Notes: generated by a model from the sequence alone, not told the origin. A DNA stretch of 64,000 bases from an uncultured Methanosarcinaceae archaeon (GCA_963721455.1 CAVRJG010000044.1:1-64000), one strand, 5' to 3'. Counted from the first letter of the stretch, positions 1 to 64,000 are shown. A program made the numbers and translations.

Positions 1-38
1 CCTCAATGGCTGAATTATGCAGTATGTGCAGTTACGCA

Positions 39-837
39 TTATGAATTCACTTTCACTCCCACCGCAAAGACTTCGCGCTCGAAGAACCAGCGAAAGGGCG
101 GCCATTCAAAGAATGCATGGCGCAGCCCGCGAAACACGATGTTTTCCTGCCGATGCTGCGGCGGACTGTTGAGCCACACCTTCACACTACTGAAACCCGG
201 CGCGCCGCAAATACTGTCCCAGACTGCGAATGCTTTGCTCGTTGACGTGCACTTCGACGTTCGCTTCGACGTTCAGTGCGCGCGGATTAGCCGGATATTG
301 CTTGCCCTGCAGTCGCCGCACAAAGCGCACGAACGGATACGCATATTGATCGTACCAGCGATTGGGCGCAGTATGCACCACGATCATGCCGCCGGGCTTC
401 AACACCCGATAGATGTCGCTGAACGACGCGTGCAGTTCCCACGGAAAGAGATGCTCCACCACGTCAAACATCAACGCCCGATCGAACGTGCCGTCGGGAT
501 AGGGCAGACGTTTGGCATCGGTGCGATACACGCCGATGGGCGTCGGCTCGTTCTTCGTCGCTTCACGGCTAAGCTGCACCGCGACCTCGGCGTAGTCGAT
601 GCCGTAGGCACGCGCACCCAGCCGCGTGACGTGGCGCAAAATCTCGCCGCGTCCGCAGCCCACATCCAGCACCTGCATGCCGGGCTTCACTTCGGCGTAA
701 GCAAACGCTTCGCCCAGGCGGCGCGACAGCCGCTCGCCCTGCGATTCGACAAATTCTTCGTAGCCCTCGCATGCGTTGAGGAAGTAGTCCTTCGTGTACA
801 ACGTCGATGGCAAGGGCTTTTCGGGTTCTGAGGTCAA
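39..837 (-). CDS. Class I SAM-dependent methyltransferase (apparent frameshift near 193)
   Basis: VLDVGCGRG motif I and FDVVEHL. The ORF stops at 187, but a shifted frame continues (SVKVWLNSPP...FEREVFAVGVKVNS*) to TAA at 39-41. Confidence 0.8.
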
Positions 838-852
838 CAGTGAGTCTCCATG

Positions 853-1188
<336 letters not shown>

Positions 1189-1228
1189 TCACTCGTCACT
1201 TATCACGATTATAGCGGATGCCCACCTC

Positions 1229-2904
1229 TCAGGCAACACGCCGCCGCAGGAGAATGCGCCAGATCGAACGGATTTCATTTGCCCGCATCAGCAACATCGC
1301 GCCGAGGTAGATGCCTGCGCCGATCACCGCCGCGCCCAACACGCCGATCGCTTCCCGCGCGATCGAGCGTTCGCCAAAGAGCGTAATCAATAGCGTCATC
1401 GCACCATAGGCGCCCAGCGCCATCGCCAGCGAACTCGATAACCGCTTTGAGCGCAAGTTTGCCCAGCCCGTGCCCGCCCAGCCCGCCCAATCGATAGCGC
1501 AGCAGCCACAGCATAATCAGCGCGTGGCTCATCCACTGCACCGAGTTGGCGATGGCGAGATCCGTCACTTGCAACGGACGATGACTCAATGCGGGCGGCA
1601 CGATCGCCATGAACAGGTAGATGCCCACGTTGCAGATCAAACCGACGACGGCGGGCGTCAGCGTGTCCTTGCGCGCGTAAAACGCGAACACCAACGGCTG
1701 ATCGACGCCCGCGAAAATCAGGCCAATCAGATACAGCCACAGCATGAGCGTGACCGCCTGTGTATCGGCGGGCGTGAACGCGCCATGCTCGAATAACAAC
1801 CCGACAATATTGGGCGCGAGCACGGCCAGCCCGATCGCCGAGGGGATCATCAACACCAGCACCAACCGCAGGCCCTGCGCCAGCGTCGCCTTGAAATCGT
1901 CGGTCGAATTCAGCGCCGCATGCCGCGACAACGACGGCAGGATCGCGATTGAGACGGCGCTGACGATTAGCCCCAGCGGAAACTGGATCAGCCGCGTCGG
2001 ATAGTCCATCAGCGCGATGCCGGACGCGCCCGTGTGCGAGGCCAGATTCAGGCTCAAGCGCCACCGCCACTTGCCCGATGAGCAAGCCGCCCAGCACGGG
2101 CGTGTACAACTTCAGCATCTTGCGCAGCGCCGGATCGTGAAGATCGAACCGCCAGCGGATCGTCGCACCGCGCAGCGCGGGCAGTTGAAACATCACTTGC
2201 AAGATCGAGCCGGCCAGCAGACCCAGCGCCATCGCCGCGATGCCGAAGCGATCGGCCAGAATGATGGCGACCACGATCATCGTGCCGTTATACAGCGGCG
2301 CAGAAAACGCCGGAAAAGCAAAGCGTTTCAGCGCATACAGCACACCCGACAGCACGCTCGACAGACTCAGGAATAGCACGGCCGGAACGGTGAGGCGCAG
2401 CAGATCGATCGTGACCTGCAGCAGCTGCTCGTCAAAGCCGCCCGCCATGAAGCGCGCCACGGTCGGCGCAAACAACTCGATCACTAACACGGCCAGCGAG
2501 AGAAATACCACCGCGACCGACAATAGCAAACTGAGCAACTGCCACAACTCGGTGCGGTCTTTTTTCGCGGCCAGTTCGCTGAACATCGGCACCAGCGCCG
2601 AACTGACCAGGCCGCCCACCAGCAAATCGTACAGCATCGACGGCACAATCGCGGCTACGTTGTAGGCACTGACGAAGCCCGACGCACCGAAGAAGTGACT
2701 CTTTACCGTCTCGCGGATCAGGCCCAGGCCGCTGCTCAAGACGTTGCCCAGCGACACGATGGTGGCCGCGCGCGTAATCGCAGCTCCAGAGTGGGTCGCT
2801 TCGGACTCGCCGAGTTGATCAGGCCGATCGGGCCGATCAGGCTGATCGGACACAATCGGGTTGGCCGACGTGTCAGGCAAAAGTGTTTCCATAGTTGAAG
2901 TCAT
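1229..2904 (-). CDS. murJ: Lipid II flippase MurJ/MviN (frameshifts near 2055 and 1445)
   Basis: LGLIRE...FFGA, LVPMFS, YPTRLIQFPLG, FYARKDTLTP and many TM helices spread over three ORF pieces. Confidence 0.9.
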
Positions 2905-2970
2905 AGTTAGTCGTCGCCCGATTGTACCCCAGATCGATCGCATCCTCACCCGGAGTCTTGAAATCGAGGC

Positions 2971-3026
2971 TTGACTTTTCCCTCAGACGGTTTTAGAATA
3001 ACAGACGTCAGACGACTGTCGTCTGA
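2971..3026 (+). promoter_or_regulatory. Sigma70-type promoter with palindromic operator upstream of ygeY
   Basis: TTGACT (2971) - 17 nt - TAGAAT (2994), then perfect inverted repeat TCAGACGAC-T-GTCGTCTGA at 3008-3026. Confidence 0.7.
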
Positions 3027-3062
3027 AATCAAACACTCAAATTCATTCCAGTAAGGAGCAGC

Positions 3063-4295
3063 ATGCAGCACTCGTTTGAAGACACCGTGGCGACACTTCG
3101 CCGCGAAGTGGCCGTCCGCCACGACACGATCGTTACGTTCTTGAAAGACATTTGCGCCATTCCGTCGATGGATTCGCTCATCGGCCCGGTGGGCGAGCGC
3201 ATTCAGGCCGAGATGCGCCAACTGGGCTTCGACGAGGTGCGCTTCGACAAGATGGGCAACACCATCGGGCGCATCGGTAATGGCCCCAAAGTTTTGCTAT
3301 ACGACTCGCATATCGATACGGTCGGCATTGGCAACCGCGATGATTGGGACTGGGATCCGTTTGTCGGCAAGACGGACAACGGCATCTTCTATGCGCGCGG
3401 CGCGTCCGACGAAAAAGGCAGCACGCCCGGCATGGTGCACGGCCTGGCGCTGGCCCGCGATCTGGGCTTGCTGGATGGTTACACCGCTTACTACTTCGGC
3501 AACATGGAAGAGTGGTGCGACGGCATTGCGCCTAACTCGTTTGCAGAAGCCGATCCCGGCGTCAAGCCCGATTACGTGGTCATCGGCGAGCCGACCAACA
3601 TGCAGGTCTATCGCGGGCACAAAGGCCGCATCGAATTGAAGATCACCGCCAGCGGCCGCTCGGCGCATGCCGCCTCGCACTACCTGGGCGATAATGCCGT
3701 ATACAAGATGATGTCCATCATCACGCAAATCCGCGAACTGGATCGCCGCATGCGTTTCGGGTTAGGCTTTCATCCGGTGCAGGGCTATCCATCAGTCGCC
3801 GTGACCAACGTTGAGGTACGCACGGCCTCGCTCAACGCGGTGCCCGATCAGTTCACGATCTATCTCGATCGGCGCATCACTTCCAACGAACCACGCGACG
3901 AAGTCATCGCGCAGATCAAAGGGTTAATCCCCGACTATCTGCAAAGCGAAATCCAGGTTGAAGAGTTATTCTACGACACGCCGTCGTATACCGGTTTCGT
4001 CTTCCCAGTGTCGAAGTTCTATCCCGCCTGGCTGCTGGAAGACACGCATCCGCTGACGCAAGCGGGGCAGAGTACCATCGAAGCGCTGTGGGGCGAGAAG
4101 CGACCGCTGGACACGTGGGACTTCTCGACCAACGGCACTTACTGGGCGGGCAAGGCGGGCATTCCGTCGATCGGTTTTGGCCCCGGCGACGAGAAGAACG
4201 CGCACACACTGCTGGAACGCGTGCCCCTGCAAGAAGTGGTCGATTCGACGTTGTTCTATGCGTTGTTCCCGCAGTTTGTGGCGAACAGCAAATAA
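3063..4295 (+). CDS. ygeY: YgeY-family M20 metallohydrolase
   Basis: DSHIDTVG, GASDEKG, EEWCDG, GEPT...GHKGR, FSTNG, GFGPGDE..AH. Confidence 0.85.
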   Translation: MQHSFEDTVATLRREVAVRHDTIVTFLKDICAIPSMDSLIGPVGERIQAEMRQLGFDEVRFDKMGNTIGRIGNGPKVLLYDSHIDTVGIGNRDDWDWDPFVGKTDNGIFYARGASDEKGSTPGMVHGLALARDLGLLDGYTAYYFGNMEEWCDGIAPNSFAEADPGVKPDYVVIGEPTNMQVYRGHKGRIELKITASGRSAHAASHYLGDNAVYKMMSIITQIRELDRRMRFGLGFHPVQGYPSVAVTNVEVRTASLNAVPDQFTIYLDRRITSNEPRDEVIAQIKGLIPDYLQSEIQVEELFYDTPSYTGFVFPVSKFYPAWLLEDTHPLTQAGQSTIEALWGEKRPLDTWDFSTNGTYWAGKAGIPSIGFGPGDEKNAHTLLERVPLQEVVDSTLFYALFPQFVANSK

Positions 4296-4442
4296 CCCAA
4301 TCGGTTATCTGCACCAGACCGCGAGGCCGCCCGTTGCGACTTCGCGGTTTTTTGTCGCTGCACGCATCCTGAGCAGAACACAGTGTAGTCGAAGGCTGCC
4401 CCGCATGCCAAACGTCATACCCCTGCCCCTGCCGTTTGCCTA

Positions 4443-4496
4443 TTGACTTTTGTCTAGCCGGTGCTAGACTGTAGTCGTCTGACGACTATCGTCTGA
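4443..4496 (+). promoter_or_regulatory. Promoter with second copy of the operator upstream of the GntR gene
   Basis: TTGACT (4443) and TAGACT (4465), then GTCGTCTGACGACTATCGTCTGA at 4474-4496, similar to the 3008 operator. Confidence 0.65.
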
Positions 4497-4522
4497 ACTT
4501 CTTCCTCACGGTCGCACGGCTT

Positions 4523-5380
4523 ATGGTCCGCAAAAGCGCCTCCCTCGCCCAACAGGTTGTCGACGAAATCCTAGCCGGTCTCCAATCCGGCGACCTCGCC
4601 CGTGAAGGCGGCGCTTTGCCGTCGGAAGCGGAATTGAGCCTGCGCTTCAAGGTCAGCCGTGCCACCGTGCGCGAATCGCTCTCACGGCTGGAACAGGCCG
4701 GCTACATTCTGCGGCGGCACGGCGTAGGCACGTTCGTCGCACCGCGCCCGCCCCTCATCGATACCGGGCTGGAAGAACTGGAAAGCCTGGAAACGATCGC
4801 CCAACGCATCGGGCTTGAGACCCACATGAACAAAGCGGCTATCGAAGAACGGGCCGCCACGGCGGAAGAAGCCGATCGGTTGCAGATCGCCCCAGGTGAT
4901 CTGATCGTTTCGGTCGCACGCGTCATCCTCACCGGCAAGCGCCCGGTCGCATATCTGATCGACGTCGTGCCCACGCGGTATCTTCGCAAATCCGATCTGG
5001 CTGCCGGTTTCAACGGCTCGGTACTCGATCTGTTTTTGCAGCGCGGCAATCCGTTGCTCAGCCACTCGCGCACCGACATTTGCGCGGCCGGGGCCGACGA
5101 TGAGGTCGCGCTAAAACTCAAGCTGCAATCGGGCGAGGCGCTGCTGCGGCTGGATGCGCAGTTGTTTACGCGCGAGGGCGGCGTCGTCGATTTCTCCACC
5201 AGTTACTTCGTGCCCGGCCATTTTCGTTTCCACGTTATGCGGCGCGTCAGCCAGGGGGCGACGGCCCTCAGTCAACAACAGATGATCCTGCCCGATGCGA
5301 TCGCGGCAGATAATTCAATCAAACACATCAGGAGGGTTTCACAATGCGTAGTTTTGCTGGTCGTGACATTCTGTCTTTGA
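4523..5380 (+). CDS. GntR/HutC-family transcriptional regulator (wHTH + UTRA)
   Basis: LPSEAELSLRFKVSRATVRESL...RRHGVGTFV and a UTRA-like C-terminal half. The 3' end overlaps the next gene and may be affected by an indel. Confidence 0.9.
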   Translation: MVRKSASLAQQVVDEILAGLQSGDLAREGGALPSEAELSLRFKVSRATVRESLSRLEQAGYILRRHGVGTFVAPRPPLIDTGLEELESLETIAQRIGLETHMNKAAIEERAATAEEADRLQIAPGDLIVSVARVILTGKRPVAYLIDVVPTRYLRKSDLAAGFNGSVLDLFLQRGNPLLSHSRTDICAAGADDEVALKLKLQSGEALLRLDAQLFTREGGVVDFSTSYFVPGHFRFHVMRRVSQGATALSQQQMILPDAIAADNSIKHIRRVSQCVVLLVVTFCL

Positions 5381-6301
5381 AAGAGTTCGAGCGCCAGGAG
5401 TTCTTCCGCGTGTTCGAGATTGCCGAGCGGCTGGAGCCGATCGCGCGCAATCGCCAGAACAGCGATCTGTTGAAGAACAAGACGTTGGTGACCGCGTTCT
5501 ATCAGCCCAGCACCCGCACGCGCCTGGCGCACGAAGCGGCCATGCACCGCCTGGGCGGGCACGTCACCGGTTTCAGCGATGCCAAGATGACGCGTGCCGG
5601 CGACTTCTACCAGGAGTCGATCAAGGACACCGTCAAGATGCTGGAGTTCTACGGCGACGTGATCGTGATGCGCCACTTCCAGCAGGGCGCGCCGCACGAA
5701 GCGGCCAAGTGGGCCAGCGTGCCCATCATCAACGGCGGCGACGGCTGGGGCGAGCACCCGACGCAGATCCTGACCGACCTGTACACGGTGCTGCGCGAGA
5801 AGGGCCGCATTGACGGTTTGAAGTGGCTGGCCGTCGGCGATATGCGCATGCGCACGATGCACTCGCTGGGCTATGCGCTGTCGCAGTTCGATTGCCCCAT
5901 CACGTTTGTCGCCCCGCCCGATATGAGTCTGCTGCCCGAATTCAAGGCCGAGCTGAAGCAGCTACAGCGTGAATTTCAAGGAAGCCGAGCACGTCGAGCA
6001 GGCGATTGCCGAAGCCGACGTGATTCTGGTCGAACCGGTGGTGCAGCCCGACTACACCAAGAGCCGTGACGAGCGCGCCGGCAAGGACGTGGGCCTGACG
6101 CCCGCCAACTACAAGATCACGCGCGAACTGCTGCAAACCAAGGCCAAGAGCGATGCGATCCTGCTGCACTCGCTGCCGCGCATGGACGAAATCCCGACCG
6201 ACGTGGACATCACTCGCTGGTCGCGCTACTGGCAGGAAGCCTTCAACGGCGTGGTCATGCGCATGGCGCTGCTGGCGCTGATTTTGGGGGCAACTGAATA
6301 A
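5344..6301 (+). CDS. Aspartate/ornithine carbamoyltransferase-family protein (frameshift near 5965)
   Basis: FYQPSTRTR, ESIKDT, INGGDGWGEHPTQ, HSLPR. Confidence 0.9.
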
Positions 6302-6306
6302 GTCAC

Positions 6307-6788
6307 GTAGTCTGATAGTCTTGTAGTCCTATAGTCAGAGGAACGCGTGGCAACGATTCAGCGCTTCGAAGACCTGCAGAGCTGGCAGAAGGCTCGTCAA
6401 CTGGCTAATGCTGTTTACGATCTGACCAATCTACCCGGCTTTGCTAAGGACTTTCAACTTCGTGACCAGATTCGCGACGCTGCCGGATCGGTGATGCACA
6501 ACATTGCCGAAGGGTTCGATTCCGGCACCGATCCTGAGTTCATTCGCTTCCTGAAAATCGCGCGGCGCTCGGCCAGCGAAGTCCAATCGGAGTTGTATCT
6601 CGCACTCGATCGGAAGTACATCACACTTGAACGACCTCAAGGCTGCCTATGACCTTGCGACCGAGGCCAAACGACTGATCAACGGCATGATCGCTTATCT
6701 CAGAAAGCAGTCCGAGCAGTCGCGTCAGTCGGAAAACCTCGCAAGCCGACGAAGTGACTACTGATCGACTACAAGACTATCAAACTAC
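6307..6788. repeat. 22-bp inverted repeats bracketing the four-helix-bundle gene
   Basis: GTAGTCTGATAGTCTTGTAGTC (6307-6328) vs GACTACAAGACTATCAAACTAC (6767-6788), 21/22 complementary. Confidence 0.8.
6347..6764 (+). CDS. Four-helix-bundle (23S-IVS/S23-like) protein (frameshift near 6630)
   Basis: RFEDLQSWQKA...DQIRDAAGSVMHNIAEG...RFLKIARRSASEVQS. The shifted frame continues ...LINGMIAYLRK...*. Confidence 0.85.
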
Positions 6789-6806
6789 CAGACTAGGAGA
6801 CTAACC

Positions 6807-7790
6807 ATGCAGACTTATCTTACACGGCCGTGACTTGATCGGCGACCTCGATTTCAGCAAAGAAGAAGTCGAAACCGTCATGGATGTGGCGTTCGATCTG
6901 AAGCGCAAGCGCGCTCTGAACGAACCGCACGCGTATCTGCGCGACAAGGTGCTGGCGATGCTGTTCTTCTTCAGCAGCACGCGCACGCGCGGCTCGTTTG
7001 AAGCGGGCATGGCCCAACTGGGCGGGCACGGCGCATTCATCGACAGCAAGACGACGCAGATTTCGCACGGCGACACGCCCAAGGAAATCGGCGAGATCTT
7101 CGGCCGCTACTTCGACGGCATCGCCATCCGCCACGTGGATTGGGGCATCGGCAACGGCTACCTCAACGCCGTCGCCAAAGCCTCGCGCGTGCCCGTGCTC
7201 AACATGCAGTGCGACATCTATCACCCCTTCCAATGTTTGGCCGACCTGATGACCATCATCGAGAAGAAGGGCCGCGATCTGCGCCGCAAGAAGATGGTGG
7301 TGTCGTGGGCGTATGCCGCGTCGTACCAGAAGCCGATGTCGGTGCCGCAGTCGCTGATTTTGCAGATGCCGCGCTTTGGCATGGACGTCGTGCTGGCGCA
7401 TCCGCCCGAGTTCAAGCTGATGCCGGAGATCATGGATCAGGCCCGCGAGCAGGCCACGCAAGTTCGGCACGGGCTTTGAAGTCGTCGACGACATGGACGC
7501 CGCCTTCAAGGATGCGGACATCATCTACGCCAAGTCGTGGGGCGCGATGGTACACACGCCGGATGTCGACGAAGGCGCGCAAGATCATCAAGAAGTACGA
7601 GAGCTGGATCACCGACGAGCGCCGCATGGGTCTCGCCAAGTCCGATGCGATCTACATGCACCCGCTGCCCGCCGATCGCAACATCGAAGTCACCGATGGC
7701 GTGATGGACGGTCCGCAGTCAGTCGTGTACGACGAAGCCGAAAACCGTCTGCACGCGCAGAAGGCCGTTATGGCCCTGACGATGAGTTAA
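6807..7790 (+). CDS. YgeW-like (knotted) carbamoyltransferase (several frameshifts)
   Basis: [38 protein letters not shown] (YgeW/AOTC-type loop), [16 protein letters not shown]. Confidence 0.8.
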
Positions 7791-7811
7791 GGAGATCTAC
7801 CATGGCCACCC

Positions 7812-8766
7812 ATGACCACTCCAAACAAAGTCGCCGTCGTCGCCGTCGGCGGCAACGCCTTGATCCTCGACAAAGCGCACGAAGATGTCGGTTCGCAGGT
7901 CAGCGCCGTCGAAGAGACATGCAAGCACATCGCCGACATGATCGCGCAGGGCTGGAACGTCGTCGTCACGCACGGCAACGGCCCGCAGGTCGGTTTCATT
8001 CTGCGCCGCAACGAACTGGCCTATCCCGAAGTTCACTCGACCCCGCTCGACGTGATCGGCGCGGATACGCAGGGCGCGATCGGCTACATGATCGCCCGTG
8101 CTCTGGATAATGAATTCAAGCGGCGCGGCATTCACCGTGACGTCGCCGCCGTCGTGACGCAGGTGCTGGTCGATCGCAACGATCCCGGCTTTAAGAATCC
8201 CACCAAAGGTATCGGCGGCTTCACGACGCAAGAAAAGGCCGAGATCTTCAAGAAGGAAGGCTGGATCGTCAAGGAAGATGCCGGGCGCGGCTGGCGACGC
8301 ATGATCGCCTCGCCCATCCCGCTGAAGATCGTGGAATTCGACGCGATCAAGAACCTGATCGACAACGGCTTCATTCTCGTCGGCGTGGGCGGCGGCGGCA
8401 TCCCCGTCATCGAAAACGAACAGGGCCAACTGCAAGGCGTGTTCGCCGTCATCGACAAAGATCGCGCCAGCAGCCTGCTTGCCGCGGAATTGAAGGCCGA
8501 TCTGCTGCTGATCTCGACCGCGGTCGAGAAAGTCGCGATCAACTTCAACAAACCCGATCAAAAGAATCTGGATCGAGATGACGTTGGCGAAGCGAAGCAG
8601 TACTACTAAAGAGGGACACTTCCTATCGGGCAGCATGGGGCCGAAGATCGAGGCCATCATCGCTTTCCTGGAAGCCAACCCCAACGGCCAGGGCTTGATC
8701 ACCGATCCGCCGCACATCGTCGACGCGCTGAACGGCAAGACCGGCACGTGGATTACGCAAAACTAA
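7812..8766 (+). CDS. arcC: Carbamate kinase (frameshift near 8580-8610)
   Basis: VAVGGNAL, THGNGPQVG, TQGAIGY, GRGWRR, GGGGIPV, VIDKD, GSMGPK. Confidence 0.92.
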
Positions 8767-8769
8767 TGC

Positions 8770-8830
8770 GTGACGAGTGACGAGTGAAAAGTGACGAGTG
8801 AGCGTTTCGGCTTTCACTCGTCACTCGTTA
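8770..8830. repeat. GTGACGA heptamer repeats with inverted copy (hairpin). Related copies at about 1189-1199, 10353-10403 and 15856-15882
   Basis: gtgacgagtgacgagtgaaaagtgacgagtga...ttcactcgtcactcgtta. Confidence 0.75.
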
Positions 8831-8864
8831 ATCGTCAGCCGTCATCAACACAAGGATACTTAAC

Positions 8865-10330
8865 ATGATCGATCTCACCATCCAACCCGATCGCCGCAAG
8901 CGCGCGATCCAGCGCGCGCGCGAGCGCAACATCATCATCCCCACCTACAAGCAGATGAAGAATCCCGGCGTTGATCCCCGACAAGGTCAAAACCGGTTTG
9001 AAGAAAGTCGGCCTGTGGGACGTGAACCCGCTCAACCTGTTCCGCATCAACTGGCACAACGAACCCGTGCCCAGCGGCGGCGGCGTTCGGCGGCGTGAAC
9101 TATCTGGAATTTCCGACCCGAATTGACGGGCGTGAACGCGCGCATCTTCGCGCCTCGTTGGCAAGTGGTTCCCCACCGGCGCGCACAAGGTCGGCGCGGC
9201 CTTCAGCTGTCTCGTGCCGCGACTGGTCACCGGGCAGTTCGACCCGACGACGCAGAAGGCCGTGTGGCCCAGCACCGGCAACTACTGCCGCGGCGGCGCG
9301 TACGACTCGGCGCTGCTGGCCTGCCAGTCGATCGCGATTCTGCCGGAAGGCATGAGCCGCGAGCGTTTCGAGTGGCTGTCCAAGGTCGCGGGCGAAGTCA
9401 TCGCCACGCCCGGCACCGAAAGCAACGTCAAGGAAATCTTCGACAAGTGCTGGGAACTGCGCCGCTCCGGCCAGGACCTGATGATCTTCAATCAGTTCGA
9501 AGAGTTCGGCAATTACCTGTGGCACTACGATGTCACCGGTCACGCGCTGGAAGAAGTGCTTGCAGAAGGCGCTGAAACCCGGCGAAACGCTGCGCGGCTC
9601 CGTGTTCACGACGGGCTCGGCGGGCACGATCGGGTCCGGCGACTACCTGAAGGAAGTCTTCCCGTACAGCAAACTCGGCGCCAGCGAAGCGCTGCAATGC
9701 CCGACGCTGCTGAACAACGGCTTCGGCTCGCACCGCATCGAAGGCATCGGCGACAAGCACGTGCCGTGGATTCACAACGTCAAGAACACCGACATGGTGG
9801 TGGCCGTTGACGACGAAGCGCCGATCCAGCTGATCCGCCTGTTCAACGAGCCGGAAGGCCAGAAGTATCTGGCGCAGATGGGCGTGTCCGAAGCGTCTGA
9901 TCAAGCCAGCTGCCGCTGCTGGGCATCTCCGGCATCGCCAACGTGCTGTCGGCCATCAAGATGGCCAAGTGGTACGAGTGGGGCGAAGGCGACGCGGTCA
10001 TCACCGTGCTGACCGACTCGATGGAACTGTACGGCAGCCGCCTGCGCGAACTGACCGCCGAGCGCGGCGAATACACCGCCCGCGATGCCGCCGTCTCGTA
10101 CCATCAATATCTGATGGGGCAGGACGTGGCCTACATGGAAGAACTCACCTATCCAGCCGCGCAAGCGCGTCCACAACCTGAAGTATTACACGTGGGTCGA
10201 GCAGCAGGGCAAGACCTATGACGAGATTCAGGCGCAGTGGTATCAGAAGGATTACTGGACCAGCGTCCACGGCCAGGCCGATGCGATCGATGCGTTGATC
10301 GAAGACTTCAACGCCGAGGTTGGTCTGTAG
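8865..10330 (+). CDS. Fold-type II PLP-dependent enzyme (threonine/cysteine synthase-like; multiple frameshifts)
   Basis: [13 protein letters not shown] (PLP lysine), [29 protein letters not shown] across several frames. Confidence 0.8.
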
Positions 10331-10413
10331 TCGTTTCGTGTTGCGAACTACCTAACGAGTGACGAGTAACGAGTGAATGACATTCACTCGTTACTCGTCA
10401 CTCAGCGTTTATC

Positions 10414-11328
10414 ATGCCGACACCTCGACACTCGCCCGCCACCCGCGTCTACGTCGTTCTGGCGATAGGCATTTTCTGCATTGCCTTCTCGGCTATCTTT
10501 GTCAAGTGGACACATTTGCCGGGCGTGACTTCCGGCTTCTATCGACTGGCCATCTCGACAGCAGTTCTGTCGATCCCGTTTCTGCGCCGACGGGTCGATC
10601 GGCCACCGCTGAGCCGTCGGGCGTTGACGATGGGTGCGCTGGGCGGCGTGTGGTTTAGCCTGGATGTGATCGCGTGGAATACGTCGCTGACGTACGCCTC
10701 CGCCGCGAGCGCCACTTTGCTCGGTAACACCTCATCAGTGATTGTGGCGCTGGCCGCGTGGTTGATCTTCCGTGAGAAGTTGCGCGGCAAATTCTGGCTG
10801 GGCCTGTTCGTCGCGGTCGCGGGCGTCCTGTTGGTGATGGGCGCCGATCTGATCACGATTCAGGACACACAGGCCGTCGCGGACACGCGCACCTTTGGCA
10901 ATTTGCTGGCTTTGCTCGGCGCGTTTTTCTATGCGGGCTATTTGTTGACCACTCAACACACCCGCGCTCATCTCGATACGCTCTCGTCATTGTTCTTCAT
11001 GTCGGCCGTCGGCAGCGTCATCTTGTTGGCGGTGAACGTCGTGCAAGGATTGCCCTTGACCGGTTTCGCGCCGCAGACGTGGCTGGCGCTGTTGGGATTG
11101 GCGCTGATCACGCACGTGGGCGGCTGGCTGGCGATCAACTACGCGCTGGGGCACATCCGCGCCTCGATCGTTTCGGTGACGCTCCTTGCCCAGCCCGTGC
11201 TGACCGCGCTCCTCTCTATTCCCCTGCTGGGCGAAGACTTGTTTCCGCTGCAGATCGTCGGCGGCGTTTTGGTGCTCGAGCGGCATCTACATCGTCAACC
11301 GCTACGGCCGATCGTAATCTCGAGCTAA
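10414..11328 (+). CDS. DMT/EamA-family transporter
   Basis: About 10 TM helices, two EamA-like halves, LIFREK, LAQPV. Confidence 0.85.
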   Translation: MPTPRHSPATRVYVVLAIGIFCIAFSAIFVKWTHLPGVTSGFYRLAISTAVLSIPFLRRRVDRPPLSRRALTMGALGGVWFSLDVIAWNTSLTYASAASATLLGNTSSVIVALAAWLIFREKLRGKFWLGLFVAVAGVLLVMGADLITIQDTQAVADTRTFGNLLALLGAFFYAGYLLTTQHTRAHLDTLSSLFFMSAVGSVILLAVNVVQGLPLTGFAPQTWLALLGLALITHVGGWLAINYALGHIRASIVSVTLLAQPVLTALLSIPLLGEDLFPLQIVGGVLVLERHLHRQPLRPIVISS

Positions 11329-11415
11329 TCGCACCGCGGTTTCACCGCCTCGACGATTCAGACTTTTCGATCCGGGTATGATACAATCGACAGCATCTTC
11401 GATCGGGTGATCGTC

Positions 11416-12301
11416 ATGACCGAGGCACATCCCGTTGTTAAATGGCCCGGCGGCAAAGGCCAGCTGCTCGACCGGCTTGAGCCACTGTTTCCACGCAAGT
11501 TCAATCAATACATCGAACCATTCGTCGGCGCGGGCGCGGTTTTTTTTCGTCTGATCAACCTCGGTTTGATCGGCGCAAATCCGCGCTTGCGCCGCATGCC
11601 CGCCATCCTCAATGATCTCAACGGCGAATTGATGAATGTCTATCACGTCGTGCGCGATCACGTCGACGACTTGATCGACGAACTGGCCCGGCACCAAGCC
11701 CACATCGGCGACGAAGCGTATTATTACTACATCCGCAATCTCGATCGCGAGCCGGATTTCGCGCACACCGTCGCCGGTCGTCCGCGCCGCCCGCACGATG
11801 TTTCTCAACAAGACGGGTTATAACGGCTTGTATCGTGTCAACTCCAAAGGCTTATTCAACGTGCCGTTCGGCCAGCACAAGAAACCGACCGTACTCAATA
11901 TCCCGCTCTTGCACGCTGTGAACCGAGCGCTGCAACGCGTCGATCTGATGTGCTGCGACTTTGCCCAACCCATGCGGCTGGCCCGCAAAGGCGACTTCGT
12001 CTACATCGATCCGCCCTATCATCCGCTCACCCGCACGGCGAATTTCGTCGCTTATACGCCCGATGGCTTCGGCTGGGATCAGCAGGTACGCTTGGCCGAA
12101 TGGGCCGGCCGGCTGGCGAAACGTGGTTGCTATGTCTTGATCAACAATGCCGACACGCCTCAAATTGAGACGCTGTATAAGGATGCCTTTCGGGCACGCG
12201 ACATCGATTTCAGAGTAGCCTCATTTGAAACGACGCGAAGCATAAACCGTGAAGGCAAAAACCGCCGCGGCGCACAAGAACTGACAGTCTGGAATTATTG
12301 A
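11416..12301 (+). CDS. Dam-type (D12 class) N6-adenine DNA methyltransferase (frameshift near 11775)
   Basis: KWPGGK, YIEPFVGAGAV, FLNKTGYNGLYRVN...FNVPFG, YIDPPY. Confidence 0.9.
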
Positions 12302-12310
12302 GGGGGCTCC

Positions 12311-12784
12311 ATGATCGAACTTCAAATCCCAGGACGCGGGATCACTCAATTGGATTACGCTGTGTTTGATGTCAACGGCACCCTCGCCACGGACGGTGTG
12401 TTGATCGACGGGATCGCGGAGAAGATCGCGGTGCTGCGCGGCAAACTGGAGGTGCGCCTGCTCACCGCCGATACGCACGGCAAGCAGGTCGAGATCGATC
12501 AGCAGTTGACGTTCACCGCCGATCGCCTGAAACCGGGCGGCTTCGAGCGCGAACAAAAAGGCGATTACGTGCGTGCTCTCGATGCGAATCGCGTCGTCGC
12601 CATCGGTAACGGCGCGAACGATGTGGGCATGCTGAAAGCCGCCGCGATCGGGATCGCCGTCATCGGGCACGAAGGACTATCGGGCGAGGCACTGGCTGCC
12701 GCCGATGTGGTCGTCGCTGACGTTCACGACGCGATCGATCTGCTGTTGAATCCCAAACGCTTGATTGCCACACTAAGACGTTAA
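12311..12784 (+). CDS. HAD-superfamily soluble P-type-ATPase-like hydrolase
   Basis: FDVNGTLA, LLTADT, IGNGANDVGML. Confidence 0.85.
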   Translation: MIELQIPGRGITQLDYAVFDVNGTLATDGVLIDGIAEKIAVLRGKLEVRLLTADTHGKQVEIDQQLTFTADRLKPGGFEREQKGDYVRALDANRVVAIGNGANDVGMLKAAAIGIAVIGHEGLSGEALAAADVVVADVHDAIDLLLNPKRLIATLRR

Positions 12785-12788
12785 CTAT

Positions 12789-12853
12789 AGACCTGTCAGG
12801 TGGCGCAAAGGACGGCTTGTTTTCAGGCATGTGATGCGCCACCTGACAGGTCT
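12789..12853. repeat. REP-like palindrome AGACCTGTCAGGTG...CACCTGACAGGTCT (copy 1)
   Basis: Long inverted repeat; second copy at 17483-17548. Confidence 0.8.
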
Positions 12854-12865
12854 CAAGGTCTATCC

Positions 12866-13303
12866 GTGAAATCGTCCGAATTCATGCGCGCCCTGCCCGA
12901 CGCGGTGCGCCCTAAACTCCCGAAGAAACTGCAATCGTTCAAAGTTAACCTGCGCTCGTGGTTGGTGCAATTTCACTACGGCCAACCGCTCGTGCACTAT
13001 GAAGTCGTTACCTTGGGCGAGCGCCGCGGTGTGCTAGAGATCGGCCTACATTTTGAAAGCCGCAACGCCGACGAGAACACGCGCCTGCTCGATGGGTTCA
13101 TGCAGCATCTCATCGAAATCAAAGCCGAGCTAGGCGATCAAGTCGAAGCGGAGATGTGGGATAAGGGCTGGACGAAGGTCTACGAAACGATCCCCTTGGA
13201 GACTATGAACGCCGCGTATCTCGATCTGGTCGCAGACCGTTTAGCACAGATGATCGTGGTGTTGCAGCCAATCTCGGAGCAACTACTTCGCCATGCGCGG
13301 TAA
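12866..13303 (+). CDS. Hypothetical protein
   Basis: GTG-start ORF with coherent sequence (HYEV...LEIGLHFE...EMWDKGWTKVYE). Confidence 0.65.
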   Translation: MKSSEFMRALPDAVRPKLPKKLQSFKVNLRSWLVQFHYGQPLVHYEVVTLGERRGVLEIGLHFESRNADENTRLLDGFMQHLIEIKAELGDQVEAEMWDKGWTKVYETIPLETMNAAYLDLVADRLAQMIVVLQPISEQLLRHAR

Positions 13304-13894
13304 CGCGGTTTGGTCGCGCACCAACCACAACAGCCCGGCTCCGGTCAACGCGCCGATGATCAGGCCGGTGAGCACAAATCCGATTAAACCGGCTAAGAGC
13401 TGCGAACCCACGATCGGCAACAAGGCCCCGCCCCCCGTGCCGCCTAACACATAGCCCAGCGGCCAGCTGATGGTGCTGACGGCCAGCCACGCCGAGCTTC
13501 TGACAAACGTCCTGCGCACGATCCACCACTGCGCCAGCCCGACGCCCAGCCCCATAACCGCCAGGCCAAACCAGATGCCCACCGAGAACCCGAGTGCGGT
13601 GGCGGGCATCCACAACGAGACAGGCGGCGACTGTCGCGCCGACAGTACGCCGCGCAACACCAGCCATTGCAGCACACCCACTGCCAACCCGATCGACAAC
13701 AGTGCCAGGATTGAGGCCAGCAGCAATTCAGGCCGATCGCCCTGGGTGACCATCTCGGCGTCGATGCCAAACACACTCACGATGATCGTGTTGATCACAT
13801 AGCCGATGATCCAACCGCCGACTGTGGCCGCCACCCACAAGCGCAACAGGCGTGCTGGATTGAAACCTGGTGACGAGAGTTCGTTGACATTCAT
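13283..13894 (-). CDS. Gly-rich integral membrane protein
   Basis: Repeated GxxQWLVLR-type TM segments; start overlaps the stop of the upstream Nudix gene. Confidence 0.7.
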   Translation of the reverse strand: MNVNELSSPGFNPARLLRLWVAATVGGWIIGYVINTIIVSVFGIDAEMVTQGDRPELLLASILALLSIGLAVGVLQWLVLRGVLSARQSPPVSLWMPATALGFSVGIWFGLAVMGLGVGLAQWWIVRRTFVRSSAWLAVSTISWPLGYVLGGTGGGALLPIVGSQLLAGLIGFVLTGLIIGALTGAGLLWLVRDQTALPRMAK

Positions 13895-14520
13895 AGGCGG
13901 ACACCACCTTCGGCCAGTATCATCTTGAATTCGCTCAAAATCATCGCCGTTGCGCCCCAGACTTTGTGCGCTCCAATCTGGAAGAACGGCACTTCCACCT
14001 GCACATCGCGCAGCGTCCACGGCTCGCGCTTGACCACGCTCGGGTCAAACAGCATCGCCAGCGGCACCTCGATCAACTCGGCCACTTCGCGCGGGTCACA
14101 CTTGAAATCAGGACGATCAGCCACATAGCCCACCGTCGGCGTCACGAGAAAATTGCTGGGTTGAATGTAGAGCGTCGAAAGCTGGCCCAGCACGTCCACT
14201 TCGGCACAGGCTGCACCGATCTCCTCGCATGCTTCGCGCAGCGCCGTCTCGCGGATCGATTCGCCCGCTTCCCGCGACCCGCCCGGCAGCGAGATCTGGC
14301 CGCTATGCGTCAGGCCGTCTTCCACGCGTTTCATCAAGGCGAAGTACCATTCGTTGTGGTACGAGTAGAGCAAGATCAACACGCCCGCCGGTCGAGCATC
14401 AGCCGGTGGTTCGTTTCTCAAGCTGGAAATACGGTACTCTGGCGCTAATTTGATCTGTGCCGCCAATCCCGGCAGCGGATGTTGTAGGGCAAGCCGAATA
14501 TCTTCGATTCCTAGACTCAT
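13891..14520 (-). CDS. Nudix CoA pyrophosphatase
   Basis: HSGQISLPGG...ALREACEEIG Nudix box; VWGATA. Confidence 0.9.
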   Translation of the reverse strand: MSLGIEDIRLALQHPLPGLAAQIKLAPEYRISSLRNEPPADARPAGVLILLYSYHNEWYFALMKRVEDGLTHSGQISLPGGSREAGESIRETALREACEEIGAACAEVDVLGQLSTLYIQPSNFLVTPTVGYVADRPDFKCDPREVAELIEVPLAMLFDPSVVKREPWTLRDVQVEVPFFQIGAHKVWGATAMILSEFKMILAEGGVRL

Positions 14521-14619
14521 GGTGGCATATTTCTTTTAGTCACGGATTGCACAGATAACACGGATTCGCCGGATTTATCGCTTGAATCTGCGTTTATCTG
14601 CGAAATCTGCGTTGTCTAC

Positions 14620-15294
14620 TCATCCAACCAATTTGTAACCGACGCCCGTCACAGTTTCGATCTGTGCTGTACTGTGACTGATCTTCTTGCGCAGGTGCGC
14701 CACGTGCACATCGACCGTGCGCGTCTGCCCCGCGAAGTCATACCCCCAGGCCAGTTCTAACAACTTCTCGCGACTCAACACAAAGCCTTTGTGCTCGGCG
14801 AGGCATAGCAAGCAATCGAACTCTTTCGTGCGCAGCTCGATCGGCTGACCGGCGACCGTGACTTCACGCCGCGCCGGATCGATCGCGAGATCGCCCAACC
14901 GATAGACCTTCGTCGGCGACGCGGTGCGATCGGAGCGGCGCAGGATCGCTTTCACCCGCGCCACCAGCTCGCGCGGATTGAAGGGCTTGGTCATGTAGTC
15001 GTCCGCGCCGATTTCGAGGCCGACGATCTTATCGATGTCGTCATCACGCGCCGTCAACATGATGATGGGCACATCACTAGTGGCACGGACGCGGCGGCAG
15101 ACTTCCCACCCATCGATCTCGGGCAACATTAGATCGAGCACCATCAGGGCCGGCGAATCGCTCTTGACACGCTCGAGCGCGGCTTTACCGGTGTAGGCGG
15201 CAATCACCTTGAAGCCGTCCTGTTCCAGATACAGCCGCGCCAACTCGACGATATTCTGCTCGTCGTCGACGACGAGAATGGTCTCTTTAGTCAT
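14620..15294 (-). CDS. OmpR/PhoB-family response regulator
   Basis: ILVVDDE, LDLMLP, GADDYMTKPF, RTVDVHVAHLRKK, GVGYK. Confidence 0.95.
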   Translation of the reverse strand: MTKETILVVDDEQNIVELARLYLEQDGFKVIAAYTGKAALERVKSDSPALMVLDLMLPEIDGWEVCRRVRATSDVPIIMLTARDDDIDKIVGLEIGADDYMTKPFNPRELVARVKAILRRSDRTASPTKVYRLGDLAIDPARREVTVAGQPIELRTKEFDCLLCLAEHKGFVLSREKLLELAWGYDFAGQTRTVDVHVAHLRKKISHSTAQIETVTGVGYKLVG

Positions 15295-15355
15295 AAGAGC
15301 CAACTCCCTCCCTTGTTCGCGTCTTTTGCGAACGGGGAAGGGCCGGGGTGGGGGG

Positions 15356-15829
15356 TCATTCAAGCGCGATGCACTCGATCTCGACTGACGCGCCCAACGG
15401 CAGCCCCGCCACTGCAAAGGTCGCTCGGGCGGGCGCATTGACCGGGAAGAATTCGGCGTAGACTTCGTTCATCGCTTTGAAGTTCGCCATGTCTGTTAGG
15501 AACACGGTGGTCTTCACGACCTTGCTTAACGAGGTGCCTGCCGCCTCCAGAATTGCGCTGAGGTTTTGCAGCACGCGCCGCGTCTGCGCGCTTACGTCAC
15601 CTTCCACCAATTTGCCCGTCGCCGGATCGATCGGCGTCTGGCCCGCGCAGAACACCAGCCCGTTGGCGCGGATCCCCTGAGAATATGGTCCGATCGCTTT
15701 CGGCGCAAGTTCGGTCGCGATGACCGTGCGCTTCGTAGGTCGAGTCGCTTTTGCCGGAAGCCGCTTCGCCGCCGGTTTTTTCACTGCTGACTTTTTCGCC
15801 GTTTTGGCTGCTGCCTTCTTCACTGCCAT
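15356..15829 (-). CDS. RidA/YjgF family protein with Lys/Ala-rich N-terminal extension
   Basis: [30 protein letters not shown]. Confidence 0.9.
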
Positions 15830-15876
15830 GCTTTATCTCCTTGCCGTAGGTGATTTCACTCGTTACTCGTCACTCG

Positions 15877-16734
15877 TTACTCCGCCAGCAAATCCGCCGG
15901 CCCACACACTGCGCCTACGCAGCCCGGCCCGGTATGCACACCCAGCACCGGCACGATTTGTCCGAAAGTGATGTGGGCATTGGGCAGTTTCGCGCGGATC
16001 AAGTCGCCCTGCTGCTGCGCCATCGCCGGCGAGTTGGTATGAAGCACGTGCACCCACGCAGGGAAGCTCTTCACCTTGTCATAGACGTGTTCGGCGATCA
16101 GCGCCACCGACTTCGCCATGCTGCGCCCCTTGGCGACCGTGATGTACGTCCCCGGCCCTTTGTCCACGGTGATGACGGGTTTCAAATTCAACAGCGCACC
16201 CGCCATCGCCTGCACGCGGCCGATGCGCCCGCCTTTCTGCAAATAGTGCAGCGTGTCCAGCGTAAAGAAAATCTCGGTCTGTTCACCCACTTGCTTGATG
16301 CGGGCCAGAATTTTATCCAGCGGCCAGCCGCGCCGGATACCCTGCGCCGCCGCCACAACCTGGAAGCCTTCGGCCGCCGACAGCGTCTTGGTATCCACGT
16401 GTGTGATATTGAGTTCGGGGCACTGCTTCGCACCCTGTATCGCCGAATTCATGGTGCCACTCAGGCCCGACGAAATGTGGATCGACAAAATATCCGGGTC
16501 GGTCGCGCCGACCTTGCGATACAGATCGGCAAATTCACCCGGCGACGGCTGCGACGTCGTCGGAATGTTGTCGCCGCTGGCCGCCAACCGCCGATAGAAC
16601 TCTTCGGCTCCAATGTCGATACCGCTGCGCAGCATCTCTTTGCCAAACGAGATCAGCAGCGGCATCCGCTCGATGCCAAATTCCGCAAACATTTCCTCAG
16701 GCAGGTCCACGGCGCTGTCGGTGACAATTTTCAT
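15877..16734 (-). CDS. DegV-family fatty-acid-binding protein
   Basis: IVTDSAVD, TTSQPS, ISSGLSGT, LQKGGRIG, HTGPG. Confidence 0.92.
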   Translation of the reverse strand: MKIVTDSAVDLPEEMFAEFGIERMPLLISFGKEMLRSGIDIGAEEFYRRLAASGDNIPTTSQPSPGEFADLYRKVGATDPDILSIHISSGLSGTMNSAIQGAKQCPELNITHVDTKTLSAAEGFQVVAAAQGIRRGWPLDKILARIKQVGEQTEIFFTLDTLHYLQKGGRIGRVQAMAGALLNLKPVITVDKGPGTYITVAKGRSMAKSVALIAEHVYDKVKSFPAWVHVLHTNSPAMAQQQGDLIRAKLPNAHITFGQIVPVLGVHTGPGCVGAVCGPADLLAE

Positions 16735-16789
16735 GAGATGTCTTTCTTGAAGCAGAATGGGGGTATTTTACCTCAGTTATAATAACCCC

Positions 16790-17513
16790 ATGCCAGTGCC
16801 GACGATGCCCTCAGCCCAGCTGATTTATCAAATGCGATCCGGAATAGAAGGCGGGCCACGGCTGATCCTGCTGCACGGGTTGGGCGGCGACGAACACGCG
16901 ATGAGCCTCTTCGCCCGATCGATCCCGGCGGCCTTTACGGTGATCAGCCCGCGCGCGCCCATCGCGATCGAGCCGGGGATGTTTCCGGGGTACACCGACC
17001 GCGGCTACAGCTGGATCCGACCGGCCACGCCCCCCGATCGAGTATCCTTCGCGCCCGCGATCGATCAACTGCGCCGCCTCATCGCCGCGTTCGATCGATC
17101 ACCGGTGTATCTCATGGGCTTTAGCCAGGGCGCAGCGTTGAGTCTATGCATTTTCATTAGCCGAACCGTCAATCGTGGCAGGTGTGATTGCTTTAGCCGG
17201 GTTTTTGCCGGACGACGCGATGCATCCTTCGACTACACTTCGTTCCGCTCACGCCCTTTCCGACGCGGAGCGTTGGGGGCGCGCTTGGCGGAATGCTTTT
17301 CCCCTACACGGCTACTTGATCATCCACGGCACCGACGATCAGATCGTGCCGATCCATCGCGCTCATCAAGCCCGCGACTACCTGCGATCGATCGGCGCGC
17401 CCGTGGAATATCACGCCTATTCCATCGGCCACAAAGTGGCGCCGCAGGGCCTCAAAGACATCACGCGCTGGCTAATCGCACGAGACCTGTCAGGTGACGC
17501 GCAGCGTGCCTGA
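16790..17513 (+). CDS. Phospholipase/carboxylesterase (frameshift near 17145)
   Basis: LLHGLGG, GFSQGA nucleophile motif, HGTDDQIVP, GH. Confidence 0.8.
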
Positions 17514-17548
17514 ACGACGCGTGTGCTTGTGCGTCACCTGACAGGTCT
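17483..17548. repeat. REP-like palindrome (copy 2) between convergent genes
   Basis: AGACCTGTCAGGTGACGC...GCGTCACCTGACAGGTCT. Confidence 0.8.
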
Positions 17549-19035
17549 TCATCTGCCTGCCACCAGCGGCACAGTCTGCGTACGATCGTAGTAATACACT
17601 TTCCGCCGCGGATAAGCGTCAATCAGCGGTTGATTGCCCTGGGGACCGTAGTCCAGCGCAAAGATAATACGCCCGTCGAAAATTTGCGGCGAGTTCTGCC
17701 AGGCCAACTCCGCATAATCCGACCACTTTGCCACACGCACAAACACCAAGGCATTGTCCAGTGGGCCGCCGCGATCCGATCGAGATGCAGACGTTCGCGC
17801 CCATAGCGATCGAAGCCTTGCAGCAGCCGCGGCTCGATCGTGAAGACGATGCTGTACGCCAGCAAGATCGGCAGCGCCAGCTGTACGACGCGACGCGGCC
17901 ACGGTCTTGCCGAGAATTTCAATAGTCCGCGCGCCGCGATGATCCACAAATAGGGCAGCCCTTCCGCGTAATAGCGTGGCCCATACAAGCTGCTGCCACG
18001 CGCCCAATAGGCCATATAGGCCGCGATTAGCAAGGCGGGCGGGATCAGCAACGCCCAATCGCGGCGATTGTGTTCCGGCCAAAACAGTCCCAACAACACG
18101 GCCAGCCATGCCAACGGTACACCCGCGATCGACGGCCAACCCAACAGCGTCACACCCAGATCGGGAAAATCGACGTTGAAATTCCGGATGGCCTGTTCCC
18201 AGGTATGACCGCTCAAGCGGCCGTAGCCCGGCCCGAAGCCCACCTGATCGTACGACCACCATAGCGTGTAGGTATTGGTTGTCGGCGAACCGGTCGCTAA
18301 CCAGTTGTACAGCGGCCAGATCGATGCGACAAGCAGAAACGCGACAAACATCACTGCGTACAGGCGGAAAAAGCGGCGCGGATGATTGAACAGATCATTC
18401 AACGCGATCAAGGCCAGCGGCAGGCTGATGGCGACCGCCGTCCATGGCCGCGACATCAGCGCCCACCCGATCGCGACCCCGGCCAACACCGCGAACCGTC
18501 GCGGCTGCCGCTCGGTCGATCGCCGCGCGCGCCCATCACTTCGGGCGCGAACGAACCCCCACATGCCGAAGACCAACGCCGTCAATGTCGACGTGTGCGC
18601 CAGCAGCGTGCCGGACAGCATGAACGCCAGCGGCGAGACAGCGCCCAGTGTGGCCGCCAGCAGCCCCGTCTCGTGATTGTAGAGATCGCGGCCCAGCAGA
18701 TACACGCCCCATACACTCAACGCCGCCGCCAGCGCATTGACGATCCACAGCTGATCGATCAGCGCACCCGGTGCCAGCAGCAATGGATAGCCGGGCGTAT
18801 ATTTGCCAAACACGTGGCCGTTGTCATGGATGAGGAAAGGAATGTAAAATGCGAGAGGTTGAACCGGCGACTCGTCGGCGGTGACGCGCCCGCTGGCAAA
18901 CACCTTGGCCTGGAAGACGTTGGCGTGTTCGTCTTCGATCTGCGGCATCGCGCCCTGCACGGCCCACGCCATCGTCGTCGCCAGAATAAACGCCGCAATT
19001 GATAACACCCACACTGGCAGCAGTCGTCGAGTCAT
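17549..19035 (-). CDS. GT-C (ArnT/PMT-like) membrane glycosyltransferase (frameshift near 17760)
   Basis: IEDEHAN..QA, KYTPGYP, many TMs, GPRYY; C-terminus in ORF 17549-18262. Confidence 0.75.
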
Positions 19036-19111
19036 CGACACAATTATACCAATCCGCCGCGACTGGCGGCGCATTGACTTGCCGCTTCAATCCGTTGTAT
19101 AACAGAGACGG

Positions 19112-19180
19112 CTGGTTAACTGGTGATTGGTTACTCGGTAACTGGTAATTGGTAACCGGTAATTGGTGATTGGTCAACCA
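19112..19180. repeat. Degenerate heptamer tandem repeat (TGGTAAY)
   Basis: ctggttaactggtgattggttactcggtaactggtaattggtaaccggtaattggtgattgg. Confidence 0.7.
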
Positions 19181-19249
19181 GATCGCCAATCACGGAACAC
19201 GCATCACACATTATGAACTATGAATTATGCATTATCCTAAAGGAGCCTT

Positions 19250-21121
19250 ATGACCGTTCGCACGTTTGTCACTCCCAAAGCTGGTTCAGGTTTTCTCAAC
19301 ATTCGCAGCGAAACGCGGCTCGATGCCGCTAACATCGTCGGCGCACTGAATGAAGGTGTGCGTCTCGATTTCGTCGGCGAAGTCAACGGCTGGTATACGT
19401 GCCGCGTGTTCATCTCGACGCTCGTCGCCAACGCCAACGATGGCCGCTTCGTGCGACTCAATCCCGGCGGCGATTTTGCCAACATCCGATCGGCCCCCAG
19501 CGTCGACGGCAACACCGATGTAGGTGATCTTCGCGCCAATCAACAATTAGAGTTGTTGGAACGCTTGGGTGATTGGCTCACCGCTAAAGTCTATGTGTCG
19601 GCGGCATGGAGCAACTTGATCACTGAAGGCCAACCGGAGCCGGTGGTACCGGTGGCCGACGGCTTCGACGTGCCGATGGGCACGCCTGAAGATCGCGCTT
19701 CCGATAAGGTCTGGCCGGGCGCGTGGATCGATGCGACGCCCTATGGCACGCGCTACGATGCCACGGGGAAATGGGCCATTCACACCGGCGCGGATTTGAA
19801 TTTGCCCGCCGACGCCGATGCGCATTCGCCGTGTTATGCGCCTGCCGCGGGCGTAGTCCGTGCCGCAGCGGCCTATCCCGTGTGGGGCAACGTCATCACG
19901 ATCGAGCACAAGTTGGCCGACGGCACTCGCGTCTGGTCACGCGTCGCCCACCTCGACGATATTCTCGTGCAGCCTAATCAAATCGTGACGCGCGGACAAA
20001 TCATCGGGCACGTAGGCAATGCCTTTGGCATCTATGCTTATCACTTGCACTACGATCTGGCGCGGCTCGATCTGGGCGCATCCCCGTCCGATTGGCCCGG
20101 CGACGATCTGCCGCGCGTGCTGCGCGATTACTATGATCCGCTCGCCTTCACGATCGATCACCGGCCCGATCGGCCGCGGCCCGCGACCAAGTTATTGATC
20201 GGTCTGCACGATCACGACGGCGGGGTGTGGCTGAAGCAAAGAAAGATCAAGGGCGTATGCATAGTATTGGCGACGGTGCAGGATCAAGCGGCCCAGTTGG
20301 ATTTCACGGATCTATCGGATGCAGGCATCACCGTGTTGCTGCGCATCGGCTATGGTTACGCCGACGGGACCGGCACGCTGCCGCGACCCGATCGGCTGGC
20401 GCAGTTCGAGAAGGCTGTGGCCGATACGCTGAATGCGGCCAAAGGCGTGACGTGTTCGCACTACGGCAACGAGATCAACAACGCGATGGAATCGCCCGGC
20501 TGGAATCCGACCACGGGCAATCCCGGCCCCAATTACTTCCCGCTCACGCCCGATTATTACATCGCGTCGTATAACCGGTTGTGGTACATGATCCGCACCG
20601 ATGTGAAACTCGGCCCCGCGCCGCTCGATCCGTACTTTGGGCCGCCCTTCCCGTATCTAGCATGGAGCAGCGACAATCGCGAGTGGTGGCGGGCGATCCT
20701 CAACGGTATCGCGGGCACGGATGCGTTCTTCCTGCACAGCAAGACGCAAAGCAACGCGACGACTGAAATCTGGTCCGGCGACAAATTTCAGAACGACCCG
20801 CTGCGGTGGCAGTATCTCCACTTCCGATCAATCGAGCCGTACCTGGCGGAAGTGCCCGACAAATACAAGAGCCTGCCTGTCTACATCAGCGAAGCGAACC
20901 CGCAGCGCAAGATCAACGGCGCGCTCGGCTGGGAAGGCAGCAGCGCCGCGTGGATTACCGAGTGCGTGAATTACCTCAAGACGTGGAACGCGGGCCTCGG
21001 CCATCAAGTCATCAGCGGCGCGGCGTTTTATCGCTGGGCCAACGACGAATGGCAGCTGTCCAACAAGACCATGATCCTCAATCGCATTGAGGGCGAGGCG
21101 CAGAAGTTAGGGTTGATATAA
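19250..21121 (+). CDS. Multidomain cell-wall hydrolase: 2x SH3b-like + M23 peptidase + glycoside-hydrolase-like domain
   Basis: LNIRS/ANIRSAPS SH3b repeats; HTGAD and HLHY M23 zinc motifs; GNEIN and YISEAN GH-A-like glutamates. Confidence 0.75.
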   Translation: MTVRTFVTPKAGSGFLNIRSETRLDAANIVGALNEGVRLDFVGEVNGWYTCRVFISTLVANANDGRFVRLNPGGDFANIRSAPSVDGNTDVGDLRANQQLELLERLGDWLTAKVYVSAAWSNLITEGQPEPVVPVADGFDVPMGTPEDRASDKVWPGAWIDATPYGTRYDATGKWAIHTGADLNLPADADAHSPCYAPAAGVVRAAAAYPVWGNVITIEHKLADGTRVWSRVAHLDDILVQPNQIVTRGQIIGHVGNAFGIYAYHLHYDLARLDLGASPSDWPGDDLPRVLRDYYDPLAFTIDHRPDRPRPATKLLIGLHDHDGGVWLKQRKIKGVCIVLATVQDQAAQLDFTDLSDAGITVLLRIGYGYADGTGTLPRPDRLAQFEKAVADTLNAAKGVTCSHYGNEINNAMESPGWNPTTGNPGPNYFPLTPDYYIASYNRLWYMIRTDVKLGPAPLDPYFGPPFPYLAWSSDNREWWRAILNGIAGTDAFFLHSKTQSNATTEIWSGDKFQNDPLRWQYLHFRSIEPYLAEVPDKYKSLPVYISEANPQRKINGALGWEGSSAAWITECVNYLKTWNAGLGHQVISGAAFYRWANDEWQLSNKTMILNRIEGEAQKLGLI

Positions 21122-21153
21122 ACAGTTGGCGCTGCAATTCCATAGCACTGATA

Positions 21154-21253
21154 TGTCATTCCGAACGCAGTGAGGAATCTCTGGCACGCTGGGCCAGACC
21201 TCTTGCCAGGCCAGAGATTCCTCAGTCCCACGAAACGCTCCTTCGGAATGACA
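21154..21253. repeat. REP-like nested palindrome TGTCATTCCGAA...TTCGGAATGACA
   Basis: Outer 12-bp IR plus inner TGAGGAATCTCTGGC/GCCAGAGATTCCTCA. Confidence 0.8.
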
Positions 21254-21271
21254 CTCACAGGAGGTCAAGCG

Positions 21272-21955
21272 ATGCCCCGTCGCCCCCAATCACGCGGTCA
21301 ATGTGTTTACTGTGGAAAAGAGTTTGCCCGAGGCGGCATGAGCAAACATCTGGCGGCCTGCGCTGAACGGCAAGCCGTCATCGCCAAAGCCGATCGCGCC
21401 CGAAGCCTGACGGAAAAACTCGTCCATCTGCAAGTGCGCGATGCGTTTGGCGGTCCGTATTGGCTCTATCTGGAGATGAATGGCTCCGCCACGCTCAAGG
21501 ATCTCGATTACTATTTGCGCGCCATCTGGCTGGAATGCTGCGGCCACATGAGCCAATTCTCGATAGGCGGTTGGGGTGGCGATGAAATTCCGATGAAGAC
21601 GCGCATCGATCGCATCTTTGCGTCTGACGTGGAGCTCACGCACATCTATGACTTTGGCACCGAATCCGTGACGCTGATCAAAACCGCTGCCGTGCGTGAC
21701 GGGCAACCCACCACCAAGCATCCTATCGCGTTGATGGCGCGCAATGCGCCGCCCGACTTCAAGTGCATGGAATGCGATCAACCGGCGACGCAGTTGTGTG
21801 TGGAATGCCAGATCGAAGAAGATCGATCTGGCCTGTTGTGCGACGAGCACGCTGAAGAGCACCCGCATGATAACTACGGTGAGCCGATGCTCATCGTCAA
21901 CTCGCCGCGCGTGGGTTTGTGTGGATACGACGGTCCGGCCGAGCCGCCGTATTAA
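21272..21955 (+). CDS. Cys/His-rich protein resembling the pRiA4b ORF3 family, with zinc-finger-like termini
   Basis: CVYC..KHL..C, WLECCGHMSQF, YDFG, CMEC..C..C, NSPRVGLCGY. Confidence 0.65.
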   Translation: MPRRPQSRGQCVYCGKEFARGGMSKHLAACAERQAVIAKADRARSLTEKLVHLQVRDAFGGPYWLYLEMNGSATLKDLDYYLRAIWLECCGHMSQFSIGGWGGDEIPMKTRIDRIFASDVELTHIYDFGTESVTLIKTAAVRDGQPTTKHPIALMARNAPPDFKCMECDQPATQLCVECQIEEDRSGLLCDEHAEEHPHDNYGEPMLIVNSPRVGLCGYDGPAEPPY

Positions 21956-21961
21956 GTGAAG

Positions 21962-22545
21962 ATGCATGTTCCCCACAGCATCGATATGACACAGCCTCAG
22001 CTAAGCATCACGCTCGAAGGTCATAAACTGACTTATACGACCGCCGGCGATCCTGCCACACCGCCCGTGATGTTACTGCATGGCTGGATGTCATATCGCG
22101 GCGTGTGGCAGCAAACCATCGCCGCACTGCAAGACCGTTACTACTGCGTGGCCGTCGATCTACTCGGCTTTGGCGACAGCGACAAACCCCATGATGCGGA
22201 TTACAGTATCTGTGCACAAGGCCAGCGAGTGCTGCAATTGGCTGACGCGATGGGCTGGGATCGGTTCACCCTGATCGGCCACTCGATGGGCGGACAAATC
22301 GCGTTGTGCATCGCTTCGATGTTAGCGCCGCGCCACATCACGTGCGTGATTAGCGTGGCTGGCGTAGTCTCCGCCCGCTTGACGCCTTTTGTGGAAACCG
22401 TCAATTACAAATTGATTGCTTTGAGTCAGGTGTTTCCTCAGATGTTTGCGGTGTTGCGCCGACTATCGCGGCAGCGATGGGTAGTTTATTCGCCGCTCTC
22501 CGGTTTCAAGACTTGGTTCTATCGAGTAGACGCTGTGCCGTTTCC
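21962..22545 (+). CDS. Alpha/beta hydrolase, truncated at the genome junction
   Basis: LLHGW, DLLGFGDS, GHSMGG; no catalytic Asp/His region before the composition switch. Confidence 0.8.
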
Positions 22546-22560
22546 ACAGTAAACACACAG
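22540..22560. other. Junction between bacterial and Methanosarcina-type sequence
   Basis: Abrupt GC drop. The hydrolase is cut, and an orphan 3' gene end (...EKREKERVEKTSTE*, stop 22641) follows. Confidence 0.9.
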
Positions 22561-23043
22561 ACGCCATATAACAGCAGGGAAGAAAAAGTCAAACATGAAA
22601 AGAGAGAAAAAGAAAGAGTTGAAAAGACTTCTACAGAATAAATTACTTATTTTGCAGACATCTCCATAAAACCTGGACTTCTCATTTTCTACCAGCAGGG
22701 TTATCGGGTCAGTTGTATTTATTTTTCCACGAGGAACTTATTTCGGCGGGAAATTCGAGACTTGGGACTATAAATAATTGAATGCCTGCTGTAACAATTA
22801 CAGGTTATAGAAGGAAAAGCAAAACCTGCAAATTCGGCTCGTCGCCCAGAAAATTATTTATACTTCCCATATGCCACCAGGCAGACCTGCCTCCAGACTG
22901 AAAGAGGTTGTTTTCGAAAAAAATCAAGCTGATTCTTCCCGAAAATAAGAATCACTAACTTTAAAAATGTCAGACAAATCGCACAACTTTTATTAAATGT
23001 CATGTTCATTATATTCCAGACACGACTTTGAAGAGGCTCATGC

Positions 23044-24402
23044 ATGGAAGATCCTGTTATCTCAAAAATAAAAACCCAATTTGATAAAAAAGGAAATCCG
23101 GCAAAGATTCCGCTGATGAGCGGGAAGCAATTTTTTGAAGCCCGATCCGAAACGGATGGAGTCTATGTTGACAACCTGAAAAATCAGCCATGCCTCCCCT
23201 GGAAGATATTTTCCGAAGCCATTAATTGCCTGAAGGAAAACGGCGGGCAGGCAAAGAAAGGAAACGCAACAAACTCAAGGCTGGGAGACCCTAACCTTGG
23301 CCTGGATACATTGGAAGGCTATATTGCCAGTAGAGTTTACGGCTGCAGTATAGGAGATACTGTTTTTAAGAGAATAACACCAGTAGCTTCCATCCTTGCC
23401 TGGGCTGAAATCTGTGAAAACGCAAGGGGGCAGATCTGTCTTCTTTCAGAGAAAAAAGAGCTAAATGCCTTTGAAAGTGAAAAAGAAGATTCTCTGGCTT
23501 TCAACATCGAAGAAAGCAAGGAAAATTCAGATATTAATTCCCTTTATCTCCAGCTTGAAAGCAGCGAGATTGAGTTGAAAAACCTGGAGATAAAACTTGC
23601 CGAAAAAACACAGAGAATAAAAGAACTTGACGAACAGTTTGCAGGCAGAGAAGAAGAGATAGGCAGGCTAAAAGAAGAACTGGAATCCAAAACCGAAGAA
23701 ATTGGTGTTCTTGAAAAGTATCTTTCGGATTCGAAGGAAACTGCCAGAAGCCTTGAGGAAAAGCTTGCAGGCAATGAAATGAAACTTGAGGAGCATAAAA
23801 AACGTCTCTATGAAAAAGATTCTGAACTGCGTGCCCTTCAAGAAAAACTCACTGATAAACATGAAAAAACCGGAAAACTTGAGTCCGCGCTCATAGAAAA
23901 AGAAGAAGAGAGAAACAGTCTTATTGAAGAACTGAAGGAAAAAATAGAAGATATAACATCCCTCAATGAGAAGCTTTCGACAAAAGAAAGAGAAGTAGAA
24001 AAACTTGAAGAAAGCATTTCAATAAAGGATAAAGACCTTAAAACCCTGGCTGGAGAGGTTATTGCAAAGGCGGGGGAGATGAGGAGAATCGAAGAGAAGC
24101 TTACCGGAAAAGAAAGAACGATAAATACTATGGAAATTATGCTTGCTACAAATGAAGAAAATGTAAGAAAGCTCGAGAAGCAGCTCTCAGCCTATGAAGG
24201 AGAAGAAAAACTGGCAGCCCGGCTTAGAGAAAAAGAAGAGTTGATAAAACAATTGAAAGGAACGCTCGCAAGTAAAGAAGAGGCGTTCTCCAGGGTTAAC
24301 GAGGAAAACAGAAAGTACAGGATGCAGCAGAAATTCGCATCTGATGGGCTGAGGCAGATAGAAGAACAGAAAGCCTCAAGAAAATGGTGGAAACGCCTGT
24401 AA
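23044..24402 (+). CDS. Protein with globular N-domain and long coiled coil
   Basis: About 300 aa of E/K/L heptads; ends RKWWKRL. Confidence 0.8.
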   Translation: MEDPVISKIKTQFDKKGNPAKIPLMSGKQFFEARSETDGVYVDNLKNQPCLPWKIFSEAINCLKENGGQAKKGNATNSRLGDPNLGLDTLEGYIASRVYGCSIGDTVFKRITPVASILAWAEICENARGQICLLSEKKELNAFESEKEDSLAFNIEESKENSDINSLYLQLESSEIELKNLEIKLAEKTQRIKELDEQFAGREEEIGRLKEELESKTEEIGVLEKYLSDSKETARSLEEKLAGNEMKLEEHKKRLYEKDSELRALQEKLTDKHEKTGKLESALIEKEEERNSLIEELKEKIEDITSLNEKLSTKEREVEKLEESISIKDKDLKTLAGEVIAKAGEMRRIEEKLTGKERTINTMEIMLATNEENVRKLEKQLSAYEGEEKLAARLREKEELIKQLKGTLASKEEAFSRVNEENRKYRMQQKFASDGLRQIEEQKASRKWWKRL

Positions 24403-24430
24403 GCAGGAAGTAAATCCAGACTTTAGAAAT

Positions 24431-24886
24431 TCAAACTTTGTTTATTCCCGGCCACTCAGGGCCTGACGCCAGGAACGAGCTGTGAAGCAGGTGAAGGATC
24501 ATGTCAGGGCTAATTTTCCTTATACTTGTAATCTCACAGATTATTTCTTCCTCGGTTCTTCCCTGAACCTCCAGTTCTTTTATCTTTTCAATCACGTAAG
24601 CAGGTATTACAAAATAATTGTTGAGGTCATGCCAGTGCCCGCTCACATCTCCCTTCACCAGATGAATACCTGAAGAAGCAAGGTACATCTTGATAAATTT
24701 AGAAAGCCCTTCATAGGAAGATGCGGGAAGTTGAAGCAGTTCTATCCCGGGACATGTCTTGACCAGACTAAAAAGATCCCTGTCCGAAGGTCTAAAAGCA
24801 AGGTGTACTGCCTTCTCCTCTGCCCCCAGGCCGAGAATTTCATCCCTGCTTGTTACGACTCTAATACGTATACTACCTAGCCCCAT
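24431..24886 (-). CDS. DUF1699-family protein
   Basis: IRVVTSRDEI..L...E..VHLAFRPS..D; GDVSGH. Confidence 0.75.
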   Translation of the reverse strand: MGLGSIRIRVVTSRDEILGLGAEEKAVHLAFRPSDRDLFSLVKTCPGIELLQLPASSYEGLSKFIKMYLASSGIHLVKGDVSGHWHDLNNYFVIPAYVIEKIKELEVQGRTEEEIICEITSIRKISPDMILHLLHSSFLASGPEWPGINKV

Positions 24887-25123
24887 TTATGCTCCCTCTC
24901 CTATCTAAGCATGGATCATTTATTTAATTTTGTATTTCAGTCTTTCTGACCAAATTTCAGTACAATTAGAATATTTGTGCCCCAGGTAGAGTAAAAAAGT
25001 TAAAATGATTGCAGGAATGTTGAAAGAGCTCGAAATCTGCCTATGATTTGGAAAAGATTAACTTACTTTTTCAGAAATAGAAATTCACAGGTCAGGACGT
25101 TAAAGTTTTATCAGGTGATATTT

Positions 25124-27427
25124 TCAGGCTTTATTCTCAGGCTTTATTCTCAGGCCTGCCGCAAGAGCCTGCCCGAAGGAAATACATCCATCCCCACAGG
25201 GAACCTGGCGGTGAGCTAGAAATTCAAAACCTGCTTCTCTAACAGTTCCTGCAATGCATGAAGTTATATGGTCATTATAGGCAACCCCTCCACTCAGGCC
25301 TATCTTTTCAAGGCCCCTTTTTGCGGCAAGGGAAATGGCAAGTTCCGAGATTCCCTTTGCAAGGCTTTCCTCAACCGCAAAAGCAAGATCGGCAGGAGAG
25401 TACTTTCCTGAAAGCTCATAAACTCCCAGAAGAAGCTCGGTCGTGTCAAGCACAGGAACTCCTGATTTTTCTGCTTTTTTGACGACCAGAGGGAGGTCTA
25501 CCGCATGGGTGCTCTTTCTTGCGGCAGATTCGAGTTTCATTGCAGGCTCTCCTTCATAGGTTCTTATTCCGCAGATTCCAAGCAGTGCTGCCGCTGCATC
25601 CAGTACTCTTCCTGTACTGCTGCTTCGGACAACATTTACCCCCTTTTCAAGCTGTTTCATAACTGCTGAGAACTCCATAGCTCCTTGCGGAAAGGTGAGG
25701 GGAAGCTTTTCCAGCTCTTCTCTCCCAAGCCTCTCGGAAAGAATACCCAGAACCATCCTTGAAGGTATCTTCGATGCAAGGTCTCCCCCGGGCATCGGTT
25801 GAGGAAGCAAATGTCCAAGGCGTTCATACCCGAAGTACGAGGACTCGAAAAGCTCTCCTCCCCAGATTGTACCGTCATCGCCGTATCCAACCCCATCAAG
25901 AGCGATTCCCAGCATCCGTGAATCCAGCGGCAGGGAGTTATCAGCCATAAGTGCCAGCATGTGGGCGTGGTGATGCTGAACCTGAAGTATATTTTCCCCT
26001 CCCATCTTCATCGCAAAACGGGTTGTGTTAAATGCAGGGTGCAGGTCGCAGCCCCAGTGAAAAGGCTCTATTCCTGTGAGACGGATAAGATGCCTGATAA
26101 CTTCTGAGTGGTACCTGAAGGTTTCTACGTGACTGGTGTTTCCTATATACTGAGAGATATAGGCAAGTTTTCCTTTTGCCACAGTCACCGTGGAGTTCAT
26201 TTCAGCCCCTACCCCTATAGAAGCTTTGACTTCGAAAGGCAACTCTACAGGTTCAGGCACGAAACCCCTGGAACGCCGGATAAAAGCCGCCCGTCCGTTT
26301 ACAACCCGGATAACTGTATCGTCGTTCCTGTTTGCAATAACCCTGTTATGCAGCAGGTGAAGATCGACAATCCCTTTAAGTTTTTCAAGCGCTTCTTTAT
26401 TTTCGACAACCATAGGTCTTCCTGGAAGGTTTGCCGAGGTCATGACATATACAGCGTCAGGTACGCGATCAAAAAGCAGGTTCTGCGTGCCTGTATAGGG
26501 AAGCATGACCCCTATATTGTGAAGGCTGGGGGAAACGGATTTTGCCAGGTTGAATTCCTTTGACATGGGAAGTACAGTAATAGGGCGGCGGCGGGATGTC
26601 AGATATTCCCTGCCTGCACCTTCAAGCTCTGCAAAGGACTCCACAACCTCAGGATTTTTTGCCATGACAGCAAAAGGCTGCTCCGGACGCACCAACCGCC
26701 TTCTAAGCTCCTTTACGGGCTCCTCCTTTCGAGCATTGCAGGCAATATGGAAACCTCCGAACCCCTTGACAGAAAGGATTGAGCCCTGCTGAAGAAAGTC
26801 AGAAGCTTTTGAGATTGCTTCGTAACCCTTTGCCAGTACATTTCCTTCAGAATCAGAAAGCCAGATCTCTGGCCCGCACTTTGGGCAGCAGACCGGCTGG
26901 GCATGATATCTTCGATTAAGGGGATTGGTATACTCTGTTTCGCACTCCGCGCAGAGAGGAAAATCTGCCATTGTAGTATTTTCTCTGTCATAAGGAAGAG
27001 TCCGGACTGTCGTATAACGGGGACCGCAATTCGTACAGACTGTAAAAGGATAATGATAATACCTGGATGAAGGGTTGAAGATCTCTGACCTGCACTCCTC
27101 GCAAATAGCCGTATCAGGAGGGATAATTGAATTTTCAAAAACTCCGGATTCACTGGGCACAATAATAAATTTGGAATAAGCAGAGAAAGATACGTTTTTT
27201 GTTTTGATCTCAGTAATTTTAGCAAGAGGAGGTTTTTTTTCAGGCAGGTCTTGAAGAAAACTTTCAAGGCTAGACGGGTTTCCCTCTATAAGAATCTCCA
27301 CATGGTTTCCGAGATTTTTCACGTATCCGAACAGCCCATGAGCTTTTGCAAGCTGGTATACGAAGGGACGAAAACCAACACCTTGCACAGTACCGGTCAC
27401 ATGGAGAAGCCTTGCTTCGTTTTGCAT
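25124..27427 (-). CDS. hypF: Hydrogenase maturation carbamoyltransferase HypF
   Basis: GTVQGVGFRP acylphosphatase domain, CxxC zinc fingers, QHHHAH, DGVGYG, GDG. Confidence 0.97.
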   Translation of the reverse strand: MQNEARLLHVTGTVQGVGFRPFVYQLAKAHGLFGYVKNLGNHVEILIEGNPSSLESFLQDLPEKKPPLAKITEIKTKNVSFSAYSKFIIVPSESGVFENSIIPPDTAICEECRSEIFNPSSRYYHYPFTVCTNCGPRYTTVRTLPYDRENTTMADFPLCAECETEYTNPLNRRYHAQPVCCPKCGPEIWLSDSEGNVLAKGYEAISKASDFLQQGSILSVKGFGGFHIACNARKEEPVKELRRRLVRPEQPFAVMAKNPEVVESFAELEGAGREYLTSRRRPITVLPMSKEFNLAKSVSPSLHNIGVMLPYTGTQNLLFDRVPDAVYVMTSANLPGRPMVVENKEALEKLKGIVDLHLLHNRVIANRNDDTVIRVVNGRAAFIRRSRGFVPEPVELPFEVKASIGVGAEMNSTVTVAKGKLAYISQYIGNTSHVETFRYHSEVIRHLIRLTGIEPFHWGCDLHPAFNTTRFAMKMGGENILQVQHHHAHMLALMADNSLPLDSRMLGIALDGVGYGDDGTIWGGELFESSYFGYERLGHLLPQPMPGGDLASKIPSRMVLGILSERLGREELEKLPLTFPQGAMEFSAVMKQLEKGVNVVRSSSTGRVLDAAAALLGICGIRTYEGEPAMKLESAARKSTHAVDLPLVVKKAEKSGVPVLDTTELLLGVYELSGKYSPADLAFAVEESLAKGISELAISLAAKRGLEKIGLSGGVAYNDHITSCIAGTVREAGFEFLAHRQVPCGDGCISFGQALAAGLRIKPENKA

Positions 27428-27787
27428 ATGAAATTAGGATTGATATTCGTCGTTAAAATAGCTTTCTAATTTAAAATCAAACGAAAACGAAGGAAAATTC
27501 GGAAAGCGCTTAATCGGAAAATAAAAAAGATTGAAAAGAAGCAGTTAAGCCAAAAAACAAAAATTTGTGCCGGAACATAGGATATGAAAAACATCCTGAA
27601 GTTCAGGTCACACAAAATTTAGAGTAACTGTTTTTAGGATAATAATGAACCCCATAACCATCATCAAGAGGGAAATCTTCCAGGCCACCTGCAGCAGGCG
27701 GGCCTGGTTTTGGGGTTCACTCAATTTAAGTACTGCTCTTTCAACCAGGTTCGGTCGATCCTTACACGTTGCCATATGAAACTAAGC

Positions 27788-28417
27788 TTATTTTGCTGCG
27801 TTTCTCGCCTTGATTCTCTTCAACCGGAACGTATTCTCCCTCTCCAACTCCTCAAGGACGAAACGGATATACTTCATGGTTGCTATGAGTTCGGGAATGA
27901 CCTTGAATTCGAGAGCGTTCACACGCCTTTTGGTCTTCTCGATCTCATTTAGGATCCTTTTCATTGCTGTCTCAAGCTCTGCTGCGATTATGATCTTTTC
28001 TACGAGATCCTCATATGAATCTGCAGTCTCATCGATGTACGAGCTTGTTCCAATGATACCATAACCCCTTTCAGTGAGGGGTTTGCGGACGCCTGTAGAG
28101 CTGATCTTAGGCACCACGACACCCATGATATTGTGCCCTGAAAGCTGAATTTCGGGAGATTCCTTCGCTGTGAAGGCTGTTGACCTGACGGTAATCATTC
28201 CTTCCACGGCAGAGGCGAGATTGAATTTTTCCACCGATTTTGCGTAGGCAGCGTCCAGCTCGGTTCTGACGTTCCTTGCCTCGTTAAGGATCTTAAAGAA
28301 CTCAATAATAAGACCATCTCTCTTCATTTTAAGGAGCTTGTGCCCGCTTTCAGAGAGTTTGATCTTTTTCTTGAGCTGAATCAGCTCCGACCGAGTTGGT
28401 TTTACGTCCTGAGCCAT
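27788..28417 (-). CDS. atpD: A1Ao ATP synthase subunit D
   Basis: KPTRSEL, GHKLLKMKRD, KRRVNALE. Confidence 0.95.
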   Translation of the reverse strand: MAQDVKPTRSELIQLKKKIKLSESGHKLLKMKRDGLIIEFFKILNEARNVRTELDAAYAKSVEKFNLASAVEGMITVRSTAFTAKESPEIQLSGHNIMGVVVPKISSTGVRKPLTERGYGIIGTSSYIDETADSYEDLVEKIIIAAELETAMKRILNEIEKTKRRVNALEFKVIPELIATMKYIRFVLEELERENTFRLKRIKARNAAK

Positions 28418-28422
28418 TACAA

Positions 28423-29805
28423 TCACTGAGCCTTTTTCTTTGCAGGATGGTATTTTTCGATGTACTTGTTGTCAATCCTACCCAACTGGTTTATTGGCAG
28501 GTGTGCGAGAATCTTCCAACCGATGTCCAGAGTCTCTTCAATGGTCCTGTTTTCGTTTCTTCCCTGGGTGACAAAGTGCTTTTCGAAAAGGTCAGCAAAC
28601 TCGAGAAGCTTCAAGTCTCTCTCGGACAGAGCTTCTTTACCGACGATAGCTACGAGACCTCTCAGGTCACGCCCTTCTGCATAACCTGCGAACATCTGGT
28701 CAGAAACAGCCTTGTGGTCTTCCCTTGTCTTGCCTGCTCCGATACCTGAGTTCATTAGCCTCGACAGGGACGGCAGCACATTGATTGGTGGATAGATACC
28801 TTTCCTGTGCAGTTCCCTGGCAACCAAGATCTGGCCTTCGGTGATATACCCGGACAGGTCAGGGATCGGGTGGGTAATGTCGTCACCGGGCATTGAAAGG
28901 ATCGGAATCTGGGTAACGGATCCCTTGGCACCCTTGACAATACCAGCACGCTCATAGAGGGTTGCAAGGTCAGTGTACATATAACCAGGATACCCACGAC
29001 GGCCAGGCACTTCATTACGGGCGGCACCCATCTGACGGAGAGCTTCTGCATAATTAGTAATGTCAGTCAGGATGACGAGAACGTGCATGCCGTGCTCGTA
29101 TGCCAGGTACTCGGCTGCTGTGAGTGCCATACGCGGGGTAATTAGACGCTCGACAGCAGGGTCATCTGCAAGGTTAAGGAACACAACTGCCCTTTCCAGA
29201 GCGCCTGTCTTTTCGAAGTCGCTCATAAAATACTGGGCTTCTTCATTGGTGATACCCATTGCTGCAAAGACCACTGCGAAAGCAGATTCGGACCCTGGCA
29301 CAGAAGCTTGCCTTGCGATCTGCAGGGCAATTTCGTTGTGTGGAAGACCTGATGCTGAGAAAATAGGCAGTTTCTGTCCACGAACCAGGGTGTTTGTCCC
29401 GTCGATTGTGGAGATGCCTGTCTGGATGAAATCCTTTGGAGGCAGCCTGGCGTATGGGTTCATTGCGGCCCCGTTGATGTCCAGAAGCTGGTCTGGCACG
29501 ATTCTGGGCCCGCCGTCCAGAGGGTCACCGGCGCCTGAAAGGATCCTTCCGAGAAGGTCAATGGATGCAGGAAGTTTCAGAGTTTCCCCTGTAAAAACCA
29601 CACCACACTCTTTGTTCAAGCCGCCAGTACCTTCAAAAATCTGGACAACCACGATGTCCGTTGAAGAGTCCAACACCTCGCCTCTGCGAGTGGTTCCGTC
29701 AGGCAAATTGACGTTAACGATTTCTTTATAGCCTACAGGCTCTGTTTTCTCGACAAAGACAAGAGGCCCTGCAATCTGAGTGATTGTCTTATACTCTTTT
29801 ACCAT
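28423..29805 (-). CDS. atpB: A1Ao ATP synthase subunit B
   Basis: [29 protein letters not shown]. Confidence 0.97.
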
Positions 29806-29807
29806 GC

Positions 29808-31544
29808 TTACCTACCTCTCAGGGATGCAAACTCCTTATCCATCTTTGCCAGGACAGCGGTCATAGAAGCATCGAAGTTCTCCTCGAACTTAACCTTGGG
29901 AAGCTCATCCTTAGATGGCATCTTGACAATTTCCGAGACAGGGACACCTGATTTCAAAGCTTCCTGTGCAGCGTCCCCGAACTTCATGATTGCCTGCATA
30001 ATCCTGTACTGCTCAGAGAACGGGCTATAGGTATCTATTGGATGGAATGCATTCTGCTGCAGGAAGATTTCCCTGATCATACGGGTAATTTCAAGCAGGA
30101 GCTGCTGCTCATCCGGAAGAGCGTCGGAACCTACAAGCTGCACGATTTCCTGCAGTTCGGATTCTACCTGGAGCATTCCCATTGCCCTTTCCCTCATAGC
30201 CACGTAATCAGAAGCCACGTTCTCAGTAAACCAGCCGTCGAGGCTTTCCTTGTACAGGCTATAGCTGGTCAACCAGTTGATAGCCGGGAAGTGACGTCTC
30301 TGAGATAACTTGGCGTCCAGAGCCCAGAACACTTTCACAATACGCAGGGTGTTCTGCGTAACAGGCTCTGAGAAGTCACCGCCAGGAGGGGATACTGCTC
30401 CAATAGCAGTGATTGAACCTATTTTACCGCAAAGGGCTTCTGCAACACCGGCACGCTCATAGAATTCGGCAAGCCTTGCAGACAGGTATGCTGGATAACC
30501 TTCTTCACCAGGCATTTCTTCCAGACGAGAGGAGATTTCTCTCATGGCTTCTGCCCACCTGGAGGTGGAGTCTGCCATCAGGGACACGTCGAACCCCATG
30601 TCACGGAAGTATTCCGCAATAGTGATCCCGGTGTACACAGATGCTTCTCTTGCAGCCACTGGCATGTTTGAAGTGTTGGCTATAAGGATAGTACGCTCCA
30701 TGAGCGGCCTTCCGCTCTGCGGGTCTTCGAGTTCCGGGAAGTCATGCAGAACGTCTGCCATTTCGTTTCCTCGTTCCCCACAACCAACGTAGACCACAAT
30801 TTCGGTGTCACTCCATTTTGCAAGCTGCTGCTGGGTAACTGTCTTGCCAGATCCGAAAGGTCCTGGAATTGCAGCAGTTCCGCCTTTTGCTACAGGGAAA
30901 AGCCCGTCAAGGATTCTCTGTCCTGTGACCAGTGGCTTTGTGGGAAGTAGTTTTTTCGCCACAGGCCGGGGTCTGCGAACAGGCCATCTCTGCATCATTT
31001 GCAGCTCGGTCCCGTCAGTCAGGGTACAGATAGTGTCCATAACAGTGAAGTTTCCGCTCTTAATATCAGCGACTGTACCTGAGATATCCGGGGGCACCAT
31101 GATCTTGTGTTCAAGATTTATTGTTTCCTGAACAACTCCGATTATTTCTCCACCTTTTACAACATCTCCCTTCTTGACAACAGGTTTGAATTCCCAGATT
31201 TTTTTGTGGTCAAGTCCGTCTGCGCTGACACCTCTCTTGATGAAGCTGCCCATCTTTTCAAGCAGGACGTGCAGAGGCCTTTGAACCCCATCATAAATAC
31301 TGGAAAGAATACCCGGGCCAAGTTCCACGGTAAGAGGTCTCCCTGTAGATACACAGGGCTCCCCTGGCCTGACACCTCCCGTCTCTTCGTATACCTGGAT
31401 GATGGTCTTGTCCCCAACTATCTGGATGACTTCACCCATCAACCCTTCATTACCGACTTTGACCAGGTCATACATTCTTGCCTGCAAGCCGATAGCGGTG
31501 ACGACAGGCCCAGCCACACGATAAATTTCACCTTTTACTTCCAC
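29808..31544 (-). CDS. atpA: A1Ao ATP synthase subunit A
   Basis: GPFGSGKT P-loop, [16 protein letters not shown]; no intein. Confidence 0.97.
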
Positions 31545-31840
31545 AGATCAACACCTACAGCTTGTTTTATTTTTGATCTTAAACTCATAGAGCCTGCTCC
31601 GCTGCCTCCCAGGGCTACTACTGTGGGCTGGACAGACTCATTCAAGTCTTTCCTTAAAATTTCCGGCAGATTACCAATGTCATCATTATGCATTACAATA
31701 ATCCCGACACTCTTATCCTGAAGCACAGATTTTACCGCGGACTCGATGGCCGTGGTATCAGTAGCTTCGTAAACTTTCCTGATACCAGCAAGCCTGAATC
31801 CTGTAACAAAATCGCTCTTTCCGATCACTGCTAATTCCAT
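31535..31840 (-). CDS. atpF: A1Ao ATP synthase subunit F
   Basis: [15 protein letters not shown]; IKQAVGVDL. Confidence 0.95.
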
Positions 31841-32922
31841 CAGATAACCACCAACTGGTCTTTGATTAAATCATCACTGAGGCCAGCCTCTTTACCCCTG
31901 AAAATAATCCTGAGGTTAGTTACCTCATTATTTTTATGGATAATATAATCCAGAATAGGGACAATTGAGATCGGAGATACGTGCGAATAAGTGGTTGCTG
32001 ATTCAAGATAATATCTTATGAGCCTGCCTTCAAGAGTAGTCAGAGAAATCGTATCCGGACCGGTAACGCCTGAAATAGCATCCCAGTACTTAGTCCTTTG
32101 AAGTTCATTGACAAACTCTTCATACGGAAGAGCCGCCAGTTTCTCGGGCTTTAGCTCAAGACCGCCTTCAATCATGAGAGGCATGATGTCATCAAGCTTC
32201 TCAACTCCTGCTTTTTTCAGCCTGAAAAGATTAGTCAAGTTCTTGACATCTACTTCCAGTTTGATGACCTTGACAAAGAGCTTGCGGTCCTTGGACTTTG
32301 GTTCTCCGATTGATTCAAACAGACTTGAGTAATATGTTCTGTCAAGTTCATTTTCTATATCTGCCAGGTTAGTTCCGTCAAACTTCTGCAGCAGGGGGTA
32401 ATACTCAGTATCTTTCAGGGCCTCGATGATTTCCTGATATGTGGCCTTGGCCGCAAGTTCTGACATGGAAGTGTAAGTAAACTCCCCGGCAGCAATCAGA
32501 GATTCAAGGATATCTTCAACAGATGCGTTGTAGATTTTACCTCGTATGAGTGTTTTTATGTTCCAGATGTCATACTTTTTCAGGTATGCGACAACCAGGT
32601 AGTTAAGTTCTCCAGAGGTGATTCTTGCCAACTTATCATAGGTAAGGGCAAGATTTCTGTTCAATGCATGTTCTGCCAGATCGCCACCTTTGTATTTCAT
32701 TGCCAGTTCGTCGACGTCGTTTTTGTATTCAGACTCTTGGATAAAGCGGGTAATTTCATCAATCCCCATGTTTAGAAGTCGGGGGTACGACTCTTTAGGA
32801 AGTAGCTTACTCTTCATCGCGCGGACACGGGTTACGGCATAAGCATAGTTAGAACTGCCTTTTATCTTCTTATCGGATTTTCGTGAGGGTTTTTGCCCCC
32901 AGAGTCTCTCCAAAAGCCGCAT
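31840..32922 (-). CDS. atpC: A1Ao ATP synthase subunit C
   Basis: [16 protein letters not shown]; EVTNLRII; operon position. Confidence 0.93.
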
Positions 32923-32928
32923 CGAACA

Positions 32929-33480
32929 TCACCCGTATAAAATGTCAGATATCTGCTTCAATGAACGCTCATACACGTTTTTCAGGATTGAATCGTATGT
33001 GAAATCTAACCTGACTGTCCGGTCCTCATTTTCCAGAACAACGCCGCCGATGCAATCAATATTACCAGCATGTGTTAGTGAAGTCATTTTTTTAACGGTT
33101 TCTTCTGACGCCTTAGAAGAATAAATTCTAGCACCGCTAGCTTCATACTTGTTGATGATATATTTCAACAGTTCTTCTTTTTTGGATGCCGGCATTGACT
33201 TGATTGTTTCAATTGTCTGATCGTAAACTTTATCTAGAAGTTCCTTTCGTTTGTTAAGCGTAATTCTTTTTACTTCCAGGTTTGCACTTGATATAACCTG
33301 CTGGTGCAGATTTTGGAGGTCCTCTTCCGCCTTGGCAAGGCTGTCTCCGAGCATCTTCTTCTGTACTTCTTTAGCCTCATTTATGATCTCGGAGGCCTTT
33401 GCATCGCCTTCGGTTTTTATACGGGAAACCTCAGCTCTTGCACCCTCCTGGATGTCTTTTACAACGATATCTAGTCCCAT
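32929..33480 (-). CDS. atpE: A1Ao ATP synthase subunit E
   Basis: MGLDIVVKDI start; IGGVVLEN..RLDFT. Confidence 0.93.
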   Translation of the reverse strand: MGLDIVVKDIQEGARAEVSRIKTEGDAKASEIINEAKEVQKKMLGDSLAKAEEDLQNLHQQVISSANLEVKRITLNKRKELLDKVYDQTIETIKSMPASKKEELLKYIINKYEASGARIYSSKASEETVKKMTSLTHAGNIDCIGGVVLENEDRTVRLDFTYDSILKNVYERSLKQISDILYG

Positions 33481-33680
33481 GCTTACACCTCCAAATAAAT
33501 TTAGAGCAAAAAAGTGCTCTAAAGGCCTAGAGTAAAACTCTAAGCTGCTTAGAGTGCAACGATACCTAAGGGGGAACTTAGAGCAGTATAACCGCTCCAA
33601 GCCCGCCTGGCAAGGAAAAAACGCCCAAGTAAGCTTAAAGCACTGCTCTAAGAAATTTAAGAGCGTATATGCTCTTAAAT

Positions 33681-33926
33681 TTAAGCGGAATTGATAAGCA
33701 ATGCAACGACGAGACCGAAAATAACAATGGTTTCTGGAATGACAGTAAGAATCAGGCCCTTACCGAATAATCCTTCGTTTTCTGCCATTGCGCCGATTGC
33801 TGCGGTACCGATTTCTCTTTCAGCTATTGCTGATGCATACCCAGTTGTTGCGATTGCGATTGCTGCACCGAGTGCTTTCATTCCTGCTGCGTCCAGAAAC
33901 AAACCTGTAGTTGCTGCGTCTACCAT
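33681..33926 (-). CDS. atpK: A1Ao ATP synthase proteolipid subunit K (c)
   Basis: Two TM helices with IPETIVIFG ion-binding Glu. Confidence 0.95.
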   Translation of the reverse strand: MVDAATTGLFLDAAGMKALGAAIAIATTGYASAIAEREIGTAAIGAMAENEGLFGKGLILTVIPETIVIFGLVVALLINSA

Positions 33927-33930
33927 GTTT

Positions 33931-35880
33931 TTATTCCTCCGTGTATTTTCTTATGTATCCGAATGGGTTGAATTTTTTGCCCCCGCCTTCATAGAATTTT
34001 CCGAAGAATTCTACATACTGCAACCTGAGTGCGTGCAGTCCGGGAGCGATAATACTCAAGACAGTGTTAAGACCATGTCCGAGTATAAATACGATTATTG
34101 CAGCTACTGCTGCGAAGCCGATCTTGGAGTGATCAGCCCAAATCATTCCGAAAGCAATATCATTGACCGTACCTGCGATGTAAATCGAAGACAGACCGAC
34201 TGCGATAATACGGGCATATGAGAGTGCATTACCCATAAGGGATGGCAACTCGATCGGACCTTTGATACCTTCACCCATGGTAAGCATCACGATTCCGAGA
34301 ACAAGAACACCAGCACCAACATAAGTGAGCACTGAATTGCCGCCAAAATAGCCTAGAGCTGCAATGACTGCACCAAGTTCGATAATGATCCAACTGCCTT
34401 TTTCAAGAACTGCATGTTTCATTCCGTGGTGCCTGGAGATGTTTGAAAATCCAAGCAAGAACCCGTAATTTAAATGAAGCAGTCCTACTAAGACACTTAC
34501 TCCAATCATAGTCATTACCATGTGAGTCCTGTGAATTGGGAAAGTAAATTCCTCGCCTCCGATACCCTCAAAGAGAGTGATAGTTTCCCAACCTGGAATC
34601 AGGCCTGGCAATACTCCATGCGCTGTATGCAGACTCGCGAGTGAGAATCCCAGGAACTCACCATAAATAACTCCAAAGATAAGTGTTGATATCTGACAAT
34701 AGATTAGAATATCCATGAGAGGCTTCACTGCATCTGACTTTACTGCCGTTCTGATAGCCAGCGCAATTGCTCCCAGTATCAATGCATATCCGATGTCTCC
34801 GAGAATCAGCCCATAGATCAGCGGGAAAGTAATAAAGATCGCTGAAGATGGATCAATTTCAGTATACTTGGGCCTGGAATACAGGTCCATGATCTGCTGC
34901 ATCGGTGCCACTATTTTAGAGTTATTGTATTCGACAGGGGTATGCTCTTCTTCCTCTTCATGAACTTCGAGGCTGGTAACGTATGCCTTGCCGTTAGTGG
35001 CACTGTTAACTATACCGACAACCTTATCATAATCTTCAGATGGAGTCCAGCCGTCGATTACAAATGCGTTTGCAGATGTAGCTATTCTAAGAGGCAGTTC
35101 TGCTTTCTGACTCTCGATGCTCAGGACCTCGTCGCTGGCAAGGATAAAATCGGCGTACTTGACTTTCAAGGAGTCGATCTCAGCCTTTAAGGATTCGATC
35201 CTCTTAGTGACTTCGGCTTCTTTTTGTTCGATAAATCTTAACAGCTCGCTTGGGACACCACCTCGTTCCGGAACTCTAAGTTCTTTGAATCCAAGACCCT
35301 GAAGTAATTCGTTGACTTTGTCGGCATCGTTTTTGGCTACAAACAGTACAACAGCTTTTGATTGAGGGTCAAAGTACAGTTCGTAAGCTTTGGTGATGCT
35401 TGAAATCTGACTTTCTTCCAGGCTGCCTTTAACATTGCCCGCGAAAACCTTGAGGCTCTCGTAGCCACGGTAATAATCGAAGTCAAGACTGATGGACAGA
35501 TAAGGCAGGATTTCCTTTTTCTGGGAATCCAGGTCTTTCAGTTCAATTTCAAGCTTGGAAATTGTTTCTGTTTTAGCAGAAATTGTCCTGTCCAATTCAT
35601 TCAGCTTCGAGTCGAGGTCGCGCAGAACAGAGTCAGCTTTCTGAACTACCGGTTTTTTGCTTTCAATCCCCAAATAATTGGCGATGGAGCGGATCTTCAC
35701 AAGCTTTTTCGAGGCTTCTTCTGCGTTAGTAAATGGCTTGCTGATCTTAAAACCAGACTCGTCTTCAACAAAATCTTCAATATGAAAGAGATTAGTATCA
35801 TGCAATGCATCGATGGTTTCTTTTAAAATGCTTTTGTGCCCGACAATGACAGCCCTTGTCATCTCCTTAGGTCTACTCAT
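33931..35880 (-). CDS. atpI: A1Ao ATP synthase subunit I (a)
   Basis: [28 protein letters not shown]. Confidence 0.95.
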
Positions 35881-36202
35881 TAAGGACCGCCCTCTCAAAC
35901 TCCTGTACAAGGTAATTGACGGATTTGTCTATGTTAGCTTGAGCTTTTTGGGACATGGCTAATGCGTTTTTTTCACCATCGTTGACGATCTTATCTCTTT
36001 CCTCCAGGATCTTTTTTTCACCTTCTTTAAAAGAGTCTTGTGCAGCTTTATGTGCATCGACATCGGCCTGTTTCAGGATTTCCCTGGCTTCGGCCCGAGC
36101 ATCGGAGATGCGCTTGTTTTTAGCGTCAATGGCACCGTCAACCATTGCCTTAGCGCTCTCTTCTGCTTTTTTTATTTCAGATAAGATTTCATTTTTAGCC
36201 AT
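35873..36202 (-). CDS. atpH: A1Ao ATP synthase subunit H
   Basis: [10 protein letters not shown] coiled coil; first gene of the operon. Confidence 0.9.
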
Positions 36203-36958
36203 GTGAATCTCCGTCTCTCAAAATTTAATATATAAATTAATAATTAAAAATCCCTACTCCAATGGAGGTAGTTAACAAATCCTTCGTGATAGAACTATAT
36301 AACAGCTTCGGTTTTATCAAGGAAGATATAAATTATTGTAATGAATGATCATTATATATAGAAGGTGTAAGAATTTTTTAAGAAAATGACTAATATAAAT
36401 AGCAAAATATTTGAATTAAATCCAAAAGATTAAATATAACAGTAAAAATTAATTAAATACAAACTGTAGAATATAATTAAGTGATGAGAAGTTGCCTGAA
36501 TACTATCAAAAAATAAATTGTAGAGCGTAACCCCAATTATCATGGATGAGATTTGTAAAATGGCCATAAAACTTATTAAATATAATTAAAAAAATATATA
36601 CTGTTGTTTTGCTGGAAAACATGTAAATTACTTTTTTTGTAAAAAGAAAGAATTTAAGAGCTATTTTAGGCAGGAAATAAGAGGAGTTCAGTTACCCCCC
36701 GCGCGAAAATTTTTCATCTGATAAGCCTAATTTTGAGGAATTTAACCTTGTTAAAAGTCAACTCTCTTAAAACAGACTCTTGCCTATTCTCCGATAGGAT
36801 ACAGACCCGGTATGCAGACTCTGGTATGCAACTTTCAGATTGGAACTCCAGTCCGTTTCCAGTTAAAAAAAGAGGTATTTTGAAAAAAAGCCCTGAAAAA
36901 TGGCTCATTCTGCAGGCCAATAATTAAAAAAATGGAATGAAAAATAACATAAAATTTG

Positions 36959-38137
36959 TTACTTAAGTCTGTAAGGAATTTTTGCGCCCTGAGGAATTGT
37001 ATGAATGTATTTCTTCCGGAAATCAGGGTTGCGCATCATACAATAGGCAGTATCCTTTTTATATTCGCTGTGCTTGCCCATACGCTTCCAGATAGCTTCC
37101 AGAGGTTCTTCACAAATATTTCCAAAGGAGAGTGGAGTATAGGCACAGGGCATCACTTCTCCGTCAGAAGCAACATGCATCCAGCGTCTGCCCGCAAAGC
37201 ACCCAAAAAGGCTGGGGCCCATAAAATATGGAAAAGCGGTGACTCTGGGACCTTCAGGTTTACAATTCATTGCTTTCTGGAATTTCTCAAGCCTGTATAC
37301 ATCTTTTTCCCCTATTACCTCATCCTCGTGGTCAAGCCAGCGGCCGACTGCAATGATTTCATAGATAGAGAGTTCGTGCATACCAAGATCAGCCGCAAGG
37401 TTGTAAAATTCCTCAAGATCATCGATATTATGAGGGGAAACAACCACAAACATATCGGTAAGGATTCCTGCAGCACTCGCATTCTTGATTCCAGCGACTG
37501 CATCCCTGTATGCACCACTTCTCCCCCGAATGCGGTCATGCTCCGCTTCGAAGGGGCTGTCCATGCTGATTCTTGAGGCATACAGGCCCGCGGCTTTAAG
37601 CTCCCTTGCCCTTTCTTCGGAAAGCCTGAATCCTGAGGTAAAACAGGTGGCAATTGCCCTGGATTTATCCACTCTGGCTACCATCTCAACGAGATCATCT
37701 CGGAGCATTGTCTCCCCGCCATCGAAAGAAACAAGGTAAGCACCAAGGTCCAGGCTCTGGTCCACAGCATTGGAAATCTCATCCAGGGTCAGTTCTTTCT
37801 CCGGTTTAATATCGGCTGCTCCGCAATGAATACAGCGGTTGGGACAGCGGGCAGTAATCCCTATTGAGAACTGATCCGGAACTCTTTTTTTCCTGATGGC
37901 TGCAATCTCAGCGCCTACTACCCGGCTGAAAACAGGCCCCGGAATAGGTGGGATCCATGTAGAGAAAATAATCTCATTCTCATTTATTGAGATTGGTTTT
38001 TCTTCCGCAAAGATATTATTTATGCGCTTCAGGAAGGGTTTTGCAAGCTGGGAAAGAGGACCTTCCGCATCGAGCACCATTTTTTCGTTTTCTGTACTGG
38101 CATTTACCTTAAGCACCGGACTATCATATACTCGCAT
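36959..38137 (-). CDS. Radical SAM / SPASM-twitch protein
   Basis: CPNRCIHC; GGET; GCFAGRRW...GEVMPC. Confidence 0.9.
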   Translation of the reverse strand: MRVYDSPVLKVNASTENEKMVLDAEGPLSQLAKPFLKRINNIFAEEKPISINENEIIFSTWIPPIPGPVFSRVVGAEIAAIRKKRVPDQFSIGITARCPNRCIHCGAADIKPEKELTLDEISNAVDQSLDLGAYLVSFDGGETMLRDDLVEMVARVDKSRAIATCFTSGFRLSEERARELKAAGLYASRISMDSPFEAEHDRIRGRSGAYRDAVAGIKNASAAGILTDMFVVVSPHNIDDLEEFYNLAADLGMHELSIYEIIAVGRWLDHEDEVIGEKDVYRLEKFQKAMNCKPEGPRVTAFPYFMGPSLFGCFAGRRWMHVASDGEVMPCAYTPLSFGNICEEPLEAIWKRMGKHSEYKKDTAYCMMRNPDFRKKYIHTIPQGAKIPYRLK

Positions 38138-38275
38138 GGATACACCTGGCAAATTTAGTGGCAAAAGTTGAAAAACTTGTTACGTTAAATAAAAACTAAA
38201 TGATATCATTTTCCCATTTTATATACATGGGATTCGGCAGAATTCCAGTTCATTTTTAAGGAGGAGCTGAAAGTA

Positions 38276-39133
38276 TTAGACATTTTCAAGCATATCGACA
38301 GTTATATAATCGGTAATCTGGAAAAGCTTATCCCTTGCCGGACATGCTTTGAATGTCAGAAGGGTCTCTTTTGCGGCATTAACGTGCAGTTTTACTGCAT
38401 CTACAGACTTTTGTATTGCTTCTTCCTTTGACATGTCCTTCATGTAAACGTGCGGCAGAGTTTCAGATGTGAATTTTGATTCCTTGCCTTCGACCACTTC
38501 CAGAAATTCAAGAAGGTCGTCAACAATCTGGTATGCAGTTCCCAGGGAATTCCCAAAGACGTTAAAACGCCCGGCCAGGGCTTCATCAGCCCCTCCCGTA
38601 TATGCCCCTATGGAAGCACTGATCGCAAACAGAGAGGCCGTTTTCTTGTAAATGCACTCGAAATAGTTGCTTTCCCCTAAATTATCCTTATCAAGCCTCA
38701 GGTCAAGGACTTCTCCTTCAGCCATATCCATCGCGGCGTTTCCGAAATCCCGAACTACTCTTTCCCCATACGGAGAGATGAACTCAATGGACTTTGCAAT
38801 GAGATAGTCCCCACAAAGAAGCGCCTTCGACGGGCCAAATTTCTCAGGGGCGGAAGGCAGGTTTCTTCTGAGAAGTCCCTGATCCAGCAGGTCATCATGG
38901 ATGAGGGAAGCAGAATGCATCATTTCAATAGCGAGGGCTGCATCCAGGCTCTGATAATACGAGCCTGAGCAGATCTCACTGGACAGAAGGAGAATAATTG
39001 GTCTGATTCTCTTTCCTCCAGTATTACAGACATGTTCCACCATTTTTTTTAAGCTGGGTTCCTCCATTTGAGCAATGAAGGTATTTATCCCGAATTCAAC
39101 ATATCTGTATTCTTCCCACTCTTCAATATTCAT
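38276..39133 (-). CDS. Polyprenyl (geranylfarnesyl/geranylgeranyl) diphosphate synthase
   Basis: GGKRIRP, LIHDDLLD..RR, KKTASLF, YQIVDDLLE. Confidence 0.92.
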   Translation of the reverse strand: MNIEEWEEYRYVEFGINTFIAQMEEPSLKKMVEHVCNTGGKRIRPIILLLSSEICSGSYYQSLDAALAIEMMHSASLIHDDLLDQGLLRRNLPSAPEKFGPSKALLCGDYLIAKSIEFISPYGERVVRDFGNAAMDMAEGEVLDLRLDKDNLGESNYFECIYKKTASLFAISASIGAYTGGADEALAGRFNVFGNSLGTAYQIVDDLLEFLEVVEGKESKFTSETLPHVYMKDMSKEEAIQKSVDAVKLHVNAAKETLLTFKACPARDKLFQITDYITVDMLENV

Positions 39134-39138
39134 CAATA

Positions 39139-39517
39139 TTACTCCATGTACTTGGGCAGGCATCAGGCATCAGGCAACGATCTTGTTCGCCTCAAACGTA
39201 GATTCAGAAACCCGGTTCCGATAATACTTATCTGTTTTCCTTCTGCAAGGTTGAAGGGAAGGTTGCCTGCATATTCTAAATGAACTTTCAATTTCTCATC
39301 GTTTTCGTCCCTGAGTTCAAAAACTGTCAGTTTGAGGGCTACCTCAAGGCTTCCATATTAATATTTCCCATCGAATTTACCTGTTGCCCGATATGGATCT
39401 GGGACCACATAGAAGTTCAGATAGTTCAAGACAACCATCCGAAGAGCCAATGCCATACAGGCCTATAAAGAATACGCCAGCAGTAAAAGAAAGTGCAAGC
39501 AGTGTATTCTTTTGCAT
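39139..39517 (-). pseudogene. ccmE: Degraded cytochrome c maturation heme chaperone CcmE
   Basis: Pieces in three frames: N-terminal TM MQKNTLLALSFTAGVFFIGLYG, IGQQVNSMG, VHLEYAGNLPFNLAEGKQISI, STFEANKIVA*, and a broken CxxKY end (TGATGCC duplication). Confidence 0.7.
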
Positions 39518-39545
39518 TCGTCTAAAACTCCGTATAACGCGATCA

Positions 39546-39659
39546 TTACATTAACTTTTTGTTAAGCTCTGAATATTTTATTAGCAACGAAAGGAGATAT
39601 GCAAAAATTAGGAGCCAGCCGATTGTAAACGCCAGAATAAGGAGTTCAATGTGAACCAT
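39546..39659 (-). CDS. Small CcmD-like membrane protein (37 aa)
   Basis: MVHIELLILAFTIGWLLIFAYLLSLLIKYSELNKKLM*, directly upstream of the ccmE remnant. Confidence 0.55.
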   Translation of the reverse strand: MVHIELLILAFTIGWLLIFAYLLSLLIKYSELNKKLM

Positions 39660-40559
39660 CTCAGGATCAAACTATTTTTTCAGGCATCGCTTTGAATCCA
39701 GAGCGGATAAGAGGAGGATCTTTTAGAGAACTTAGATCCAGTCCTGTATAAGAGATATTTATCCCTTATCAGAGAAATAAATTGCCGGCAGAAAACAGGG
39801 TTATAAGAGATGCACCCTTAACAGTAAAAAATATTAGTATTAATATCGTCCTTGAGATGAAAAGATTATTTTTACAGTTATAGTGTTATATTCCTTCAAA
39901 TGTCAAACTGGAATATTTTCGAAGGATAGACACAGAAAAAAGGTATTTTTTTTTTGAAAAAGTAATAAAACAGAGGGAATTTCACAAAAATCCGCTTTTA
40001 ACAGGATTAAAAAATAATATTGTTGAAGGTATATTCAAAAAGTAATACTCGAGAATATATGTGTTAAAAAATCAGTTTTAAATGAAAAAGAGAGTTGACA
40101 ATATGATAAAATTTCCTATATAAAATTAATGTATATAACGAATGGAAGATAATCTTTGTATTGGAGATAATCTTTAGATCTTTGTAACTTCTGCACTCGT
40201 TACATCCAGATTGACATATTGATCATATCTAGCTCTAACCCCTCATTGTATAGTTTTGAACTGATTCTACACTAGCTCACCCAATTTCCATAATCACGAA
40301 AAACACGGACTGTGCAGAGAAACTTACTCCAGATTCCGCAACCCCGAAAAACATGGAAATCACGGAACTGTAATTTCGTGAATAAGTCCTTTCAGTTAGT
40401 CCTCTAGAGCGCAGCGAGAAGGACACCGTGCTGTTGCGATTACATCGCAACTCCCAGAAAATCTCCGATTTCCTGTGATCCCGAAGCGGAACTCGGGTGG
40501 CGCAACGATAAGAGCGAAAAGAATATATATAACAAATACCACTAGATGTGTTACAGTTC

Positions 40560-40631
40560 GCGTTGATGGTCTAGTGGCTATGACTTGGGCCTTCCAAGCC
40601 CAAAACCCGGGTTCGAATCCCGGTCGGCGCA
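40560..40631 (+). tRNA. tRNA-Gly(TCC)
   Basis: Cloverleaf; anticodon arm TGGGC-CTTCCAA-GCCCA; GGTTCGAATCC T arm. Confidence 0.95.
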
Positions 40632-40704
40632 TTTAATAGTTCTCAAATAAAAAATATAAGCTTTTCTTTTCTTATTTTTATATCAAATAAAAACCAACAT
40701 CAGT

Positions 40705-40789
40705 GCGAGGGTTGCCCAGCCAGGTCAAAGGCGATGGGCTTAGGACCCATTTTCGTAGGAATTCGTGCGTTCAAATCGCACCCCTCGCA
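40705..40789 (+). tRNA. tRNA-Leu(TAG)
   Basis: GCGAGGG/CCCTCGC acceptor stem, ATGGG-CTTAGGA-CCCAT anticodon arm, long variable arm. Confidence 0.95.
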
Positions 40790-40944
40790 TTTATTTTACA
40801 GCATGCTTACCTCAAAATTTTCATTCCACTTTCCCCACTTTCTTTGCAACATCTGTCCGGTAAGTAACATCAATCTGGAGGAGAATTTCCAGTAGCAGAA
40901 AAATTAGTTCCAAATTATATGATTAAGCATTTATTTGTATAATT

Positions 40945-41075
40945 GAACTGACCCCATAACTCAAAATTGTTTCTCTGAATCTCGTATTCTGAATAATTAA
41001 TCAAGGTTTCTGATCATGAGAATTATTTCTGAAACTCTTACTGATTGAGAATAAAATTGTTTTTGGGATGAGCTC
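40945..41075. mobile_element. MITE-like element (GAGCTYATCCCAAAA-end family), degenerate
   Basis: Ends GAACTGACCCCATAA / TTTTGGGATGAGCTC; interior similar to 53348-53475. Confidence 0.6.
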
Positions 41076-41146
41076 TATTTATAAAAAATTATAAAAATTG
41101 CTCCTAAAATCAGAAATTCATCGAAATTATCCATTTTTACTTTTCA

Positions 41147-42697
41147 TCAAACCTTTTGAGAGACAGAAGTGCCTCTTTGTCCTGCAATATACCTCTCTGA
41201 ATCTGTGTATTCGATAAGTTTTCCATCCTCCAGTACGGATATTGAACCATGCCCACAGCAGACCAGGCATTTTTTACCTTTTTCGGCGAGTTCTCCGTCA
41301 ATCTCGGAGATGAGGGAAAGGAGGGCATTTCGCTCTTCCCGGGCAAGCTTGCTATCAACATTTACAGAGGTCATAAGGTAATCAGCCAGAACATTATATT
41401 CTGTCCTATCAGGGCTCAAGCTTCTGAAATTGATCACCGCGTCCTCAGGAAAAACCAGCCCCTCTTCAGGGCAGAGATAGAAAATTTCTCCATGCATATG
41501 TCCGCCCAGCCCTGCAAGGGCTTCAAAGTCAAGGCTTCCGATCTTAAATCGAGCAATGACAGGAAATGAACCTCGCTTTTCGATTGATTCGCCTGACCGG
41601 GAAATTTCGGGAAAGAGCACTATATTTGAAGGGGGAGTAAACCTGGAAAAAAGGTTAATTATCTTCGTATAAACCTCTTCCAGAATACAACCCTGGTTGC
41701 TGGATCCATAGGCTCTGCTGGTTTCCCGCGTAACCATAAAAGTTTCGCGATTAAGATAGGATGGGACCGGAAAACAGCCTGCAGCCCCACAGTGATCGGC
41801 ATCAGCGTGAGTAATATAAATCCTGCTAAGCCGGCTTAAATCCCCAAGCCCGTAATGCTGGAGCATATTCACGACGTCCTGGTAATAGATCCCATAACCG
41901 GTATCAATCATGACTCTTTCGGAAGGAGTATCGAAGAAATAGATATTTCCACCGCAGGGAAGCTGAAAACAGAAGAGCTCGGTATCGTCTTTTACTCTGA
42001 CCCTCTGTACATCAGCGTAAAAATTCTCTCCCGACGTCCGGTTAAGGCAATCGCCGACTTTCAGAATACTTTCGAAAACCTCGATAGGGTCTTTCCGAAG
42101 GTTCGAAAGTTCCTGAGCAATATGGTTAATATCTTGCAGGAACCTCATCAAAAAAGCATCTTCAGCACTTCCAATGAATGACCTGAGTCTCTGAGCCAAC
42201 CGAAGATAAAATACCGTATCGTCAAGTTTCTCCCCGGTAGTATCGTACTCCAGAATCTCGAGCCTGTAGCCGGACTTGAGCTGGTTCAGAAGGGCATCTA
42301 TCATGTCGGTATTTTCGATATTAAGGCCTACCACAAGCCTTTCAGGATGCTGTCCCCGGTCATCAAAATCAAGAAAAGTAATGTTTGCCGTCGACGAGGT
42401 TATAGAATTCAGGAAATCAAATAAAGCCCCTGGACGGTTCGGTAGATAGACATAGAACTTCAGGAAAGCTATGGGCTGCAGGAAAGTCTGGAAATAACCT
42501 ATTTTCTCCAGTTCTTCACGGATTTTTTCATAAGCCTGGGAAACAGCAGTCACCTCAAAAAAGACGGTATGCCTGTCGATCCTGCGGTCATACTGAATCC
42601 TGTTAATGTTTCCTTCGTGCCGCGTGATAATTTCGGCTGCCCTGTGCAATGCTCCGGGTCTGTCAGGCATGCAGGCAATAAAAGAGAACTGTTCCAT
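41147..42697 (-). CDS. ACT-domain + metallo-beta-lactamase-fold protein
   Basis: DRPGAL and NRPGAL ACT motifs; IDTG; THADADHCG. Confidence 0.88.
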   Translation of the reverse strand: MEQFSFIACMPDRPGALHRAAEIITRHEGNINRIQYDRRIDRHTVFFEVTAVSQAYEKIREELEKIGYFQTFLQPIAFLKFYVYLPNRPGALFDFLNSITSSTANITFLDFDDRGQHPERLVVGLNIENTDMIDALLNQLKSGYRLEILEYDTTGEKLDDTVFYLRLAQRLRSFIGSAEDAFLMRFLQDINHIAQELSNLRKDPIEVFESILKVGDCLNRTSGENFYADVQRVRVKDDTELFCFQLPCGGNIYFFDTPSERVMIDTGYGIYYQDVVNMLQHYGLGDLSRLSRIYITHADADHCGAAGCFPVPSYLNRETFMVTRETSRAYGSSNQGCILEEVYTKIINLFSRFTPPSNIVLFPEISRSGESIEKRGSFPVIARFKIGSLDFEALAGLGGHMHGEIFYLCPEEGLVFPEDAVINFRSLSPDRTEYNVLADYLMTSVNVDSKLAREERNALLSLISEIDGELAEKGKKCLVCCGHGSISVLEDGKLIEYTDSERYIAGQRGTSVSQKV

Positions 42698-42826
42698 TAG
42701 ACATCCCCTGATCAAATAAACCAATTTTTGATAAGTTCGATAATTTTGATAAGTTAGATAAAATCCTGTTTTACCTTAAGCTTTCCTGTTAGTACCAGAG
42801 AAAAAAGAGGTTTAAGACTGGAAGGT

Positions 42827-43306
42827 TTAAAGTTCAAGCACAAGGGCAGAAAGCCCCAGAGCTTCAAAAGCTTCGTTGATCTCAGGAAAAGGATTTTCCT
42901 TTCGGTAAAAAAGATGAGAATTACAGGCACAATCCGTACACCCGAAGCCGGATACCGAATCCCTTCCTATCCTGCTGGCAAGCGCACATTCAAGCCTGGC
43001 AGAAGTAAAGGCATAGACTGCCGAGACCAGCCTGAAAGAAGGGTTCAGATGAAGATAATCTACATGCCATCTGGGATTCCGGTCTCTGTTTCGGGAAAGA
43101 TTAATGTGCCTTTTCACCCTTTTCAAGCCCCCTGAGCCGAGAGCTGAACCCACGTATATATGAAAGCCTGCATGGAACGAGAACTCACCTTTTTTTCCGA
43201 TCTCAAGTTTACAGGCACGGTTCTCGAATATCAGACAGTAAACGCCTTTTTTGGAAAAAGTATCTTGTTCGGAATAAACATCTTGTTCTGAAAAATCCAT
43301 TTTCAA
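42827..43306 (-). CDS. DUF123 / GIY-YIG (Uri) family protein
   Basis: KGVYCL, YVGSALG, RWHVDYL, FGCTDCACNSHL. Confidence 0.85.
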   Translation of the reverse strand: MKMDFSEQDVYSEQDTFSKKGVYCLIFENRACKLEIGKKGEFSFHAGFHIYVGSALGSGGLKRVKRHINLSRNRDRNPRWHVDYLHLNPSFRLVSAVYAFTSARLECALASRIGRDSVSGFGCTDCACNSHLFYRKENPFPEINEAFEALGLSALVLEL

Positions 43307-44271
43307 GACCTCAATGTAGTTCCTGAAACCTGAAAGTACTTTTCAAGCAGAGGCCCAACAATTCCCTCCAGTTTTTCCTTCTCCTTAAGTGCTTCAACCC
43401 AGGAAACGGGTATGGCTTCAATTCCCAGCCTGGCTCCAAGAATGCCCCCTGCCACACTTGCAACCGAGTCAGAGTCCCCGGTAATATTCACTGCGGTCTG
43501 CACTGCTTTTTTGTAGTCTTTCGGATAACGCAAAGTGCAGAAGTATGCAAGGGCAAAGGTTTCATCCGCATACCAGCCCTGCCCGAGTTTCTTCAGCGCC
43601 TCTCCATCCCCCATGCCACTGTGAGAGATTTCATAAGAAACTTCCAGGGCGTCAGTGAATTCCTGAGAGATTCCTTCGGTTACCTCAAGAAGAGGTTCAA
43701 GCATTTTCTCGGGTTCCACTCCATCAAGGGCCAGTTTCACTGCATATGCCCCTGCAATAGACGCAGCGTCTGAAACCGGATGAGAGTGAGTAATTCTGCC
43801 TGAAATCAAAGCAACTTTAACCAGTTTTTGAGGGTCATTCCGATAAATAAAACCGAGGATTCCAGCCCGCATGAGGCTTCCGCAGGTTTTAGAGCTGATT
43901 CCGGATTTGCTCCAGTGAATCCCATCCTTAAGACTCAGGGCTGCCCCTCTGGTAGTTGCTCCTGCACCCAGGTCAGGCTCGTCCAGCCAGAGAATCAGTT
44001 CCTCTGCTATCTTGCCCATAAGCTCGGGAAGTTCAAGTTCTGCTCCTCGAAGCAGGCCTCTGGCAAGTACAAGCATCAACTGGGTATCATCAGTCCAGGG
44101 AGAATCAGGCGGGAGTTCAAGGATTCCTTTTTCTCCGTATTTCTTTTTGATCTGTTCAAGAGTCAGATGCTCTACAGGGCGCCCGAGGGCATCCGCACAT
44201 GCGGTGCCGAAGAGGTAGCCGCGAAGCTTGCTTTCAAGATCCGGAGTAGCTTGGATATTTCCTGTACTCAT
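43303..44271 (-). CDS. ADP-ribosylglycohydrolase family protein
   Basis: DALG, WTDDT, GSLMR, THSH, GDSDSVASVAG. Confidence 0.92.
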   Translation of the reverse strand: MSTGNIQATPDLESKLRGYLFGTACADALGRPVEHLTLEQIKKKYGEKGILELPPDSPWTDDTQLMLVLARGLLRGAELELPELMGKIAEELILWLDEPDLGAGATTRGAALSLKDGIHWSKSGISSKTCGSLMRAGILGFIYRNDPQKLVKVALISGRITHSHPVSDAASIAGAYAVKLALDGVEPEKMLEPLLEVTEGISQEFTDALEVSYEISHSGMGDGEALKKLGQGWYADETFALAYFCTLRYPKDYKKAVQTAVNITGDSDSVASVAGGILGARLGIEAIPVSWVEALKEKEKLEGIVGPLLEKYFQVSGTTLRS

Positions 44272-44550
44272 TGTTTCAATTCCATAACTCAATGAGAAAT
44301 GCAATTATTCAGGTATAATTAAGTTTACTCATATAGGGTTGAATTTTAGAATGATATTAAATTATTGATTAGCAGTAGAGGAAGACCAATAAAGTAGATT
44401 GGAGAGAGTTTAAAAAGAAAAGTTCAATAGAAAGGATCTTTAGCTGGATAGAGTCATGTAAAAAAGTATTTTCTAAATATGAAGTCAAAGACAGATCATA
44501 CATAGGAGTTGTAATCTTAGGGCTCGTAACGAAATAACCTAAGTAACACA

Positions 44551-45995
44551 CATTGGTCATCGGTTAAGAACTTACTTCAATCTACCAATAGTGTTTTTCA
44601 GTTCATCTTTTCATTCTAACCATTCTTCTCTGAACCTTTCTCTGTTTACATGTGGATCCAATGCTTGACTTTCGTACACACTCATCACTGTTTCAAAAGT
44701 TCTTTCAATTCCACATCTATGCAGAATCACTGTCAATAAATCTGATGCATTTTCAGCAAATATTATGCTCCATCTCTCTTGAGTATATCGAACCATTTTT
44801 TCAGGATGAGCCGTATTGTTCTTTACAAGAGAATAAATTCTTCTGCTAACGATTAATGTCAACATTGCTGTCCATATTAGAGCCTCAATTACCTGCACAT
44901 TCTTTGTATCCAGAACGTCAAGCGCGTATTTGCTTTTTAACTCCTTGAAAAGCAGCTCTATGTCCCATCTTGCTCCATATAATTTTGCAATGTCTTTTGC
45001 ACTCAAAACATCTTTCTGAATATTTGTAATGTATATGTGGTGCTTTTCATCTTCATCATTATATACCGCAACAAGACGTACACACATCTCATCCTGTTTT
45101 TGCTTGCCTTTGTATGCTCTTCTTTTAAACTTTATTTTCACAACAGCATCAAGATCTTTTCCTGAAAGTTGCTTAATACACTCACTAACAGGTTTTCCAG
45201 TGAACTCTTTGCTTTTTGTCTTAGAAAGTCCCTCTTCAACAGAAACAAGAATAGGATCCATATTCTTCCTAATTCTTGAGACAAAATATCCTCCATTTTC
45301 CTCAACTCTTGCAAACATTTGGCTTTTGTAAAAACCAAGATCAACAAGAAGAATACGGTCTTTGATCCAGGGCCCTATTTTCAATGTTTTCATTTCAGCT
45401 GTTTTTTCAGAGTACAGAGCAACTGTTTTAGGTCCATTAGCAACTGCACTTACCATAACTCCCACTTTTACTCCAGCAGCTACTGTTCTTGCTCTTGCTG
45501 CCGGAAACTTGTCTGATAAAGAGGAGTGAAGACGAACAATTGTGCTGTCCTGAATGAGAACATCCTGGAAGTTTTCGAGTTTTTTACTAAGTTTTCTACC
45601 GGGTTCTTTTGCAAGTTCTTCTATGCCATGAATAACACACTGATGAAGAAACTCCACAAGTTCTGGAGTGAATCTATAGTACCAGCTGCTGTCGCTTAGG
45701 GTCTTATTTGATTCTTTTTCATATTCTCTTTTCAAACTGGCAAGTGTACGCTGCAAGCGTACACCAAAACTGAGAGTTAAAACCCAAAAGATGATGACAG
45801 GGTCAATTTTACGCTCACGTACTATGAGACCAGTTTCTTTGGCAGTTTGCCTTAACCACTCTTCGGGAAACATTTCCCGAAGAGAGTCTTCAAGAGTAGG
45901 TGGGGGATGAGGAGACATATATACACTAATATTTAAATTATTATTATAAAAACGCATGTAGAAGTGATTATCTAATGCTTAACCGATGACGCATG
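44551..45995 (-). mobile_element. Complete IS4-family (ISH8-like) insertion sequence
   Basis: 18-bp terminal IRs CATTGGTCATCGGTTAAG / CTTAACCGATGACGCATG; 10-bp target duplication AAGTAACACA (44541-50, 45996-46005). Confidence 0.92.
44611..45918 (-). CDS. IS4-family DDE transposase
   Basis: QDST, VDLGF, YGARWDIELLFKELK (YREK signature). Confidence 0.93.
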   Translation of the reverse strand: MSPHPPPTLEDSLREMFPEEWLRQTAKETGLIVRERKIDPVIIFWVLTLSFGVRLQRTLASLKREYEKESNKTLSDSSWYYRFTPELVEFLHQCVIHGIEELAKEPGRKLSKKLENFQDVLIQDSTIVRLHSSLSDKFPAARARTVAAGVKVGVMVSAVANGPKTVALYSEKTAEMKTLKIGPWIKDRILLVDLGFYKSQMFARVEENGGYFVSRIRKNMDPILVSVEEGLSKTKSKEFTGKPVSECIKQLSGKDLDAVVKIKFKRRAYKGKQKQDEMCVRLVAVYNDEDEKHHIYITNIQKDVLSAKDIAKLYGARWDIELLFKELKSKYALDVLDTKNVQVIEALIWTAMLTLIVSRRIYSLVKNNTAHPEKMVRYTQERWSIIFAENASDLLTVILHRCGIERTFETVMSVYESQALDPHVNRERFREEWLE

Positions 45996-46170
45996 AAGTA
46001 ACACATTATTATTTTGGAGCAAAATCGATGGGAATGCTTATGAAAATGGCAAAGTACAGTGTAAAAATGGGCTTAAGTTATTTCGCGGTGGGTACTTAGC
46101 AGCAATAATAAGGTTAAATCAAGTTTTGGGACGAGCTAAGTAGATAAACACCCGATGTTAACTGAGGAAT

Positions 46171-46239
46171 TTACGCTTTACTCAATTCTTGCTGTACTGA
46201 CATTCTCATAATAGGTTTTGCCTGCGTTGGTAATTTCAT
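46171..46239 (-). pseudogene. RiPP precursor remnant P10
   Basis: MKLPTQAKPIMR leader, then a frameshift and stop; shifted frame VSTARIE* resembles the P6/P9 leaders. Confidence 0.7.
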
Positions 46240-46479
46240 AACAATTTCTCCTAGTTTTGACTCCTGGTCACCATGAGGCACCCAGATTTTTGGCTGCCCA
46301 AAAAATGAGTGTTTAGATAGCTTGCAGTTGGTCCGGTCGTAGCTATTCATGGCCATAAGCAGTCAATTTCATCAAATTTACCAAATAATCTTGTACATAT
46401 ATCATGCTTTTTAGCATGGACTTCTGCCCCAGATTACATCGTATTAAATCACAAGTTGTCTGTACTGCAGAATTCGATA

Positions 46480-46644
46480 TTAGAGAATCCCGCACAGAGC
46501 CTGGCAAACAGCCTTTGCAGTAGAATTTGGTATTAGGTTGCAACTTGTTTCGCAAAGACCGCCGCCAGACTGACTGACTCTTGCCTCGATACTCGCCGTA
46601 CTGCTCTTTCTCATAACAGATTTTGCTTGTTTTGGTAATTTCAT
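46480..46644 (-). CDS. RiPP precursor P9 (54 aa, CX3C-X11-CX3C core)
   Basis: MKLPKQAKSVMRKSSTASIEARVSQS-GGGLCETSCNLIPNSTAKAVCQALCGIL*; GGAGG RBS. Confidence 0.85.
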   Translation of the reverse strand: MKLPKQAKSVMRKSSTASIEARVSQSGGGLCETSCNLIPNSTAKAVCQALCGIL

Positions 46645-46945
46645 AAATACTTCCTCCGTATTTCTTTTCGTTTATTTTCCGTAAAGGGAGCTATTCTGCC
46701 GCCATGAAAATCCATATTTTGAACTGCGAAAAAATGAGGATTTGAATAGCTTGCAACCGGACAAGTCGTAGCTATCCCTCACCTCTAGCAGTCCATTTCA
46801 TATTTATGCTAAATAATCAGTGGCGGATTTCATGCTAAAAAACACGAACTTATACCATTCACTTCCTTGCATTAGGACCAGCCGCAAGTGAGTAATTTTC
46901 TGTTAATTTTTTAACTGATCCGGCTGCAAACCGCTAAGTATTGCC

Positions 46946-47122
46946 TTATGCACACACACCTTGACAATGTCCTTGAATGCAGAAACCAATGCATGTATGT
47001 TTACATCCACAACTTTGATCCGATGGAATGATGCTCCCAGTTGTAGTAACTTCTCGGCTATGCGTCGCACTTCTTATAACAGGTCTTGCTTGCTTTGGTA
47101 ATTTCCTAACAAACTCCTCCAT
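46946..47122 (-). CDS. RiPP precursor P8 (6-Cys; usual ATG changed to AGG, in-frame ATG 5 codons upstream)
   Basis: MEEFV-RKLPKQARPVIRSATHSREVTTTGSIIPS-DQSCGCKHTCIGFCIQGHCQGVCA*. Confidence 0.75.
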   Translation of the reverse strand: MEEFVRKLPKQARPVIRSATHSREVTTTGSIIPSDQSCGCKHTCIGFCIQGHCQGVCA

Positions 47123-47132
47123 ATCTCATCAT

Positions 47133-47312
47133 TTAGATGACCTTACAGCCGCCACGGCAATAAAATCCACCAATACAATTGCCCGGAGGACAATAAGTTC
47201 CTAATAAACAGCCACAGCTTAAGGGCAATTTAGAGGACGCGATAAGTCCAATTGTTTGCCCGTTATGCGCCGCAGTCCTCATAATAGGTTTTGCTTGTTT
47301 AGGCAGTTTCAT
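47133..47312 (-). CDS. RiPP precursor P7 (59 aa, 6-Cys)
   Basis: MKLPKQAKPIMRTAAHNGQTIGLIASS-KLPLSCGCLLGTYCPPGNCIGGFYCRGGCKVI*; AGGAGG RBS. Confidence 0.87.
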   Translation of the reverse strand: MKLPKQAKPIMRTAAHNGQTIGLIASSKLPLSCGCLLGTYCPPGNCIGGFYCRGGCKVI

Positions 47313-47592
47313 AAAGACTTCCTCCTTAATTTTGACTTCTTGCCGCCATGAGGCACCCATATTTTGGGCTACTCAAAAAAATATTTAGATAGCTTGCAAC
47401 CGGACCGGTAGTAGTTATCCATAACTTAGGCAGTCTATTTCATCATATTTGCCAAATAATCAGTCGCGTATACCCGTGCTAAAAAGCACGAACTGCCACC
47501 ACTCACTTTGCTTGCATTAGGACCAGCCGCAAGTGTAGTCATATTCTGTAAATCCTTTAGCTGATCCGGCATGCAAGCCGTTAAGTTGTGCC

Positions 47593-47751
47593 TTAATACC
47601 CTGATTTGCACATCGCCAAGCACGTACTCCACGCAACTCCTCGCAGTTTGTTGCAGCGCTCTTGGCAATCATCAGACTGACCGACTCCGGCCCCTATTTT
47701 TGCCGTACTGGCCTTTCTCATAACAGGTTTTGCCCGTGTTGGTAGTCTCAT
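47593..47751 (-). CDS. RiPP precursor P6 (52 aa, CX3C-X10-CX3C core)
   Basis: MRLPTRAKPVMRKASTAKIGAGVGQS-DDCQERCNKLRGVAWSTCLAMCKSGY*. Confidence 0.85.
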   Translation of the reverse strand: MRLPTRAKPVMRKASTAKIGAGVGQSDDCQERCNKLRGVAWSTCLAMCKSGY

Positions 47752-47766
47752 AAAAATTCCTCTTTA

Positions 47767-47886
47767 GTGCCCGCAACGAAATAACCTATGCAACTTATTA
47801 TTTATTGAAACTTTGATTAGCTATCTTGATCTTGAAAATCAAGATATCCAATCAAAAATATGCAGATGTTGTTTTGTGACAAGTCC
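47767..47886. mobile_element. 120-bp MITE (same family as 44520) just upstream of the P6 RBS
   Basis: GTGCCCGCAACGAAATAACCTATGC ... GCAGATGTTGTTTTGTGACAAGTCC; TTA on both sides. Confidence 0.65.
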
Positions 47887-48083
47887 TTAGTTCTGGCTTC
47901 TGACCGCCATAAAACGTCCACATTTTGGGCTGCCCAAAAAATGAGGGCTTGGATAGCTTTTAGCCTGTCTGGCCGCACCCTATCCATAACTTCTAAGCAG
48001 CGCTCCCCTCAAAATAAGGTGCAGGTTCCGTGCCCCCAAGGCCGAACATCTGCCCCCATCCTACGTTTGTTTAGCTCGGCTTA

Positions 48084-48269
48084 TCAGGTACCTACGACCT
48101 TGCAGCCACCAGGGCATCTAAGCCCTACACAACCACCCGGACAATATGTACCCACAATTCCTGGCAAACAGCACGTGTCTATGAGTCCCGAGGGTGTGAT
48201 GCTCACAATGGTTTGCCCGCTGTACACCGCATTCCTCATAACAGGTCTTGCTTGCTTTGGTAATTTCAT
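48084..48269 (-). CDS. RiPP precursor P5 (61 aa, 6-Cys)
   Basis: MKLPKQARPVMRNAVYSGQTIVSITPS-GLIDTCCLPGIVGTYCPGGCVGLRCPGGCKVVGT*. Confidence 0.87.
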   Translation of the reverse strand: MKLPKQARPVMRNAVYSGQTIVSITPSGLIDTCCLPGIVGTYCPGGCVGLRCPGGCKVVGT

Positions 48270-48284
48270 GACAATTTCCTCCTA

Positions 48285-48387
48285 GTGCATCGATTCCAAA
48301 ATAAGTCCCTTGTTTAGAGGGAAATTAGTTAATCAACAGACAAATCAAAAACCAAGGTTTTATGAACATACTTTGGAATCGCAGCAC
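48285..48387. mobile_element. 103-bp MITE with TA duplication just upstream of the P5 RBS
   Basis: IRs GTGCATCGATTCCAAAATA / TACTTTGGAATCGCAGCAC; TA flanks. Confidence 0.7.
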
Positions 48388-48566
48388 TAGTTCTGACTTC
48401 TGGCCGCCATGAGGCAACCATATTTTTGGCTTCCCAATAAATGAGGTTTTGGATAGCTTGCAGCCGGTCTGGCCTCAACCCATCCATAACTTCTAAGCAG
48501 TGTTCTTCCTCAAAATGAGGGGGTTCCATGCCCCCAAGTCCGAACACCGGTCTCATGCTACGATGT

Positions 48567-48752
48567 TTATCTCGGCGGTACGAGGGGCACACAAGCAAGG
48601 CATTTTCCATTAAAACATAAACCTGGGGGACAATACGTACCCAATAAACAGCCACAATTATAGGGCCAATTCGAGGGCATGATATGCCCACCTGTTTGCC
48701 TGCTATGCGCCACATTCCGAAGAACAGGTTTTGCTTGCTTTGGTAATTTCAT
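48567..48752 (-). CDS. RiPP precursor P4 (61 aa, 6-Cys)
   Basis: MKLPKQAKPVLRNVAHSRQTGGHIMPS-NWPYNCGCLLGTYCPPGLCFNGKCLACVPLVPPR*. Confidence 0.87.
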   Translation of the reverse strand: MKLPKQAKPVLRNVAHSRQTGGHIMPSNWPYNCGCLLGTYCPPGLCFNGKCLACVPLVPPR

Positions 48753-48779
48753 AAAGATGTCCTCCATCTCTCTTTTCTT

Positions 48780-48959
48780 TCAGATGACCTTACAGCCGCC
48801 ACGGCAATAAAATCCACCAATACAATTGCCAGGAGGACAATACGTACCCAATAAACAGCCACAACTTAGGGCCAATTCCGAGAGCATGATATGTCCAATT
48901 GTTTGCCCACTATGAGCTGCATTCCTCAGAACAGGTTTTGCTTGTTTTGGTAATTTCAT
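48780..48959 (-). CDS. RiPP precursor P3 (59 aa, 6-Cys)
   Basis: MKLPKQAKPVLRNAAHSGQTIGHIMLS-ELALSCGCLLGTYCPPGNCIGGFYCRGGCKVI*. Confidence 0.87.
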   Translation of the reverse strand: MKLPKQAKPVLRNAAHSGQTIGHIMLSELALSCGCLLGTYCPPGNCIGGFYCRGGCKVI

Positions 48960-49264
48960 AGAAATTTCTCCTTAGTTCTGACTTCTGGTTGACATGAAGC
49001 ACCCACATTTTTGCCACCCAAAAAAGTGAGTATTTGGATAGCTTGCAACCGGATAGGTCTTAGCCATCCATCACCTCTAAGCAGCTTACTTAAATTATAG
49101 GCATCTCATACATCCGACATTCTTTGTTTTTTGTGCGTACCAGTGCCTATGCAGGCGTTGGGGCAGCCACACGATGAAGAAGTGACTCTTGCCTCATTTC
49201 CGTTGTATCGACCTTTCGGATAACACACTTGTGACATACCCAACGTGAACCATTAAGTAGTGCC

Positions 49265-49432
49265 TTATATACACACACCTTGACAATGTCCGCTAATGCA
49301 TAGACCAATGCACTTACTCTTACAACCACAATACAATGGCTCATCTGATGGAATGATGCCCCCAGTTGTAGTAATTTCTCGGCTATACATCGCATTTCTC
49401 ATAACAGGTTTTGCTTGCTTTGGTAATTTCAT
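49265..49432 (-). CDS. RiPP precursor P2 (55 aa, 6-Cys)
   Basis: MKLPKQAKPVMRNAMYSREITTTGGIIPS-DEPLYCGCKSKCIGLCISGHCQGVCI*. Confidence 0.87.
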   Translation of the reverse strand: MKLPKQAKPVMRNAMYSREITTTGGIIPSDEPLYCGCKSKCIGLCISGHCQGVCI

Positions 49433-49562
49433 AACAATTTCCTCCGAGTTCTGACTTCTGGTCACCATAAAGCGTCCACATTTTAGGCGGCCCAAAAAAT
49501 GAGAGCTTGGATAGCTTGCAACCGGTCTGGACGCAACCCATCCATCACTTTAAGCTGCTTCC

Positions 49563-49739
49563 TCAAATTGGTAAACAAACACCAGCGCACTGCTTTCCAA
49601 CAAATGGTATATTTATACAAGCACCTATACAATTTGTACCAGATGGGCAGTTGCAATCTGAGGGGGTGATGCCCCCAGTGATTTGTCCGCTGTGCACCGC
49701 ATTTCTCATAACAGGTTTGGTTTGCTTTGGTAATTTCAT
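49563..49739 (-). CDS. RiPP precursor P1 (58 aa, 6-Cys)
   Basis: MKLPKQTKPVMRNAVHSGQITGGITPS-DCNCPSGTNCIGACINIPFVGKQCAGVCLPI*; GGAGG RBS. Confidence 0.87.
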   Translation of the reverse strand: MKLPKQTKPVMRNAVHSGQITGGITPSDCNCPSGTNCIGACINIPFVGKQCAGVCLPI

Positions 49740-49933
49740 AACAAATTCCTCCGTGTCTCTTTTCGTTTATTTCCCGTAAAGGGAGCTATTCTATCGCCAC
49801 ACAGGCGACGATTTGGAACAAATTGTCCCTGCTCATTATCACCGTCCTCATCATAGTGACAATGATTGCAAATTCGTGAGTGCCACCAAAGGTGACGAAA
49901 TCCTTTGGTGGCACGTAATCAAATAGCTCCGGC

Positions 49934-52121
49934 TTAGTACACCGACCAGAACCGTACCTTTCCAACTGTAACAGGCACCACGTCACTCACATCGATGGTA
50001 AAACGATACACCTTTCTGGCGACAGTAAGACGATTGGCCGGGTCGAAGAACGTCAGCTTCACATCCCAGCAATCCGAATCTGGCCTGCAGAGCAGGGCTT
50101 CGTTCCGTCTCAATATTATCCAGCGTCAGGTTCTCGATAGCCATTTGCTTAAAGATGGACGCCGGCTGGTACGCGTTTGTCCCGGCAAAATTCATTGCCC
50201 GCTCCTGTGAAGCCCGGCCCAGGTTCATTAACTCGTAATACACCCTCTCCGAGAAGTTACGAACACCTGCTTCCACTTGTGCTTTCATCTCTAAGTGTGC
50301 CGCCAGTTCTATTTCATCGTTACTTTCAGGCAACGGGCCGATCACAGCAAGTACCACTTCATGTACCAAGGCGTCTGTAGACCAGCTGCACATCCCCCTC
50401 AACTCCGGAATAATGACTGGCACCACCTGACCCGAAAGGAGTTTTACTTTTCCTGCAATGACCCCTGGAATTGACACTCTCTCAACCCCTTCGGTCTGTT
50501 GTTCCTTCAGAAATTTGCTTAGCTGCTTGTAAGTGATTGAGGCAAAACTGCCTATAGGACGGATTGCATAAACAGGATTACTCTCAATCTCGAGAGTCCA
50601 TATAAGGGACTCCGCATACTCGGGATTTTCCTCAAGGTGGGTCAGCAGTTGAGCTGGGTCGTCTGGGTTAGGCCAATCGCCCTCCATGCTCTGGACAAAA
50701 GCATCTCGCCTCGCCTCGCTCCCGAAGTCGTAACCAAGTGTGCCAAGGGCATATACCAGGGACTGTTTTCCACACGTAGAACACGCAGATGGAGGGACTT
50801 CCGAGGGCATGACAGACGGTGTAGTTGCCTCGTTTGGCATTGTTGATTCCGCCGCTTGTACATCAGATGCATGTACATGGGACCCTGTAATTCCAGTACC
50901 ATCACTTGTTTGGTCGTTAAGCTCGTTCATTTCCTCAGTCTTTGTCTGCTTTTTTGGACAACCACATGTTTTGTCTATAACTTCAGCCATATTCTTCTCC
51001 TGTATCTGGTTTTTCGTTTGTTCGTTCTTCTCTTTATCTATCGACTTTAGCTCAATAGAATCAGGATTTTCCAGAGCTTTCATTGCGTCCAAAGTAAAAT
51101 TCTGAGCCGAGGGTGTTGTTATCTCTGGATTATGTGTTGTAAACTCCGCATTCAGCACGCCAAGAACAGGCAGTCGTTTGGAAGATTCCACCAGTCCTAT
51201 GCTTGCATTTCCCTGAATTTGTTGTACCGAATTATTACTATCAGTCACAGCTAGCTGTTTCTTCGTGACAAGATTATATGCCCCTCCAATGTTGAGACGA
51301 CCTCTTAGATGGCGAGAACAATCTAAACCTTCGGATGGAAAACAAGGGTGAGCACTCTGGAGAATTGCTTCCCGCACGGTGAAAGGGTCAGTTTTGTCTC
51401 CTCTTTGTATCTGGATGCTCAACAACAAAGCAACAATACCAGAAACGATCGGAGTGGCAAAGCTGGTACCGCTTTTGGTGGTAACACCGCCACCAGGTAC
51501 AGCTCCCAGTAATTTTTCACCAAGTGCGAGAATACCATTATTTTGGTACGCCTGCCCCCAATTACTAAAGTTGAGAGGTAATCCCTGAGCATCCATTGCC
51601 CCTACCGCGAGGGTAGAGGAAATGGCGGCTGGCACATGGAGGCATTGACATCCGTCATTTCCCACAGCTGCAATGATTAAAACGCCGTTTTTGGCGCAGA
51701 GACTAACAGCCTTGTCAAGTAGAGGGTGAGGGTCGCCAGAGGAAACAAGTTGACCGCCACTGATGTTTATTACATGAGCTCCTTGTTCAACAGCTTGTGT
51801 GATGGCGTGAGCGAGATCAATCTGAGAACAGGGCGTAATTGAATCATCAGGCCCATCCGCAAAAACAGGAATGATGAGTCCACGACAGCCGGGCGAAATA
51901 CCATGGATAGGGCTGTCATGTTGGCCAAAGATTAAGCTGGCAACATGAGTTCCGTGGTGCGCACTTGGCCCATCCTCGGTAACGCCTGAAACTAAAGTCT
52001 CTAATTGGGTTATTTTGGCTTTATCGAAACAGGGATGATTTAGGTCGACCGGACCATCAAGGACTGCAATGCAAATATTGGCATCTCCTTCAGTCTGCTC
52101 CATAATCTCTGTTGCCTTCAT
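49934..52121 (-). CDS. PatA/PatG-family cyanobactin-maturation-type subtilisin protease (S8 + linker + PatG-type C-terminal domain), +1 frameshift near 50093
   Basis: IAVLDGPVDLNHPCF (Asp), HGTHVASLIFGQ (His), SGTSFATP (Ser), CSQIDLA, LVYALGTLGYDFGSEARRD. The shifted frame restores SP.CRPDSDCWDVKLTFFDP...VYRFTIDVSDVVPVTVGKVRFWSVY*. Confidence 0.9.
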
Positions 52122-52215
52122 GATAAACACCTAAAATTTTTACATTGACTGTGTAAATCTCACATCAATTTTTTGCTGTAGATTGTACTCAAACAGAATA
52201 CGCAGATAAAAATAG

Positions 52216-52248
52216 GTTATCCAGATAACGTATGTGTAGGATACACAT
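52216..52248. promoter_or_regulatory. Tandem palindromes upstream of the protease operon
   Basis: GTTATC-CA-GATAAC and ATGTGTA-GGA-TACACAT; repeated at 54393-54425. Confidence 0.6.
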
Positions 52249-52448
52249 ATCCTTTTAAAATGCAGATGAAAAAAGTAATGAATTTAGTCTCATAGTAATT
52301 TTTTACTGGGTACTGTGATAGAATAAAATACTTAAGTACAAATAAGTAATGCAGATAATGTACATTTAGTATGCGTATAATTCGCTTGATATACGTATTG
52401 AAAGAATAACGAGTTTAAGAAGAAAGATGAAATTACAGAAGATAATAT

Positions 52449-53017
52449 TTGAATACCCGCCGAATTTCTACCACAATCTCGCAGAAACATTGGGAACTAT
52501 TAAAAAAAACACTCCGAAAAATATGAAACATAGCAAAAAGCCCTGGAACTTGCACTGGAAAATCTGGAAAAATAGCTCAAGAATGATTCCATAATTAACC
52601 CTGGAAGAAAAATATTGGATACGCCTTAAACCGGCAAAATCACTGGTTATCATCGAAAAAACTGCCTTTAAATATCTAATAGAAACTACTGATATTGAGC
52701 TGTTAGAGGAGCTTTTTCTCAGGGATAAAACCATAGAATATACAATAGAGCTCTACTTTCAAAAGTCTCTTAAGGAATGTAATCTAAAAGAAGTTATAGA
52801 TGGGCTAGTCATCAATCTCAAAATAACTAACTGGGTTGATACTATAGATTATACAGATTATGGCAGCCATTATAAGCTGATAATAACCTATGATCTTGGC
52901 ATTAGTTTTGCCAAACTAGTTACAATATGGATTGAAAACATGTTTACAGCTTATGGGGTCAAGACGGATAGCACATATTCTACAAAGACGATTTTCATGA
53001 AAATACTTAAAAATTAG
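52449..53017 (+). pseudogene. Inactivated paralog of the 54625 putative regulator
   Basis: Closely similar to 54625-55191, with an extra A in the poly-A run near 52505 and CAG>TAG. Confidence 0.8.
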
Positions 53018-53030
53018 CAATTGGTAACCT

Positions 53031-53347
53031 CAGTACTTCTCTAAATTTGAGTTCCTTGGATCTATGAAAGTTTCCGATAGCATTATATGCGGTAAAAACG
53101 TCACCTTATATTATTTCTACCATACAATTCACGGAGCGATTCTAAACTCGAATTAAGACCAAAAGAGTGTATTAATACTGTTCTAAAACCTCTAACTGAT
53201 AATATCAGCATCCAGATCAATGGTTCACTTACCTATAAAGATCTGCTTTATACCGTCGTATGCATGGCAGTAAACAATAGTTCGGTTCATTCAATTTCAA
53301 AACACTATCAAGAGATTCCATGTGAAACCTCAATAAGATATCATCTT
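53031..53347 (+). mobile_element. Truncated ISH3-like element (5' transposase fragment)
   Basis: SKLELRPKECINTVLKPL...INGSLTYKDL...IPCETSIRYHL, cut at 53347 by a MITE. Confidence 0.6.
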
Positions 53348-53475
53348 GAGCTTATCCCAAAACCCAAAATTTGCTTCTTTAGTCTCATATTTTAAGCAAC
53401 CAAGAGCTTCTGATTATGGAAGCAATCCTGAATAATTCTGAGAATTGAGATTAAAATGAATTTTGGGATAAGCTC
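53348..53475. mobile_element. 128-bp MITE with perfect 15-bp IRs
   Basis: GAGCTTATCCCAAAA ... TTTTGGGATAAGCTC. Confidence 0.75.
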
Positions 53476-53529
53476 ATATGTTGTATAGGTTATTCCGTAA
53501 CAGGCTTAAAATATTGTAAAACCACTTAC

Positions 53530-54306
53530 TCATTGATTTATTTTGACTGCACAATCTATGATCTCTGCACTTTCTTTATTCCATAGTTGTACATGAATGA
53601 ATTGGATTGAATCCTGACATTTTTCAGCACCATAGAATGTGAAAACTCTTGTTCCAGGTTTACCCGGTATTGGGTATTCAGGAGGTATATAATAAGATTC
53701 TATGAGCCAGAGAGAATCTGGTTTGTGACCAATAACCCAAGAATAACCAGTTGATCCACCATTGTCTTCTAGTTCAACTTTTGTCCTCTCACCAACTTTA
53801 ATATTTATATCACTAATTTTTGTATTAGTCATTTCCATTTTTTGTGTGTTACTTAAAAGTTCCTTGAATTTGTGGCAACCACCAACACCAGTATTTGCAC
53901 CGATAAAAACTTCATTCCCAAAAGTTAGCCTAAAATGCCAATATGGTTCATTGCAATCGGGTACCAATGGCCAAGAGAGTTTAACATCTACAAACGTATC
54001 CCCACAATCTCTTTTATTTAGAATTTTGATTGCTTCCTCAATGTCAATTTTGTAAGAAGGAATAATCCTTATCCCAAGAGGACATTGTATTTGTACCGGC
54101 TGTGTCATCCCTATATTTGGAGGTTGAGCTACATAAAATGAAAAGCAAGTTCCATCTTCTGCACGGACTATGCAATCCCAACCTAAAATATCTCCCACTT
54201 CTCTGCCCTTTCCATTATTGATACGAGCTTTTTTAAACAGAAGTCCTGCCATTGATTTACCATTTAAAGAAGTTGATACTTTGTTTAATAAATCTTTGAG
54301 ATCCAT
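53530..54306 (-). CDS. Cys-containing N-domain fused to a chagasin-like (I42) protease-inhibitor domain
   Basis: INIKVGE...VELEDNGGSTGYSW...PIPGKPGTRVFTF...HVQLW matches the chagasin NPTTGYxW / G.GG / RPW pattern. Confidence 0.7.
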   Translation of the reverse strand: MDLKDLLNKVSTSLNGKSMAGLLFKKARINNGKGREVGDILGWDCIVRAEDGTCFSFYVAQPPNIGMTQPVQIQCPLGIRIIPSYKIDIEEAIKILNKRDCGDTFVDVKLSWPLVPDCNEPYWHFRLTFGNEVFIGANTGVGGCHKFKELLSNTQKMEMTNTKISDINIKVGERTKVELEDNGGSTGYSWVIGHKPDSLWLIESYYIPPEYPIPGKPGTRVFTFYGAEKCQDSIQFIHVQLWNKESAEIIDCAVKINQ

Positions 54307-54624
54307 CTTTTTATCACCTATTCTCTGAATTGAGAGTTGTCATGTCAAAATGTCATAACATGTGCTAAAATAGAATACGCAGGTAAAAATAGGTTATCCA
54401 GATAACGTATGTGCAGACTGCACATGATTCGTTTAATTTGTGGATGGAAAAGTAAGAGTTTAGTCCCACAGTAATTCTTTACTGTTAGCTGTGCTAGAAT
54501 AAAATACGTAAGTAAAAATAGGTGATCCATATTAAGTATACATGGTATGCGCATAATTCGTTTAATATGCGCATGGAAAATTAATGAGTATATAACGAGG
54601 AATTAAATTATTGGATGTATTGTT

Positions 54625-55191
54625 TTGAATACCCATCGCATTTCTACCACAATCTCGCAGAAACACTGGGAACTATTAAAAAAGCACTCCGAAAAATTTG
54701 AAACACAGCAAAAAACTCTGGAATTTGCACTGGAAAGTCTGGAAAACAGCTCAAAACAGAGTCCAGAATTAACCCTAGAAGATAAATATTGGATACGCCT
54801 TAGACCGGCAAAATCACTGGTTATCATTGAAAAAACTGCCTTTAAATCGTTAATAGAAACCGCTGATATTGAACTATTAAGTGAGCTTTTTGTCCGGAAC
54901 AAAATCATAGAATATACGATAGAGTTCTACTTTCAGAAATCTCTTGAAGAATGTAATCTTAACGAAGTTATAGATGGTCTGGTTATTAACCTCAAGATAA
55001 CTAACTGGGTTGATACTGTAGATTACACAGATTATGGCGGCTATTACAAGCTGGTAATAACCCACGACCTTGGCTTTACTTTTGCCAAACTACTTACAAT
55101 ATGGATTGACAATATGTTTAAAACTCATGGAGTCAAGGTAGAGAGTATATATTCCATAAAAACGATCTTCACGAAAATATTTAAAAGCTAA
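54625..55191 (+). CDS. Putative transcriptional regulator (RHH-like N-terminus), Methanosarcina-type hypothetical
   Basis: RISTTISQKHWELLKK...QQKTLEFAL strand-helix-helix pattern; divergent from the 53530 gene. Confidence 0.55.
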   Translation: MNTHRISTTISQKHWELLKKHSEKFETQQKTLEFALESLENSSKQSPELTLEDKYWIRLRPAKSLVIIEKTAFKSLIETADIELLSELFVRNKIIEYTIEFYFQKSLEECNLNEVIDGLVINLKITNWVDTVDYTDYGGYYKLVITHDLGFTFAKLLTIWIDNMFKTHGVKVESIYSIKTIFTKIFKS

Positions 55192-55329
55192 TAATTAATA
55201 CTCCTAAATCTACTTATCTGAGGGGAATCAATTTAATGATTTACTATGTTTTGAGTCCAACTACAAAACCTAAATAAAGATCAAAAAAGATGCTAAAAGA
55301 ATTGTGAAAAAAAGATATAAAAAGAAAAG

Positions 55330-55404
55330 TGCTCCGATGGGGATTTGAACCCCAGTCGCAGGAGTGAGAGTCCTGAATGATTGGCCGAGCTACACTATCG
55401 GAGC
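55330..55404 (-). tRNA. tRNA-Glu(CTC)
   Basis: GCTCCGA/TCGGAGC acceptor stem; CAGGA-CTCTCAC-TCCTG anticodon arm; GGTTCAAATCC. Confidence 0.95.
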
Positions 55405-55596
55405 ATGTTGTTATTATGCTTTGTCTCTCAGGCAGCATACCTTCAAGTAATTTATAAAATATAAACCTTTCGTCTCATTTGTGAAAAAAGTAAAAATAGA
55501 AAAGTTGCCGGGAGAACTTTTGTTCCTATCCGGCACAACTGAAGGAAAGTTCTCATTCAGCTTGAAGGAGGCCTCCCGTTTCAGCTTCAGGACCTG

Positions 55597-56838
55597 TTAT
55601 ACGAACATGGCCTGAGGAATTGAGGATTCCTGAACGTTTACGACCTTTTCATAGGCTTTCAGGAAGTCTGCCATGGTGATCTGTTTGCCGCGCCTGCGCA
55701 GCACGAAGATTCCGGCTTCTTTGGTAATGACACTAATCTCTGCCCCGCTCATACCATTCATGACTTTTGCGAGTTTCTCAAAATCCACATCATCGGAAAG
55801 GTTCATCTTGCGGGTATGGATCTTAAGAATTTCAACCCTGCCCCCCTCATCAGGAAGCGGAATTTCAATGGACCGGTCAAACCTGCCAGGCCTCATGAGA
55901 GCAGGATCAAGAAGGTCAATCCTGTTGGTTGCAGCAACCACTTTTACATTGCCTTTGGGATCAAAGCCGTCCATCTCCGCAAGGAGCTGAAGCATTGTCC
56001 TGTTTACCTCTGCCGAACCACTGGTCCCGTCATAAGTCCTCATGCTGCCAACAGCATCGATTTCATCTATAAAGAGGATACTTGGGGACTTGTCCCTGGC
56101 AAGCTGGAAAATATCCTTAACAAGCCTTGAGCCCTCACCTACGAACTTCTGGACAAGATCAGAGCCTGACATTCGGATGAAAGTTGCTTTTGCCTGAGAG
56201 GCTATAGCCTTTGCAATCAGGGTCTTGCCCGTACCCGGAGCACCGTGAAGCAGGACACCTGAGGGGGGTTCGATTCCCAGATCCTCGAAAAGTTCGGGTT
56301 CTGTAAGCGGCAATTCGACGCTTTCCCGAACTTCCTGGAGTACCTCGTCAAGCCCTCCAATCATGCTATAGTCTACACCGGGAGAGTTAATGAGTTCCAT
56401 AACCTGAGCCCGAACATCGGCAGCCCTGCTAACTATGGAGATAATTGAGTAAGCCCCGTTTACAGCCACCCTCATTCCGGGCTCGATCTTTCCGAGGCAC
56501 TCCTCAGGGATCTGGGTGAGAACTTCCTGGTTATTTCCGTGCTGCCTGATAAGAGCAATTTCCCCATTCACCTCAAGAATAGTTGCAATAAAGAGAGGGG
56601 GCTCGGTAAGCTGCTCCAGATGAGCTTTTAATTTACTGATTTCCTGAAGGTGCCTGCCTGTTGCTACGCTTGCTTCAAGGAGCCGGGCCTTCATGTTCTC
56701 ATTCTGGACTTTCATGATTTCTATTTCGGTTAAGAGAGACTTCACGTCTTCAGCATTGATCTCCCCGCACTCAAGCTGATATTCTATCCTTGTTTTGATA
56801 TCTTCCATGGAAGATCTTATTGCACCGTCTTCTGACAT
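55597..56838 (-). CDS. pan: Proteasome-activating nucleotidase
   Basis: Coiled coil, OB domain, GAPGTGKT, FIDEIDA, RPGRFDR. Confidence 0.93.
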   Translation of the reverse strand: MSEDGAIRSSMEDIKTRIEYQLECGEINAEDVKSLLTEIEIMKVQNENMKARLLEASVATGRHLQEISKLKAHLEQLTEPPLFIATILEVNGEIALIRQHGNNQEVLTQIPEECLGKIEPGMRVAVNGAYSIISIVSRAADVRAQVMELINSPGVDYSMIGGLDEVLQEVRESVELPLTEPELFEDLGIEPPSGVLLHGAPGTGKTLIAKAIASQAKATFIRMSGSDLVQKFVGEGSRLVKDIFQLARDKSPSILFIDEIDAVGSMRTYDGTSGSAEVNRTMLQLLAEMDGFDPKGNVKVVAATNRIDLLDPALMRPGRFDRSIEIPLPDEGGRVEILKIHTRKMNLSDDVDFEKLAKVMNGMSGAEISVITKEAGIFVLRRRGKQITMADFLKAYEKVVNVQESSIPQAMFV

Positions 56839-57703
56839 TTGAAAACACCTTTTTTGTCGTATAAAATTGATTTCATATCACAATTTGGAGGTTAATTTAC
56901 TTAGGAATCATTTTTGTGGATCAGTTGATTTAAAGGTAAATTTGCTTGCGAATTTATTGCTTTGCAGGTTATTAGGTAGTGATTAATCAAGCTTCAAGCG
57001 TTTGATCTGTGGATCGGTTATCAGGTTATTTATGCATCTCAGGGATTTATTATATCCCTGGCTTTTACAAAAGAATAAAAGCCTGAAAACGGGAAATCAG
57101 GAAAAGAACGATCCTTTTCATAAAATCACCCGTACAGGATAACTCACACATATCAAAGGTTAAAATGCCATTTAAAAGATTCTCTTATCATTTTAACAAC
57201 ATATATTAAAATGTCGTGAATTAATATACATATACAAATATAAAAGAGGCATATATAAGTTCCTGCAACACCTGCGGCCCATTTTTAACCTCTATTAGAT
57301 TGCTTTCTGATACCCACCTATATTATATCGATTTTTTGTATACTTCCAGACATCGTATTTCCTTATTTATATTGTGCACAACTACCGATTCTCCGGCTTC
57401 CGGCAAATCTCCCCGGAAGAAACCGGAAGACATAAAAAACAAATTACACCGGACTCAAACGCAGCACTGACCGGAGAAGGCAAGAGCAGATAAGCTTTTT
57501 CCCACATCGAAAGGAAAATTTGGCCGGAAGGGGTCAACCCCGTATAAATCGATAAAGACAACCGCAAATTCCCTTTTTTGAGAGGCAGTCACTGGACACT
57601 TTATATATAATTTGCCAATTTAGATAAAAATCGGACTAAAGACATCACATACGTAAGAAATCAAAAGAATATATTTAATAATAAAAGCATTATATCATCC
57701 CAC

Positions 57704-57949
57704 ATGCGTATATGTGAAGATTTTCTAAGAGTAGGCGCAACAGTCACATTTATCGGCTTCATCATACTATTATTAGGTGTAATTCTTACGACATTACAGC
57801 ATCCTGCAAGCAGCCAGATGGGCGGATTAATTATGCTAGGCCCAATCCCGATAGCTTTCGGTTCCTCTCCTGAGATTACAACAAACATGCTGGGGATTGG
57901 ATTATTAGTAACGATTCTTTATTTATTCCTGTGGAAAACGAAACGTTGA
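57704..57949 (+). CDS. DUF131 (TIGR00304-type) membrane protein
   Basis: GGLIMLGPIPIAFGS. Confidence 0.8.
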   Translation: MRICEDFLRVGATVTFIGFIILLLGVILTTLQHPASSQMGGLIMLGPIPIAFGSSPEITTNMLGIGLLVTILYLFLWKTKR

Positions 57950-57957
57950 TCGGAAGT

Positions 57958-58305
57958 ATGCTTTTTTTGATTGGAATTTTCACAATACTCATCGGATTTT
58001 TGCTAATTATAACCGGCATAGCTCTAAGCATGTTCCAGGACTCCGAATCAAGGCAGAACCACTCAAAAAGAGCGGACCCATTCGGAAGAGAAGCAGATTT
58101 TGAAAATACCCCGGATTTCGAGAAGCTATCCCATGAGAAGCCTCCTGGAAAAGCTGAATCAAAAATCAAGGCTGGAGGAGTAATTATGCTCGGCCCGATC
58201 CCCATCATCTTCGGAAGCGATAAAGAAAGTGCAAAAACCGCAGCAATCCTCGCAATAATACTCATGCTTCTTAGCCTGCTGATTTTCAGAGGCTCATTCT
58301 TCTAA
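57958..58305 (+). CDS. DUF131 (TIGR00304-type) membrane protein
   Basis: GGVIMLGPIPIIFGSD. Confidence 0.8.
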   Translation: MLFLIGIFTILIGFLLIITGIALSMFQDSESRQNHSKRADPFGREADFENTPDFEKLSHEKPPGKAESKIKAGGVIMLGPIPIIFGSDKESAKTAAILAIILMLLSLLIFRGSFF

Positions 58306-58417
58306 ATTCCGCTGCTGTTTTCTCTGCTTGCGGCCACGGAAAAAACCCACCGCCGGGAAGAAATTGTGCCCCTATTTCTATATTCTATATTACACTGAAA
58401 AACGATGACTTTAAAAA

Positions 58418-58534
58418 TTAGTCCTCTTGAGCGAAGCGAAAAGGACAGCGTACTCCCGAGGCGCAATTCGGGCGAGGCGCAATTCGGGCGAGGCGCAATT
58501 CGGGAAGCGAAATTCGGGCGAGGCGCAATTCGGA
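58418..58534. repeat. Dispersed repeat head followed by ~5 tandem 16-mers (CGAGGCGCAATTCGGG)
   Basis: Units at 58457, 58473, 58489, 58505 (degenerate) and 58519; head TTAGTCCTCTWGAGCGMAGCGARAAGGACA also at 40396. Confidence 0.8.
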
Positions 58535-58576
58535 CAAACAAAAAGTTATTAACGGTTAAGCCCGAATCAGAGCTTT

Positions 58577-59851
58577 ATGTTTACGATAATCACAGGCGCG
58601 CAGTTCGGTGACGAGGGAAAAGGCAAGATTGTCGACCTTCTGGCAAAAGATTATGACATTGTTGCCCGTTTCCAGGGAGGGAACAACGCAGGCCATACGG
58701 TAAGGGTAGGAGACGAGGTTTACAAACTGCACCTGATCCCTTCAGGTATTCTGCTTGATGCCAGAGTTCTGATCGGGCCTGGGGTTGTCCTGAACCCTGA
58801 AGTTCTGGCCGAAGAAATTACAATGTTTGAGAATCACGGCATAAAAGTAAACGCCGGAAAGCTTGGCGTAGATGCGAAGACAAGCATCATTATGCCGTAC
58901 CACATCGAAATGGACGGGCTAAGGGAAGCATCCAGGGAAAAGAAAATAGGGACCACAAAACGCGGAATAGGCTATGCTTACATCGATAAGGTAGCAAGAG
59001 ATGAAATCCGCATGGCTGAACTTGTGGACAGTGAACGCTTCCTTGCAAGACTTGAGGAGCTTGCCCCCCAGAAGGAAAAGGAAATAGCGGCAATGGGAGG
59101 AGATCCGAAAATCGTCAGAGACCCTGCCCTTATAGAGAGATATATCGAACTCGGCAGGCAGTTTGCTGCTTATATAACAGACGTTTCCAGGGAAATCAAC
59201 AAAGCCCTCGATGAAGATAAACATGTAATGGCTGAAGCTGCCCAGGGAACCCACCTCGATGTTATACATGGAACCCAGAAATTCGTGACATCTTCTTCTA
59301 CAATCGCAGGCTCTGCCTGTGCAAACCTTGGAGTGGGCCCAACGAGAGTGGACAATGTAATAGCCATAGTGAAGGCTTACATTACAAGAGTCGGTGAGGG
59401 CCCGCTTCCTACAGAGCTTACAGGAGAACTGGGAGAAAGGATACAGAAAGCAGGGGGAGAATTCGGGACAACTACCGGCAGGAGCAGGAGATGTGGGTGG
59501 TTCGATCTGCCTCTCCTGAAAAAATCCATTGCTCTTAACGGGTATACGGAAATTTCCCTGACCAAACTGGATGTACTGACAGGCCTTGACCCGATCCGGA
59601 TCTGCGTCTGCTACAGATATAAGGGAGAAAATGTAGAATATCCCCCGGAACTTACTGAGGATCTCTCTGAATGCACGCCTGTTTACGAAGCCCTTCCTGG
59701 CTGGGAAAGTGACCTTACCGAGGTAAAAGCCTTTGAGGAGCTTCCGGAAAACGCCAGAAACTATGTCAAAAGGTTAGAAGAATTGATGAAAGTGCCTATC
59801 AATTATATTTCAGTAGGTCCGGGCAGGGCACAAACCTTTAAAAAAGAATAA
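58577..59851 (+). CDS. purA: Adenylosuccinate synthetase
   Basis: QFGDEGKGK, GGNNAGHT, GTTTGRSRRCGW, TKLDVL. Confidence 0.97.
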   Translation: MFTIITGAQFGDEGKGKIVDLLAKDYDIVARFQGGNNAGHTVRVGDEVYKLHLIPSGILLDARVLIGPGVVLNPEVLAEEITMFENHGIKVNAGKLGVDAKTSIIMPYHIEMDGLREASREKKIGTTKRGIGYAYIDKVARDEIRMAELVDSERFLARLEELAPQKEKEIAAMGGDPKIVRDPALIERYIELGRQFAAYITDVSREINKALDEDKHVMAEAAQGTHLDVIHGTQKFVTSSSTIAGSACANLGVGPTRVDNVIAIVKAYITRVGEGPLPTELTGELGERIQKAGGEFGTTTGRSRRCGWFDLPLLKKSIALNGYTEISLTKLDVLTGLDPIRICVCYRYKGENVEYPPELTEDLSECTPVYEALPGWESDLTEVKAFEELPENARNYVKRLEELMKVPINYISVGPGRAQTFKKE

Positions 59852-60143
59852 TCTATTTAACACACTTGCCAGGCCAGTCACCGAAAAATGTATATATTAA
59901 CTGATAAGTGTATCAACCTCTTTCCAGTTTAAACTACAATCATGTTTACCGGCATTATCGGGCCTTCAAGCCCAAATTTTAAGAGTCCATAAGTCCAGCT
60001 ATAAAAACCAGCAAGGGCATCTCGAAAGAGACAGAGTTACCTCGTTTCGGGAAAATAAGTGCATTTCTGGCAGGCAGGGGAGAAGAATCGGCTTTATCTC
60101 CCGGCACCTGCAAAAATAACGTAATTAGGAAAAGGAGGAGAGC

Positions 60144-60593
60144 ATGACAACAGTATTTGATGTCCCTGCAATGGAACTTATCGAAAAGGTTGCAGGCATT
60201 CTTAAGGAAAATGAAAATGTCGTTCCCCCTGAGTGGGCAGAGAACGTGAAAACCGGAGTTCACAAGGAACTTCCTCCAAGCAGAGACGATTGGTGGTATA
60301 TCAGATGCGCTGCAGTCCTGAGGAAAATCTATACTGACGGACCAGTAGGGATTGAGAGACTCCGCTCCGTATATGGCGGAAAGAAAGACGAGGGATCAAG
60401 CCCGAGCCACAAAGCAAAAGGCAGCGGTTCGGTTGCCAGAAAGGCAGTACAGCAGCTTGAGGCTGCAGGTTACCTGCAAAAGGTAAAGGGCGGAAGAACG
60501 GTATCTGCAAAGGGACGTTCCATGCTTGACAATGCAGCCAATGAACTCAAGAAAGAGCTTCTTGAGAAAATCCCCGAACTTGCAAAATACTGA
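60144..60593 (+). CDS. rps19e: 30S ribosomal protein S19e
   Basis: PPEWA..VKTG..KELPP...DWWY.R.A. Confidence 0.96.
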
Positions 60594-60704
60594 GAGAGGT
60601 TATTTCCGAAAGGGACCTGAGATGTTTCTTCGGAATCCCTTTCAAATATATTATTAATCATAAGCCAGATTGATCCGGAAAACCGGTTTTTTTGGATGAT
60701 TGCC

Positions 60705-61067
60705 ATGCCTACGATGGATGACGAACTCGACGAAATACGAAAGAGACGGCTTGCAGAAATTCAGAAACAGCAGGCACAACAGCACCAGCCATCTGACATG
60801 CAGGCAGCTTACCAGCAGGAACAGGCCAGAGCTGATATGGAAGCTCAGAAGCAGGCCATCCTGAGGCAAATTCTTACCCCTGAGGCCAGAGAACGCCTGA
60901 CAACTCTAAAGATGTCAAGGCCGGCTCTCGGGGAACAGCTTGAAATGCAGCTGATCTCGCTTGCTCAGAGTGGAAGGCTCCAGTCTCAAATCGACGACGA
61001 ACAGCTTAAAACGCTCCTGATGAGGATGCAGCCAAAAAAGCGTAAGACATCCATAACCCGGGTTTAA
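60705..61067 (+). CDS. PDCD5-like DNA-binding protein
   Basis: ELDEIRKRRLAE; ILRQILTPEARERL. Confidence 0.9.
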   Translation: MPTMDDELDEIRKRRLAEIQKQQAQQHQPSDMQAAYQQEQARADMEAQKQAILRQILTPEARERLTTLKMSRPALGEQLEMQLISLAQSGRLQSQIDDEQLKTLLMRMQPKKRKTSITRV

Positions 61068-61072
61068 ATATA

Positions 61073-61675
61073 ATGAGAATCTCGGTCCTATTTAGCGGAG
61101 GCAAGGACAGCTCGCTCTCTGCCCTTTTGATGGAACCGCTTTTTGAGATAGAACTCGTGACCTGCTGTTTCGGTTTGCTCCCCAATGGAGAGCTGGCAGC
61201 AAAGACTGCAAAAGAGCTGCGCTTTCCACACAGGGTTCTCTCTCTTGAACGGGAAATCCTGGAAAAGGCGTATGAGAAAATAATGAAGGACGGTTTCCCG
61301 AAAAGCGCTATCAATTATATCCATGAAAAAGCCATAGAAACTCTTGCTTCGGACCCGGAAGTGAAATTTATTGCTGACGGAACCAGAAGAGATGACAGAG
61401 TTCCTGTGCTTTCAATTTCACAGATACGAAGTATTGAAGACCGACTGGGAATTCAGTACATGTGCCCGTTGAAAGGATATAATAGAAAGACCGTGAGCAT
61501 TCTTGTCGAGCGTTACCTGAGAATTGAAGAGGGGCCGAGTGAGAATACTCCGAAAGCAGACTACGAAACCGAACTCAGGGAGTTAATCAGGCAGAGACAC
61601 GGTGAAGAGAAAATAAAGGAACTGTTTCCTGCCCATATCCAGTCCCATGTGCTTTCGAGGAAAGAACTGCCCTGA
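61073..61675 (+). CDS. PP-loop ATPase (adenine-nucleotide alpha-hydrolase)
   Basis: LFSGGKDSSL; DGTRRDDR; conserved position in the rps19e cluster. Confidence 0.85.
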   Translation: MRISVLFSGGKDSSLSALLMEPLFEIELVTCCFGLLPNGELAAKTAKELRFPHRVLSLEREILEKAYEKIMKDGFPKSAINYIHEKAIETLASDPEVKFIADGTRRDDRVPVLSISQIRSIEDRLGIQYMCPLKGYNRKTVSILVERYLRIEEGPSENTPKADYETELRELIRQRHGEEKIKELFPAHIQSHVLSRKELP

Positions 61676-61741
61676 AGAAGGTATGCTTGGAAATCAGGAA
61701 GTCTTCCGGAAGGGTAAATTCTGGAATAAAGATTTATACGA

Positions 61742-61785
61742 TAATCGAGTTATATTCAACCCTTAATCGAGTTATATTCAACCCT
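61742..61785. repeat. 22-bp exact tandem duplication
   Basis: TAATCGAGTTATATTCAACCCT x2. Confidence 0.85.
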
Positions 61786-61939
61786 TATACTGCTGCAGAT
61801 TAACCGAGAACCTCATAGAATTTACCGGATATGGGTTTAAAAGTTGCCGTTTAATCCGGCGGGGTAGAATCGCAATTATGTAAGGGTTAAGATCACGATC
61901 AGCTAATTATCGGATATAACCAGAAATTAACAGAATTAA

Positions 61940-62125
<186 letters not shown>

Positions 62126-62146
62126 GCGAGGAAGGTGGGAAAAGAA

Positions 62147-62416
62147 ATGGCAGACGACATGGTAAAAGAACAGATATATACTATCCCCCTCAGGGCAGCA
62201 AGGAAAGTACCTACATGGAAAAGAGCCAACAGGGCAGTTATTGAAGTAAGGAGTTACCTTGTAAGGCACATGAAGGTAGAGTCCGTAAAGGTAAAGCTGG
62301 ACAAATCCATTAATGACCGCCTCTGGGAAAAAGGCTGTGAAAAACCCCCTCTCTCCATCCGGGTCAGAGCTGTAAAATTCGCAGATGGGGAGTTACAGGC
62401 AGAACTTGCCCAGTAA
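62147..62416 (+). CDS. rpl31e: 50S ribosomal protein L31e
   Basis: YTIPLR...KRANRA...RHMK...INDRLW..G...PP. Confidence 0.95.
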
Positions 62417-62448
62417 AATATAACATAAAACGCGAAGCTTCAACTAAT

Positions 62449-63108
62449 ATGATTCGAACAATTGACATCTACGATACCCCAATGATAGGGGTCTTTGCAA
62501 CCTGCACAGAAAATGTTGTTCTCGTCCCCACCGGGACAAAACCCGAGATCTGTGCCATACTTGAGGATTCGCTGGATACAAGGGTAGTTGAGACTCTTGT
62601 AAACGGAAGCGTTGTGGTTGGAGCCCTTTCCAGAGGAAACTCAAACGGTTTCCTTTTTTCACACGGAACCGATGCCAGGGAAATGCAAGAACTGACAGGA
62701 GTTCAGGCAGAGGTCCTTCCCGGTAAGTTGAATGCAGTCGGAAACATTGTGCTTGCGAACGATTCCGCAGCACTTGTGCACCCCGAACTGTCAGACTGGG
62801 CTATTGAGGCCATTGCCAGAACCCTCAAGGTAGAGGTTTACAGGGGAACAATTGCCGGAATGAAAAATGTAGGAATGGCAGGAGTTGTCACCAATAAAGG
62901 GCTTCTGGTACACCCGAAAGTGACACCTTCTGAAAGAGAAATTCTGGAAAAGATCTTCGAGCTTCCGGTAAATATAGGGACTACGAACTTTGGGACTCAG
63001 ATGCTTGGCTCAGGCCTGCTTGCGAACTCAAAGAACTATTTAGCAGGTTCCGACACTACAGGACCCGAACTTGGGAGAATCGAAGAAGCACTCGGATTCC
63101 TAGAATGA
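62449..63108 (+). CDS. eif6: Translation initiation factor 6
   Basis: IGVF, GNSNG, NAVGN, GTTNFG, TTGPEL. Confidence 0.95.
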
Positions 63109-63160
63109 ATAGTAATCATCCATCTGTCGGAATAAAGCTACAGCAAGAATGGTGACCAAG

Positions 63161-63337
63161 ATGAAGAATTTTGTTGTTAAAGGCAAATTTAAAGCAGGAA
63201 ATACCTGGGAAAATTTCACAAAGAAGACCGAAAGTCAGAATGAAAAGAACGCAAGAGATAAGGTCTATTCTGTCTTTGGAAGCAGGCACGGTATTAAGAG
63301 AAGCCAGATCCTGATCGAAAGCGTCGCTGAGGAGTGA
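63161..63337 (+). CDS. rpl18a: 50S ribosomal protein L18Ae/LX
   Basis: FVVKG.F...FTK...[13 protein letters not shown]. Confidence 0.9.
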
Positions 63338-63342
63338 AGGAT

Positions 63343-63774
63343 ATGGCAGAAGTCAGTGAAGATATCCGAAATCTGGCAGCCAGGCATCAGGAGTTCCAGA
63401 GACAGGCCGAAGCCTTAAGGCAGGAAATGAACATGGTTCAGGCTTCCATTTCAAGCTGCGACCAGACGATCGTAACCATCAACGAGCTGAAAACAGCCTC
63501 CTCGGAAGGCAAGACTGCAGAAACGATGGTTGCTGTGGGTTTTGGCTCATTCGTTCACGCCGAAATAAAAAATGCAGATAAGGTAATTGTGGACCTGGGA
63601 GCAGGTTTCAGTGCAGAAAAGACAGCACATGAAGCCATTGAGACCCTGAACCGCCGCAAAGAGCAGCTTACGAAAATTCTCGAACAGATGAATGCTTCAC
63701 TGACTAAATATATACAGGGCATGCAGACCCTGGAAGCTGAGGCTACAAAACTTCAGCAACCTGGCCAGGCCTGA
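63343..63774 (+). CDS. pfdA: Prefoldin alpha subunit
   Basis: Coiled coils flanking VAVGFGSFV...VIVDLGAG. Confidence 0.93.
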   Translation: MAEVSEDIRNLAARHQEFQRQAEALRQEMNMVQASISSCDQTIVTINELKTASSEGKTAETMVAVGFGSFVHAEIKNADKVIVDLGAGFSAEKTAHEAIETLNRRKEQLTKILEQMNASLTKYIQGMQTLEAEATKLQQPGQA

Positions 63775-63891
63775 GAAAAGACCTGGTTCAGGAAAAGGTA
63801 AATAGAATTCAAAAACCCTATTTGAGAAGAAGTCATTACTTTAAATTAATTTTAATTACTATTTTTACTGAATTTCTTTGGGATGGATCCT

Positions 63892-64000
63892 GTGTTTAAC
63901 AAATTCAAAGAGAAACTTGGGAGTTTTAAAAAGGCACTCAGCAGAACTATTGACGATAAAGCAGTAGCTATCGAACCGATAGTTGAACCTGCACCTGAGG
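63892..64000 (+). CDS. ftsY: SRP receptor FtsY, N-terminus (partial)
   Basis: GTG start MFNKFKEKLGSFKKAL...; conserved position after pfdA. Confidence 0.7.
   Translation, partial: MFNKFKEKLGSFKKALSRTIDDKAVAIEPIVEPAPE

Follow-up and report, generated by a model that had tools for sequence, protein, structure and literature searches.

Why does one short spacer element recur between the genes of an archaeal peptide-precursor array, and does it act on the gene before it or on the gene after it? The array lies in a 64-kb stretch of DNA (64,000 nucleotides, hereafter the window) from an uncultured member of the Methanosarcinaceae. The window is archaeal, not bacterial: its host is a Methanosarcina-type archaeon, and it is syntenic with Methanosarcina sp. 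T3.

We begin with the genes. Ten small precursor genes (46171..49739, minus strand), with conserved leaders of the MKLPKQAKPVMR type and cysteine-rich cores, lie downstream of a PatA/PatG-family cyanobactin maturation protease (49934..52130, minus strand). The protease matches TIGR03895 with 595 and 708 bits (cut-off 421). It has a frameshift near 50105-50115; the main ORF is at 49983-52130 and the C-terminal end is in the ORF 49934-50113. Numbered in order of transcription, counting from the protease, the precursor genes (all on the minus strand) are P1 (49563-49739), P2 (49265-49432), P3 (48780-48959), P4 (48567-48752), P5 (48084-48269), P6 (47593-47751), P7 (47133-47312), P8 (46946-47107), P9 (46480-46644), and P10 (46171-46239). 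P8 has AGG at the position of the ATG and P10 is truncated to 22 codons. With these defects, the frameshifted protease, an IS4-type DDE transposase (44611-45957), and two insertions (see below), the window's locus looks decayed.

The locus resembles cyanobactin loci (a PatA/PatG protease with a PatE-like precursor) in its TIGR03895 protease and in the leader-like N-terminus of the precursors, which has weak, sub-threshold matches to cyanobactin leader models. It differs in having separate precursor genes rather than multi-core cassettes and in its archaeal host. Also, domain scans of the ORFs flanking the array found no gene for a second protease/macrocyclase, a heterocyclase, or a prenyltransferase. 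The P1 leader (49740..49933, minus strand) is 83% identical to that of T3 and 72.5% identical to that of a Methanosarcinales MAG, and it includes a hairpin (49880-49914) with compensatory changes between the genomes. Because there is no run of five or more T within 200 nt after the protease, nor anywhere in the P1 leader, the sequence suggests that the protease and P1 are probably one transcript.

The element itself is about 110-120 nt long and makes up the 3' half, which is the conserved half, of the spacer from one precursor unit to the next. Seven diverged copies lie in the window, all on the minus strand (the sense strand for the precursors), and their alignment has a mean column identity of 79%. 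They precede P2 (49446..49566; model core 49472-49551; T6 at 49494-49499; start 11 nt past the P1 stop), P3 (48973..49093; core 48999-49077; T6 at 49020-49025), P5 (48388..48508; core 48414-48493; the only copy with a broken T-run, TTTATT), P6 (47888..48008; core 47914-47993; T6 at 47936-47941), P7 (47324..47444; core 47353-47428; T7 at 47375-47381), P9 (46681..46801; core 46708-46785; T6 at 46729-46734), and P10 (46252..46372; core 46278-46356; T6 at 46300-46305). P1 lacks the element, as do P4 (27 nt after P3) and P8 (25 nt after P7). A covariance model of the seven copies (R1) scores them at 73-86 bits (E = 8e-13 to 2e-15). The seven copies described in the initial annotation are where it placed them.

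That annotation also described a MITE between the element and the ribosome-binding site (RBS) of both P5 and P6. The P5 insertion (48282..48390, 109 bp, no strand assigned) is MITE-like, with 25-nt terminal inverted repeats. P6 also has an insertion before it, of about 130 bp (47762..47890, no strand assigned), but this one lacks terminal repeats. Its sequence matches part of a plasmid from Methanosarcina sp. Kolksee at 83% identity, and in a search of a plasmid collection with the whole array, this insertion alone gave a match. The insert described before P9 is present too. It is about 45 nt long (46654..46700, minus strand), is a copy of part of the P1 leader (93% identity to 49749-49792), and takes the place of the 3' end of that element copy.

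Is the element mobile, or a recombination site? The initial annotation had likened the repeats and small genes to a gene-cassette array. An integron also has one imperfect palindrome per small-gene unit, in a tandem array, and the sequence indicates that this array is clearly recombinogenic: cores and flanks have been shuffled between units (repeat families D2, D4, D10, and D11). But several observations largely refute an integron-like attC site or a MITE, and we consider either one very improbable. First, a Pfam scan of 47 window ORFs (mainly those of at least 150 aa) found no integrase or recombinase domain except for the IS4-type transposase. Second, the consensus of the attC core is GTTRRRY, which the arm of the element (GTTGCAA) does not fit. 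Third, the element has no target-site duplications or terminal repeats of its own. Fourth, each gene has its own Shine-Dalgarno sequence (SD) in a fixed register, with the protease upstream, which does not follow the logic of promoterless cassettes. Instead, the copies are homologous spacers, and the precursor units look like ordinary tandem duplicates.

The element is also specific to the arrays, in agreement with the view that it is not a dispersed MITE. When both strands of the 64-kb window were searched with R1, there were no further significant matches (the next were antisense self-matches with E of at least 0.05 and one match with E = 0.81). Outside of arrays, we found no copies in 115 kb, nor did any of 72,556 plasmids have one; all 11 of the copies known from three genomes (see below) lie inside arrays, in a fixed register. 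A 15-nt motif from the 3' arm of its first hairpin (H1), allowing up to three mismatches, occurs six times in the array and is absent upstream of the protease and from the rest of the window, apart from one match with three mismatches at 14943. Shuffled sequences contained 1.64 matches on average, and none of 100 reached seven. A check against Rfam 15 (44000-52000, both strands, E up to 10) gave nothing at or near a gathering score: the best match, mir-587, had 23.1 bits against a gathering score of 80 (E = 0.27), which is the level of chance.

We then looked for the element in other genomes. R1, which was built from the window copies alone, found three copies in Methanosarcina sp. T3 and one in the Methanosarcinales MAG (E = 5e-11), at the same type of locus, for a total of 11 copies. 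A protein search with P1 found only two small metagenome proteins, for which there is no surrounding DNA. A peptide-pattern scan of genome contigs gave nine stretches, of which four were confirmed, at three loci; the window's own genome was not among these. Searching the plasmid collection with the protease gave 13 records, all bacterial. In the best locus, from Gloeocapsa, this protease is followed by a single cysteine-rich precursor, which is unannotated and has a leader of the same type; we found no element there. Nor did we find one at the locus of an "Acidobacteriota" MAG (protease and one precursor). Since the element is kept in two related genomes, we conclude from the sequences that it is a real spacer and probably a regulatory one.

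Could it be functionless spacer DNA that was copied with the precursors by tandem duplication, and that remains similar because of recency or gene conversion? Within the window, core identity between paralogs is 0.74; between the window and T3 it is also 0.74, which is no better than the 4-fold degenerate sites of the protease (0.73). These numbers, the decay of the window's locus, and the weak covariation (see below) are what passive copying would give. However, core identity to the Methanosarcinales MAG copy is 0.61-0.69, while the 4-fold sites of the protease are saturated (0.42-0.45), so on this comparison the element diverged less than neutral sequence. Homology extends about another 100 nt upstream of the element in three window copies and in all three T3 copies, but only the element of about 110 nt is common to all of the spacers, whose remaining parts belong to unrelated classes. 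Also, the potential to form hairpins is maintained through different pairing registers, and one T3 copy (10713-10788) has a perfect 15-bp H1 because of changes on both arms. Passive copying therefore seems unlikely. A tree of the 11 copies had no well-supported inner branches (0 of 8), so neither orthology nor concerted evolution can be inferred from it.

We next considered the structure. RNAalifold predicts both of the stems named in the initial annotation. H1 is formed by GGAUAGCU...AGCUAUCC, with a variable inner stem. The second hairpin (H2), UUUUGGG...CCCAAAA, can be extended outward to about 13 pairs (CACUCA-UUUUUUGGG / CCCAAAA-UGGGUG), and its 5' arm is the U6-7 tract. A third and weaker hairpin (H3) follows, and then the SD; H3 and the SD region are homologous to part of the P1 leader. 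The pairing potential is retained despite sequence drift: standard pairs make up 87.3% of 292 cells across the 11 copies (the structure was derived from the same sequences), and this falls to 26-47% if the partners are slid by 1-3 columns. The covariation that should accompany conserved stems is marginal, though. Both sides changed in only five pairs (eight cells), and for five measures of covariation, 14, 142, 11, 314, and 19 of 500 shuffles reached the observed values; both results come from just 11 sequences. The RNAalifold covariation terms are +0.39 and -0.11. The covariation test thus does not prove the structure.

Other evidence favors a strand-specific structure in RNA. Folding z-scores of the core are below -2 in 8 of 11 copies, and 9 of 11 copies fold better on the sense strand than on the antisense strand. 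There are also 35 G-U pairs as compared to 14 A-C pairs. (The G+T richness of the sense strand could partly account for this excess.) The reading frames through H1 differ between copies, and one stops after three codons, so we rejected a small coding ORF. Near the SD, 6 of the 7 window copies have an intact mini-ORF of 7 codons, as against none of the four T3 and MAG copies.

Conservation could instead reflect a signal in the DNA. The near-invariant GGTTGCAAGCTATCC arm, with its palindromic TTGCAA, would be a transcription-factor site, and the A and T tracts downstream would be a weak activator-dependent TATA box or initiator, with one promoter per unit. Sequence is indeed conserved in the H1 3' arm and in both tracts (T and A), and most changes are one-sided and in the 5' arm. 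The geometry fits as well: the T-run, or AAAAT-N-TGG, about 50 nt before the ATG would put the start site 20-30 nt before the ATG, and the spacers, with 130-330 nt and T-runs, look like gaps between separate transcription units. Nevertheless, we judge a DNA-level module to be improbable. An archaeal promoter has a BRE and a TATA box some 25 nt before the start site. The tRNA genes of the window are preceded by CGAAA(A/G)G and TATATA (BRE/TATA), and we found no such signal in the element, which has only the T-run and AAAAT-N-TGG. The lack of the arm motif upstream of the protease, the G-U excess, and the better folding of the sense strand also argue against it. Finally, a T3 copy that precedes a membrane protein gene (11278-11356) leaves no room for a start site.

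What, then, is the T-run? In archaea, the termination signal is a U-tract of 4-7 U, including in Methanosarcina mazei, and one U4 tract terminates more weakly than two do (PMC8716108). That paper gives a run of at least 4-7 U, on the sense strand and after a gene, as the mark of such a terminator, and 10 of the 11 copies have T6-T7 on the sense strand. Runs of at least six T are otherwise infrequent, with six in 24,027 nt of the coding sense strand of the window, as compared to seven in the 3.8-kb array, of which six are in element copies. (Runs of T5-T7 also follow several other genes of the window.) The gap between the end of H1 and the U-tract is 9-10 nt, which does not match the bacterial type of intrinsic terminator, with a GC-rich hairpin and a T-run within 0-2 nt, and no element copy was flagged in a scan for those. 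Scans for sigma-70 promoters and hairpin terminators gave counts that were not above shuffles (10 versus 8.9 and 4 versus 3.8), with none in the element; the bacterial promoter model is the wrong one for an archaeon.

The U-tract raises the question of which gene the element serves, and here the evidence points both ways. Of the 9 copies that precede a precursor, 6 have their core 38-40 nt from the downstream ATG, and insertions displace the other three. The distance to the upstream stop, in contrast, can be anything between -11 and 283 nt. In this way the element is linked to the downstream gene, and it could be purely a structured 5' UTR that controls the stability or translation of the downstream precursor's mRNA and does nothing for the upstream gene. 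Conservation covers the element, SD, and leader-coding block as a single unit, and the homology of the H3/SD region to the P1 leader also fits. Furthermore, long structured 5' UTRs are common in the Methanosarcinaceae and are linked to mRNA stability and to masking of the RBS (PMC5378194); a transcript that begins before H1 would have a structured leader of 120-150 nt, which is typical of the family.

But the element does not go with downstream precursors consistently. The first precursor has a different leader, lacking H1 and H2, in all three genomes, and the second precursor of the Methanosarcinales MAG, like P4 and P8, has no element at all. Conversely, T3 and the MAG each have a final copy that comes after the final precursor, and the gene beyond it is an unrelated one: in T3 it encodes a 180-aa membrane protein without a Pfam match, and in the MAG a metallophosphoesterase. 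The initial annotation's placement of the element before precursor genes thus holds for the seven window copies and fails for these two. The T3 copy ends right after H2, just 3 nt short of the ATG. Also, the insertions of 109 and 130 bp between element and RBS are tolerated, and transcription would be expected to stop at a U6 tract within a 5' UTR. RNAalifold does predict pairing between CUCAUGG and the start-codon region, but the covariation term is unfavorable (+1.7), and we rejected these long-range stems, which have no covariation. Overall, a pure 5' leader is possible but rather doubtful.

The reading we favor, which we hold tentatively and at somewhat less than even confidence, is that the element is cis-acting punctuation between cistrons: H1 and the U-tract act on the upstream precursor's message, and the rest serves as a leader for the next cistron. 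First, all 11 copies lie downstream of a precursor unit, including those that follow the last precursors, and the first precursor, which has no precursor before it, never has H1/H2. Second, the T-run is nearly always intact and is enriched in the array, in line with the literature on U-tract terminators. Third, the pairing, the folding of the sense strand, and the conservation to the Methanosarcinales MAG support a functional RNA. We infer that the U-tract would act as an archaeal termination signal with H1 just upstream, and would end, attenuate, or 3'-stabilize the preceding message. In RNA that is read through or re-initiated, the A-tract would pair with the U-tract to form H2, and the rest of the element would be a 5' leader for the next cistron. 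The element would have spread along with the genes by tandem duplication. A role in cis at the RNA level, whether as a leader or in processing or stability, was proposed in the initial annotation and is among the live explanations.

Several caveats apply to intercistronic punctuation. Besides the gap of 9-10 nt, the marginal covariation, the fixed distance to the downstream ATG, and the lack of excess conservation between the window and T3, nothing about a plain terminator accounts for the near-invariant 3' arm of H1 or for the invariance of the A-tract and AAAAT-N-TGG. Also, with seven terminators in series, the distal genes would be starved of transcription unless each spacer had a promoter, and we saw no BRE/TATA of the kind that precedes the tRNA genes.

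There is also a more elaborate version of this idea. The element might be an archaeal termination riboregulator, in which aCPSF1 reads the U-tract only in its single-stranded form, pairing with the A-tract in H2 hides it, and the H1 arm docks a dedicated RNA-binding or processing factor. We consider this quite unlikely.

How does the element compare to known signals? Stem-loops that act as attenuators or stabilizers after RiPP structural genes, and other intercistronic hairpins, are found in bacterial operons. There and here, a hairpin lies between a small, highly expressed precursor gene and the next gene, and partial termination or differential decay would be expected to set the stoichiometry. 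However, the bacterial hairpins are single and upstream of the enzymes, while the element is archaeal, occurs seven times in one array, leaves 9-10 nt between its hairpin and the U-tract, and comes after the protease. It also resembles the oligo-U terminators that function with aCPSF1 in archaea (PMC8716108 and PMC7237163): 6-7 U follow each unit on its sense strand, a spacer has several U-rich signals, and there is some folding potential upstream of the U-tract. In M. mazei, similarly, terminators can follow one another in series, the median length of the 3' UTR is 85 nt, and the sequence before termination sites has some potential to fold (PMC7237163). Archaeal terminators are not known to form families with a conserved sequence, whereas the element, for which termination is only putative, also has a hairpin arm that is conserved, an A-tract that can pair with its U-tract, and a fixed spacing to the next start codon.

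Cis-acting RNA signals that set transcript boundaries or stoichiometry in archaea are poorly catalogued, and conserved, family-like cases are rare. This one is compact (a core of about 80 nt), occurs up to seven times per locus, and is present in Methanosarcina sp. T3, which is in culture and has a complete genome, so termination, read-through, and processing can be measured directly. The locus, in which methanogenic archaea pair a cyanobactin-type protease with an expanding set of cysteine-rich precursors, is apparently undescribed: a full-text literature search gave no account of this combination among the matches listed. If the element is merely a terminator and a leader, then it is ordinary gene punctuation within an unusual gene family. 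If it is a riboregulator, then one signal could switch a hypervariable library of cysteine-rich peptides from "first gene only" to "all genes," and this would be a case of attenuation or antitermination in a methanogen.

Ten small precursor genes (P1 to P10, numbered in transcription order from the protease on, in agreement with the initial annotation) lie on the minus strand of the window at 46171-49739. All ten open with a MKLPKQAKPVMR-type leader and close with a variable, cysteine-rich core. The array is preceded, in the direction of transcription, by a 715-amino-acid ORF that belongs to the PatA/PatG cyanobactin maturation protease family (NCBIfam TIGR03895, 595 bits against a cut-off of 421) and matches Peptidase_S8, PatG_D, and PatG_C in Pfam. 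Pfam scans of the ORFs flanking the array found no further cyanobactin-type enzyme domains. A peptide-pattern scan with one genome per species gave nine stretches, four of them confirmed, and three loci. A PatA/PatG-type protease followed by cysteine-rich precursors with an MKLP(K/V)Q..P..R leader occurs in Methanosarcina-type archaea (the window, 46171-52130; L003, from Methanosarcina sp. T3, 7651-11360; and L002, from a Methanosarcinales MAG, 7274-10280), in a MAG labelled Acidobacteriota (L001, 1-1344), and on a Gloeocapsa plasmid (L004, 4896-7169), where the precursor gene is unannotated. Two precursors accompany the protease in the Methanosarcinales MAG, and one does so in the "Acidobacteriota" locus. 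At the level of listings, we found no published description of this pairing.

The window is syntenic with the T3 locus, which lies at about 212.2-232.3 kb of NZ_CP195120.1, at about 75% DNA identity (BLAST against the loci from the scan). The synteny takes in the protease, the array, and the genes on its far side. Towards its right end the window also has A-type ATP synthase genes, HypF, eIF-6, and DUF1699. The host is an archaeon, so archaeal transcription logic applies (BRE/TATA promoters and oligo-U terminators). (Composition changes abruptly at about 22 kb: positions 1-22000 have a GC content of 59-61% and bacterial-type genes such as MurJ, GntR, an OmpR-type regulator, and an M23 peptidase, and positions 22000-64000 have a GC content of 34-50% and archaeal genes. 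Possible causes are a chimeric assembly, the joining of two contigs, or a large foreign island.)

As the initial annotation described, a hairpin-forming element stands before most of the precursors, namely P2, P3, P5, P6, P7, P9, and P10. A repeat search found its central 48 nt in seven copies, the next 54 nt in six, and 118 nt in four (repeat families D7, D6, and D3), and the seven 121-nt copies align with a mean column identity of 79%. (The labels in the element alignment are reversed: upP9, upP8, upP6, upP5, upP4, upP2, and upP1 are the copies before P2, P3, P5, P6, P7, P9, and P10, respectively.) P1 has a different leader, of 194 nt, while P4 begins 27 nt after P3 and P8 begins 25 nt after P7. 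Within the window, the spacers have only the element's roughly 110 nt in common; their upstream parts fall into unrelated classes. The intervening sequences that had been described before P5, P6, and P9 are real. The insertion before P5 is 109 bp with 25-nt terminal inverted repeats, the insertion before P6 (47762-47890) is about 130 bp without terminal repeats, and the segment before P9 duplicates part of the P1 leader at 93% identity. Over 130 nt, the P6 insertion shares 83% identity with an unannotated part of a Methanosarcina sp. Kolksee plasmid (NZ_CP009523.1, 44689-44818), so it is a dispersed short element of Methanosarcina, and presumably mobile.

Of the three precursors in T3, the second and the third are each preceded by the element; another copy follows the last precursor, directly before an unrelated 180-amino-acid membrane protein. 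The Methanosarcinales MAG has a single copy, which overlaps the stop codon of the last precursor; a metallophosphoesterase gene begins 33 nt further downstream. A covariance model built from all 11 copies (R1) recovers exactly these, at 70-89 bits, from both strands of 115,488 nt; another 14 matches listed up to an E of 10 are either antisense self-matches or due to chance. A model built from the seven window copies only (R2) matches the T3 copies (E of 3e-23 to 1e-18) and the MAG copy (E of 5e-11), with no match in the "Acidobacteriota" or Gloeocapsa loci. No Rfam family matched the element. The initial annotation had also raised a recombination site within a gene-cassette array. We reject both an integron-like array and a MITE, because there is no integrase in the 47 ORFs scanned, there are no dispersed copies in the 115,488 nt or in a plasmid collection, and the element itself lacks both terminal repeats and target duplications.

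All 11 copies come after a precursor unit (-11 to 283 nt from its stop codon) and nine of the 11 lie before a precursor, so the element is a trailer as well as a leader. A role for the downstream gene is favoured by its constant spacing from the next ATG: the core (the 79-nt or so of the model that holds the first two hairpins) ends 38-40 nt from the ATG in six of these nine copies, and the other three carry insertions. Three observations point to a role for the upstream gene. In the two genomes whose array end is intact, the element is kept after the last precursor; in all three genomes it is missing from the first precursor; and there is no run of five or more T between the protease and P1. 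Given this evidence on the two sides, we think it possible but rather unlikely that the element is purely the 5' leader of the downstream gene. In Methanosarcinaceae, long 5' UTRs are described as common and as linked to mRNA stability (PMC5378194).

A T6-T7 run is present in 10 of the 11 copies. There are six runs of T6 or longer in 24,027 nt of the window's coding sense strand, and seven in the 3.8-kb array, six of them within element copies. T5-T7 runs also follow several other window genes. Archaeal terminators, including those of M. mazei, are described as tracts of 4-7 U that do not require a hairpin; aCPSF1 binds these tracts, and termination is weaker at one U4 tract than at two (PMC8716108). 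For M. mazei, multiple consecutive terminators are reported, 3' UTRs have a median length of 85 nt, and the RNA upstream of termination sites has some potential to fold, which is not essential (PMC7237163).

RNAalifold predicts three hairpins from the seven window copies (H1, H2, and H3, 5' to 3' on the sense RNA). H1 forms in all 11 copies when these are folded singly, with varying inner registers. One type carries AGCUACGAC in its 5' arm, with a 1x2 internal loop, another has GGGUUGCG and pairs continuously but for one mismatch, and one T3 copy has a perfect 15-bp stem with changes on both arms. The 5' arm of H2 is the U-tract, and H2 can extend outward to about 13 pairs (CACUCA with UGGGUG or UGAGUG). 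In a model-guided alignment, 87.3% of 292 cells are paired, versus 26-47% if the partners are slid by 1-3 columns. The observed percentage paired was reached by 14 of 500 shuffles, the number of doubly changed cells by 11, the covariation score by 19, the number of pairs changed on both sides by 142, and the number of further pair types by 314. Since the alignment was fitted to the structure, and unconstrained alignments often give such values, covariation is suggestive, not demonstrated. The earlier claim that the stems persist despite drift is borne out by the pairing, but the covariation controls are marginal.

The 79-nt cores have folding z-scores below -2 in eight of 11 cases, and in nine of 11 the sense strand folds more stably than its complement. 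The 121-nt versions have z-scores between -0.58 and -3.40, and in three of seven at most 1 of 200 shuffles matches. The consensus pairs include 35 G-U versus 14 A-C, which mildly favours structure at the RNA level, with the caveat that the sense strand is also G+T-rich. We consider it improbable that the element is instead a DNA-level factor site combined with a weak promoter; nothing resembling the CGAAA(A/G)G + TATATA that precedes the window's tRNA genes was seen for the distal precursor genes.

Between the window and T3, identity is 0.74 in the core and 0.73 at four-fold degenerate sites of the adjacent protease, so this comparison shows no excess conservation of the core. (Paralogues of the core within the window are also 0.74 identical, and none of eight inner branches in a tree of the copies is well supported.) A passive hitch-hiker could look like this. 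Against the MAG, however, the protease's four-fold sites are saturated (0.42-0.45), while the core remains 0.69 (window) or 0.61 (T3) identical, which argues for purifying selection on the core over a longer span, and we judge mere hitch-hiking quite unlikely. A flanking housekeeping-type gene has a four-fold-site identity of only 0.52, so the peptide locus may have been exchanged more recently than its surroundings.

The spacers have other features. A 13-bp hairpin directly follows the protease stop (window 49880-49914, minus strand; L003 about 9826-9860), with multi-base compensatory changes (CCACCAAAGG/CCTTTGGTGG in the window versus CCACCCTAGG/CCTAGGGTGG in T3) and a further variant in the MAG. 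It covaries better than the element itself does. As a whole, the 194-nt P1 leader shares 83% identity with T3 and 72.5% with the MAG. Another small hairpin, CGUGCU-UUUU-AGCACG, occurs some 100 nt upstream of the element in three spacers of the window (46403-46418, 46830-46846, and 47475-47491, minus strand) and all three T3 spacers (L003 about 10232-10250, 10648-10665, and 11213-11230); one copy has a paired stem change (CAUGCU/AGCAUG) and an A-rich instead of a U-rich loop. A seven-codon mini-ORF, M-x-x-R-S-Q-N-stop, sits at the 3' end of the element (for instance at 47320-47345 and 48395-48420), and its end falls on the Shine-Dalgarno sequence of the next precursor. The stop is intact in five of seven window copies, and a sixth keeps the seven codons and runs in frame into P2. 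Differences in codons 4-7 are all synonymous, at the third position. None of the four T3 and MAG copies has the mini-ORF. We reject a coding role for the element because reading frames differ among its copies.

The array seems to be decaying in the window genome, as suggested by AGG in place of the start ATG of P8 (47105-47122; an in-frame ATG upstream would add five residues), a stop after 22 codons in P10 (46171-46239), where homology to T3 ends (about 46181), an insertion sequence 175 nt beyond P10 (44551-45995, with an IS4-type DDE transposase and 18-nt inverted repeats), and the two spacer insertions. The protease gene is frameshifted at about 50105-50115, some 60 codons short of its end (ORFs 49983-52130 and 49934-50113), and the conserved C-terminus continues in a different frame. 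Its NCBIfam match ends at profile position 555 of 606, and that of the T3 protease reaches 605. Either a pseudogene or a sequencing error could explain this.

We tentatively read the element as putative intercistronic punctuation. This reading leaves unexplained why the 3' arm of H1 and the AAAAT-N-TGG motif are near-invariant in sequence, and where the promoters of the distal genes are. If the element is punctuation, H1 and the U-tract would attenuate, end, or stabilise the message of the upstream precursor, and the remainder (the A-tract arm of H2, H3, and the Shine-Dalgarno sequence) would be the leader of the next cistron.
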